Assembly: GCA_965235115.1 (NCBI GenBank)
Contig: OZ249436.1
Location: 10,912,001 to 10,976,000 of the forward strand
Length of the DNA stretch: 64,000 nucleotides
Source of the DNA: Laetmonice hystrix
Taxonomy: Eukaryota
Reading direction: 5' to 3'
The notes below the pieces were generated by a model that saw nothing but the letters and a program-made list of their open reading frames with translations, did not search any database and was not told where the DNA came from. Both the position numbers and the translations under genes were made by a program. The first letter of the stretch is position 1. Every line of letters starts with the position of its first letter. This document shows positions 1 through 64,000 of this stretch, one piece after another.

Positions 1-394
1 TATATTCACTCAGCCAGAGTAATTGGCGGGATCCCAAACTCTACAATGAAGTCCCCATTCAGGAGTTTGGCTGCTATGGTCTTGTCATTGGGTACACGAC
101 AGTAATACCCGTGCCCTTTTCAATAATTTACAGACAAGGAAATGTGCGCTTTCATGCCCGGTGCCTGGACGCCTCTTCCGAAGAATAATGACAATCCCGA
201 ACAGAGACTGCAGGTATTCATCTTAATCTGCAAGATGTGTCATTGGTTTAAAAGGGTCGTTAACGAAGAAAATCATTAGAATTAGCCAATCTTATTAAAG
301 GAAATATGTCACGAATTTCAAGTCATAGATCTACGTGACGTTTCACAATAAATATGTTTTGCATTGCAGTTCTCCGATATTATCCAAAGCTCGC

Positions 395-720
395 TTACCT
401 TTCTATGTGGACTTCGCGGGTATTAGGTAAAATAAATTTTAAAAGTGGTTTGTGCAAATTAGAAGCTCTTCTGTCATTATTTGCAATATAGATTGTACTA
501 GCGAAAATATATTTCGAATATTGTCAGCATTATTCTCGGGAAAATCACGGATATTCTTTTCACGAATTCTGGAACTACATTCGTTGCGGACTATTAACGA
601 AGGTGTTCTCCACATCACAACAACACAACGTCCAAAAGATTGCAAACTGCGGCATTCTATGTGTTTGCGTGCACTCGGGCTAGTTTTTTGGTAATATTTC
701 CGCCATAATTTCACTCATTG
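395..720. repeat. dispersed repeat; inverted diverged copy at about 29430-29800
   Basis: Shared blocks such as TGTACTAGCGAAAATA, AATATTGTCAGCATTATTCTCGGGAA and CTGGAACTACATTCGTTGCGGA. ORF-track entries 452 (+) and 29418 (-) are homologous. Confidence 0.75.
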
Positions 721-1084
721 GATGTGTTACCAGAATCAACATGAAAAACATTGCGTGCTATAAAGTACGTCAGTGGCGGGGAGATGAGCAGAAATCTGAA
801 GATTCTGGTCGATCCGGCAGGTGAGACAACCCCTTTAAATTGAATCTTTTAAAACGCGTCAACTTTTTACGACACTGAATCGTCTCAGCTTGTTATGGTA
901 TTATGGTCTGTGCCCTAACTGCAGTTAAATTCTCCCTTGAAGTCGTCTGTATAGACTCAGAGCATGTATACTCGTGTTAACAAGGTTCACCTAAAAGGAG
1001 CTAAAAAGATTTTCACTAGCAGACTGACTGTCTGCTTATCACTGGGGCAGCTTTTTAATTGCTGTATGGACCAGGTTCTACATG

Positions 1085-1604
1085 GTATACCTGGAACGGC
1101 TGAGATTATGCGTGTATATAGGCCTATACCTGCATGGAACGGCTGAGATTATGCGTGTATATAGGCCTATACCTGGAACGGCTGAGATTATGCGTGTATA
1201 TAGGCCTATACCTGGAACGGCTGAGATTATGCGTGTATATAGGCCTATTCCTGGAACGGCTGAGATTACGCGTGTATAGGCCTATACCTGGAACGGCTGA
1301 GATTATGCGTGTATATAGGCCTATACCTGGAACGGCTGAGATTATGCGTGTATATAGGCCTATACCTGGAACGGCTGAGATTATGCGTGTATATAGGCCT
1401 ATACCTGGAACGGCTGAGATTATGCGTGTATATAGGCCTATTCCTGGAACGGCTGAGATTACGCGTGTATAGGCCTATACCTGGAACGGCTGAGATTATG
1501 CGTGTATATAGGCCTATACCTGGAACGGCTGAGATTATGCGTGTATATATAATAGGCCTATACCTGCATGGAACGGCTGAGATTATGCGTGTATATAGGC
1601 CTAG
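1085..1604. repeat. 39-bp minisatellite, about 13 copies
   Basis: Unit TACCTGGAACGGCTGAGATTATGCGTGTATATAGGCCTA; explains the repetitive ORFs at 1082-1709. Confidence 0.95.
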
Positions 1605-2682
1605 CTGAACGCAATTCAAAAGAGGGTCGACTATAAATTGAACCAATGGGGAGCTCCGATACCTGTGCTTTAGACTCTCATGTCGTACACAGCAGGCTTG
1701 GCTTGCCAAACATCATAGGGCGGGTAAGTATATGTCACATTACAATGCGCGATTCGACGAGAAATGCGGTTCAAATGGCGGCTCAAAACAGGGGAAAGCC
1801 AAATTCCGGTTCCGGTCATTTAGCCTAGCTAGGCCCATCTAAAAACTTTCTTCCAACTTCAACCCGTGATATCTTCACAATTATTGTTCTCTTATTCATC
1901 AAACTTCAACCGATGCTGATTAACATAAAGTTTTGATAACTAGGTCACGAGACATAAAGTATTGATAACTAGGTCACGAGACTTACGCTTCCTATTGGCT
2001 TCTTTTCTTCAATGCAACTTGCCAGGGATATGTTTAAACATATGAGTAACACGTATTGAATGTACATTAGAAAATAAGATTTGGGGTCATTTGTACATGA
2101 AAACAATCCCTGTTTTGCCGTTAGAATTTGGATTTGATTGACAGCTGCTTAGTCAGCTGACCAGTGATGTATCTCATGTGGTGGTGTTATCTTGGTGACC
2201 TAGTTGCTAGGATACCAGTCATACTCTACCCCATTGCCTCTAGCTGATAACCCTCGGCCAGCCCCTTGCACTCTAACTGGTCTAAGTATTTTATTACCGT
2301 CTACCCAGATTTTATACAAAAGGCATACAATGTGACACTTCCTCCTATGTCCGCATTAAACAATACGTTACTTACTGGCACTACAAATTTCACCAGATCG
2401 ACTTTCGAAATCTAAATTTTAAACTGTACCCTTTGTCCCCCCTCAGTCATTCTGTATTTTTTTTCACAGAACGAATCCCTACATGAAATTATCCAGGGTA
2501 AATCAACACCAGGTAACAGGAACTTCTCGGGTCTGGTTAACATGTGACCCGATACATTACTCATACAAAGTACACAAGGGATCGCCGCTTCTATTGACCT
2601 GTATTTATATGACATGTCCATATATAATATCGTGTTGATTTATTCGGTACATTCTCCACACAGAATCAGAATGTTTATTTAA

Positions 2683-2945
2683 AGGGGCACAATTGGAAGA
2701 ATCGCACTTTCGAACAGCGTTTGAATCTTTTGTGAGGTGTTCTATATTCCAAAGAAAAATATTTAAAAAAATGAAAACCGGGGACTTGAGCGAGAAATGG
2801 CATAACTTACAACGGGGTCACATGAGGCTGCCTGTGGCTTAATTACAGCTCAATCAATGCTATTTTCAGGGCAGAATATATATTTCGGACCTCTTTACGC
2901 CATCATGTAAGAAGAACGCAAAGTCAGTCGAAAAGTTCTGCCCCT
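2683..2945. mobile_element. short Kolobok-like MITE
   Basis: TTAA|AGGGGCA...TGCCCCT|TTAA. Confidence 0.6.
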
Positions 2946-5745
2946 TTAATATTGTTTCCTCCTATTCAATGGCAACCAAATTTACAATGGACAGTAACAA
3001 TGTAACTGACTTAAAGCCCATTTATCAGACACTCGAAACGGACAATAGGTCTATGCCATGAACTAAATGTCCTCAACGTTGTGAACGATCAACGAGAGCA
3101 TGGAGCTCAAGTAGTATATGGAAATGGCTAATCGTGTCAGGTTCATTGACGAAAATTCGGAAATATATACTACATGGCTTTCTCCTTCTCGAGTTCAAGT
3201 AGTATATGGAAATGGTGGTATGTTTCAGGCTTCTGTCGTTCGTCAAATGCTGCCTCCACTAAGGACATGTTTCTACGTGCCAATCTCGAGCTGTACATGA
3301 AACTGGCAATATATTGCTGAGTTATTTGCCATTCGCAAATGGTTCTCGTCAGGAGAGGCTGTGGCAGTCAGCTAGTGTATTTCGAGGACAATATATTCTC
3401 TTGGACTGGAGACATTCATTAGAGCATATAGACGTTGCTGGAATACACTGGCGTTCTTATGGTTTTCATGGTACCTTAAAGGCCATCTCATTCCAGAACT
3501 CAAACAATCTTTACAGAAAGGACGGAAAAAGTTCTTTTAGATCTTGGTCCGAGACCAAATACTACAAACGATTGGTACTCCTTCGGGATTCTTAGGACAT
3601 TGTAGAAATAATCAATTCTGCCCTCGCCTGTTACTGTCCAGGCGTTTGGGCCCATCCGCAAAAATACACCAGGGTACGGAAAAAGATGTATAGGACATTT
3701 TCCATATGAGCATAAGGGGGGAGAAGATAGTTCAGGCCACATTGCATGGGAAAATGTGAGAACATCAGTCAGGGGAATCTTTGCCATTTCAACGTAGAAA
3801 GTGTATCTTTATCAATGTTAGGCGTTCGTCAACTGTTCGCCACGTTTGCATTGGCAAACTATACTCAGTGGCGACGACGACTTTTCAGTATTATATTCGC
3901 CATGTGGCGAATCCCAGATTGCTTTTACAAAGTCCATCAGGGAGAAGAAGGTTGAATAATCCCAGCTGTGTGTGACTAACCGATTTCGGTTCCGATTAAC
4001 CATGTGTGGCTTAAACCTTTTAAATCCTATGTGCCCCGATATTTTACGTAAGTGTTTCATTCCTATGGGCCCTGGTATTTTACGTAAGTGTTTAATCCCC
4101 TACGCCTCCAGGGGAGATTTATATCAGCAATTCGATCTACAGTCTAGCTATTTCATGACTCTAAATTAGACTGAACTGCCGGACCGTCTCTTTTTATTTC
4201 TATTTATTAATTAGTTTATGCCGGCTGTCTCATGCATAAAATAACAAGTAACAAAGCCAAATGGTTGTTGCGTGGTACATGTGGTAACTGGGTGTCGCAG
4301 ATGTAACTAATGGAGGACGTCTGGGTCAGGCGCACGTTCTGTGTAAACATGAAGTATATCGCCGCCAAAAGGACATAATAGAAAACAAGGTTTAGCACTA
4401 GACACTCTCCCAGCGCATGACTACTTAATAATCATCTCTGTATAGCATATACAGAGAGTATGGATGCAAACTACATGATAATCATGCAAATGATAATAAG
4501 ACTTGTCAAGTTAATTCTACACGTAATTCTACATTGTCAAGTTAATTCTACATGTGCAGAAAATAATCCAGAATATTATTCCAGTACATAATTATTCACG
4601 TTGCCAAATCCATGCATGTACAAAGATAGCTCTCTTTTTTGACAGGGGGGGGGTGTAAAAATCCGTATTCACAAAATGACATTCCGTGTTGTTCGCCGCC
4701 ATTCGGGCTCGACTGGAGGAGAGACCTATGTGTGTAGGCCTATAGGACAGGCAACTCGTTGGCCCGGCGCCAACTGTCACTGCCGCCTTGCTCTGTGCGG
4801 GGGAGGTACGGTCGCCTGTCGGGGTTGTGTTTGTCGATGGTAGCCCGTGGGCAAACAGCAAACGGTCCCCCAACAACAACCCATACATCACACAGGTCTG
4901 AGGCCACTCAGTGCGTGCTGATGACGAATGACATGGCACAGCGAGACTCGACTCGAATGGGCACACACACAGTGAACGAGTCCCGGCGGGGGTTGTCAGG
5001 AGTGGGTATATCATTCATGGTATTACGCATGCACGTCCTACTGGCACCACTTACTACACGCCACTTGTGGCCGCTCGGTAAACTAATTAGGAAACATTAA
5101 TTTCACCTCATCTATAAAGTTAATTAATATGCTCTGGTGAACCATTTGAGCAATGATCGCAGTAAAAAGTCAACTGTGGATTCAAACATTGCATGGGGAC
5201 ATGGTGATTGCACAATGTCTTGGCACTGACGAAGTTTCTCTTCATTGACAGGCGCATTGAAACCTGTATTAGATTTTATTATTTTGTCAAGGAACTCCAG
5301 TACGGTAATTAAAGATCTCAGGAATTCTAATGGTAAGCGTATTGCGGTTCCCATTCTATGTGAAACCATTGCTTGGTTTGAAGAGGAAACTGGGAGTTCT
5401 CAACAATAAACAGCTTCTGTTTATGTGTAATATTGTTGGTTTCAAGTCATACGGAATTCAATCAATCGATAATGACGCATACTAGCTGGTCACAGAACAC
5501 AGAAATTAAGCTTTAGAAAAGTTGAACATGGCCGCTTCTGGTTGTCGATGTTCTTTAATTTCCGGAGACAACCTCTCGTGCGATTGTTGACAAGGCCATA
5601 CGAGCAGCGATGCTAAAGTGTGCAAGATGCGAGGTTGTCCAGGTCGTAACGAACACATTGATTTAAATTAGTGCCAGCGATTACTGTCAACAATACGACT
5701 CGGCGCTGGTAGGATTGAGGTTGAAACTGCTTATTCAGTAATGTA

Positions 5746-6072
5746 TATTGTATATCTGTATAGCTATTGCTCCATATTGTATATCTGTATAGCTATTGCT
5801 CCATATTGTATATCTGTATAGCTATTGCTCCATATTGTATATTTGTATAGCTATTGCTCCATATTGTATATCTGTATAGCTATTGCTCCATATTGTATAT
5901 TTGTATAGCTATTGCTCCATATTGTATATCTGTATAGCTATTGCTCCATATTGTATATCTGTATAGCTATATTGCTCCATATTGTATATCTGTATAGCTA
6001 TTGCTCCATATTGTATGTCTGTATATAGCTATTACTCCATATTGTATATCTGTATAGCTATTGCTCCATATT
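5746..6072. repeat. 29-bp minisatellite, about 11 copies
   Basis: Unit TATTGTATATCTGTATAGCTATTGCTCCA. Confidence 0.95.
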
Positions 6073-6557
6073 AATCACGGTACTGTCCACTTTAGAGTGC
6101 CAAGATGCCACCAGCCTCGTTATAAAAGGGGCGTTGCCTATAAACTGAATTGGGAAGGAATCAGTCACGCTATGGTCATCTCTCCTTATACATGTAGTAC
6201 CTAGGAATAGTGGATTATATTACATTACAGCGCAAGTGCGACGCCGTTTAATGCCGATGACATAAATACGTCGCGACTTCGGCATTCCATATTCGCCTTC
6301 AACACTACTGTAACTCGAAACAATGTTGCAAGATTTAAACCGGTGGTTAAGAGTGGATCATCCTTTCATGGGTGGGGGCCTCCCCAAGAAAACCTTTCAA
6401 TTTGCACGCTATTTTTAAATTATTTTTTGTTGACATTTAACCGAGGCAGCTGTCGCGGCTGCCTTAATGCAATTTACGACCCTGTACTTTACTAAATCAA
6501 GTGATAAATCGAGAATAACATGCAAAGGACGGATAGATGGAACTTCTGAAAGCTCAC

Positions 6558-6857
6558 CTTCTCTTCCCGCTTCCTCTGTACGATCTCCGGGTTAGGTGTC
6601 ATGTCCTCCTTGAGGGCACTGCTCCCGGATCCTCGACTCCTCCTGACGCTCCCTGTCCCCACCCAGCCGGGCCCGGGGCTCATGGTCCGGGACAACACCT
6701 CCATGTGAGCCCGGAGGGTGCGCTCGAGACCCTGCAGCGCACCCACCAATGTGTCATTGCCGGCCGGGTGCTGCTGCTGCGACCAGTCGCCGTCATCGCC
6801 TCCACCACCCGGCGCCCGCCGCTCCACGGCCCGACCCGTCATGGTCTCAGCGAACAT
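6558..6857 (-). CDS. probable first coding exon of an unidentified gene
   Basis: GC-rich 300-bp ORF in AT-rich surroundings, in-frame TGA just upstream of the ATG, clean donor AAG|GTGAGC at phase 0. No matching downstream exon recognised. Confidence 0.5.
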
Positions 6858-8919
6858 CTGACTTCAAGCCCCACACGTTGAGCGTCGTTAGTCCACACGG
6901 CCACGCGCAAGCTCACCAACTTCATTAAGCTATCCAAACCATTTCTATGGCCCCTCGTAGGAGGGTGCGTTCTCCTTCCATCCGCTCGTCAAATGACCGG
7001 CGGAAATAGATGTAAACAACGGCCATTATTCATGGTCCGCATTTCCTACCCAGAAACTCCTCTATGCCTACTTTTACATTGTTGCTGTTATTATAAGGCA
7101 ATTATTGTTCTCCAGTTATCTGCCTTTCTATATGGTTCTTACATAGGCCGATGTTGCAACGATCCAGGCACGGAGGCCACTATATCCAAACAATGTTGAA
7201 TGCCTTTTGGACAGGCTGAGTCACGGTTTCCTTTCGTACTGCTGGTCCGACTTTCAAAGGCGCGTTGCCACTCGCTTCCAGCCTATTTTAAACAACATGC
7301 GTGGATTGTCCCTATCGGCACCTACTCAGCGCCTTTTCCAGACTCCACATGGGGTCGACTGGCCCGAGGCGCTGACAGAAAATGCCGCAGGTTCCCGCAT
7401 CATCGCACCGACCGGGCTGGACACCATACACCACCGCGGCTGACCAAGTGATCATCGGGACACACATTACCGCACCAATGACGCTCATCTATTCACTGAT
7501 CTAGGCTACTGCAGCACGTGCCTAGCTGACCACAATAGTCACGCATCCTATTACAATTCCCTTGTATATATAAATGTGTTCAAAACGCATGGGTGGGTGT
7601 GCTGCATTATAATACGAACGGAAATCAATAAAACGATAACGTCACTTTACCCTGGCACAATACTCACACCGTCAAGCTGGCGGTAAATTTGATCTAACCG
7701 TATTATACGCGACTCGTACACCCAAAGGTAATGTCCATCGTGCTCGCAACAACCCTGCCTTCCACCTCATGGGTAGAGTAAACCCTCGCCCACCGCCTGT
7801 TACCCCACTCTACACCGTCACATAAACGAGCAGAATAAAAAACACTCAGGCATTAGTAGTGTTTCCGAGTTCGCTTGGAATCTTGACCAGAAGAAAATGT
7901 AGTCTATAGGCCTACATTTAACGTTTTAAAAGGAGCAGACAGCTAGAGATGATCATGGGCCAAATAAAACTGGAACACTCTTTTCTATCACTTCTACAAT
8001 TTTTACCCCAATATCATAATATTTTAGACATTATATCATCTGGTTATTTGAGGTCTGTGGTACCAATTTCAGATAAATAGCTCCAAACGTTCTCCTGTAT
8101 AGGCTACTTTCCGCGTGTCACACCAGAGATTTTAGAAGAATTCAGGCGCAACTATACGTCCGCCGGAGAACCAGTGTGCGATTCCAGACATATTAAATTC
8201 TGTTCTGCTAATTAGTGGAAGATACTCTAAACGTCGCTGCTATGCCTCCTACTTCACAAGCGTGGCTTTTACGACCTAACTTATTCTACGCCTGTTTTAT
8301 GCACTCGACGTAACTTTACGCCTTTACTTTGCGACTGAGATACGTCCGACGTATCTCAGCTTAGATCTACGCCCGTTTTCTGCACTCGGTCACTGGGCAG
8401 TTAACGTGTAGTACCGCACGTCGGGTTGGTGCTACTGTGTCTGAATGATGTGACATCTGTCAATCAAATAGGCCTACCACCTGCCAAATCAAGGTAAGCG
8501 GTCAAACTCTGTTTTGACATATTTTATTAGAATGAAACTAAGTTTGATGAACTTAGTCACTTCAGGGTGGAGGCGGGCAAGAAGTGGGCTCGCTCCATCA
8601 ACATCATACCTAGTAGTGGCGAATTTAAGAGGGGGGGGGGAGTTACTGGGATTGCACCCCCCCCCCGTTACGAAGTAATTTGTCCTTTTTCCTGTTTGAA
8701 AGGTTCACAAAAACACACACACACAGCCCCCCCCCCCCCCCGGCACCCACAACACCCCGGCCCCCATTGGTACAAACCTGGATCCGCCCCAGCAAGCTTC
8801 CAAAACCATCACAGGCTCTGATCACCGATCTCTCTGGTGTCTGTTTACCTTCGCGCTATTCATTTCGACTCAGAATTCGGCGATGGTCGACCGTCATCAC
8901 GAGGCAGGTCGTGCAATAT

Positions 8920-9080
8920 CAGGGGCGGATTCAGGATTTTGGTAAGGGGGAGGGGGTGAATTTGCTTAGGGCGGGGGTTCAGCACGGTCAATACAGAAAG
9001 TTCTATTGAGAAAAAACAAAAAACATTGGCTGCCCGGGGGGGGGGGGGGTAACAACCCACCCCCTTTGGATCCACCACTG
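8920..9080. mobile_element. CAGGGGCGG-type MITE
   Basis: CAGGGGCGGATTCAGG...GGATCCACCACTG with internal poly-G/C. No TSD recognised. Confidence 0.5.
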
Positions 9081-10679
9081 CAGAGATTATGACCGGTATC
9101 AACGGGTCCTAATCCATTCATCCCATACTTCGCGAACCTGCGACCAGTCGCGGCCTGTTGAATCCACTCCACTCCAGGTGGCGCTGTTAACCGGTGACTG
9201 CATGGGAACCGAACTCGCAATCCGTTTGAATAGGGCATGTAATACGTGAAACACATGATTGTATTACATTGATTGTAACAAACTATTACAACGACAGTAT
9301 ATTATAATACTGGAAAATTGTATCGTACCTTAAATTGATTATCTATAGGCCAAATAGTACAAAAACAACAGTATTTTGAATGTAAATTTTAACGCGCAAA
9401 CAGCAGCATTTCCTTACATTAATATTGAGAATTTCTCAGCTGAGGTCTGAGATCATTTGCAGTTACATAACCAATGTAAGCCTACTGCCGCCATTTCGTA
9501 CGCCTCTCTGTCGAAAAATAGGCTTTAGAATAATTCCTAATGAGGTTTTATAGCATAGAACCTCATTAGGAATTTGAATGTTCTTGGCCTTTCACTATTC
9601 CAACACAACTGCCCAACACTGCAGTGCAGGAGGCATCGATTTTCTTTCACTTCTACTGCGTGTTAATCATAGCCAAGCAGTTCCACTAGTGTATAGGAGG
9701 ATCAGTGATGTTTCAGCAACAGGGGCCGGACAGTGGATACCATAAGACAAGTTTCATCATCTATTAAAGTCGTATAATTTTGCTCACATTACCTTTTCTC
9801 CTTTTACCCTTTGAGAAACACATTAAAAAGTCCGGTTCACGCTGAACAAAGGGAGATATGTTTATTGGCAAATTGTAGTATATTTTAATACTCGTTATTA
9901 ACAAGGTGCAAAATACAATACACATTTTCAGTTTAAAATATAGGCAGTGGTTATTTTGCCGGCATTTGCCTGCAATACTAGATTTCTATTGGATGATGTC
10001 TTCCGGCTAACTCGCGCATGATGTAATTAACGCCTAATTAACATCCAATATGAGAACAAACTAACACTAACCTTAGGCCTAACCCTAACTAATCAAGTCA
10101 AACTCGTGTACTTATGTGCAGGCCCGCTGAAAACATTTGAATAAGCACCTGAAGAAAAACGCTATAAAACTGACGACATAATAGTACCATAAGTGTATAA
10201 TATAAACTCATATTACACAGTATACTAAGGGGTATTATTAGGAAGTAAAGGAAGTCTTCCTACCAAACTACACGTTCTTCTTTTTCACTCACTGGGATAC
10301 CCTTTACTTTACTTTGGTCACAATCGGTTACGTATTTTCAACATTTTCTCATGAAATGTCTCGTTTAATACTATCAGTGATCCCATGTCTGATAACTTAA
10401 TACGGAAATATACCTACCTGAAGGTCCCGTATCCCATGAGGCCGAATGGGATACAGGACGTTATCAGACATGGGATAACCATTTTATTATTTGGTTCTCA
10501 AAACGAGGCTACCAAGTAATACAGTCCCCTCCAGTGACGTCAAAGATGTAATACAGGAAATATCAGCGCTGGGACGTTCAACCCTCGACCAACCCCGTAG
10601 CACAGCTTTATATTGAGAAAGAACTGACCAAGCACGTTGTAGTATTCTGTAGAACCGAATAATTATAAATGGGCGGTTC

Positions 10680-10776
10680 CAGTGCAATACTGCGGTTCCA
10701 GTGCAACACTGCGATTCCAGTGCAACACTGCGATTCCAGTGCAATACTGAGGTTCCAGTGCAACACTGCGATTCCA
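10680..10776. repeat. 19-bp tandem repeat, 5 copies
   Basis: Unit CAGTGCAA(C/T)ACTG(C/A)G(A/G)TTC. Confidence 0.9.
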
Positions 10777-11419
10777 GAGATTGTGGCAGGCACCTTTTCT
10801 TCTTATTTTTAAAGAAATCCACATACAAGCCTGATTGGGCAAAACTCGTGCGTTTTATCCGCCCCCTTTTTTCATGGGCCCCCTGCTCTCTCTCTGTCTC
10901 GCTCTGTCTGTCTGTATCTCATAATAATGTGTAGGACATGCAGTAAATGGCTTATCGTATATGATTGTACATATCGGAATACCTATGAGAATCGGAATGG
11001 GACGGTAGGCATAGAGTCAGGACATATTTGAAGGTTATCAGAGGGTCATGGCTTTGTCAGTTGTCAGTACATCTTTACCTCATTTGTCAGTATCAGTAAA
11101 ATTTTGGCTCTGTCCGTAAAACCTATTTAGGCCTACTGCAACGTCTCTCTTTCGTGGAAGCATTCAGGCTCACGCTCCCATTTCATGTCAACCAAATTTA
11201 GGCTTGGATCTTTTTTTCACTGTGAAAATCTCAGTTGACGCTTGTCGATCCTGGTCTCTCTTTATCGTTTGACGGTAAAAACCCACCCAAATGCCGCTTG
11301 TCAGTAATTATTTTGGCCTTTTGTCGCCTGTTAGTGAACCCTCTGATAACCCTCATATTTGTAGTCCCAGGCTCCAACCAACTCAATTTCAATCCCATCA
11401 TCACCAACATGGCTTTATA

Positions 11420-11799
11420 TTATATTAGCAAGTATCTATCAAACTCTTCTCTTGTACCACGTCCATGAGCGATATAAGGAGGGGTTATCTTCCTCTCAAT
11501 CCGCAGTCGGGTTACATCCGGGCCATTCGCTTCTGTTGCCACCGATGTATAGGTGGCGTCACCGTCAGAGTCATCACGGACTTCGGCGATTTCCGGAGAG
11601 AAATTACCGTCATCTTCCGCTTGGGTAGGCCTAATGCTGGATCCATGGGAGAAACTTATGTCTGGTCGCTGGCTACAATCTCTGACCGTACACGGTAACT
11701 GACTGCTCACAGTGGAACTGCTGCTACAATAGGCAGGTTTACGACGCTTGCAGCGGCAGTATTTCCTGAATTCGCGCGTTAGAGTTCGAGCATACATTC
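11420..11799 (-). CDS. GnRHR: GnRH/AKH/ACP-type GPCR, exon 6 (helix 8 and C-terminal tail)
   Basis: gttccag|GA ATG; encodes (G)MYARTLTREFRKYCRCKRRKPAYCSSSSTVSSQ...RYLLI*. Summed CDS is 1440 bp = 479 aa plus stop. Confidence 0.88.
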
Positions 11800-12637
11800 C
11801 TGGAACGAGAACACAACATTGATCAGCCGTTAACACCAAACCTGATCACTCTATGTCATAACGGCAAGTTTTAGTCGGTGCGTTCATTATCTTTGGGACA
11901 TTAGGCGGTCATTGGTGTCCTCCCAATGGGCCTGCCGTCCATACTTCTTTGACTTTATGATTATTCGGGGTCGTGTAAACGCGCAGCACTGTTCGGGCGT
12001 TCGAACCAAAACAATATCGCCGAGCAGTTTGTTACTTGGCTGACCAGTTATCCGAGTTTTAGGCCAATGGATGCCCTAATTTTGCAAGGGCCACGTCGAT
12101 TAGGACCTTGGGTCAGGCCGTTGAGGTACAGTCACAGGCAATTTGTGTAGAATTGGTGATCCACTCTGGACTTGGAGCGGCAGGTCCCCAGAGAAACTCC
12201 TGCATCCGACTAAGTAACTTTTTATCGAACAGCAACAATGCCCTAGCTCCCTTTGAATAGCCGCTGTAAATGTTCCTGTCAGAAAAAAGAAATGTATCAC
12301 TGTTTCTGGCTTTGATTCAGGCTTCGACCACATAAACCAAAATAAATTAAAACAGTCCAACTAAATCTTCGTAATATTATATTCCTACAGTCTATAGATC
12401 AAAGATTTATCACACAAACTTTTACAAAACTTGCACCCAAGCGGATCTGCTAGCCTTTTGTTTAGTTTCGCCTTTTTCGTAAATGCCTGTTTATCTACCA
12501 ATATATGATAGATTTGTGCTCAAGTGGAAATCGATGGTGTGTGTGTTCAACTGGATGTTCAGAGTATGTGTGTGTATCTGTATGGAAATCTGGCCAGTAA
12601 AAAAGGTCGCATGCAGGAAATATATCAGTTTTCCTAC

Positions 12638-12726
12638 CATAGACGAATGGGTTGACACAGGAATTCGACACGGCAAATATGAAAAGGCCACGCTGAATTT
12701 TTGGGTCGATCTGACGTGCTGACTTT
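12638..12726 (-). CDS. GnRHR: GnRH/AKH/ACP-type GPCR, exon 5 (ECL3-TM7)
   Basis: ttttcag|A AAG; encodes (Q)[29 protein letters not shown] with NPxxY. Donor G|GTAGGA, 89 bp, phase 2 to 1. Confidence 0.94.
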
Positions 12727-15038
12727 CTGAAAAGATAAAAGAGAATTCAGTTTTATGAAAATTAGGGGTCAACTTACGGGTGAAACATATTTTTGAGCGG
12801 GGGGAGTTTAACTTATCCATCTCACCATAACGCGAGAAGATCACAAAAATTCAGTCCCAGCATTTCTCCTCCACTTAGAGCAGAATATAATTAGTCATCT
12901 GACAAGGTCTGATGAAGTCCTTCGTGGGGGAAAAACACCCGAGCTTGGTGCAGACTCGAGAGAATGATTTTACACCTGGTGGTAGGATGCAGAACTAGTG
13001 CGACACCAGGGCCCTCTTCTGTTATTCCGCACTGACGGCTCAAGCCCGTATCACTATTATAATTCTCACATCAATCCCAACACCATTCATTTTTACAATG
13101 TATCTGAATACCACGACGTTGATATATCATTATGTACAAAGTTATGAATGCTGCAGTGTTATCAAAGTAGATTGATTAAATGTCGCTGCTGTCGTAGATC
13201 AGAGACTTCACACTCTAATCACAATATTTCCTCATACCTCTAGATGCCGTTTATTTTTCACGGAAAACCTATATAACATATAGGAATAATTACATGCACA
13301 TTTTTAGCATAGCAAACCGCAGGGGACTTAGCGAACTAAATATATGCAAATAACGGATTTATTGGTAAAGTAACGATAACGTAGGCAATTCTTATACAGT
13401 CGACCCCCGCATTCATGCCCCAGGAATTCGCCATAGACCCCAAGCTTTGACTGCCCCCCCCCCCCCTCCCGGCTACTGAGATTTCATACACCGGCTGATT
13501 TCGTATTTCACTCACTCCAATATCATGCAGGCATGAACAGTTAGATAAAGCGGTTCACCGCCCGATGAAGTTTGGCTGTTCCAGTCAATAGGCCTACCAA
13601 TATGGGGGCCCTAAATTTTTGCTTAAAAACTGACGTGCGTGTCTTGCATGGATTAGTTTGGTGTAGGGGGTTTCCCCACGAGCCTCACCTTGCAGATAGC
13701 ATCCGGTCCGACCGGTAACGGGACAGCCAGTTATAACTTTAATTTTCTATACTTTCACTCACCATTCAACCATGAAATTTTAACATGGTATTACTGAGGA
13801 TAAAATGCAACTTTTTGAGGAATTTAGCATGCCGCTTTAACTTAGATAAAAATATAAACATCCCTTAAAGGGATCCAATTGCATCCACCTTTTCTAGAGA
13901 TAACCTGTCCTGTCTACGCAGAAATATATCATTATTACAACGATCGCCCTCATTATGTGTCAATTTAGCGAAACTGGTGAAGCCAACGTGCCATTTTTCG
14001 TTTGGACGGTGAAAGATGCGATCGGATTTTACCTCGGCTTGTTGGCATTCCTGCCCGAGAGCACCAGAGCACCAGTCCGGCTAAACACCGAAACCGACCG
14101 ACGCTGTACCGAAACCGGGTTTCATGTATAGGACAGGCTACAGGGCGATATTCTACCGAACATGATTGGCATCTGGTCTGAGATCGATGGATGTGTAAAC
14201 ATGCAGGTAGCTATATCGGAAATAAGTGGAATATTTCTAACCTAAGATACAATTGGTTCCCTTAAAATGGTCTGAGGCTGAAGCTGGAGGGAGTTGGGTT
14301 TAAATACATTATAAAAAAGGGGCAGCCAGGTAGAAAAAAATGCCAAAATAATTTATAGTGCCCATCGAATATCAAACACTATGTGCAGATTAGTACAAAA
14401 CACCGATAATTATGCTCATAGTTTGCCAAAATAAAACTTTTCATTGCTTGCTGCACGGCAGGATAAGGCGCACAGCGGCGGCGTAGTGATTATTTGTGGT
14501 GAAATATGCCGTATATTTCAGGGAGGATTATTCGTAATCTGTCCTGTGTGTAAGAATTATTTTATGACTTCACCGCCTTCGTTCTATATTCATACCGTGT
14601 ATTAACAGAATGAATATCGGAATCATGCATGTAGCGGCATAAAATACGTCAATGGTAAGGGAGCATAAATCTTGAGATTCCAGTCACCCCCCCCCCCCCA
14701 ACCCCCCATCCCCGATAGATACCCTTTAAATCTCAGTAGATTCCTTTTTGGGCAGAGTGGTCAACGCTGTGGTCTAAAATTCCATCCATTATACAACATA
14801 TCCACCATTCACCTGACCCCCAGTAGTACGTGGGCTGATTGGGGTTAGTTAGAAAATCCAATCACTCCATTAATTTAAGTGAAAGGTACGGAACCTATAG
14901 GGAATAAAGTAGGCCTACTGAACCAACAACGCCCTCTGTGCTAAAGGCTTTGGCGCCGTCTCACTGCGTATGTCAAGGTTATCTTCCCGAATCTATAGCG
15001 GAATGTACTAAAATATTGTTATTCTTCTAAATACTTAC

Positions 15039-15102
15039 TGGTCAATCCACCACCAGGCAGAAATAACGAAATACGGAGTCCAACATGCTAGGAACACCAG
15101 TA
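15039..15102 (-). CDS. GnRHR: GnRH/AKH/ACP-type GPCR, exon 4 (TM6)
   Basis: Polypyrimidine tract then tttaag|TA CTG; encodes (V)LVFLACWTPYFVISAWWWID with the CWxP motif. Donor CA|GTAAGT, 64 bp, phase 1 to 2. Confidence 0.93.
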
Positions 15103-15687
15103 CTTAAACAAAGACAGAAAAAAAACATGATAGTTCTCTCAGAAAGGACATTTCATCTTGGCGTAGGCCTATCGAATACTCATGAATATTCTCATGACAA
15201 AATATTAATATATTAATATACTGCAAAATCACAAAAAAATGGTTGTGACGGTTAATAACCATGATATTAACACCATACCTTTTGGAGAAAAATCTCCCAT
15301 GTGTCTATTTTAATGGACAGGAGTCTCAGTTAGACTATACAAGAAATAACATTTTTGGTTTTAGACAGAATCAAAATGGTCGCTCTGTATGTAGAAGAAC
15401 AACAACGCAACTGTGTTATAAGTAAGTGGTCATCGTGGAAGAAAATCCAAATGATACACGCTGTCTCAAAAATGATTATACATTTAATTCAAAATGTAAA
15501 TTACGGGGTGATTTTCTGACAGGGATGTCGTCTGGAACCTACGTGATCAAGACCACCGAGGGAAAAAATTGGCAACTGCCGTTGTTGAATGTGAATGAAT
15601 AGGGGAAGGATTGGAACCTGGGATTTGGGTGAGTATATCAACTCCCAACAAAAAAAAGGAGACCGACGAAATAGGAGGTGAGCTTAC

Positions 15688-15798
15688 CCATAACGATGGT
15701 CATTTTCAGTGTTCGTACCCGGGCCTTCTCTATCCTACCAAGCGCTGACCGTCGGAAGATGTGTGCACGGCGAGCCGACCGGTCGCTCGACAGTTGTC
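15688..15798 (-). CDS. GnRHR: GnRH/AKH/ACP-type GPCR, exon 3 (ICL3, start of TM6)
   Basis: accag|GA CAA...; encodes (R)QLSSDRSARRAHIFRRSALGRIEKARVRTLKMTIVM. Donor G|GTAAGC. 111 bp, phase 1 in and out. Not in the ORF track; found by reading the minus strand. Confidence 0.93.
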
Positions 15799-16659
15799 CT
15801 GGTCACACGACAAACACAGAATAATCAGGTCAATATTCCGGCGTCTGACGTGGCCAAACGTTCTAGTTGTAATACAATTAACGTACCCCACGGCCAGCAG
15901 CCATACAATATTTGTTACACCAACGTTGCCCATCCACGCGCACCCATACACATGGCTATCGGGTATAATAAATCACCACCGCTGGGCAGTCATGGAAGCC
16001 GAACCAAAAATGAGAAAGAATCGTCCGATATTCAGGTGAAAAACAACTTTATCCTGTTCTTATTACAGGACTGCCTATAGAAGTGTCGTTTTCAGTCCAC
16101 AAGTGTTTATTGGATCATGATACGGCATGCGTCAATCGTAATGTATTCGGTGAAATCTACTTCATTACACATCCTCCATATATTGTAGAATTTCTCTCTG
16201 CCGTAAATTTAAGGACTGACAGCAGTGACTAAAGCTGCATGTTTTTTTTAAACGACTTCTGATGATGCATCTCCTGGCCAATGCTGTTTGGGGACATTTC
16301 CCCCATGATTATTGATATCCTTCTCTCGTGCCGTTTTCAACTATAGCAGTGACTCCCTCCAAAGTTAAGTATCAGTTACGGCGTAGTCCACAAACAAATC
16401 TATGAGCTTGCCTTCTGATCATGAGCATGATATTTCCTATTTCCATGTTAAGCGATCTATTCGTGCTTCAACTATTAACTTCTTCTGAGGAGACGGCAGT
16501 CCGAACTGACAGGCATTTCGCTATCTGACTTTATTTAATGCTATTCTATCGACTCCTGAAGGTCGCACCCTTGAAAACGGTTACCATGACCACGGATGTC
16601 CACTTCCACGAGACACCCCCCCCCCTTCCGAAATCCTTGATATACACGTGGATGTAGGT

Positions 16660-17540
16660 GTACACTCATGCCCAGAACCTCTTCCCGTCCCCCCGTCCAA
16701 TATTGTATGTATTATGTACACTCATGTCCAGAACCTCTTCCCGTCCCCCGTCCAATATTGTATGTATTATGTACACTCATGTCCAGAACCTCTTCCCGTC
16801 CCCCGTCCAATATTGTATGTATTATGTACACTCATGTCCAGAACCTCTTCCCGTCCCCCCGTCCAATATTGTGTACACTTATGTCCAGAACCTCTCCCGT
16901 CCCCCCGTCCAATATTGTGTACACTCATGTCCAGAACCTCTCCCGTCCCCCCGTCCAATATTGTATGTATTATGTACACTCATGTCCAGAACCTCTTCCC
17001 GTCCCCCCGTCCAATATTGTATGTATTATGTACACTCATGTCCAGAACCTCTTCCCGTCCCCCCGTCCAATATTGTATGTATTATGTACACTCATGTCCA
17101 GAACCTCTTCCCGTCCCCCCGTCCAATATTGTATGTATTATGTACACTCATGTCCAGAACCTCTTCCCGTCCCCCGTCCAATATTGTATGTATTATGTAC
17201 ACTCATGTCCAGAACCTCTTCCCGTCCCCCGTCCAATATTGTATGTATTATGTACACTCATGTCCAGAACCTCTTCCCGTCCCCCGTCCAATATTGTATG
17301 TATTATGTACACTCATGTCCAGAACCTCTTCCCGTCCCCCCGTCCAATATTGTGTACACTTATGTCCAGAACCTCTTCCCGTCCCCCCGTCCAATATTGT
17401 GTACACTTATGTCCAGAACCTCTTCCCGTCCCCCCGTCCAATATTGTGTACACTTATGTCCAGAACCTCTTCCCGTCCCCCCGTCCAATATTGTGTACAC
17501 TTATGTCCAGAACCTCTTCCCGTCCCCCGTCCAATATTGT
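16660..17540. repeat. minisatellite with 55-56 bp and 46-47 bp variants, about 17 copies
   Basis: Unit GTACACTCATGTCCAGAACCTCTTCCCGTCCCCC(C)GTCCAATATTGT[ATGTATTAT]; explains the three overlapping 294-344 aa ORFs. Confidence 0.95.
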
Positions 17541-18423
17541 AGCGGTTATTGAACAAGAAGATATAAACTGCCCCCTGGCTGCATTGCGAACGATGGGAAG
17601 CATCGTTCGCGGAAGGCTACAAAACATCAGAACGAGTTATTCCAGATTGTATCTCGCTGCAGAGGTTGAGAAATGTGTGTAGTGGGACGACGGCCCAGAC
17701 GCCCATCCCGACGAGAGTTATACTGGCGCTTCGGGTGTGTTTGCCATTATGCTGAGGACTTTGTAAACGACCTAAGTAAGTCCCATCGGCCAAGAAATGA
17801 AGCAGTGTGACATAGCAATTGAGAGTATAATATGCACTGCAGCAGTGGGGGCAACACCAGCAGATGTGCCTCCAACACCTACATTATCGCTACAGAAATT
17901 TGTGGGTGTGGATACTGCCCGGAAAAATAGGTGTCGAAAAAGGAAAGGAGTGGGTGGCCCCCCAAAAAAAACGCCCGAGCATACTTAGGCTACCTTATTC
18001 CCCAAACTGTTGATATATATGGATGGGGAATCTTCTTAGGAGGAGAATGACACCTTGATCAATTGATTCGGTTGAGTAGTTTTGAGTGTAGAGCCTTTTA
18101 TGTAAAGCAAGGTCCAGGGGTTCGAGTGATCAAGTTTAGCGGAAGTGATTTCAATAATCATTAGTTATTGATTTTAAACAAATGGTCTGCACCCCCATGG
18201 AAAACCAACCCTTAGAGCCAGCCTATTATGCACCTGTGATTATGTAATACCTAATCCCTTCTGCCCCTTATTATTGATTATGAGTAAAGGCGATGTTATG
18301 GTTCATTGTTGGACTAACCTGTTGTTTGTCACCTGAAGCAAATTTCATTATGACCTTGCTTCACAAAAATGGCTCCAACACCATAACCACTCATCCGTTT
18401 AGGGTGCTCTTGGTGTCATTCTT

Positions 18424-19430
18424 ACTGATCGGATTGATAGGTACTTTACGCCCAAGAAACAGTCAGAGGTCAATTTGACTGATCGGATTGATAGGTACTT
18501 TACGCCCAAGAAACAGTCAGAGGTCAATTTGACTGATCGGATTGATAGGTAGGCCTACTTTACACCCAAGAAACAGTCAGAGGTCAATTTGACTGATCGG
18601 ATTGATAGGTACTTTACGCCCAAGAAACAGTCAGAGGTCAATTTGACTGATCGGATTGATAGGTAGGCCTACTTTACACCCAAGAAACAGTCAGAGGTCA
18701 ATTTGACTAATCGGATTGATAGGTACTTTACGCCCAAGAAACAGTCAGAGGTCAATTTGACTAATCGGATTGATAGGTACTTTACGCCCAAGAAACGATC
18801 AGAGGTCAATTTGACTAATCGGATTGATAGGTACTTTACGCCCAAGAAACAGTCAGAGGTCAATTTGACTGATCGGATTGTTAGGTACTTTACGCCCAAG
18901 AAACAGTCAGAGGTCAATTTGACTGATCGGATTGATAGGTAGGCCTACTTTACACCCAAGAAACAGTCAGAGGTCAATTTGACTAATCGGATTGATAGGT
19001 ACTTTACGCCCAAGAAACAGTCAGATGTCAATTTGACTAATCGGATTGATAGGTACTTTACGCCCAAGAAACGATCAGAGGTCAATTTGACTAATCGGAT
19101 TGATAGGTACTTTACGCCCAAGAAACAGTCAGAGGTCAATTTCACTGATCGGATTGTTAGGTACTTTACGCCCAAGAAACAGTCAGAAGTCAATTTGACT
19201 GATCGGATTGATAGGTAGGCCTACTTTACACCCAAGAAACAGTCAGAGGTCAATTTGACTGATCGGATTGATAGGTACTTCACGCCCAAGAAACAGTCAG
19301 AAGTCAATTTGACTGATCGGATTGATAGGTAGGCCTGCTTTACACCCAAGAAAGAGTCAGAGGTCAATTTGACTGATCGGATTGATAGGTACTTCACGCC
19401 CAAGAAACAATCAGAGGTCAATTTTACTGA
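18424..19430. repeat. 54-bp minisatellite with 276-bp higher-order repeat
   Basis: Unit TGACTGATCGGATTGATAGGTACTTTACGCCCAAGAAACAGTCAGAGGTCAATT; periodic 60-bp variant with a TAGGCC insertion. ORF-track entries 18669 and 18945 are identical and 276 bp apart. Confidence 0.95.
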
Positions 19431-22003
19431 AAATAAAAGATGGAACAAACTCGAACACCACAATTAGCCCCTTGCCGCAAGTACATTTCTTATATATAAT
19501 ATATTATATATATCTTATATATAATATATTATGAAATATGAAGGGGAATCAACCCCATAAGTTAGAGACCAGTGATCACCGGCCAGGGGACAAACATCGT
19601 AAATGGATCAGCATATTTTTATCCCAAAGTCGGGGTGGATGCCGGGGTCAAGTTCCAGCGGAAGAGTGATACCTGCTTTGGATGGCGAGTCATACTGCAG
19701 TAAATGATAAACAAATCTTTTTAAACAACCAACGTCTAACTTGATGCCCTAATGTTAGTAGACACGAAGTAGGTCGGGCCTATAGTTTGTCTCAGAATCG
19801 CTTCATTAGCGAGAACAAAATCTTAAGTGGAGCCTACATCCGGTCGCTGGCTATGTGTACATTATGCAGTCACTGACACCGACGGGAAGGCGGGCCCATG
19901 TCGTAGAGTTACGAACGCCCAGGAGGGACATTCGGAGTAGATGTATTCACAGCTTCTGTTTGAATCATTGACTGAGTGCTCGCCCCGTGTTGATTGGTCT
20001 CTTCATGAGGTGCAGCACTGCTTATATAGTGGCAGGCAATGGTTCACAACCGATCCCGCTCAGCAATGACCGGGCTGCGTCGCCCCCCAAAAGTCTCGTC
20101 TCTCACACAAATGAGGCAATTCCCGCTCTAACAATATGTATAGGACGGGGCAAAGAAAAACACTTACAATTACCTATCTCCTTTATTTGGGCGCCCCTTT
20201 AATTGTCAAAACAACCGAAAGCCAAATGCAACTTCGGATAGTATGGGTTCCTGTCCATCAGTAGGCTAACTGGTTATCTTAAAAAGAACGCGTCTATTTA
20301 GTAAAAGGAAAGCAGAGGAACTCTACACTCCAAGACCTCTGCCTTTCACTCTTTTTAAGATGTGCAGGAATGGGAATATAGTATTAAACAGATGTCACAT
20401 GGCAGTACGGGACCTGCGCTGTGCGGACAATAAAAACATATCTGGGCCGCTCGGAAGGACTTATCCATAAATGGACCAGGTAGGTTCCAGTATTTGCAAT
20501 TAGGCCTACCTGCGCTGGGTAAGTACAGTACTTAGCGTACCCAGGGGGGGGGGGGTGCTTGGGTTGCTCAAGCACCGTGACCCCCCTCAATTTGCCCATT
20601 TTTTTTGGTTTGCGCTTGTTGCCCACAGCCCCCTCCCAATTTGCAGCGCCTACGACGTTGGTTATTTCCAAGAACCCCCTGGGTCCAGTTTCTGGGTACG
20701 CCAGGCCCCCCTACCATATACAAACAGAAGTACTGATAGGCTAGGCTATACCAGAGCTGAAATCGTTAACAACAATAAAGGCTAACTGCTTCACGGCCGT
20801 TTGCTTCCGATTGTATCTGGCTCCAGTTCTCCTTACAATCTCCCCCGAGTCTGCTGTGGCATTTCCCGAGCCCCTTATCAACTCAGTCAGAAAGCTGTGA
20901 TGTGTCTGAACAAGTCACTGAATGGCCGTGACGTCACCAAATGAGCGATAAAAAGTGTAAGGTAAGGGTTAGGGTTAGGATTAGCATCTTTTATCGCTCA
21001 TTATGACGTCGCGACCATTCGGCGACTGGAGCCGATGTGTCCTGAACGATTGGCCTAGCGCAGTGAAGAGGTTATACAGCTGATTGGCATGCGGTCAAGG
21101 CTGAATGCCTCGTCAGTATAGAAAGAAGTGTAGTGTCATCATTAGTGTAATCGTGTTCACTGGTAGCGCCGCCTCAGAAAGGTCCTTGAGATCCTGACGG
21201 CACGATGGCCAGGCCCGGGCGTGTTTTGATCCCTATAATGTCGGGCATGAGTCAGACAGGCGCCACAAAATATCGTCCATATACCCATGATGTGCCGCGA
21301 GCTGCTTCCAAAGCTGTTGATATCTGCAATCGTTATCTCTATGATCTAATATACGAAAGAGATGCTCTATTCATTATTAAGGCACTAGACGCGAGTGGTA
21401 TGGTTCCCATTTTACCATCTGTCTCCTCATTTTACCATGCAGACACGGTAGATCTATAGTTAAAGGCTGGGCATGTTTTCCTTGTGAAAAGGTGTCCGAT
21501 GATATGTCAATCAATTACGGGGCCGTAACCAGGCGATACTGTTCGTGGACAGGCGCCATAAAGTCGTCGATTCACGTGTTTTATCTCCTGTTATCTAATG
21601 GACTGATTCCATGTCTTCCTCACTCACGTCCATTCATGATGTCGCAACAAAACCTCTTTACCACGCTCAATTTGGGTAGGAATGCTTTTGTGAAAATAAA
21701 TAATCAAATACTCTACACAATGTTATCACCGGTATAATCATCATATTTCACTTTGGGCGATACATATATTTCATAAACATAAACTTATGTAGCATTATTG
21801 TATTGTTGCATTATCATTAGACTCTATACCATAGGCCTAGCAAATTCAGATACTCGCTTATCCGTAATCAGGAATAATGTGTTTATGCTATAAGACTATG
21901 CATCGACAGAAAACAATACGCCTATATGTACATTCTGCTATTAGAATTACATGTATATATAGTAGCAATCTCGCTTATAAATAAATCTCCCCGTTATACT
22001 CAC

Positions 22004-22208
22004 TTTTACCTTCTCGAGATCTCTTCGTCATCTCGTAGAGAATAAGGGAGTATGCGACCACTATGACGGTGAGGGGGGCCACGTACATGGCGGTTACGTT
22101 GAAAAGATTGTAGGCAAGCTCGTGGGAAGGGCTCGGGAAAAAGTTGAACGTAACACATTGGGTAAACCACTTGAAACGGGGATGTACCTCCACATGGAAG
22201 ATGACACT
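22004..22208 (-). CDS. GnRHR: GnRH/AKH/ACP-type GPCR, exon 2 (ECL2-TM5)
   Basis: Acceptor tttcag|AGT. Encodes SVIFHVEVHPRFKWFTQCVTFNFFPSPSHELAYNLFNVTAMYVAPLTVIVVAYSLIL. The FHVExHP..QCVTFNFF pattern is typical of GnRH/AKH/ACP rather than corazonin receptors. Donor A|GTGAGT, 205 bp, phase 1. Confidence 0.95.
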
Positions 22209-23835
22209 CTGAAAGATAATTATGAAGTTTTTTATGCATGGTTTGTTAGTCATCTTTCTTATGCTTCTTCAAGGTATTGAATATTTATTAAACACTTCAC
22301 CAATACGTCACAACAAATCACGTTATCTAACCGTCGAGGTTCAAGATGTCTTTTAATATGATGTAAAATATGATATAACAGTTAATGAGCTAGCTGAAAG
22401 ATTTTCACGAATACTATTGTCGTAATTCTCAGGGTGACTTGAACTCGGTGTTGGTTTAAGCACCTGCTCTTCCATTAAAACCTCAAAGGCCGATGTGGTA
22501 TTATAAAAAAAAGAATTCCAAAACACATCAGTGTAGATATATCTTACGATAAGAATAAACGTCATTCAAATAAGCTGCTCTTTTTTTCGGGAACCGACCA
22601 CGTATTACTGCGACCGGTATGACGCAAACTTCCTTTCCCGGATATTTGAAAAGGCCGCTTGCATTTACTGCCACCGGCTTTCCTTCGCTGCCACCGGTAG
22701 CTGTTTGTCCGACGAAATGCTTCCTTTATGCCCCACGATTGAGATGGATGTATAATTGAGGGTTGATGAATGACTCCACCCCGGGCGAACGTCGCACAGG
22801 AAAGCCACTGCTTTAAACGGCGACCGTCGTAAGTCATTACAGTGACATCTATACTGGCGGTAATCCAAGCTCCGACGTTACCAAATACATACGTACTGAG
22901 GCTCAGATTAGGGTCACTTTCCTGGGCCGAGAAATACCTGCATATCACCCTCTTACTCCTACAGTCGGCCTCAATATTATCTTTGAAACACAAAGATCTG
23001 CAGCCACAGATCATTGTCCTGTCTCTTCTGGGCTTTGTGGCGTTGGCCCATGCATCTTTTTATAGTATAGTATGTACGTAGCTTTAAACTTTATTAAATG
23101 CGGGCATGCCACAAACATTTGTGGAAATTGCAACTTGTCTAAAACTATCTAGCATGATTTGAGGCTATCGCAAAGCATTTAATGGCATATAGGCCTCATC
23201 CAGACATGGTAACAGAGAACGAACCTTTTTTTGATCGCAATTTTTCGTCCGGAAGACCCATCGATAGTTTCTCTCAATCATGCATTACCTACCATGCAGA
23301 CCACATTCTTTGATGTAGATATTTCTTCGGTCTCTTTCAAAACCTTCGCAAACTAGAAACTTAGACCAAAAGGATCTCTAAAAATGGTATCTATAAAATC
23401 TCTGGAAGTATGCTAAGCTCTGGATAAGATAAGATAAAAATAAAGCGCTCAATAAACAAACTTACATGAAGTTGCGAGAACTAGCAGGTCAAAGTTATAA
23501 AGGCAGGTCGAGAAGACAAAGGAATGCTGACGACGGAAACCTTTTCTTGCCGACTTTAATGTCACTGGACCGGCTTTGCCTACGGCTTTGTTCCGACACC
23601 AGGCAAGGTAGACAGCAGTCGTTAGAGGCGATGGCAAGACTGCCATAAAAAAAATCTACTATACCGGAGCCAGGCTGCCGCCAGACGTGCCGAAAGGGTG
23701 CTGAAAGATAACTAACTGCCTGTTCCCAAGGGAACTATACACCTTGCCCGTCCTGTGTTTTTTCTCTGCAGTCATGATTCTGGCGACGAACCCACTGTCA
23801 GGACGAGGCTCTTGGTACTGCAATATACCTTCTTC

Positions 23836-23933
23836 TTCTGCTCTTCTTCTTGCTCTTCTGCTATTCTTATCCCTGCTCTTCTTGCTCTTCTTCTTCTTCT
23901 TCTTCTTCTTCTTCTTCTTCTTTTTCTTCTTCA
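23836..23933. repeat. (CTT)n/(GAA)n microsatellite
   Basis: Degenerate then pure CTT run. Possibly the (GAA)n tail of a truncated non-LTR element on the minus strand, but no RT motif was recognised. Confidence 0.85.
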
Positions 23934-24506
23934 ACTACGGTGGCCCAGAAGTACAAACTGCTATCCTTCATACATTCAAAGCGAAATCCATTGTTTCAGT
24001 GGAGTTCCTGGCATTCACACTGCAATTACTGGCCTTGACAGGCCATTCCTTCGCTAGGGAACTCACTGCGAAGGCAACAAATCTGACTCAAGTGAAGGAA
24101 TTTCCTGTGAATATTTTTTCAAATTGTGTTCCCTTCTGATTTTACTCGGTCGGGATATGAATAGTAGGCCGTTAGAGTTTTACCTACATCACTACTGTGC
24201 CCTGACCATGAACAAATCTGTGCCGTCTATACTATACAATAGGCCTAAGCCTATACTGCGCCACTGTTACCGGAGTCGGAAACTCTACATGTGCCACCTG
24301 TAAACGTAATCTACCGGCTTCTGCGGTCGCATTTCCTCCCAGGCATACAGTGCGGAAAGGTCTCGGCGAGCTCTCTCAATGGTTGTTAGGATGAGATGAC
24401 CGATTGATCAAAATTAGCGGTATATCGGTCACCAATATAAAGACAGCTCCGGATCAGGCGTTCTGTGTGGCGGCTCGTCGATGGCGTGGTGCTGAGACGT
24501 AGTATA

Positions 24507-24866
24507 CAGGGGGAGTCAAAAAAACTATACACTCACAAATAGGGTGATGAATGAGAGATTTGGCAAAATCAGGACAATGTAGTAATTGGGTCAGAAAGAG
24601 TAACTCTTGCGCGTCAATTTGATAGTTGATCCACTCCGATGCGACCAGTAATAAAGAAATACTTGCCATTTTTCAAAAAAAACACGAAAATACCACTTTA
24701 TAAGTATTTCTTTATTATTGGTCGCATCTTCAGCGAATCAACCACCAAATTGAAGCACAAGAGTTAGATCTACTCTTCCCATACCAATTACTACATTGTC
24801 CTGATTTTGCCAAATCGCTGATTCATCGCCCTATTTGTGAGTGTATAGTTTTTTTGACTCACCCCG
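24507..24866. mobile_element. Tc1/mariner-type MITE
   Basis: About 85-bp TIRs (C(A/G)GGG(G/T)GAGTCAAAAAAACTATACACTCACAAATAGGG...GTAATTGG), flanked by TA on both sides. Confidence 0.8.
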
Positions 24867-26160
24867 TAGTGTCTTGGCGCTAGACTCCCGGAAACATGTC
24901 CCTTAAAGATACGGAAAGACAAGTTGATTTTTCACTGAAATTTCTCCCAGAAGTTTGGGGTGTTCCTTTATACATAGACCTTTTCATCCGTGGCACTATT
25001 TTACCTTTAATAAGTCTCTATTCGCCCGTGAGTCACAAATTCTGAGCTGGCCAGGTCTAACGGAATCTCATTCGCTACGATTGAACTTGTTCTGTTAACA
25101 TTCTCCCCGTGCTGCAGAACTCGGTTGCCCAGTGCATGATGGGAGAAAACGAGACAGCTGCTCAATCGGTTGGCGTTCTTTTGGGGACGCAAAAGTTCCG
25201 TTGTAACGGGTACCTCTTATTTTGATCAGATTATCTAATTGCGGATTATATATTGGCGCCTTTTGGGTCAATTTACATCAAATAAACCTCCGGTGAAAAT
25301 AGGTGGTATACCCGTTACAATGGAACTTTCGCGTCCGGTCCGTTAATCCGGATCGCAACTAGAATCACATTTTCTTTTCTCTCGGTGGATGAACCATAAT
25401 TTATACGTTGACCTGAGTTTTTATACGAATTCTCAAAGCCTGACAAGTGCGTCTGGCCAAAAATATCCTTAGATAACCTAAATTTATAGTTTGACCCAAT
25501 ACCACTACAGAAAAAGTGAACTGCTGGTGAAGTTAGAACGATCAAGATACGACGAATGGTCCTCGGGAGTGGGATCTCCCCTCCGCCACCTTCGGCCCGG
25601 AAAGTTGGACACCGGGGTCGTGTCTATACGGACTTATCTACCAAACAGAGCACAAGGGTCCTCTTCGTCTTCGTCTAGACACTAAAGCAAGGCCCACACT
25701 GACGCGAAAATCCGTAGGCGAGCGGAAAAAATTCATCCGCGCGCGGAAATTGCACTTCTGCATGTACATCCGCGCCAGTGTGTTCGTGTCATGCGGGCGG
25801 AAATATGGACAGAGCAGGCAGCGTGGTCTATGCGGAATCGCATGGCATCCGCGTGGCCATGCGGAAATATCTATAAAAAAATTTTAGATATTTCCGCCTG
25901 TCTCGTGCGGAAATTTTGTCGCGAAGCCATGAATAGGGGTCTGGAGGCCCTCCCCCAGAAAAAAAAGAAAATTACAGTGCACCCCCCCCCGGGAAAAATT
26001 CACTCCCACCGATCAGTGAGGGCATTATTTCCGTCCGCCTTAAAAAAAATCATTCGAGTTCTGTGTGGGCAACTTCCTCGCCCCTTCACGCGGGCGAAAA
26101 TGTTTAGCAAATTCGCGTGCGGATGTATTAAATTCACTCGCACGCGTGGAAATTTCGTCC

Positions 26161-27374
26161 TCCATATTAAAATCCAATATGGCAGGGAATTGACTGTCTC
26201 ATCTACTCGACAGTTTATCATATAACTGGATTACATACACAGGAGAAGTACGACTCTGAATACAAACGATATGGTACTCCGTGTTAAAATTTCAAGTTCT
26301 GAAAATGTGTATTAAATCAAATACTATAGCCTCAGAAGAGAGTGTCACGATCGATGCCAGGTCTTGACTGTCACAATATGTATATAACGATATACCTCAT
26401 TTGTCATTAGTCACTAACAATCTATGGTTTCCCCCATTCTTGATTTTACCCTTTCTAGCCCAAGAAATTAATCAGCGGGTAGTTTCCTTCGGTTCAAACA
26501 GCTACGAGCAAAGAACGGTAATTATAATGGCTACCTAGGGTTTTGGCCGCAGATGTCATGTCATGAACGGCCTGGGAAAGGAATAGGACTTCCTGGCGAG
26601 CATCCGGTGCCAGCTAAATAATTGGAGGCGCTTTGTGTCCGCTGCAGAGTGAAATGAACATCACGGCCTGGATAATATTACTGACGTGTAAGATTTGAAA
26701 GCCGCACCACACCAAAGCTAAGTCTCCCCTAAAAATAAAGCTATCTGCACGAATGAAAGAAAGATTTTCCATATTAAAATCCAATATGGCAGGGAATTGA
26801 CTGTCTCATCTACTCGACAGTTTATCATATAACTGGATTACATACACAGGAGAAGTACGACTCTGAATACAAACGATATGGTACTCCGTGTTAAAATTTC
26901 AAGTTCTGAAAATGTGTATTAAATCAAATACTATAGCCTCAGAAGAGAGTGTCACGATCGATGCCAGGTCTTGACTGTCACAATATGTATATAACGATAT
27001 ACCTCATTTGTCATTAGTCACTAACAATCTATGGTTTCCCCCATTCTTGATTTTACCCTTTCTAGCCCAAGAAATTAATCAGCGGGTAGTTTCCTTCGGT
27101 TCAAACAGCTACGAGCAAAGAACGGTAATTATAATGGCTACCTAGGGTTTTGGCCGCAGATGTCATGTCATGAACGGCCTGGGAAAGGAATAGGACTTCC
27201 TGGCGAGCATCCGGTGCCAGCTAAATAATTGGAGGCGCTTTGTGTCCGCTGCAGAGTGAAATGAACATCACGGCCTGGATAATATTACTGACGTGTAAGA
27301 TTTGAAAGCCGCACCACACCAAAGCTAAGTCTCCCCTAAAAATAAAGCTATCTGCACGAATGAAAGAAAGATTT
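26161..27374. repeat. 607-bp direct tandem duplication
   Basis: 26161-26767 is repeated at 26768-27374; no differences seen in the stretches compared by eye. Confidence 0.9.
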
Positions 27375-28560
27375 ACTTGTTGAGTTTTCATTTCGTCAAC
27401 TGGCTCAGTCGAGGATCCACGTATACCATGGCACAATCCAAAATTGATGGCAAAATCCAAAACCGTTGAAGGATATATTTTGAATGAACTTGGAAATGCC
27501 TGAATTCTTCAACTCTTTAAGGCGACCTTTATGCATTGCCGTACCTTGACAGTCATCATAGTAAAAAGTGTCCCTTTTATGAGCACGTCCCGTTTTCAAG
27601 GCAGTGAATTTATCCCTGTGATCAAAGTGCCCTTCTAAACCTCTGAACCTCTGTCTGCCCCCCCCCCCCCCCAGCAATTTTAGGCTGCGTTCGGCCTTGT
27701 TTGAGAACCATTTTAACCCACCAACCCCTGCCATGCCACCTAGAACTTCCACTTTGCGAAACCCGAAAACGTCTATCCTTTCTTTATAGCAACAAAAGCA
27801 AGTTTTTAAATTTGAAATGGTCCATAAAGAAAATTTCTCCCATAATCACACAATTTTACTCTCCTGTGTTATTAGAGATTCTGCGGCTGAATGTCTTTAA
27901 ACTATCCTGATTATCCTGAAACTTGATACGTGTATAACATAAAAGTATATAAATGTTTCTACAACCTTTCTGTTGTTTTTACGGATATTTCCCATGGAAT
28001 TGAAAAAGACGATCGTCTTTTACCCGGTTTAGGTGGTTTGGGTCATTAATCACACAATGAATATCTTATCTGTGATATGTGGGCCAACAACCAGATGGTC
28101 AAGTAAGAAGTAGAAGTATCACTACGTTCAGCAAATTCTACCTTGAGACCATTGTCTGGGTGTGCTTATCTGGCGATAGATGGTGACATTTGGAGCGGAT
28201 CCAGGATCATGTAATTTTAACAAAATACTGTTGACTGACTAATAATCTGATGTACACATTTAACAAAATGTTAAAAATAAATATAACTTTGAAGTTTAAG
28301 TCCTTTGAAACAGCGTGCGGTTTAACGGTGCTCTGTTTTGACAACAATAAGCTAGAGAAGCGTCACTGTTTTATCGGACAAGTTGTTTGACGTGCTCTTG
28401 CGTTCGATAGTGTGGCCCCTTGCATCAATGCAACACGTAAAAGAAGGCAGGAAATGGATTGGTCTGCATCAGTTCAGGTTTCATTAGCTGATATAACCCT
28501 TATTAATTCCTACGAAAATCTAATTATCTACGTTTTAACCTGGAAAGTTTATTTCCCGTG

Positions 28561-28562
<2 letters not shown>

Positions 28563-28637
<75 letters not shown>

Positions 28638-28665
28638 GACCGACAGACAGACAGACAGACGGACG
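28563..28665. repeat. (GA)n followed by (GACA)n microsatellite
   Basis: Direct reading. Confidence 0.95.
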
Positions 28666-29429
28666 AACAAACAGATAAGCAAATAAGTAAATAAATAGCC
28701 TACGATTAAATGGATGTTGTTTAGCCGCGGCATTTTCTCAGAAGCACCAACGAGGTGGTCTGTCAATTTGAAAAATGAAAGCCATGCCCGAACTTGGCGG
28801 TCAGCTGCCTGTGCCGTACTGTTGCATAGTAAACCCCTATCTCTGAAGGTGATGGAAGTAATCAGGAGTAAAGGAGTAGAGGAACAGGTAAACACCAGTC
28901 TTGTAACGTACGTGGCTTCCCATTAAAGTATAATAGATGTAGAGTCTAACCAAAACGAGAGTATGCCCCACCCCCGATATTAGGCCTATTCTACCCGAGT
29001 AGGGCCTACCTAATAATGGCGGTCTCAGGACCAGGTGGCTGGTATCCATGACAACATACATAAAGACAACTGGAAACCTTGCATGGTAGGTCAAATAGAG
29101 GTCACAATAATGAATTATGGTCAATTATTATTAGGCCATAAATTCCTATAAATTATTAGGAACCACATTTCCTCGAGTTATAGGCCTATTAGATCTACCT
29201 ATTAGATCTACCTACTTTTGGTTATTTATTTTATTTTATTAGCGCAAGTAATTGAATAGTTAACCAATAAATTGTATGTTATATTTAAAGGGAGTATATC
29301 TTTCGCCGAATCGACCAGAATCTTCATAATTACGCTCACCTACTCTGTTATCACACCCTGTAAGTACAAAATTCCCCCTGGTGGTGGAAAAATTACAAAA
29401 ACTACCTGGAGTGCACGCTAAGACAAGGA

Positions 29430-29800
29430 ATACCGCCATTTGCAATTGTTTGAACCGCGTTGTGTTGTTGTGGTGTAGAGTACACCTTCGGTAACATTCC
29501 GCAACGAATGTAGTTCCAGAGTTCGTGACAAAAATATCCGTGATCTTCCCGAGAATAATGCTGACAATATTCTATATCTATTTTCGCTAGTACAAATCGA
29601 ACATCTCGAATACTGACAGAACAGCTCTAGGGTAATTTGCACAGACCATAATTTGCATAGCCGTGTGCGTAGGAATAGACTCTATGAAAAAGAACTCCCG
29701 GGGTCTCGGAAGCCAAGTAAGTCATTTTTCGTGACTGGAATAAGATTTGATGGCTTTTAGAATATATTTTACATCAGGTCCACATAGAAAGACAGGGAAG
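29430..29800. repeat. dispersed repeat, partner of 395-720
   Basis: Reverse complement aligns to 395-720 with scattered substitutions. Confidence 0.75.
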
Positions 29801-30868
29801 CTTATCTTTAAGGAACATAGCGGATTCCCAGATTTTTTGGCAGACTCCTAAATTTTCTACGTTGGGAGTCCTGCTGACTCCTAAAATATCAGACTCCAAA
29901 TCTACCCTAGACTGGTCCCCTGCCTAACAGACGCATCCGCTATGGAGACAGGTGATGGGTCCGACAAGCGGAAGGAAGTTGTTAAACTCGCAGCAGAGGA
30001 CTTTCGCTTCCGTTGCTTTGGTCAGCGTACACCCTGGTCAGCGTCACAACGGAGTGAACGATCTCTGATTGCATGGAGCCTAGGCAAAATGGTCAGGCGT
30101 GATGCAGACCATAGTCTGGCGTAGGCACCGATGACACTACGTCTACACCCAGAAAAGCGAGAACATTTAGCCTAACTCTTATATTGTAAAAGGATTGGCG
30201 AAAATATTTGTATCTGTTGGAGAAATACAGAAGATACGGAACTACCATCGACGTTTGCGTCCATGTTTTTGATTGGCCAATAACAGCGCCCCCTTCGATT
30301 AGACTTCGCCAGTCACTATAACATAAAAGAGCTGATATCTTAGGACAATATCAAGTTTAAAATATAAATAACTAATTTTGAGTATGTTTTTATTTTAAAT
30401 TTATTAAATTGATGGTATGCAAGTTGTGTAATTCATGTGTAGAATGTAGTGGCTTCATACTACGTACCGTTTCTCCCCCACTCATAGGTCTATATCTGTT
30501 CATAGTGTAACCTCCAGGTTTTCCCCAAAATCTCCAGGTTTTCCTCCAAAAATCCCCCGGTTTTCCTCCCAATTTTCATGTTTTTGGACATCAACTTTTA
30601 AAATTCTCCCGGTTTCTTCTCTCTGTAGGTTGGCAGGTCTGCAAGTGTCAGTGATAATTGTCTTGCCATATTGTCCGCCTGTTGGTCAATACTGGCAGAG
30701 TGGCAATCGGAACTTCCAATGTCATTCCTGGTTCAGAAATAACCTCGGATCAGGTCCTATCATGACACAAACGTCGAAGTGAGGAAGCTCGACCTCATCA
30801 CCGCTCATGTTCTACCGCCCTGCTGCGTAGGTCAATGAGGGCGAGACGGGACATCCGGGCATTCCCAG

Positions 30869-32916
30869 GGGGGCGTTGCTCCACAAATTCGTTAAGTGAA
30901 TTCGTATCGTTAAGTACATAATTCGTTTCGTTAAACGCCAAGTGTTGCTCCACAACTCTGCGATTCGTTAACTTAACGAGGGCGAAACGAAAATGGTTAT
31001 TTTTAACGAAGAGGTTCAGACCACTGTATATCGTCCTCGTTATCGCCCTCGTATCGTTAAGCACCAGGAAACAACAAGTTCCACAGATGACCTGTAGGTG
31101 TCGGCTAAGTTCAAGGTCACCATCACTCGTCGTCTGCATTAACTCGGAGGGTAACATCATCACTATGCAGGGGCGCCGCTGCCTATTTCAAAGTGGGGGG
31201 GGGGGACAATCTTGGTGTGTTTGACCTTTTCCCCCGAGATTTATGTACCACAAGAATTGCAAAATAACAGTGTATTCACCCCCCCCCCCCAAGGGGCGGA
31301 CCCAGGATTTTCTTTGGGGGGGGGGGGGTGTCAGAAGGTGCCCGCGCCGAGGGGGGGGGGGCTCCGACTGAAAATGTTTGGGAATATCATACAGTTCTAT
31401 GGGAATATAAAAGGCCATCGGTGCTATTTCCCGGCTTCTCAGCATCAAACTAAAGAGCTTTCGGTGCCGACCTTTTGCTCAAGATTAATGTATTAATCAG
31501 TGAGGGATTAATCAGGGGGCTTGCCCCTCCTTAGATCTTCCTTTTTTGTATGAAGATGTATTATACTATTAGTACCTACAGTTACAATGAAATCATGCCG
31601 AGCGTAGCGAGGCTAAAAAGATTTTTTAGGTGGGCCCCACCTGGCCGATGACATCACAAAAAACAGTATCAAGCAATATTTATCAGAAGCCAATGACTGT
31701 ACGAGCGCCGGCACGTTTTTGTGACTGTACGAGCGCCGAAGGCACAAAGCCTTGCTAGGGGGTCCGGGGGCATGCCCCCCGGAAATTTTTCAAATTCAAG
31801 GTGTAATTTGGTGAAATCTGATGCATTTTGGAGCACAAAGCTATTTAAAGACCAATGATGTCAAAAGTCTTATGTAGCCCTACAATGCCGTGAGGCGCCA
31901 TGAACGGCAGGAGGGGCGCCATGAAATATATATATTTTAGGGGGGTCCAGACCCTATGTGACCCCCTACCCTGGATCCGCCAGTGTGGTAGGACTAAGGT
32001 ACACAGGGAAGCTGCAGGGGATCTAGGCCGCGGTTAGGCCCATATTAATTATAGAACAGCAAAGCATAGACCTATCTCTTAAACACATGACATAGGCTTA
32101 GGCCTGCGAAGGCCAAGATTAAAAATGATGAAAATCTATCTTTAATTTGCCTCCCATGGGCAATTCACCTTAAAAAGCTAGGCATAGGGAGTATAAGAAG
32201 ACCTGTACTGTAGATCTATCTATTAGGCCTAGCTTCAACTTCAAGGAGCCTTTGACCTTTTTAGGTCGCCAGCAAAAGTGGGGGGGGGGGGACATGTCCC
32301 CCCCGTCCCCCCCCCCCCCCGGCAGCGGCGCCCCTGATATTTGGGGATACTCAAGCTATCCATAAGTCTTCAGTTTGCCGATCCGTGAGAGATGTTTCAG
32401 ATTACCTCTATGAGAAGGCACCACAGTACATCAAATTCCCTTATCGCGAAGAATACCCCCTGTACGCCCAGGATTTCTCGGCGATGTATGGCATGCCCTG
32501 TGTAGTGGGGTGCATAGACGGCAATTCAGGCGCCGGCAACTGAACCAGAACGTCCATACGTCAATAGGAAGAACTATCATTCGATAAATGTCTTGGTAAG
32601 GTAAGGTAAGGTGCTTGAACACTTCATTCATTCGTTGCTCCACAAGTTCGTTAAGTTCGTTAAGTGAATTCGTATCGTTAAGTACATAATTCGCTTTACT
32701 TCCGGGTCAGGTCATCGGTGTCAGGGTAAAATGTTCGCCACCTGACACCGTCGTGTCGTTCTCGTTTCGTTAAGGCATGTCTTAACGAAACGAGAACGAA
32801 TTGTGTGGAGCAACACCTCGGGTGTTAATTCTTACTCGTTATCGTTGTCGCTTCGTTAGGTGACTCAACGCAGACGAGGGCGACACGAAATCAGTGTTTT
32901 GTGGAGCAACGCACCC
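30869..32916 (+). mobile_element. degenerate PIF/Harbinger DNA transposon
   Basis: TIRs GGG(G/T)GCGTTGCTCCACAAA at both ends with CAG target duplication. Transposase relic at 32337-32592: GDTQAIHKSSVCRSVRDVSDYLYEKAPQYIKFP..GMPCVVGCIDG, then a frameshift, then IQAPATEPERPYVNRKNYHSINV (DDE_Tnp_4/HARBI1-type motifs). Confidence 0.88.
31168..32336. mobile_element. non-autonomous TIR element inserted into the Harbinger transposase
   Basis: Perfect 16-bp TIR CAGGGGCGCCGCTGCC / GGCAGCGGCGCCCCTG; flanks ATG / ATA (possible mutated 3-bp TSD). Contains a further GGGGCGGA(C/T)CCAGG...CTGGATCCGCC-bounded segment at about 31290-31985. Confidence 0.75.
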
Positions 32917-33481
32917 CAGGTGGCGCTGCAGTAGCAGCTTAGCAACTGGTGAATACAACCCCCTGCTTGTCGCGTAGTACTACGGGGCGAGCGGGACTCT
33001 AGTTTTTTTATGGCAATTATCAACAAATTTCCCAAATAAAGGTGTTAGAACAGCCACATAGTGATAAGGAATGATAAGAATGATAATGATAAGAAATTAT
33101 TAACTTTTTGTGGACCGCACTCCTAGAAAGTAGGGGTAATATTCGGCCTGTATTCATGACAGGAGAGGAACAGCAACCCTGAGCCCAAACCTATTCATCG
33201 TCTTTTAATAGGCCTAATTCTAGCCAACCTGGAGACTATTTCCTTCCCATAAACGGGTAGTATCTTATATTAACCTAACATAATGCAGTATAGGGGCTAC
33301 AGTCTAGATTTTGCCTGGGCCTATCTAATCATTTGAATAGCCAGATATGAGATTGGCCTATAAGCAAGTCAAAACTATATGCACAGCTTTCTCTGCTGCC
33401 TGGGTCTGATAAATATAGCGTCATGTTTCAAGGTTTTGTGTTTTATTAACCCCTCAATTTGTAGGCCTATGTACGCCTAAA

Positions 33482-33775
33482 CAGGGTTTCCGCCAGAAAA
33501 AGAATTAGGGTACGGACCAGAAGAGGGGTTAGGGTTAGGGTTAGGGTTAGCCTAACCCTAAACCTAACTGCTGTTACAAATATGTGAATTAATCAAATAA
33601 AGACTGCATATACTGTACATTATATTTGACTCCTTCAAGTTGCTCAAAGCATCATCAGGTTTTTATCACTCCATGGAAAAATGGTTACCCAACGATTTTG
33701 AGGGTACGGATTCGTACCCCGGAAAAATTTTAGGGTACGGAATTTTATTCATTTTACCCTCTGTCGGAAACCCTG
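33482..33775. mobile_element. MITE with 5-bp TSD (hAT5-like)
   Basis: CTAAA|CAGGGTTTCCGCCAGA...TCTGTCGGAAACCCTG|CTAAA; carries a few TTAGGG units. Confidence 0.7.
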
Positions 33776-35706
33776 CTAAATACGTCGGTTATTGCATTCT
33801 CGACAGCATTCTCGACAGTCCTGCATCAACCGTGAGACCTGCCGCGGCCATGCATAGATCTACCGCTGAGTTTCGTTATGTCTTATGCTTGAGTGTAACT
33901 CTTTATTGGCCTAGGCCTTCTTCTTAACCAAATAAGAAGTATGCAAGGCTATAGGAGGTCTAAACGCGTCTAGGAGACCATGAGTCTGGCATAGATCTAT
34001 CCCGTCGGCTATTATAATAGCCTCAGCATGGGTTTCACGTTGACACCCCACCCCCTATTTAATATCCAGACAATAGAGGATTTTTCATTTTAGATGTTAT
34101 ATGACATTGCCTATACTCTTAACGGCAGATATTCATAAACTACCCTTAATCTGCCATTGAAAACATAGACCTAGATCAAAAAGTAAACCATTTCATAAAA
34201 TGAACAAGGCCTGCAACATTCCAGAGATTCCTCACTGCAAACGTGGGTATAACCAACTTACAGACGTCAGTAACAAAATGTGACGAACACAGTGTTCCGC
34301 GGCTTTCAATTCTTTGCCATTTTAAAACCCTTCCTGTTACACAAACTGGGCCATTTAGCTCTCCACTCCGGTGCCATTGAGTTGCCTGGGAAAGTGATAA
34401 ACCACGTCCACCGCTCTTTTTACATATACAAGGACCGATTTTGCAGTAATTAACAGCAAAGTTCGTCACCATTATCGCTATGTATTTGAATGAACCGAGG
34501 GGGCAACGGCGTTTGTATTCACCAGACCGAGGCGTTGCCAGGGTGTCACGTGACCGGACATTCGCGCCCCGTCTCGCCCTTATATAAACAGATCGCGGAA
34601 TTATTAGTGCATTTTGGTGTAACCGGCGGTATTGGGGCGGGATTTTAACACAAATTTTAATATTAAAAAAGTTGAAATCCGCGAATCCCCGGAAGATGTT
34701 CATCGTTGCCCTCAGCGATTTGTCGATCATTGTCATATAGATCTAGCCTGCCTGAGCTGCAGGTTCGGGCTAATGCCTAAAGAGAGATCCTACATGTGGC
34801 GAAGTTTACAGACTATCATGGTTCAAACGTAACATTTATTATTAGTCTATACCAAGTTCCAACAATTTCAAGTAACAAAATGGTTAGTCACGGCGTTTGG
34901 CGCTGTTGAGAAACAAAACAGATGCTGGTGGTATGCCTCCGCCATTTTAACTCCATCGAATCATGTGACTGGAAGTAGTTCAAAATGGCAGCTCCCGTAA
35001 TACATTCGAGATGTTTTGCGTACATAAAGCCCGAGATGTTGCGATTGGTAGAGTGATAAATTAACCTTGTTGCTATCGTGAAGCTGTGCCCCGGTCTCAG
35101 CAACAGGAACTGCGATAGGTATAGGAGCCAACGCAGGCCCCTATAGCTGGAGGGGGGGGGGGCTGTGCCTCACCCAAAACCTGGCAAGGTCCAAAATGTC
35201 CAACTGTTCTAAAACTTTAGATTGGACTGAAAAATTATCTTGTACAAGATGTATATAATTTATGCAATTTATGCAGTTTTTCATGCAGTTTGTAAATCTG
35301 ATCTTATTATGGCTTTCCTTTAATCTTTTGTTGAAAAAGGTTCAAAATTTGAAAATGTACACCACCCAACATTAGAATCTATGGGCTGGCTACGGGCTAG
35401 ACAGAGTATCCGTCTCTGTACTACCGTACAGGATCTATACAGAGACGGACGCCACTTAGTGCAAGTTCCTGGTGTGTTCGGTCAAATCATCCAACCACCA
35501 TGAAAACCCCTCCCCTACCCATATATCTGGACTGAATATTGATAAACACGCTTAAAGTAACTTCTCTCACTTATTTCCAAGTTTGGAAAGCACGACGAGA
35601 CATAATAAGGGCAGCACAAAGTCTGGAATCGATGAATTTCGCTCTCTGCCTATCGCGGCCATTTTGACCTCCCGGGTCAGGGAGTAGCTGCATGGTACCC
35701 TGCCTA

Positions 35707-36149
35707 AAGCCCGCCGCACATTGTCACGATTTTGTCCGAGCCGAGCCGACTCAACTGGAGACGACTCACGACTGCCGTCTCATACCTTCCCGACCAACCC
35801 TCGCACACTGTCATGACTTGTGCCGTACAACAGGCGACAATTCACGCCACTAGGTCATGCGAACCTAGCGGGTATTTCGGGAATCAACGTCATGACGCGT
35901 CACATGATCCTGTGGTGTGCTGTGATTGGTTGCGACTGCCGACTGCAGTTGGCTCGAGTCATTAGCCCTCGCACACTGTCACGACTTCAGCCAACTGCAG
36001 CCGACGAGTACAGCTCCCGATTAACATTTTGAATCGGCCGCGATTTGGTCCAACTGCAGTCGGGAGGCCCCTCACGGTGGGTTTACGACTGGTTCACGAC
36101 GGGTAGTTGGGTGGAGTTGGCTAAAATCGTGACAATGTGCGGCGGGCTT
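35707..36149. mobile_element. MITE (Harbinger- or TA-targeting)
   Basis: 27-bp perfect TIR AAGCCCGCCGCACATTGTCACGATTTT; flanks TA/TA (or TAA/TTA); interior rich in CGACT/AGTCG. Confidence 0.78.
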
Positions 36150-37695
36150 TACAGACGCGTCCGCTATGTTACGACATAGATCTACGTAGAGCAGGGGACC
36201 TTGCTAGGTCAGAGAGATTCATGCTGGGACATAAAAAGGCCACGGAAGCCGCAGCTGTACGACACTTCAGAATTTGATGTTTTATCCTTAAAATACTTAC
36301 AACAAACAACTAAAAGAAGACGTTGCCCCTGATAAATGGATGCCGGTGAGTTGATCGGTACATGAATTTGCGCTGCCATACTGACACACCAAATTTCAAC
36401 ATTGAGTGGTCGTAAGCCTCACTGGCTAGCTACGGGCCTGCAAGCCTGCCTGGAAATAATCGATACACCGAAACAACACGGGGAGGTCAGGATTGCCATA
36501 ATGAACCAGTTGAATAGTGTATTGCATTCGACAGAAAAGACAGTGAATCTAGGTCTAGATGATTCTCAGATCTGGGATTCGTCGATATATTGCTAGCCCG
36601 CACCTATTTCCATACATTTTCGGTTATTTGGCGCTCCGTTTGATAAACATGAATTCTATTCCCTCCCTGGTGCAAGATTTCAAAATACGGGTTCAGATTT
36701 CCATGTCGATTGTGCCCCTGTGCTGCCGGAAGAAACCATGCAGTCTGAACATAGGGTCGGGGTCAAGAGGAGAATGGAACTTGGAGACTCTCCCAACACA
36801 CGGGTCTGACATGGGAAGGCTTCGTTTTACTGTATACATCTGCCGAGAATTTGATTTTTAGACCATTTAAGCAAGTTCATGTAGTAGTAATAATTCTCGG
36901 CCCATGTGACTGCTTCCGCCTACATGTATTCTGGGCACGCTTTATGTTCTTGCTTTTTAACAACTGGTGCAGGAGGTCGTAGTCAGTGTGGATCATAATA
37001 TATCGGCTTGTCATGCATTTAGAAACCACATACATACGGATGGTCTCCCCTGAACGTGTAGAACTACGCAAAATACGGGGGATACCCGTTGGCCGACAGG
37101 AAATTGTAAAGTCGACATTGCCCACTTTGATCTGAGAGAAATCGGGAAGCCATTCCCATGCAGCAGCAGATGGAAGAGTCTGAGTATAGGCCTATTTGGT
37201 GTGCACGCTGGCGACAAATTCGGCAGGGATTGTAGAGACGTTGAAGATATCATCTTAAGACACGACCTTATTTTTGGGTCAGCATCAACTGGTATGGATG
37301 GGCCTTAAAGGATATTATCCAAAGGGTAATATCCAAATATTACCGTTTCCCCTTTATCACGCAGAGATGGTTATACCCGTCTGTATATATGAAGAACCCG
37401 ATCCGTGGACCCATTATCTGGATCCATTTCAAGATATTATTACCGGGATGCGGAATTATAGTTATCAGATAGAATTTCCTGCATTAGAGGATTATGAATA
37501 TTCCGCTCAGTCTTTAACAATCTCATTTCCATGTTTAGAGTATGAACACTATCAGAATATAGTCACCCATAGTGAATAGGTAATATAAATCTAATTGAAA
37601 ACAAGAGTATAGCAAAAATATAAAACTTGTTCAAGTCCCTGTATGAGGATTTCGTAATGTGGTTCGTTTTGAGTCTGAAATACCGCCTAAAGGGC

Positions 37696-37696
<1 letters not shown>

Positions 37697-37732
<36 letters not shown>
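37697..37732. repeat. (CTGT)n microsatellite
   Basis: Direct reading. Confidence 0.9.
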
Positions 37733-37733
<1 letters not shown>

Positions 37734-38332
37734 GGTATGTCTGGCCGTCTGGACGTCTGTTTGTAGTTCTGCGTGTGTGCTTTACTATATTTTTGGCACT
37801 GTATTTCTCTTTTAAAGAATATAAACTCATGCCATGCTATCATTTGACATAAAAGTGCACGATACATGTCAAGCTACTTTTTACCTTCTCATCTTCTGAT
37901 TGTTAAAGCGCCATCGTTAGTATCTTCGAGAATAAAACACTTACCTGTCCCCTATAGTCACCTATTGACATACATTGTATATGTGAAGACACACTGTTAC
38001 TGCAATACTGCAGTATGATGATTTTTGTTAACTAAAACTCGGACCGAACCAAAAACATGATAATTAGCAGGAGTTCTCCGGAAGGGGCGCTGCAAATGAC
38101 GTCGAACAACATCCCATAATAGTCCTAGGTCTTCAGGTATCGCTCCACCATAGGCCTATTTGATCATCATCATACGCTTGCTTTGTAAATATGCATCCGA
38201 CGAAAGTCGATGTATGCAGCAGAATCAGCTAAAAAGCTGAAAAGGAGTTGGACAGAAGACGTGACAGTGCTCCTGTCATTGAAATAGATCGGTGGATGGC
38301 CTTGAAACCCCACGCTCCGAGCGTCACCTTAA

Positions 38333-38461
38333 GGGCCTTGTCCACTGAGCTTGCGGCCGTGCGATTTTCCTTGCGATGCGGCAGTCACAGAGCCTTTTAG
38401 GCTGGGCGACTGCCGCATCGCAAGGAAAATCGCCCGGCCGCAAGCTCAGTGGGCAAGGCCC
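38333..38461. mobile_element. hairpin MITE, about 130 bp
   Basis: About 52-bp arms GGGCCTTGTCCACTGAGCTTGCGGCC...GGCAGTC / GACTGCC...CTCAGTGGGCAAGGCCC with 2 mismatches. No exact TSD. Confidence 0.7.
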
Positions 38462-39544
38462 AATAGACTGTGAGAGGCGCGCAGCACAGAAACTCAGCGT
38501 CACTGAGCGTGGGAATTCCTGTTAGTACACGGTTATCGAAAATGGCCAAGCGGTTCGAAGGCAGAGCGTTAGATTGCAACGGAGCCAGCTGAGCATTTTC
38601 ACATTACATTTGGTTGGTCTCACTTCAATTTATTTGAGTTTTACATGTGACACTAAGCTGATTTATATGGCAGGGTGTCGATATTACAGGTTTTAAAAAC
38701 AGTGGACCTTTAATAATAACGCATTCATCGAATTCGATGCCGTTCAGCTAATGAGCAAGACGCCGCTGATTGGCTTCACCAAAGTTAGATGTAAACGTCA
38801 GTTTCAATTCGGCTAGCACTGCTTAATATCTAACAAAATGAAAAGAACCATTGGTTTCTTGTGAAAATTTCTGTAGAAATAATTAGGTTATGCTCAGATA
38901 GATAGTGTCATCATATTTACTTTTCTAATCCAACTTGACACGTTTGACCACGCTTTGTGATTCGGTGCCATATATATTTATGGTTCGGAACTGAATGGCG
39001 ACTACGTCGACGTCGACCCTTTGTTTGCAGCAGTGTAGTAAAGTAAATATTGCATTCTTCGGTCACGATCTCGTGCTTCATATTTTAAGAAGCTCTGGGC
39101 TCCGCCTCGAGCCTATTATCAGGGCATAACCCGCCTTTCTTGCTATATGCAGTATCTACTATTTAACGTCAAAATCGACCTGACAACATCAACGACCATT
39201 TAATATCGGTAATGTCATAACTAAGATACTTATGTATATAGGCCTATGATGTCCATGCTCTTCTGTGATGGGTATATAGTTTACACAGTAGTAAACCAAT
39301 ACAGTGCACAGACTTTAGATTTTTGGATTCGGTTGTTACGCCTTTGCAACAACCAGGGCCATATCAGTGCACAGACTGATTAATTAATTGTCATGGATAA
39401 CCTATAGCTCATTGATGAAAGCAACTCGAGCTTGGCCCTATGTATTCTGTTCTTACATTATACCGTCTCGGGCATTGTAGGGGATACATTCCGTACTGAG
39501 CAACCATAGAGAAGTTTGTATTACATAAGACCATGTACATTTAA

Positions 39545-40071
39545 AGGGGCATGCTATGAAACACGTTTTTTTGGATTTCCGGCAATTATCCAACATGACC
39601 GTGTACTAGGGATCCAAGTAAATAATCCTACCACAGCATTTTGTCCTCGACGTGTTTTCGCTGCGTATGCAGCACAAGTAGGTTCTATACGACCAAACCT
39701 ATAGATTTCTCCCGATAGCACATCTCCCGCCATAATTTGGTAGACAACCTCCCATCAACCCGTGTAATTGCATACTGTGTCACATCCTGTGTGTGCACGC
39801 TCTGCATGTGCTTAGTCACGTGCTTTGCTTAGTTGTAAACAATTCAGCAGTGGCACTCGATCGCCCGGCATCAGAATGCCACCCAAAAAATATTTTACGA
39901 AATCGGCAGAGAAGCGGGCAAGGGAGCTTAATAAGCTTCGATTTCTCACGCAAAATGAAACTGATAAGTCTGTCTTTGTTTAATAAGCAATTTTAATGAA
40001 GGATCTCTTTATGAAAACAGCAAAAGTTCTATGAAATACCGGTTTTTAACGTTTCCTCATAATATGCCCCT
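39545..40071. mobile_element. Kolobok-like MITE, copy 1
   Basis: TTAA|AGGGGCAT...ATGCCCCT|TTAA; high similarity to the inverted copy at 60956-61486 (compare ORF-track entries 39793 and 61032). Confidence 0.8.
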
Positions 40072-40242
40072 TTAAAGGATCTAGCGCGACTCCTTCGGAG
40101 ATCTATAATGTCACGCAGTTAAATGTTCGAATGTGTTACCGTTCGGTTGATTTACTTTAACTTATTTATTTGTTTATTTATATACCAATTTTGCATAGCA
40201 TAATTGACCACCCTTAATCTCCCGCGTTGTAAATGCACCCAC

Positions 40243-40833
40243 CTGTGGAATGCTGGCAACAGTAGAGATGGTCCACGCTAGTGCCAACATGAGGCGCCCT
40301 CGACGGTCGGCATCATTAAGGCTCAGCGGATGAGTGATGGCAAAGTAACGGTCCAGCGAAATGGTGATTAGAATGGACGACGAAAGATAGAACCCAAAGA
40401 CGCGGAAAAACATGAGCAGACGACAAGCCGTGTCACCAGCCTGCCAGGATACAGTCAAATGCCAAGCAATTTCTAATGGTAGCATGACAAACGTTACAAT
40501 CATGTCCGCTACCGACAGGTGCATGATGAAAAGATTCACACGTGAGCGTCGCCTTCGGTTGCGAAACAAGATAATAAATACAGTCACATTCCCGAAAGCG
40601 GCAAAAACAAAGAGCACCGAATAGAGAATCACCGATATCAGAGTATCGTCCGTGAAAGTTAATTCTCTAGGTATTGAGAGTGTAGCTTCAGTGACTTCAA
40701 GGGATGTTTGGCAAGAAGTGCCAGTTACTCTTAACAAGTCGGTCGTGAAAACCTCCTCGATGCTGTCTCCTCGTCCTGTGCCAACGCCATTTCGAGTGAG
40801 GACAGGAAAACTACCAACATAAGTATTTTCCAT
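40243..40833 (-). CDS. GnRHR: GnRH/AKH/ACP-type neuropeptide GPCR, exon 1 of 6 (N-terminus to TM4)
   Basis: ATG at 40833 in ACAATGG context. Translation has TM1 GN (AAFGNVTV), TM2 HLSVAD, C-RLL (TM3), SLDRY and TM4 LAWTIS-SIPQ. 591 bp ending CAG|GTGGGT, phase 0. Confidence 0.95.
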
Positions 40834-40872
40834 TGTGTGGTAAGGTTCCTGTATGATCTCTGGCTGGACAAG

Positions 40873-40989
40873 TCAATATTTGCCAACGCCGCCTTCCACA
40901 TTCCCCGTGGCTTCTGGTGCCGCGCCTTCTGCGGTTGTCACTCTGTCGATCGACTCTGACGCCACCTGTGGTTCATGCCTGGAAGCCAT
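40873..40989 (-). CDS. upstream ORF (38 aa) in frame with the GPCR
   Basis: AAAATGG at 40989; MASRHEPQVASESIDRVTTAEGAAPEATGNVEGGVGKY then TGA (40875-40873). 40989-40833 = 156 nt = 52 codons, so it shares the receptor frame. Translation is not demonstrated. Confidence 0.45.
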   Translation of the reverse strand: MASRHEPQVASESIDRVTTAEGAAPEATGNVEGGVGKY

Positions 40990-41139
40990 TTTTACGACGT
41001 CGTCTGAAGTTGGCTACCTGCCAGCATCCTCCACGCGCGTGCACACGCAAGAGGTATATTTATAACACAAGAGAAGGTCTAGGAAGAAAGCATGCAAATG
41101 GGATGAAAAAACTATATATGGCCGTGCATGACTCCATGA

Positions 41140-41298
41140 CAGGGGCGGGGGGGGGGGGGGGACCCGGGTGTTAGATCTAAGGGGGAAAATGCTTGGGAGG
41201 TAGCATGATCAGTTCCAAAAGTATGGAGAAAAAGAAAAAAAATGGCTGGGGGGGGGGGGGCTTAACCCCAAACCCTCTCCCCTTTGCATCCGCCACTG
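41140..41298. mobile_element. short CAG(G/T)GGCGG-terminated MITE with 5-bp TSD, upstream of the GPCR
   Basis: CATGA|CAGGGGCGG...CCGCCACTG|CATGA. Confidence 0.6.
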
Positions 41299-41760
41299 CA
41301 TGATATATATTCTCGTTTCTTTCATGAGCCTGCGTGTGTGTTTAAAAACAAAATGGGGGAAGTGGAGGGTGGTTGTCTTTTACAAATGATTCAGACCTTG
41401 CACGCTGGGAACGCTACCAGTATCAAACACCAGTTAAAGCTATCATAAGCTATAAAGAAAGAGTATAGGCCTATAACAAGAACAGAATGTAGAATTATGG
41501 CACAGCTCTTTAAAATTCTTTGCAGTTTTACGTAGACGCGGGCGCAAGAATGCCTGGAACGTGAAGGTCCCTTTCCCCTTCCATTTTAGAAAGACATGTG
41601 AAGAATAGTTTTCAATTATATAGTAAACCATAATGTCATGTGTGAATCCTTATCTCTTAGAAATTCTGTAAAATCTACGCTCTATACCACAAACTCATTC
41701 CGACAATCTGCATATATGCAGCATGGATGTATAAGCTGGCCGCTTTAACATGTATTCCTA

Positions 41761-41960
41761 TTTGTCGATATCGACAATTAATTTTCGATATCGCTAATTT
41801 AATTTTCGATATCGCTATTTTAATTGTCGATATCGACAATTGAACTTCAATTAGCGATATCGCCAATTCATATAGCTATATCGAAAATTGAATTAGCGAT
41901 ATCGACAATTCAATTAGCGATATCGACATAGCGATAGCGATAGCGATAGGTATCGACAAT
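41761..41960. repeat. array of CGATATCG palindromes, about 20-bp spacing
   Basis: Repeated (T/G)CGATATCG(A/C) cores separated by AATT-rich spacers, in both orientations. Confidence 0.85.
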
Positions 41961-42026
41961 TCAGTTGGCCCTCTTAGATGTTTGAATGACATTGATTTAT
42001 AGGATAGCTATACGGTGGCTTAAATA

Positions 42027-42229
42027 TGCCATGATTTCATGTCGTCAGAGGTTTTTGTTTGCCCACAATAAAATGCGCACAAACAATATTTGTCAAACAA
42101 TATTCTTTGCGCACAAACCATTATTTCCTGGCGCGCAAAGAATATTTGTTTGCGCGCAAAGAATATTGTTTGTGGGCGCGCATTTTATTGCGGGCAAACG
42201 AAAACCTCTGACGCCATTAAATCATAGCA
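42027..42229. mobile_element. MITE with long imperfect TIRs
   Basis: TGCCATGATTTCATGTCGTCAGAGGTTTT..GCCCACAATAAAATGCGC matches the reverse complement of the right end; TA flanks. Confidence 0.65.
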
Positions 42230-45200
42230 TATACAAGCTAGCTGCAAGCCGGTCACCATAATTATAGACCAGATACCAGACAGGTGCACACGCATGGGCA
42301 CTAGTTCTATACCAGAAGCGACGACCTTTCCGTCATCTTTTTAAGATGGAACAACACAGCAGCATACCAATTAGCAGATGTGCTGTCCCTCTGTACTAAC
42401 AATTTATGGCGAGCTCAGGAGCAGAAGAGCAGGCACCAACAGGCCTCAGCTTGAGTCGTACCAACAAATATATGTGCCCATGAAACTGTTCGACATGGCA
42501 TCGGAAGAAGTCCGTATACTCGACCCTTGGCAACGTTCCACACGCTATGTCAATAGGGATCATCTTTCAATGTAGAAGAAACCTTTCATGTAGAAATCTT
42601 AGTTAGTGTCCACTTATCGTTTGTTTAACATTCTTCCCTCTGGCATGGTCCCTTCAAATAGTGAAATCGTCATCTAAGAATAATGGTGGTGTAACGTTAC
42701 TCTATATGTAGGGCCTAATCAAGAATGAAGACTGTATATATAGGATTACAAATTAGCTTTCGAATTTTACAATAATGATAAAAGGTAGGCATTTAATAAT
42801 TACCGTAAATATTAACGGCTGCCGTGCACGCTGTCAATTATCCTGTTTAAAAACCATAGGCCCCTATAATTTACGTAATGTTTCCCAAGAAACTCCAGCT
42901 GACAACATTTGTTTCTGACGTGTTTCTGACGATCTGGCTTTTTTCTTTAATTCTGCATGCAGTATTTTTTAATTGGAAAGGCAGACCCTATAGGAGTTGT
43001 TGCAATCAAACTGGAAATGAACCAAAGACAAAGACGAAAAGAGAAGAAGAAAATCCAACTATCTAAATATCCTTATCAATGGTGGACTCATTCGTGGGCG
43101 GGGTTTCGATTAGTATTTTACGGTTAAAATTTATTGTTCTTGCAACATCTTACGATTGCAAACGTAAAAGAATCAATCACCACATAATGGATAAGCCTAT
43201 ATATATCTAGGCTTATGTACCGTGACAGGGAATGATTTACTACACAAAATGTTTAGTGTTCCAGAGTTCGGAAATATGAGTTTAATTATGACATCATAGG
43301 AAACCATATGGGACCATGTAATCGGGACATTTATGAGAGGGTGGGAAAGAAAGGAATGGCTATAATAGAAATGACCAAAGTTCATTATAAGTTTGTAACC
43401 ACCTTGAAATACCCCTTCGGTTTACGGTTTTCCTTTAGCATTGTATAAGGTGTAAGGTTCAATGTGCCTTGAACCGCTTTGATTTTCGTCAAAATCAGTC
43501 ATGTTGGAAAATACTATCCAATGTTTCCAATGGCTGATTTTGGCTTTCGCTAAAACCTTTAATTTGATATAGGGGCCCATCAAGGAAGTCTGCCCTTTTG
43601 GAACCTTAGGTTCTATACAACAATAAAATATATAAAAGGACCTGTTCAATGTACCCCCTGTCCCTCTAATATTCGTCTGCAGTAAGGAACGGGCTACTAA
43701 ATTATATCCGTATACGGTATAGGCGTGTACGGTAGGTTTGCAATCCGAGAACCGCAGCGCCAATCGCTGTAGGTTCTTCTCCTCGAGGGAGAAATGAGAG
43801 TATGTACTGACCCTAGTATCTGTATTGGCCCCATGCCCTGTTCCTGAGGGGTCTGAAGAGGTCCTTCAGTTCATAAAGGCGGAAAGTACTTTCTAAGAAC
43901 AGTTTCCTATTACGTGACTTCTTTAAATGATTATTAGAGATGACTGTCGGCGTGCAAGTTCCTGCCTCTACCTGTTGGCTTCGTATACATATACATGTTC
44001 GTATACATACGTACGAAAAATTTAAGTATGGTACGGAAAATGTCTTGTTGAGACATTTTTCACAGTTGTGACATTTTTCGTTCCATCACGCTGTGTCTGA
44101 TTTCAAATTGATTCGCAGTGCTCGCTTCAAACTTCTCATACAGTGATATAATTATACATGTCTTATTTTTCCTGCGCATTTTCCATGCAGATATCATGAT
44201 TGTGTACAAATTTAAAATCCTACCGCTTTCATTGCTTGGCGGCAAATAACCCACACAGGAAATGTCCTGGGAATAGATCTGGATCTACCCGAGAGGCGAC
44301 ACTATGTCCCCACCGCGGCTGCGTTCGGGTGGGCTGTTCTTGACATTCCTGAACACTTCAGGAACATGTTCCTGATCATCCAAACAACAAAGAACATGCA
44401 CCTGAAACATGTTCTTCATAGCGCCATCCAAACAACGAGACTATATATCTTACTAAATGGCTGCAATGATGAATTGAAGAGGGAGGCTTTTTGGACCCAT
44501 CTGGACCCGCCTCTGTCAACTTTGCAAGCTAGCAGCGCTGTGATCGATCTGTCCCAGCGCCACAGCGGCTGTGTGACCACATAGACCAGGCCAACCCGCT
44601 CTTAAAGACCGACCCCGACTATAAAAGCCGTTGTCTCATCTAATACCTACCCCTATATAATAGCTACCCCCGGTAGGTATTATTTAGATAATAATAACCC
44701 CCCCCCCCCGTCACTATTATCTAGATAATAGGGACCCTCCCTATCTAACCCCCCCCCCCCCCTCCATGCATGTATACTCTGTTTTCCGATAGCAATATTA
44801 AATCAAAACACATTGATGGAGAAATCTAAAAGAGAACAAGGAGGTTTTGACGAAATAAAAAAAGGTAGGCTATGATGTTCTTAGACATTCAGGTGAATGA
44901 TAGAGATGAGAAAAAATGAGACTTTTCATCGGACTTATTTTGTGTGTGCTTAAAGGGACGGCAAATAATGCCACAATTACGTTGTCTGATTGAAGTAATT
45001 AACGTGTAAACGCCCGATGTGTGATGCCGCTGGTTCCTGCTTGTGTGTTCATCACCTCGGACGTTTACAAACGTTGCGACTCCAAACATCGTGTAGACAA
45101 GGTCTGTGAGCAGAGTAACACGTAATGTTACGCAATACGCCGCGATGTGCAGCATTCGGCTCTGATGAACACACAAGCAGGTCAATTTAAGAACCAGCGG

Positions 45201-45576
45201 CGTCACATATCAGGCGGTTACATTAATTAATATATTAATATTAATATTAATATATCATTTACATGTGTTATATATTTATCATTTACCATCTTATATGATG
45301 TAATGTCATAAGTATATATGTGGGGTTGTAGAGTCTCCCCGGTTGGGGATGATCGACGGGTTATTCAATAAAAGTAACCTACAACACTTTACATACATGT
45401 ATATGGCCTCTGAGTTTTGATTACATAAATAGAGTTGGCTTTGTGTAGCTAGTAGTCCATTCAAGATTAAAGAATTTGTTTACTTAGATCCAAATGTGCC
45501 TTGGACGCTTTTGTTGCTCATAATGTGAAGAACAACGTGATACCACTATCACAATTGTATACCCACCCGATCCCCT

Positions 45577-45713
45577 GTTTTCCCTCGGGAAACCATGCAT
45601 GGTTTTCCTCGGCAAACCATGGTTTCTCTAGGGAAACCATGGTTTCCCACCCGAAACTCTGCAGCTTTCCCTCGGGAAACCATGGTTTCCCTGAGGGAAA
45701 ACAATGTTTTCCC
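45577..45713. repeat. array of alternating palindromes TCCCTCGGGA and AAACCATGGTTT
   Basis: TCCCTCGGGA at 45581 and 45668; AAACCATGGTTT at 45614, 45634 and 45677. Confidence 0.8.
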
Positions 45714-47402
45714 AATTTACCCATTCCGCTTACCATACTCCTCACTATACTCTTTGGCCTCCCTGTAGCCTAGGGTACTGGCTGCAGTGTTTGGCTTCCC
45801 TGTAGTGTGGCGTCACTATACTGGTTGCCCTCACTGTAGGCCTACTGTACATAGCTGTTTGCTTGGGTAGGCCTACAAGGGCAGCCAGTAGGCCTACCAT
45901 GTAAAACATGGCCGAGTAATCTTAGACCTAATTAGCTGTTTGACAGTTTGAGCTCAGCTGCTTGCAGCAAAGATTATATGCTACTCCGATCATGACTGTA
46001 GCATAGTTGCCAACTCTACCGCTTTGGGCGGTAGAATACCGCTTTTTAAGCTCTGCGGTAGGCGGTAGGGCTCCGTGCTCCGCAGACCAGAAAAGCAGTG
46101 TGTAGGCCCTGACCCACAACGAAACTGTGGCGGGAACGGTCCCTCAACCCGGAACAGCTCTTCAGCCTTAGAGGAAGAAAGTGGGGGCTTACCATCCGGG
46201 CACCTGCCATGAGCCATTACATCTGTAGAACGCGAAATTTTGTTTGCGTAAATTTTTTAAGCCCGTAATATTCATCAATTAAGGTAAGCGATATGTATTT
46301 TGTCCTCCCACATCATACTCGGGTATTTAGTTTACACATGCGAGTCATGAATGACTCCGCTCAAAATCAGGTCACAGGGTGCAACAATTTTCGCGTAGCC
46401 GTAGGAGTCCAACCAATGCTTGCAGTTGCACTGTGTCGGTGTAGATCTGTGGTGTCACTAGCTGTCAGTGTGACAGTGTTAGGATTAGGCCAAAAGTCTG
46501 GAGGAGTATATGAGTTCTAGATTTCCTAGTAGTCCAAATTGGAAGTCTGAAAAATGGATTCATTATAAGGAAACGCATGCTAATAATTTGTTACTATTGC
46601 TTCAAGTTCAGTTGACCAGCGAACACTCCCAGAACAGAAGTGAACTGAACTGAAGCAGTGAAGGCTGAAGTCAGCCAAGGAGTGAACTGTCTGAAGCCCC
46701 TCCCCCTTCACTGCACCTCTGTCTAGATCTAGTTCTGCTTCTCCCTTTCTCAGCCCTCAATTGAATTGGCTGAAAGCTCAATAGCATGCATCAGTCTAAC
46801 CAAGTCAGGCTCTTCTAATAAATCCTCACTTATTTTATTATTTCCATTTTGTTTGCCAATTTTTATAGATCTAGATCTATTCTACTAATACTATTTCTAG
46901 ACTATCTGGACCTGTAGTGTAGGTAAACTTAAAGCCAAAAGGCTAAATTTATTGAACAATAAATTGACATTACATTACCATCTAGAGTCTTAATTCTCAT
47001 GTCAGCGTGATCTGTAATTGGGATTACATTTTAAATTTAAGGCCATAAATTAATACGCCAACATACAGGGTTCTAGCTAGGCCCTTTTGCTGTGACATTG
47101 ATACGTGACAAAATCACTAATAAGCTATAAAGCTGAGGATTCCTGCTTTCCACCCTCCTCACCTTAGAATGGAAGTTTGTTTTTCATTCAGATTGCACCA
47201 ATTAGTACATCCTTTTTTACCAAAACTTTGGAAACTCCAGACCCCCATAACATGCATCATATGACCATTTCAGCTGGTTACCCCCATGCTGACATTTTTT
47301 TAGCTAGAGCCCTGAACATACATGTAATGGTTATTTTAGGCGTCAATCTTATCAATTTAATTTATCACCATTTTTAGTTTTTTTGACGAAAACAAAGACG
47401 TG

Positions 47403-47699
47403 ATGGCGTCGCCTGAAGAAGGGCAACTGGCCATTGATGGGGAGGAGTCGCAAGACCACATAGACACTGAGTTGTCACAAGAAGAAGAACATTGTATGTC
47501 TCCACCAGATATCAAAACTGATGTTGAAACTGCTACTGATGCTGACATTCCAACCATTACAACTGTAGAATCTGACCCAGTACCAGATGAGGAACCAGAG
47601 ATTGACCTTGATACGACAGCCTCTGAGCCTGTGCGAATTCAACCACGCATGACATCACTCAGGCTTCAGACTCGTGGAGGAAGGATGCGAGCTGATCAG
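47403..47699 (+). CDS. pogo-DBD chimeric putative transcription factor, coding exon 1 (acidic, low complexity)
   Basis: ATG GCG TCG CCT...; MASPEEGQ...RMRADQ, 297 bp. Donor CAG|GTTAGG, phase 0. Confidence 0.8.
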
Positions 47700-47968
47700 G
47701 TTAGGCAGATCTGGTTTTTTTTGGGATTGTTTTTTTTAAAATCATTTTTTAATTTTTACTTATGAGCCTGCCAAGAGTTTTTATGGTACGGCTCATTAAG
47801 CCATTTCTAACCATGCCAATCTCTGGCCAATCTACAGTACAAAAAGACTCCTTCTGTTCACCAGGAACCAGTGTAATATTGAAGTTATACTTAACAGCAC
47901 AATGTTGTAGTCTTTAACCCAGTTTCATATAATTTAAGTCATTTGTCCTGGGTCGTTATGTTCATCAG

Positions 47969-48144
47969 GATCGTATTAAATCAATTCTGCGGGAGTCCAT
48001 CATCAACATGTGCAACTCGGGACTGTACTACCAGACAGAGATGCGAATAGAGGGATTGCTGGGTATCACTCTAGATAGAAGGGAAGTCATCCTTGTCAAC
48101 GTTCATGACATTGTAAGGACATCAGAATCTGATGATGACTACAG
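47969..48144 (+). CDS. pogo-DBD chimeric putative transcription factor, exon 2 (EGLLGITLD-motif domain)
   Basis: catcag|GAT; DRIKSILRESIINMCNSGLYYQTEMRIEGLLGITLDRREVILVNVHDIVRTSESDDDY. Donor AG|GTAAGG, 176 bp, phase 2. Missed by the ORF track. Confidence 0.85.
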
Positions 48145-48288
48145 GTAAGGACAGCCTCATAAACAAATTTTGTGAACACCAACTTTTATTTGAGCAGATC
48201 CATCCCATAATGATGAAGTGTGGTGAAAATGTTAGAATTTTCAAATTTTAAACAGATTATCATAACATGATACATTTCTCTGCTGCAG

Positions 48289-48670
48289 TACAAAGATTCC
48301 GTACACACCAACTGTTCACAAAAGGAAGATGACTCGTCCATGGAGAGTATCAGGCAGACAGTACTACAAGCGAGGTCCTAGAAGAGCACCAGTAATGGAT
48401 GACGAACCTGCCAGAAAAAAGGCTCGGGCCAGTGAAGATGGTGATGATGATATTGAAATTTTCACAGGAACAAGCAATTTCACCAGCAGAAACAACAATG
48501 AAGAAAACGAGAATGACAATGAAAACTCGCAGGAGAATACTTCAGGAGATCAAGGTTCCATTTCAAACATTGCCCAGGCAGTTGCCTGGTATGCATCTGT
48601 GGACGATGAAGCTAGACTCAGTGATGGCTCCCTTATCAATGATCATGTAAGGGGTCTAGTTGATGAAATG
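48289..48670 (+). CDS. pogo-DBD chimeric putative transcription factor, exon 3 (basic and acidic linker)
   Basis: ctgcag|T ACA completes the phase 2 codon; same frame as ORF 48329; contains EPARKKAR (NLS-like). Donor ATG|GTGAGC, 382 bp. Confidence 0.82.
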
Positions 48671-48943
48671 GTGAGCTGTTCCCCCATTCAGTGTAGTGTT
48701 TGTATATTAGAACTCGCATTTTAACATATTTGTTTATATTAGCTATTTCAATTGATGAGTTTCTAAAGGTATAATCACATTTAACTGAAGAAAGTTTTCC
48801 ATTAATTCTATGGACTAAGAATCATTCTGATAACTAACTGGTGTGGTAATACTTCTCGCCAGTGTATCAGTTGTCAAAGTAAGGTAACCTCAGAGAAGGT
48901 GTTGCTACAGTACAAAAATAAATGGTTTGTTTTTCTGTTGTAG

Positions 48944-50101
48944 GGTTTACCACTGCCTGATCCATTGACAACTCCAGAAAAAGCAGACATGATAAGGTTT
49001 ATCAATGAGCAGGTTGGGCGAGGCTATGCACGCAAGCAGGAGAAAAAGAAAAAAAGGGGAGAGTACAACAACTACACAGCTGAAATGCGGGCAAAGATTG
49101 GACAATATGCTGTAGAGCAGGGAATTGGTAAAGCAATGCGACATTTCAAGAATGTGTTTGGGCGCCCCATCAGTGAGAGCACAGTGCGGTGTATGAGAAA
49201 GGCGTACCTTGATGCCAAGAGGGAGACCCAGGCAGATGAAGTCGTTGTTCTACCGAAGAAAGATCGGGGGCGTCCGCTGATGCTGAAGGAGTACGATGGG
49301 GATGTGATGGAATACATTGATAACTTGCGGCGAAATGGAGCTCAAATTAACGTTCAGATTGTTATGGATGCTGCTCGGGGGGTGCTACTGCACAAAGACA
49401 AGGCAAAGTTGAAGGAATTTGGAGGCACCATCGAAATCACAAAAGCATGGGCCCAGTCCTTCATGGCCAGGAAAGGCTTACATGGGCTGGGACGGCGGCG
49501 ACGCAAGGCAGATGGACCCAAACCACCAAAAAAGAAGAAAAAGGACAATGTCGTCCATGATGCTAATAACCATCCTCAGCATCTCCAGCAGCAGCATCCG
49601 CAACAACCACAGCATCCTCAGCAACATCAACCTCAGCCCCTACAAGGACCCCAGCAAACACAGCAGCAGCAGCAGCAGCAGCAACAACCTCCACATCAAA
49701 CTCAGTCACTGTCCCAACACCCAACACCTGTCCACACACCTCACCCTCAGGATCACGAACAACACCTACACAACCTCGACGTGTGTACGCCACCTCCGGC
49801 CCACGACCAGCAACGTAACAATACCATGGTGTTTCCAGAGAGACAGATGCACCATGATCCCATGCATGACCACCGTAACACGATGGTTTTCCCTGACCGA
49901 GGTCAGCCACATCCAACCGACCACCATGGCATGCACGACCACAACTCCCGTATGGTGTTCCCTGAGAGACATCCCATGACAGGGGCACCAATGCAGGACC
50001 CTCACCACATGTTTTTTCCAGAAAGACTAAATTTGAATCCAGTACCAGCAGCACACTGTTCACTCTGGCCGTCACAAAACCTGCACCACAAAAACAACTG
50101 A
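48944..50101 (+). CDS. pogo-DBD chimeric putative transcription factor, exon 4: pogo/Tigger-type bipartite HTH plus Gln/His/Pro-rich tail
   Basis: ttgtag|GGT. KRGEYNNYTAEMRAKIGQYA..A.RHF..SESTVR (first HTH), RGRPL linker, YI..LR..G..IN..IV..AARG..GG.I.ITKAWAQSF..R (CENP-B/Tc5-type HTH). No DDE domain follows; instead KKKKK, polyQ and a His-rich tail, stop at 50099-50101. Total CDS 2013 bp = 670 aa. Confidence 0.88.
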   Translation, partial: GLPLPDPLTTPEKADMIRFINEQVGRGYARKQEKKKKRGEYNNYTAEMRAKIGQYAVEQGIGKAMRHFKNVFGRPISESTVRCMRKAYLDAKRETQADEVVVLPKKDRGRPLMLKEYDGDVMEYIDNLRRNGAQINVQIVMDAARGVLLHKDKAKLKEFGGTIEITKAWAQSFMARKGLHGLGRRRRKADGPKPPKKKKKDNVVHDANNHPQHLQQQHPQQPQHPQQHQPQPLQGPQQTQQQQQQQQQPPHQTQSLSQHPTPVHTPHPQDHEQHLHNLDVCTPPPAHDQQRNNTMVFPERQMHHDPMHDHRNTMVFPDRGQPHPTDHHGMHDHNSRMVFPERHPMTGAPMQDPHHMFFPERLNLNPVPAAHCSLWPSQNLHHKNN

Positions 50102-53100
50102 AAACAAATCGGAGCAAGATTTCTAGGAGGTGCAGTGCTTATTTTAACTAATGAAAGCAGGGAGATTCTTAATATGCATATGGTGAAAGTGGAACGTGAA
50201 ATGCCAGAACACTCGGAATCCAGTCTTATTATCAGATCAGGACTCTATATTTTTAAGAAGTGAAAAGGTTCCGTCTGTCAGAAATGTATAGTGCAAAAAA
50301 TAAGTTTTCACATTTTGAACTTTTCTGAAGCCAAAAAAAAGAAGTTGTCGCAGTCATTGCCTTAATGGTGTAGTACCTCCCAAGAGTCTGTGCTCGTCTA
50401 TGTAATATATATACACACACAACCTCAGTTACCTTCATGATAGAAACTGCCTTCTGGCTTTGAAGCCATCAAGTAAAAAAATGATCAAAGATTGGACTAT
50501 GTACAAGTTGGTACCAGGGATAGAAGGCATTGTGGTCTTCAGTAGAGATAAATTTGCACTGTCATTGTCATGGTGGAGCCATTTTTCTAAATATAGAAGA
50601 TTGAGTGATGGAACCAGGGGTACAGTAATGAAAGATGCCAGCATGTGTCGCTAGTTATGAGAATTTCCACCCATGGATTGGTTTGTTGAATCATGAATTA
50701 TGCTAGAATTCACAGGGACAAAGTGATTATACCAATAATCAGTGTAGATATGGAATATTATTAGGTAGCTGTTGGTACCGATGATGTTGTTATACAATGT
50801 ATGTGATTTATAACAATGGTGCACTCTAGTACTGAGTGGCCCATGAATGAACTAATTTTTTAATGAGTTCTGTGACTTTTGATTATGATTTTTGTCAAAG
50901 GGTCAAAATTCGTCAAATCACAGATCGTTTTTGTTATGTATTGGATTCAAAAACACCTCTTGGTATGATCAGGCTTGGTGCCGGAGGGGGGGGGGGAGTG
51001 GGGTGGTGGTTGTGGGTGCCAAAGGGTTTTTTTTATAAAAGAAGTAGCGATTCTTTTTTCACAAGACGTTACTGGTCAGTTCAAGTTTAATATCTTTGGC
51101 GACTGTTATTACAAAGGCAATTTTACTTGATTATGTAATGGTCAATTCTTTGAGGTTCAATCAGGTGCTCTTAAAGTTTTCTACTAGTACAAGTAAGATC
51201 AAAAGGACATGAGCAAAAATGTGTTGCATTCAAGAAAATTCCACTGAGTCGGTAAAATATTTTATATGATTCTTTCATTTCAATGTCGGGTTTCACAACT
51301 TTTGCCCTTTCTGTCAGTAACTGTATTGTATTTCTTCCAAGATAAATGTACTTTTCTCCCTTATAATGATGAATCTGCATGCACAGTACAAGTACATGTA
51401 CTTAGGTATTGCCGTCATTGGACAGCTGGAGGAAACTTCCTAGGACCCAGTTTGGTAGACACTAGGCACCATTGGAGAGGGTCACCTCCTGACTCCCACT
51501 TATATGATCTAACAATGGTCCATGAATATATTATGTAGTTAATAGTAATTTCTTTACACCTTATACATAATGAACTCTAGAATGAACTAACAAAATAGAT
51601 CAAAGGGCTGCGTAATTATGATCTATATACATGTACTATTCAGATTGACCTTTTATATGTTGAATGCTGTTTTGTTTCAGATACGTCGGTGAACGTATAG
51701 GTGTGACATCAGATTGGGCAGTAAGAAAATGGGACATAAGTGAGGGAATATTCCATAGGTGCTAATTCTGCCCTGCCTAATGGCACATCGCTCTGTATTT
51801 GATTTTCGGTCGGGCCATCAAACAGATGAATGATGCCCAGTTCAGAAACTTTGCCTTACAACATCCAAATATTGTCATTATATTGTATTCTAGTGTTTTG
51901 CTGTCCTCAGTAAAGGTTAGGGGTAAAATGAAAGGTTTTTTTTTACAGCATCTGGTGTAATCGGAGGTAATACGAACTCCTGATAAATTTGTTTTTCTGA
52001 GACAAGTGGAACCATGTGACAAAGACAATCACATTGTGTCAAAATCCAGTGTTCGTCCAGCGACATCGACTATTGCACTAATGCTCGTAGCTTCCAGTGT
52101 ACCTCATAATCATAATAATGTCTTGGAACAGCAGTTTTTGTATAGTTTTTGTTATCGTATTCACGACGTCAGCAACCACGAGAGAGACAGCCAGCAAAAC
52201 ACCGTTCCTAACATAACCTTTGATGATTACCGGTAGATGGTGCTCATGAAACACGCATCCTTTTTATGTTGAGTACAGGGTTTTTACTCTCAGGACGCCA
52301 CAAAACTAATGAACATTATTGTCCACGTAGCAGCGAATGTCAGCTTTATATACAGACCCGTGCGGTGTCCATCTAAACCAGTGTGGAAGCATTCTGGGGC
52401 CGGCGGTACCTCATAACTGAAGGCAAGGACACTTCAGCGATAAAATACCTCATGACTTATTTTTCATTTACTTGACGATTATCTTCAGGTGATTCTGAAG
52501 CACTGTTTGTTGTGTTATGAATTTTACCGTGTGTTTGTGTGTGTGATGAATCATGGTTATTGTATGGGAAAGATCAAAGGATTAGGGTTGTTGCTAATCC
52601 GTAATATTATTGAACGTGGCGCTAATCTAGGCAGCCTTGCATCGCATGTATCAATGTAGGCTTATGTAACTAGGCACATTTTTAGTGGGCTTGCAACAGT
52701 TCTCCAGTGTTAAATGCTTCCTTGATTTCTGTATGATTTGTGTAAGTATACATCCCTGAAAATGTCCATCTGTTATCATGATGTTATTCCTTTATTAGCG
52801 TCTCCACAATTACGTTCCTGTCTTTTTAAAAATCGATATATAGTTCTATACATGTATATTGGAATACGTTTTTATTGCTGTTGATATTTTCACTGACTAT
52901 ATTACAATCTGGTCTCGAAAAGTGTGCCTCACTTTCAGTCAATATAGAAAATGAATACATTAGTTTGAGACAACCTGGCTGTTATACGTGTATTATTTAA
53001 ACTTTTTGATGCTGGTGTTTTTATTACTTTGGATTTGGTGTCAGAGACTGATATGAGACAGGTATCGGGGACAGTTTTCATGAAGAAACCCCGTGTATAT

Positions 53101-54224
53101 TGTATATTGTAATACACCTCCCGCACACTGAAAGATGCCTTTCAGTCTCCAACCAAATGCGTTATAACGAATGCAAGACGAACTGATTGCTTGCCATAAA
53201 CTCCGTTAGGTTTTTAACGCTTACATGTGCACAAGACCAAAGCAGCATCAAGCCAAATTTACTGCCCGACAAACCCCTCGAGTGACCACTATGTTTTTGA
53301 GGAGATCCATGGCAGAAGTTTATGTTGTGATACGCACATGTCTATTTTTGGAAACGGCCTCGTAGAAATGGCTAGCGGTATTGCTATTGATTATACGATC
53401 CCCAATCAGTGTTACCGTTTCACCCCATACTGTTCTGAATACGAGGCAGCAAATGTATAATCCTGGGTTTACGAAAAAGACATGTGGTGTTCGTATGAAA
53501 AATAGAAACGTCGCGTACAGATATCATTTGTGGTGTACTCTACTGTAGTAGTACTTCAATCATGTTGATTTTTAATTGTTTTGTTTTTTTTCTTCCCCTC
53601 CGCTATGTTACTGCAACATTATTTTAACGTATAACTGGTCGGAGGATATGGGCCTTGACTTTACTTATTTTCCAGGCTATTGCTAATGGATATAAATTTC
53701 TTCTTTCTTTTTGTATGTGTGCAGGTACATGTACAAAGATCCCTTTGTGGAGTATTCATGTAGAGTCGTAACCATAGGTCACATGTAGACTACAAAATAA
53801 ATCCATACTATATTTAATAAGTAGTCTTGTTTATATTTCTCAGTTTTATTCAGGAACGTGTACGTAGATATGCAACACGTATACTTCTATATACGGGGCA
53901 AGTAAACGGGTAGTGAGTCTACTTGCCTGTAACTAAGCAAAATCCTGTCATTCCAGTAGAAAAGAAAAACAACCAAATTAAGGGCAGGATTAATGATCCC
54001 TTAATTGAAAGAGCTACGAATGCGTTAAGAATGGGCAATGTGTTCAGACATGCTCCCATGTTCGTATGACTGCCTTCTCTTTCACTTTGGACGTCAGAAT
54101 TGAAGAGCCTTTGACAAGAAACTTTACTCAAATTTTACCCAAAAGATAACGGCTAACGGAACATGCAGTCCTTTAAGATTTTTTTGGTTTCCATTCCACT
54201 TCGGTATAGGTAAACTGTTGGACG

Positions 54225-54491
54225 TCAGGCATAAAGGAGGTCCTTATCGACGGTGGGTAGATTGGTGGGCCCTGACTGGCCGTGGTTCACCCAACCAGTC
54301 CGATTGGTTGGCTGTGAGGGTTGGGATGATCCTGCCGAGATGACGCTCGAGTATGGTGGAGGGTTGCCCGACGTGACAGGGTTGTAGGCTGGGGACAAGA
54401 CTTGGCCTGGTTGGGGCGCCTGCTGGCCGAACTCACCGTACGCGGGAGGCAATACTTGGCCACTAGCTGAATAGCTGGGGACCAGAATGGC
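54225..54491 (-). CDS. small two-TM PY-motif membrane protein, exon 3 (Pro/Gln/Ser tail with PPAY and PPPY)
   Basis: attatag|GCC; AILVPSYSASGQVLPPAYGEFGQQAPQPGQVLSPAYNPVTSGNPPPYSSV...LLYA*. Total CDS 558 bp = 185 aa. Confidence 0.8.
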   Translation of the reverse strand, partial: AILVPSYSASGQVLPPAYGEFGQQAPQPGQVLSPAYNPVTSGNPPPYSSVISAGSSQPSQPTNRTGWVNHGQSGPTNLPTVDKDLLYA

Positions 54492-55073
54492 CTATAATAC
54501 AAGGGTATAACCGATTACAGGTATATTAAATTGTATGCACGTTTCTATATGCGACTCAATGGGTCTTTGATATATTCGTTTGGTTTGTTTACTCCACCAA
54601 CTCCTCTATTTTTCCTTTATACTTGTCTAATTTTGTTAATATTCAAGGCAATTAAATTAAGCCTAGATCCCCGGCAAGGGCAACCTGTGCCGGGTATTAA
54701 CTCAGGTGACAACAACAAAATTTGACATGCTTTTGTCATGATGCCAAAATCACAAGGTCATGTATTCAACATGGTATAACCCCCCCCCCTGCAGTTAGTA
54801 GCCTAACATAACAGGTGCATTAGATATGTTGACTGCACTTGAGGACGACAAAAAAGGTCATGATGCCTGCTAGTTTTAACCTAATCCCCGCTTACTCAAA
54901 AACAATTTGAAAGCCGTGTATATTTATGCTCACTTACGATTATCAATGATTGATGCTACAAATGACAATAGGTTGTCTTTATTAATGTCTAAAAGAGCTG
55001 CGGCATGAACCCCCCTATATAATTATATTTGCCCCCCCCCCCCTCGTTTCTCAAATATGCCGTCTCGACTCAC

Positions 55074-55227
55074 CGCGCCTCCAGTTGTAGTGATCACAGG
55101 AGAAGTTCCACTCCTCCGCGAAGCCTTATGAGCACAGACGACCGTTAAAACGGCGAAAACGATTCCGGCGATAATCATTAATGTTGATATAATAACCATT
55201 GCGAGTCCTGTTTTCAACAGGGTTGGT
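55074..55227 (-). CDS. small two-TM PY-motif membrane protein, exon 2
   Basis: ctttcag|A CCA; (I)PTLLKTGLAMVIISTLMIIAGIVFAVLTVVCAHKASRRSGTSPVITTTGGA. Donor GCG|GTGAGT, 154 bp, phase 0. Confidence 0.8.
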
Positions 55228-55424
55228 CTGAAAGGCAAACAAAAGGGTTGCACCATTAATATAGGAAAAACAAAGTTCCTTGTTCTGCGTAAGGTCTAAA
55301 TTAATTTTCTTTAAATGGGAAGTGAAACGCGATAATGTGCAGAAAGTATTAAGAAATACTTATACAATGTACTTCTAATATGAACATCTGGTTGTTGACC
55401 AACATAATATCACAGATAAGATAC

Positions 55425-56446
55425 ACTCTAAAAACAAATTGGTTAATCTAACCAATATATTGGTTAAATTTAACCAATTTTCTTGGCTGGAATGAGTCTC
55501 ACCAATATTTTGGTTGGAACAACCAATCCAGATTGGTTGATTCAATAACCAATCCAGATTGGTTGACTTAATAACCAATTAGAATTGGTCGATTTAACCA
55601 ATTAACCAAGAAAATTAATTGTACACTTCACTAGTGATTAATTATGATAACCAAGAAAAAATCAGACTTTTTTAGTTTAGATTTGTATGGCCTGATGATT
55701 TCGGACAGGTCCATTCGAGGAAAATGCAAACGTCTGCAACCTCAGAGGCTACTCTGCTTGCTAATGTCGACTTCTTTTATAAAGGAGTTCATAATTAAGT
55801 TCTCTAGCGTCCAAAGATGGTGTTTCCATGAGCAATGTCAACAAATCCCACTTAATTAGGCCCGGGATTGACATAACACTCTACTCATTATCACAAAGAC
55901 TGTATTCATATTATTGTTCATTTATGCCCACGGTTTCATTAGCCGACTCTCACAGGTATACGACACTTCGGGGTATAACCAAAGAATGGGGCAGGTGAGA
56001 GTCATCACGTGACCACTGTGCTGGTTATCCAGTAACCAATCACATTGGTTGTTAATCGCAACCAATGTGATTGGTTACCCAATAACCAACGTATTGGTTG
56101 CGACTTAACCAAATTGTTGGTTAAAACAACCAATTTAGGCTCAACCAATGAGATTGGTAATTTTTTTAACCAATACATATAGGCCGAGGCCTACCAATAA
56201 ATTGGTTCATATAACCAATTTCTCATTAACCAATTTAGATTGGTTGCTGCAACCAATTAATATTGGTTAGGCCCCTACATATACCAAGAGATTGGTACAT
56301 ATAACCAATTATCCCATTAACCATTTTAGATTGGTTGTTCCAACCAATTAATATTGGTTACATATACCAAGAAATTGGTTCATATAACCAATATTTCAAT
56401 AACCAATCAAATTGGTTGGATTTTTAACCAATTTGTTTTAAGAGTG
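55425..56446. mobile_element. EnSpm/CACTA-like non-autonomous element with AACCAAT subterminal repeats
   Basis: TA|CACTCTAAAAACAAATTGGTTAA ... TTAACCAATTTGTTTTAAGAGTG|TA; dozens of AACCAAT/ATTGGTT units at both ends. Confidence 0.75.
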
Positions 56447-57122
56447 TAGTCATCTTATATCCTAAAGAAGGTACAGATACCAGCATTTTCCCGTGACTAA
56501 TGACCAAAACAAAAAACAAACGACGATCGTCTTATTCAATTCACCGGAATTAATATCCGAATTTGCCAGCAAATTTCGCAAGAAAATATACCTAAAGGGA
56601 ACACACTATAGTGGTAGCATTCTATAGTTAAGACAAGTCTCCAACAAATGTGTGTAAAGAATGCTGTTTTTAGATTATTTTGCCAGATTACCTTCACTTT
56701 AAAGGTGCTATTCGTGAACAAAAATTCAATTTTTTTATTTTTAATTTTGTTGACGTTTATGTGATCCCACCTATCATGGAAATAGATTCACAACAAAGGA
56801 AATCAAAATTTTTCATGGATAACGGCACAAATGGGGCTCTCTCAGAAGGCCTGTGGAGACCCTGACACGCTCCACCATAGGAAATGGCTCTATCTCGGTG
56901 CGCACCGAGATAGGTTTCAAATGCTGCACACAAACTAATAGAAGGTTTATCAGGCCAATGGTATCGGTAGGAATTGTTTCTAGTACTATGTGCACAATGT
57001 ATGATAGGAGAAATGCCATTCTGTGCGAGACGAATAGCACCTTTAAGTTTAAGGAGGGTGAACGTTTCCGTTTTAAGTTGATCCAGTAGTTATTGTTATC
57101 TCGGGTATAATGGACAGCTTAC

Positions 57123-57259
57123 ATCATGGAGTACGCCGACAGCATGACTATTCCTGATATGAGGCAGGGGATCCCGAAGGTGAAGAGGAAGCAAACAACG
57201 CATGCGGTCAGCCCGCCGAATACAACCGTGCCGACTTCGGCCCCCTGTCGTTCCGTCAT
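57123..57259 (-). CDS. small two-TM PY-motif membrane protein, coding exon 1
   Basis: ccttcag acceptor 10 nt before ATG; MTERQGAEVGTVVFGGLTACVVCFLFTFGIPCLISGIVMLSAYSM (hydrophobic). Donor AT|GTAAGC, 137 bp, phase 2. Confidence 0.75.
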
Positions 57260-58650
57260 TCTCGGACGGCTGAAGGATCCATTTTTAACAGCTCACATTT
57301 AATGTCTATAATACAATGTATATACAGGCGCGAGGTATGCTGTTTTATATCGCATGTTGGGTCAGGTAGAACATGTCGATGTGTTCAACAGTATAATATT
57401 AAAGACATATGAATTAATATATCAATTAATTGACGCGTTACCCCTTCCATAAAATACACGAGAAGGCTATAGTTTAAAATTGTGTGGTTGCGCCATAGCG
57501 CGCATTATAAACGTATGCCCTGGGGCCTATATATATATATAGACAGCCGACTTCTATTCTACTGCAGTTGTCAGTTTTAAATAAGAAAAATAATATTTCA
57601 GTGTTAAATGTTTGAACTGTTAGTCGCACTACAGGCATCGCATGTGTTGGGCTCTAATACCGTTTACGTGTTGACCTGTATATCACATGGATAGCTTTGC
57701 TGTTTTGGTTCCACCATAGGAAAAAAAACTTACCTGGCAATAAAATGTTTAGAAATGTGATCTGTCCAAACTAGTTGGCGACATCGGCGATGCTTTTCTC
57801 AGTGTGAAAAAGAAAATCCTCGAATAGCGAACCTACTCTGCACACGCGAAAGAAGTCAAGGTTTTAGACGTTCCCCAGCATAAACACGACTTATCAGTTC
57901 TGGCAATTGCTGGCAAATCCCTGCCCACTACTTATGGTCAAGCATAGGCGGTCTGTAGACTGAGCACAGTATTGTATGTCTCCATGGTTGACTGCAGGTC
58001 TCTCCATACCACTGGCGACCGACTCAAAGTTTGGATTAGTCTTGCATGCCAATTACATGAAAATTTAAGCCTATACTTACTATACAGTATGGCTCGGAAT
58101 TAACACACTATGAAGTTGCTAGTAATAGCAAGCCTATAGTAGAATTAGCTCACACATTCATAGATAAGATGTCTATAAAAATTATTATATCCGCTAAATT
58201 ATAGCAGTGGGGTGATTAAAGTGGCACCCCAAGTGTAATCTCTCCCCCCCCCCCCCCCTTCAAAAAATTCAGTGGCTCCGATGAAGATTATTTATGGTAA
58301 GCCTATTACCGAGGAAAACATTACAGCGCCTTGTTCACCAATCGATTTTTTTTGAGTTGTTGCATGCCATGCATGACTGTTTATCACGATAAACTGTCGG
58401 GATAGGCGAAGCGCTTTTTCAAATCAATAAGGAAAGGTAAACGGAAAAAAAACAGGCGTTCCGACTAAGTGGTCCCTAAAAGATTACCGCTGCAAAGCGC
58501 TCTGATCGCATCAGGTCCTCTGTTTACCGTCATACGCTGTGCATAATATGCAGGGAGGCCTATGTCCAGAGAGTATACCCCCACTATAGAAGCAAGGACG
58601 TAGTGCCGCCAAAAGAGACAGCGACAGACCGGACAACCCACTTGACGATG

Positions 58651-58835
58651 CTGCCACCTGGTGGTGGCGGCCGTTGTGGTGCTGCCACCTGGTGGGGCTG
58701 GTAGTAGCCGTTCTGGTGCTGCCACCTAGTGAGGAAGGGATACCTCCCAGCAGGGTACACTGGTTCCCAAAGCTACCACTACGCTACAGTGGGACCAGTC
58801 TACCAGCAGGGACGACAGGTACTGCCACCTGGTGG
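58651..58835 (-). promoter_or_regulatory. cluster of four co-oriented CTCF-like motifs
   Basis: CTGCCACCTGGTGG at 58651, 58682 and 58822; CTGCCACCTAGTGA at 58719. Reverse complement CCACCAGGTGGCAG matches the CTCF core consensus. Confidence 0.5.
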
Positions 58836-60955
58836 CGGCAGGGACCACGGCAAATGAATTCCATGCCAGAAGAATAGCAGGAAATCCTCATGCCTCACAG
58901 TCTGCACCAACCAGACGAACTGCAATGTTCTTGTCTTACTTGGCGTCAAGGGGATAGGTAGGCTACAGGCTGCTACTACACGACGACTGAAGTAGAGGTG
59001 TTAGACTGAAGAGTAGATATCTAAGCCTACGACTCTTAGTCCGCTGTCAGAAACTGACGTCCTCTCCTTTATTTCCCAGCAGTAGTTATTTAGGCTATAC
59101 TGAATTTATTGATGGCCAGGTGCCTTGTTTGTACACTGGGTCCAATTATCGTCTTACTTCATGTAACAATGATACTTTATGTAACCAGGATACTATAACT
59201 GCCATCTACTGGTGTATACAGGAACTTTATTAAATTGATTAATACAGGATCTTTCTCTTTTGTGCTGCCCCCTGGCGTCGTATTATCATCTTAGCCCAGG
59301 CGCGGCTGCTAGTGCATGGGAGGATCATGAGATATGGGCGCTATGTTCCTCTCCGATGAAGCTCCACACCAAGATTGTTGAGTCAGCACTACAGTATTGA
59401 CACAAGGTCTGGACACCAGGCAAGGGGGGGCTTTGGGTCAGCACCAACCCTGACACCAACACCATGTATAGATCTACACTAACACCAACACCAGGTTTAA
59501 AGTCACCCAGTGAATCCGTGCACGGCTTCACATGCTTCACACGAATACAGCGGCAAGGCGCTCTGATCGCATTGCGCCCTCTATATGTTTATACCGTCAT
59601 CAACGAAACTAGACTTGCTCGTCTCGTTGCTGTCTGCTGTGCATATGCAGGGATGTTTGCCCAGTCGATTGGACGAATTATATTCCTATCATTAGGCCTA
59701 TCATTTGCAAGACCATGCAGATAAGAAATATGATTATATTCCTACAGCTATGGGCCTAGTATAGGCCTATTAAAGTATCAGCATATATGTTTACGTCCTG
59801 TGTATTGCACACACATGCCTATAACCGATACCACCAGCGCCCCATTGATCAGCATTGGAAGCAGAAGGTATACGCAGTCCGACGGAAAGTATACGGACCC
59901 CAAACTCGAGGGCTCTAACCTCAGTGAGTGGGCCTATATATACTCGGAGGGAAGGCGCTATCCAGTTTTTGTTGGAAACACTGCGAAAACGGCACTCCGC
60001 ATGCGCACCACCCCCAGGTCCGCCTGCCTCACCCATCACATATCACATCAGACAGAGTCGGCGAGAGGGGATGGGTGAGGCCGTGCGCTCGCAGTAAAAC
60101 GTCACACGCCAAGCTGATTTGGACGGTCACCGGCCTGGATATAGTATTTTGTATGGGTGATTTCCTGAGGAATATAGTGACTATACAGCAGGTATGTATA
60201 GGATTTTTGAGATTATGTTGGTGGTCATGTCGGTGACAAAGGAAACCTAAGCGAGACGGGACCTTGTTTAGTGCGCTGCAGCATCACTCTGGCGGCAGCT
60301 GTGACTGCTGCTGCTGCTGCTGCTGCTAAACAGTGCTGTCGCGTTCGTCGATGCTGTGGCAGATGCTGCTTCTTCCGTGAGGGCAGACACGATTTGTTCT
60401 TGTCACGCACAAACTAGGGATAGTGGCAATAGTCGAGCTGGAGAAGTACAAATTCATGAACTTGGTAAATGTAGACATTATATGGCATAACCTAATGTTG
60501 TCGTCGCATGCCAATCCGGTGCAGATTACCCTAAAACTGGTCAAAATGGCGTTTTTGTAACATTGGCAGTGTGTCAGCCGAGCTACTTCCTTATTGTAAA
60601 GGCTATAGCCAGGCATAGTAATACTCGCCATGTTGTGTCGTATTGTATTACCCCGGCTCGCCTGTGCATGGACGCCATGCATAACCACCACCGACCTTTT
60701 CCGCGAATATGATGCCAATGTTCTTGATACCAATCGTACTGCACAGCTGCTGCTAATTCTCCTGTCGATGTGCAGGTGGTCATTATGTCGCGGGACCACA
60801 GCATAATGCCATGAGGCCTATACCCGTATACACGCACCTGTCTATGACCCAGTGGACGCGTTTATTACAGCTGTAGAAAAATGCAATTAGTAATCTGATG
60901 ACAGAGCCGCCATCGAATGGTTTAAGGGGGGGGGGGGGTAAACTTCTGGAGTTAA

Positions 60956-61486
60956 AGGGGCATATTATGAGGAAACGTTGAAAAATCGGTATTTCAAAGA
61001 ACTTTTGCTGTTTTCATAAAGAGATCCTTCATTAATATTGCTTGGTAAACAAAGACAGACTTATCAGTTTCATTTTGTGTGAGAAATCGAAGTTTATGAA
61101 GCTTCCTTGCCCGCTTTTCTGCCGATTTCGTAAAATATTTTTTAGGTGGCATTCTGATGCCGGACGATCGAGTGCAACTGCTGAATTGTTTACAACTAGG
61201 CGAAGCACGTGACTAAGCACATGCAGAGAGTGCACACGCAGGATGTGACACAGTATGCAATTACACGGGTTAATGGGAGGTTGTCTGTAGCAAATTATGG
61301 CGGGAGATGTGCTATCGGGAGAAATCTATAGGTTTGGTCGTATAGAACCTACATTTGCTGCATACGCAGCGAAAACACGTCGGAGGACAAAATGCTGTGG
61401 TAGGATTATTTACTTAGTCCCCTAGTACACGGTCATGTTGGATAATCGCCGGAAATCCTCAAAAAGGTACATTTTAGTATGCCCCT
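60956..61486. mobile_element. Kolobok-like MITE, copy 2 (inverted relative to copy 1)
   Basis: TTAA|AGGGGCAT...ATGCCCCT|TTAA; same internal sequence as 39545-40071 in reverse complement. Confidence 0.8.
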
Positions 61487-61590
61487 TTAATATTATATTA
61501 ATGTTCAACGATGATGCACATTGTCCTACCCACGTCACAAGAATATCTGGGTAAAGTTAGTGGCGCAACGGGTTTAAGATGAGTTGGAGA

Positions 61591-61886
61591 TCAATCTAAT
61601 TAAAATTAGATCTTAGTTATTTCGCATGCGCTACATACTAGGATCTAACGGCATCCCGTATGGGGTCACTTCAGGCTGACCTTTGACCCAGATTCAAGTG
61701 TGCCGTTGAAAATGCCTACGAGCGCACACCGAAGATTTCGTAGGCGGCTCGCTGATTGGCTGAATCCCGAGGTCAACCTGAGGTGACCCCTAATGGGATG
61801 TCCTTAGATCTAGGTATGGAGCGCAGCCAGCACCGACACAGCCGAGAGAGACGCGGAATACCAAGATCTAATTTTAATTAGATTGA
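61591..61886. mobile_element. MITE with 8-bp TSD (hAT- or MULE-like)
   Basis: GTTGGAGA|TCAATCTAATTAAAATTAGATCTT ... AAGATCTAATTTTAATTAGATTGA|GTTGGAGA; additional internal inverted repeats. Confidence 0.8.
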
Positions 61887-62568
61887 GTTGGAGATGGTCC
61901 CATGCGCGATATTACTTTATTTTAAAAAAGCCTATGCCAGTGTCAACACTTCTGTGAATGTTATCAGATCAAAGTCTCTTAGATCTTAGAACTATACTAC
62001 AGTCCATACCAATTTTCATAATAATAGCAACTTAAGGTAGAATTTTCGTTAATAATAACTGCTTTGATAATAAGAATGAGTGTCAAAAAGCAAAACTGTT
62101 TTCAGGTGGGGATTTTAATATAAAAAAGTGTGAAGTGCTACTACTTATAATAAAACATAAGGTAGAATGTTCTTTAATTTATATATTTGATTATATATGA
62201 GTTTGCATTCATGTAATACTTTTTTTTATATGGGAATGTAACAATTATTACTATACTCAACAATCAGACCTATACTAGATTGGGATTGGAGTTTTTGCTG
62301 GTAGAATTGGAGATTTTTCAGGTAGAATTGAACCAGTAGAGACTCCGATTGCAATCTCCACATATATGGGATTGTTAGTTCTACCAGTAGAGATTACGAT
62401 CTCAGTCTCTACTGGTGGAGACGCTGATCGCAATCTCTTCTAGTAGAATCTCCGATCCTACCTGATCGCAATCTTTACCCTGACATATACATTGTTTATG
62501 ATTGTTAATAATAATAATTATTTAACCTTTCAGACCCCGGGTGATTTACATTCTACGGACTGGCAGAC

Positions 62569-62967
62569 ATGGCATACTACAGAGCAAGAAACGCAATCAT
62601 TTACGTACTTATTGTCATCGCCTGCACCTGGACCTTCCTCCATCTTTGGTTCTGGAGTACGAGCAGTGTCTGTAAAAACTGTCGGGGCAAATCCGACGGA
62701 GCATCACGAATTCGGACCGTTTTGAGGGAAATGTTCTCAAGCGATGAAACACCGCCTTTTGGAGGATGGTGTCGTAATAAAACCCGCCAACTGGACGCCT
62801 TTATGGCCAACCTTACAGGGCCCAACATTCTACCCGACAACCCTGCACTCTTGCGGGTTCTTCAAAGTCATGCCATCGACCCACCGTCGCCTTACCTCGT
62901 AAAGATGAGTTACCCATTGTTCAAAACGCCGCAAGCCGAAGCAGTGGAGAAACTAACAAAGGGAAAG
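62569..62967 (+). CDS. first coding exon of a type II membrane protein, probably Star-like/FkbM-family methyltransferase (continues beyond window)
   Basis: Acceptor ctttcag at about 62533 then ATG. N-terminal signal anchor AIIYVLIVIACTWTFLHLWFW. The segment PDNPALLRVLQSHAIDPPS..KTPQAEAVEKLTKGK resembles the region just before the GFFxExGA motif of Star-like proteins. Donor AAG|GTAATA, phase 0. The catalytic motif is not in the window. Confidence 0.55.
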
Positions 62968-64000
62968 GTAATAGGCCTAATGCTTTTGTGTATAGCCGTC
63001 CATTATACATAGTGGGAAACCGTTGAAGCGTTTTCTAGTTTTTGTGAGGCAATTACAGAGGCGAACATCAGCTACAGATGGGCAGGTATAGGTCTATAAG
63101 GGCCTTGAATGATTATCCAAACCCCCTTCCCAACGATATATTTCAGAGTTTGGTGGGTTTTTATTTTGCCAGTCTTCCATTAATATGGTTACAAGCATAA
63201 ATTTTGAGTGGGTAATTTTATCGTCATCTAGGCTCTGCCCCTTTACGAAATATAGCAACATCTAGTTTAGAAAGATTTCCACGATTTTCTCGTATTAGAC
63301 TATTCCCTGCATGATGGTCCAAAATATATGTACACTTGCGACGTCAAACGCATACAATCAAGTCAGAAATTCATGTGTACATAGTGCGTACTGCGTAGTG
63401 CGCAAATAACAGTTAGGCCTATTGAAATTTACTAAAGTGTTTCCATGTGTACGTAATGTGTATCATCAGAACTCCTAGGGGGTCGTTCGGATACGCATCA
63501 CGCTTACGCACACAGGAAATAGTGAAATCCAAGCTACGTAGGCCTATAGGGAATCTAGCAGCTTTTACCCCTTAATTTCACACACTGATCATGATCTAAT
63601 TAGGCCCTATATAGACCGTGATTTTCAAACAATGTAGCACAAATTTTCTACAGAAAAAAAGAGCAAATCCACCTCAAATGTAAATGTCAGCGAGATCTGT
63701 GACCTTGGTTACGTGCACAGTGTCAAGTTCCTATTTTTTATATTTTTTTTCGGCATCATTCCTATTTTTCCTATTTTTGGAGTAAACTGCCTATTTTTTC
63801 CTATTTTTTTGGGCACTATACCTAAAATATTCCTACACATGTCTTCTGTCGATTTTTATAAACCGTAAAATTGCGTGAATTTCATGGTACCAAAGTGAAG
63901 ACCACCTCGTCGCTGGACATTTTTTACAAGGACTTAAGCTTTAGAAGCTCAAAAAAAAACGTACACATGGATTCCTGGCTTCATAGGCCTACTTACGTGT

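What the first reader, a model, noticed from the sequence alone, without database searches (positions are those of the whole stretch)
47403..50101. Candidate domesticated pogo-transposase transcription factor (DBD captured as a terminal exon, catalytic domain lost)
Seen: a four-exon 670-aa reading frame with consistent splice phases. The last exon encodes two tandem HTH modules joined by an RGRPL linker (about 49052-49490). Established: this bipartite layout is the DNA-binding half of pogo/Tigger (CENP-B-like) transposases, where it is normally followed by a DDE_1 domain. Seen: here it runs into a basic NLS-like stretch (RRRRK..KKKKK) and a Gln/His/Pro tail. No DDE domain or TIRs are visible, and it is spliced to three host-type exons. 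Inference: exon capture built a new sequence-specific regulator, analogous to CENP-B/JRK/POGK-type domestications but with a different partner domain. It could bind leftover TIRs of its ancestral transposon across the genome. I know of no described gene with this architecture.
Basis: partly seen in the sequence, partly recalled or inferred. Interest (0 to 1): 0.85.

Follow-up and report, generated by a model that had tools for sequence, protein, structure and literature searches.

The report
Old transposase DNA-binder fused to host gene
This single-copy animal gene joins a small host domain, otherwise found at the front of zinc-finger proteins, to the DNA-binding half of an ancient pogo-type jumping-gene enzyme; it is a new, unnamed example of a well-known way in which new DNA-binding regulators arise.

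Summary
Four exons (47403-47699, 47969-48144, 48289-48670, 48944-50101) have GT..AG borders and matching phases, and give a 670-aa frame.

- **The DNA-binding part.** The first ~180 aa of exon 4 fold as a CENP-B-type two-part helix-turn-helix domain. They are 40-46% identical to the N-termini of proteins that continue into a DDE_1 (pogo-type) catalytic domain. Here that domain, any remnant of it, and inverted repeats are all absent.
- **Copy number and constraint.** The exon is single-copy in the 627-Mb genome. It has orthologue-like relatives in at least three deeply diverged lineages. In the closest pair compared, the DNA-binding part has pN 0.02 against saturated pS 0.80.
- **Evidence for splicing.** The splice acceptor just before the transposase-derived part is kept in the relatives. 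One relative has a continuous, mRNA-like contig that joins both halves.
- **The host part.** Exon 2 is a ~50-aa helix plus beta-hairpin domain with no Pfam model. Elsewhere it heads C2H2 zinc-finger proteins of annelids and molluscs. This genome has at least 49 such exons, 36 of them on this chromosome.

So this is a conserved host-transposase fusion gene, analogous to POGK or KRABINER but with a different, undescribed partner domain. Splicing in this species, DNA binding and a regulatory role remain untested. Binding to leftover transposon ends is unlikely, because no close transposon relative remains in the genome.

The parts
47403..47699 (+). Predicted exon 1: ATG plus 99 codons, acidic (26 D/E against 7 K/R), donor CAG|gttagg. 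Not conserved in relatives; the least certain part of the model.
   Evidence: Open frame and splice signals. An upstream exon is needed because exon 2 has no in-frame ATG before the conserved domain (reading). No variant among the three runs' contigs falls in this exon.
47969..48144 (+). Exon 2: host N-domain of about 50 aa with the core motif EGLLGITLD. It is predicted as one helix plus a beta hairpin. The same domain heads C2H2 zinc-finger proteins of annelids and molluscs.
   Evidence: 15 invariant columns across 5 sequences. AF2 model pLDDT 76, H2-18 E24-35 E39-50. AFDB cluster matches at 27-35% identity, probability 1.00, to the N-termini of C2H2 proteins. Atlas matches to annelid and mollusc clusters with zf-C2H2. 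At least 49 such exons in the own genome. No Pfam match.
48289..48670 (+). Exon 3: low-complexity linker with a basic stretch (KRGPRRAP..ARKKAR) followed by an acidic and Asn-rich stretch.
   Evidence: Translation and composition. Only a chance-level Pfam match (E 0.25). Relatives have non-alignable linkers of similar character.
48944..49033 (+). Start of exon 4: LPLPDP motif and a first helix (aa 11-30 of the exon). Both are shared with the N-termini of DDE_1 transposase-like proteins. The acceptor lies directly upstream.
   Evidence: Alignment A1. The acceptor is at the same place, within one to seven codons, in L002, L014, L003 and L005.
49079..49228 (+). First helix-turn-helix subdomain (three helices, exon-4 aa 46-95).
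   Evidence: AF2 model pLDDT 90-98 over this stretch. Aligns to CENP-B(1-129) and to the SETMAR and Brinker DNA-binding domains.
49265..49279 (+). RGRPL linker between the two subdomains, AT-hook-like. G is invariant and R and P nearly invariant across the family.
   Evidence: Invariant and near-invariant columns R108, G109, P111 in A1. A minor-groove role is inferred from Tc1/mariner-type transposase linkers (general knowledge).
49286..49471 (+). Second helix-turn-helix subdomain (Tc5/CENP-B type, exon-4 aa 115-176), ending in the WAQSF..R motif.
   Evidence: Weak Pfam HTH_Tnp_Tc5 match, E 0.097, 13.1 bits against a cut-off of 22.2. AF2 model. CENP-B match at Z 7.7 spans model residues 40-178.
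49493..49543 (+). Two basic runs (RRRRK, KKKKK), a candidate nuclear localisation signal. They sit where related transposases continue into DDE_1.
   Evidence: Motif scan. Transposase matches stop at about 49480-49528.
49544..50101 (+). Gln/His/Pro-rich tail with four [MF][VF]FP[ED]R repeats (aa 580-646), then the stop codon. Lineage-specific and probably disordered.
   Evidence: Composition and repeats. Only the CAG/CAA part has DNA look-alikes elsewhere in the genome. Tails of relatives diverge fast: pN 0.18 against 0.02 in the DNA-binding part.

Best explanation
The locus is a real, single-copy, conserved host-transposase fusion gene. An ancestral gene of a family carrying a small N-terminal helix-plus-hairpin domain, which is normally followed by C2H2 zinc fingers, acquired the 5' part of a pogo-type (DDE_1) transposase gene as its last exon. 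The acquisition used a splice acceptor near the start of the transposase reading frame. The catalytic half and the transposon ends were lost. The product is most likely a nuclear protein that binds a bipartite DNA site through two helix-turn-helix subdomains joined by an AT-hook-like RGRP linker. It would bring to that site whatever the N-domain does in its zinc-finger paralogues (recruiting a cofactor or self-association), together with a Q/H/P-rich disordered tail. Shown here: the gene structure, the transposase origin of the DNA-binding part, its single-copy status, its conservation and purifying selection, the host nature of exon 2, and a spliced transcript in a relative. Inferred: splicing in this species, nuclear location, sequence-specific DNA binding, and a role in transcription.
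For: - **Gene model.** Splice sites are canonical and phases fit.
- **Fold.** In a search of 48,161 PDB chains the best match is CENP-B(1-129) bound to DNA, Z 7.7 across both subdomains (Foldseek probability 0.90). Swiss-Prot fold matches are POGK, CENP-B, JRK, TIGD2-6, Cbh1/2 and Abp1.
- **Transposase origin.** Pfam DDE_1 follows it in P0030, P0047, P0057 and P0064. The best Atlas shape match is a cluster with DDE_1 in 98% of members.
- **Single copy.** One protein-level match in the genome. At DNA level only the poly-Q part repeats. Transposase P0047 matches this exon over its aa 15-206 only.
- **One origin.** The DNA-binding parts of the window and 10 relatives form one clade (SH-aLRT 98) among transposase-linked sequences. 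Their N-domains also separate from the genome's paralogues (SH-aLRT 99).
- **Selection.** P0002 against P0004: pN 0.020 with pS 0.80 in the DNA-binding part, and pN 0.18 in the tail.
- **Linkage and splicing.** The N-domain exon lies upstream of the DNA-binding exon in L002 and L005. L006 is continuous across four exon pieces that are split in L005, and ends just after an AATAAA. The acceptor position is conserved.
- **Host nature of exon 2.**
Against: - No RNA data exist for this species, so no junction is observed directly.
- Exon 1 is not conserved.
- Pfam does not recognise the DNA-binding part above threshold (13.1 against 22.2 bits).
- The taxa of the orthologue-bearing contigs are unknown, so the age of the fusion is judged only from saturated synonymous sites.
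- DNA binding and any effect on transcription are untested.
- The one DDE_1 relative whose contig was read shows no inverted repeats, so mobility of the source family was not demonstrated here.
- The N-domain self-association test gave no verdict.
Confidence: 0.75

Rival explanations
1. The gene is real and conserved, but it is not a classical gene-specific transcription factor. Like CENP-B, the fission-yeast Cbh/Abp1 proteins or some other pogo-derived proteins, it would act on chromatin, repeats, centromeres or transposon control. Alternatively, the helix-turn-helix part now serves mainly for protein contacts.
For: The closest structural relatives include CENP-B, Abp1 and Cbh1/2, which are not promoter-specific regulators. 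No target sites are known. The DNA-binding part is far more constrained than the rest, which fits any conserved binding role.
Against: Its partner domain is otherwise attached to C2H2 zinc-finger arrays, the usual make-up of gene regulators. The RGRP linker and a basic surface are kept: 36 K/R against 23 D/E.
Confidence: 0.17
2. The gene model is wrong in part. Exon 1, or exons 1-3, would not belong to the same transcript as exon 4 in this species, and the DNA-binding exon would be expressed from its own start (for example the Met 15 codons into exon 4).
For: There is no RNA evidence here. Exon 1 has no counterpart in relatives, whose frames start right before the N-domain.
Against: Residues upstream of that Met (LPLPDP..PEKA) are conserved with orthologues and transposases and are preceded by a conserved acceptor. 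The N-domain and the DNA-binding exons are linked in L002 and L005 and joined in L006. Both halves give matching clades.
Confidence: 0.05
3. Exon 4 is an ordinary decaying transposon fragment that happens to lie next to host exons.
For: It is homologous to transposase N-termini.
Against: It is single-copy, with no DDE remnant or TIRs. The frame of 385 codons is intact. pN is 0.02 against saturated pS in relatives. The intron position is conserved. No variant among the three runs' contigs falls in the DNA-binding part, and variants are fewer in exons (5 in 2013 nt) than in non-coding DNA (10 in 1088 nt; p 0.014).
Confidence: 0.03

Closest known systems
POGK (pogo transposable element with KRAB domain) and KRAB-transposase fusions such as KRABINER (Cosby et al., bioRxiv 10.1101/2020.05.07.082677)
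   Same: An N-terminal domain typical of zinc-finger genes is joined by splicing to a Tc1/mariner/pogo-type transposase DNA-binding domain encoded in a separate downstream exon. The acceptor lies near the start of the transposase frame, as in 8 of 9 cases traced in that paper. POGK is the best Swiss-Prot fold match.
   Different: The partner is not KRAB but an unnamed helix-plus-hairpin domain of annelid and mollusc zinc-finger genes. POGK and KRABINER keep the catalytic-domain region, whereas this gene has none. Sequence identity to POGK is only 18-20%, which points to a separate capture. The lineage is an invertebrate one.
CENP-B, JRK/JRKL, TIGD1-7, and fission-yeast Abp1/Cbh1/Cbh2 (domesticated pogo transposases; PMC7386202)
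   Same: They share the bipartite CENP-B-type helix-turn-helix DNA-binding fold and an origin from DDE_1 elements.
   Different: Those are whole-transposase domestications that keep a DDE_1-derived domain and have no added host domain. Here only the DNA-binding half survives, and it is fused to host exons.
DNA-binding-module-only domestications of Tc1/mariner elements (Drosophila cag, CG4570, toy/Pax paired domain; PMC13548663)
   Same: Only the DNA-binding module of the transposase is kept, under purifying selection. In toy it is fused to another domain.
   Different: The source family differs (pogo/DDE_1-linked block), as do the partner domain and the animal lineage.
TE-derived 'CENPB' and 'HTH-Psq' transcription-factor candidates catalogued across Metazoa (PMC10027918)
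   Same: That survey lists pogo-derived DNA-binding proteins in lophotrochozoans, so this gene falls in a class already noted at domain level.
   Different: The survey reports lineage-specific genes without homologues in other classes or phyla. This gene has orthologue-like relatives in at least three deeply diverged lineages. Its DNA-binding part falls below Pfam thresholds, so it may have escaped domain-based screens. Whether it is in their list was not checked.

Membership tests
pogo-type (DDE_1) transposase-derived, CENP-B-type DNA-binding domain | Two three-helix HTH subdomains in tandem with a CENP-B-like arrangement | tested here: met
   AF2 model pLDDT 87. 1hlv (CENP-B 1-129) is the top match at Z 7.7 over model residues 40-178. 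POGK, CENPB, JRK and TIGD proteins lead the Swiss-Prot fold matches.
pogo-type (DDE_1) transposase-derived, CENP-B-type DNA-binding domain | Pfam HTH_Tnp_Tc5, CENP-B_N or HTH_psq above the gathering score | tested here: not met
   HTH_Tnp_Tc5 scores 13.1 bits against a cut-off of 22.2, E 0.097; the other models give no match. Language-model features do point to HTH_Tnp_Tc5 clusters, score 0.92.
pogo-type (DDE_1) transposase-derived, CENP-B-type DNA-binding domain | Sequence relatives in which the same block is followed directly by a DDE_1 catalytic domain | tested here: met
   P0030, P0047, P0057 and P0064 are 42-47% identical by tblastn (41, 42, 36 and 38% in alignment A1) at phmmer E 1e-28 to 1e-36, and carry Pfam DDE_1 downstream.
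Active or decaying pogo transposon | DDE_1 catalytic domain, terminal inverted repeats, multiple copies | tested here: not met
   No DDE similarity anywhere in the window. No credible inverted repeats. Single copy in 627 Mb.
Host-transposase fusion gene (sensu Cosby et al.) | The transposase-derived domain and a host domain are encoded by different exons of one reading frame | tested here: met
   Exon 2 is the host N-domain and exon 4 the transposase part, with fitting phases. The N-domain is otherwise found with C2H2 fingers.
Host-transposase fusion gene (sensu Cosby et al.) | A spliced transcript joining the host and transposase exons | tested here: inconclusive
   This species has no RNA run, and the runs that hold the stretch are unspliced DNA contigs. 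In a relative, contig L006 is continuous across exon pieces that are split in genomic L005, and ends after an AATAAA.
Host-transposase fusion gene (sensu Cosby et al.) | Orthologues under purifying selection | tested here: met
   Clade of 11 sequences, SH-aLRT 98. DNA-binding part pN 0.020 against pS 0.80, and 0.078 against 0.81 in a second pair.
Sequence-specific transcription factor | Binds a defined DNA motif and changes transcription | not testable with these tools
   Needs SELEX, DAP-seq, ChIP and reporter assays.
Vertebrate CENP-B/JRK/TIGD/POGK gene families | Orthology, or close sequence kinship, and a retained DDE_1-derived domain | tested here: not met
   Only 14-20% identity in structural alignments. 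No PDB sequence match apart from chance-level ones. No DDE_1.

The most novel reading that the evidence does not exclude
Exon 2 would represent an undescribed zinc-finger-associated N-terminal domain of spiralian animals, a counterpart of KRAB, SCAN or ZAD. It has at least 49 genes here, 36 of them on one chromosome. This gene would be an ancient fusion of that domain with a pogo-type DNA-binding module, kept in several deeply diverged lineages. That would show transposase capture building regulators outside vertebrates by the same route, an acceptor at the start of the transposase frame, long before the vertebrate cases.
Probability: 0.5. Interest if true: 0.6.

Novelty: new member of a known kind. 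Interest (0 to 1): 0.45.

Why it matters
Host-transposase fusion genes are a documented source of new vertebrate regulators. Well-supported invertebrate cases that are old and conserved are few. This locus offers such a case, with clear anatomy: the host domain, the transposase DNA-binding module, the lost catalytic half and a conserved intron at the junction.

It also points to an unannotated domain family that heads many zinc-finger genes in annelid- and mollusc-type genomes. That family may be the functional counterpart of KRAB or ZAD in these animals. Both points can be tested with standard assays.

Tried and rejected
- **RNA evidence.** No RNA run holds the stretch. The three runs that hold it are DNA contigs from one sample and show no joints.
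- **N-domain self-association.** Complex prediction with two copies gave no verdict: score 0.00, own fold pLDDT about 35, and the alignment was not used. This counts neither for nor against binding.
- **Sequence search of solved structures with the DNA-binding part.** Only chance-level matches.
- **Pfam on exons 1-3.** Nothing usable; a CENP-B_dimeris match at E 0.25 reflects acidic low complexity.
- **Atlas feature search with the N-domain of P0005.** No usable hit.
- **Synteny with the upstream receptor gene.** No match within the 6-10 kb flanks of the orthologue contigs, so it remains untested.
- **Inverted repeats around a DDE_1 relative (L031).** None in a 2.2-kb contig, which may simply be cut short.
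- **P0158 (L013).** It has a fusion-type N-domain but no DNA-binding exon within 10 kb downstream. Whether that gene is complete is unknown.
- **C2H2 finger remnants in the window.** None found.
- **Names for relatives.** The cluster look-ups gave no usable name.
- **Text search of papers for the motif EGLLGIT.** No paper.
- **Rejected reading: binding to leftover TIRs of the ancestral element.** No close relative of the source transposon survives in this genome.
Full report
**1. The observation**

The region was read and translated. Four segments join into one frame of 2013 nt, 670 codons plus a stop:

| Exon | Coordinates |
|---|---|
| 1 | 47403-47699 |
| 2 | 47969-48144 |
| 3 | 48289-48670 |
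| 4 | 48944-50101 |

Each intron begins with GT and ends with a pyrimidine run and AG. The phases fit. Exon 2 has no in-frame ATG before its conserved part, and a stop lies at 47930, so an upstream coding exon is required. Exon 1 is the obvious candidate but has no counterpart in relatives.

Exon 4 carries the RGRPL motif at 49265-49279 and the basic runs RRRRK and KKKKK at 49493-49543. Its tail is Gln/His/Pro-rich, with four [MF][VF]FP[ED]R repeats. The description is accurate.

**2. What exon 4 is**

Pfam gives only a sub-threshold HTH_Tnp_Tc5 match: E 0.097, 13.1 bits against a cut-off of 22.2. An exhaustive phmmer search of 1.84 billion representatives with exon-4 aa 1-192 finds 1811 relatives at E<=0.001 and 46 at E<=1e-30.

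Several relatives (P0030, P0047, P0057, P0064) are 42-47% identical by tblastn, or 36-42% in alignment A1. All four carry Pfam DDE_1 directly after the block.

The shared block starts at an LPxP motif close to the transposase N-terminus. It includes an invariant G and near-invariant R and P in the RGRP linker.

An AlphaFold model built on this alignment has mean pLDDT 87. It shows a leading helix and two three-helix bundles. The structural matches are:

- In a search of 48,161 PDB chains, the best match is CENP-B(1-129) on its DNA, Z 7.7 across both bundles. The SETMAR, Mos1 and Brinker DNA-binding domains follow lower down.
- Foldseek also ranks CENP-B first, probability 0.90.
- Against Swiss-Prot models the matches are POGK, CENP-B, JRK, TIGD2-6, Cbh1/2, Abp1 and PDC2.
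- The best ESM Atlas shape match is a cluster with DDE_1 in 98% of members.
- Language-model features point to HTH_Tnp_Tc5 clusters.

The first ~180 aa of exon 4 are therefore the DNA-binding half of a pogo-type transposase.

**3. It is not a transposon copy**

- tblastn with four DDE_1 relatives finds nothing in the 64-kb window except the DNA-binding block.
- Inverted repeats near the gene are 14-22 nt and imperfect, as expected by chance.
- In the 627-Mb genome the block has one protein-level match, even at E<=10.
- At DNA level only the CAG/CAA run of the tail has look-alikes.
- The transposase P0047 has its best match in this genome on this exon, over its residues 15-206 only. Other DDE_1 elements in the genome are 25-29% identical.

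**4. Conservation**

Ten proteins from other assemblies are 54-64% identical over the block, and P0005 also shares the exon-2 domain. In a tree of 144 DNA-binding segments, the window and these ten form one clade (SH-aLRT 98). That clade sits among DDE-linked sequences. Proteins with three or four tandem copies of the block form a separate clade.

Codon comparisons:

| Pair | Region | pN | pS |
|---|---|---|---|
| P0002 / P0004 | DNA-binding part | 0.020 | 0.80 (saturated) |
| P0002 / P0004 | Tail | 0.18 | 0.74 |
| P0006 / P0005 | DNA-binding part | 0.078 | 0.81 |

This is strong purifying selection on the DNA-binding part. It also shows that even the closest pair is anciently diverged.

Contigs of three runs from one sample differ from the window at 5 sites in 2013 exonic nt. 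Three are synonymous and two are conservative changes in the tail; none is in the DNA-binding part. In 1088 non-coding nt they differ at 10 sites (8 single-letter changes and 2 indels); Fisher p = 0.014.

**5. Are the exons one gene?**

No RNA run exists for this organism, so the evidence is indirect but consistent:

- The exon-2 homologue lies 2-7 kb upstream of the DNA-binding exon, on the same strand, in L002 and L005.
- Contig L006 (4.1 kb) carries one continuous 593-aa frame. Its parts are split into four exon-like pieces with GT/AG borders in genomic contig L005 of a close relative, including an intron inside EGL|LGIT. L006 ends 10 nt after an AATAAA. It is therefore best read as a spliced mRNA.
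- The acceptor directly before LPLPDP is present in the window, L002, L014, L003 and L005, within one to seven codons.
- The N-domains of the fusion genes (window, P0005, L002, and also P0158) separate from the genome's paralogues with SH-aLRT 99. This mirrors the DNA-binding clade and argues for a single fusion event followed by joint descent.

**6. The partner domain**

Exon 2 encodes a ~50-aa unit with 15 invariant positions in five sequences and the core motif EGLLGITLD. It is predicted as one helix plus a beta hairpin, pLDDT 76. Pfam has no model for it.

- In AlphaFold DB clusters it matches the N-terminal 50-55 residues of proteins named 'C2H2-type domain-containing protein'. Identity is 27-35%, TM by query 0.72-0.81, probability 1.00. 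From memory, the accessions belong to Capitella, Helobdella and Dimorphilus.
- In the ESM Atlas it matches annelid and mollusc clusters, two of which carry zf-C2H2.
- The own genome holds at least 49 such exons, 36 of them on chromosome C1, which is 12% of the genome.
- In L028 the N-domain exon is followed 200 bp downstream by an exon with four C2H2 fingers. L026 also has finger-bearing frames downstream.

The partner is therefore a host domain that normally heads zinc-finger genes. This makes the gene a close analogue of KRAB-transposase fusions. The window itself has no C2H2 motif.

That agrees with these matches, but I did not establish the taxon.

**7. Mechanism**

Shown:

- the anatomy of the gene;
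- the origin of the DNA-binding part;
- loss of the catalytic half;
- conservation.

Inferred:

- The protein enters the nucleus through its basic runs.
- It binds a bipartite site through two helix-turn-helix units, with the RGRP linker in the minor groove, as in Tc1/mariner/pogo transposases and CENP-B.
- It acts through its N-domain and its Q/H/P-rich tail.

What the N-domain does is unknown. A two-copy complex prediction gave no verdict.

The source family has no close member left in this genome, and the fusion is old.

**8. Comparison with what is known**

Transposase capture by splicing, mostly of DNA-binding domains and often onto KRAB, is documented for at least 94 tetrapod events. The acceptor usually lies just upstream of the transposase frame (bioRxiv 10.1101/2020.05.07.082677). 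DNA-binding-module-only domestication is described in Drosophila (PMC13548663). Pogo-derived 'CENPB' and 'HTH-Psq' candidates have been catalogued in lophotrochozoans, there as lineage-specific genes (PMC10027918).

This gene fits that kind. Three things are new:

- the specific family, whose relatives carry no usable name in the databases;
- the unnamed partner domain;
- deep conservation in an invertebrate lineage.

I rate it a new member of a known kind, of moderate interest.

**9. Limits**

- The taxa of all related contigs are unknown.
- L006's status as mRNA is inferred.
- Exon 1 is unverified.
- Mobility of the DDE_1 relatives was not shown.
- Whether the gene appears in published catalogues was not checked.

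Noticed in passing
G000 chromosome C1 and others; e.g. L017, L018-L025, L026-L028 (own genome): A gene family of at least 49 exons encodes the helix-plus-hairpin N-domain (consensus ..ALLTEAI.VLCKNGL.Y...F.IEGLLGITLD.EDVFLVNIKET.). Of these, 36 lie on chromosome C1, which is 12% of the genome. Some are followed by C2H2 finger exons. No Pfam model covers the domain. It may be an undescribed zinc-finger-associated domain.
   Followed up: partly
Proteins P0012-P0055 (e.g. P0013, 2071 aa; P0019, 1668 aa): A separate clade of proteins carries three or four tandem copies of the same bipartite DNA-binding block at the C-terminus. Both long members scanned (P0013, P0019) have an Integrase_H2C2 zinc-binding domain near the N-terminus. 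Whether these are mobile-element proteins or another domestication is unknown.
   Followed up: partly
window 40174-40830, minus strand: First large exon of a rhodopsin-type receptor, Pfam 7tm_1 at E 2.4e-29. The best solved relatives are the GnRH receptor (E 1.6e-30) and the vasopressin V1a receptor (E 2.1e-29). It lies head-to-head with the fusion gene, about 6.5 kb from exon 1.
   Followed up: partly
window 49544-50098 (aa 580-646 of the model): Four repeats of [MF][VF]FP[ED]R occur at spacings of about 20 aa in the His/Pro-rich tail. They are not seen in the tails of relatives.
   Followed up: no
L003, L004, L005 (one ENA sample, three contigs of 177-298 kb): The same 354-aa product (P0006) is encoded on three long contigs with partly different flanks and similar depth (25-34x). 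These could be haplotypes, recent duplicates or a polyploid host.
   Followed up: no
window 16648-17682, plus strand: Three overlapping open frames of 294-344 codons run in all three phases over the same 1 kb. This suggests a stop-free low-complexity or repeat stretch. Pfam gives only a sub-threshold match (TMEM218_N, 20.8 bits against a cut-off of 27).
   Followed up: no
window 47794 and 47815 (intron 1): Contigs of run X2 carry a 5-nt insertion and an 11-nt deletion in intron 1. All indels seen among the runs lie in introns.
   Followed up: no
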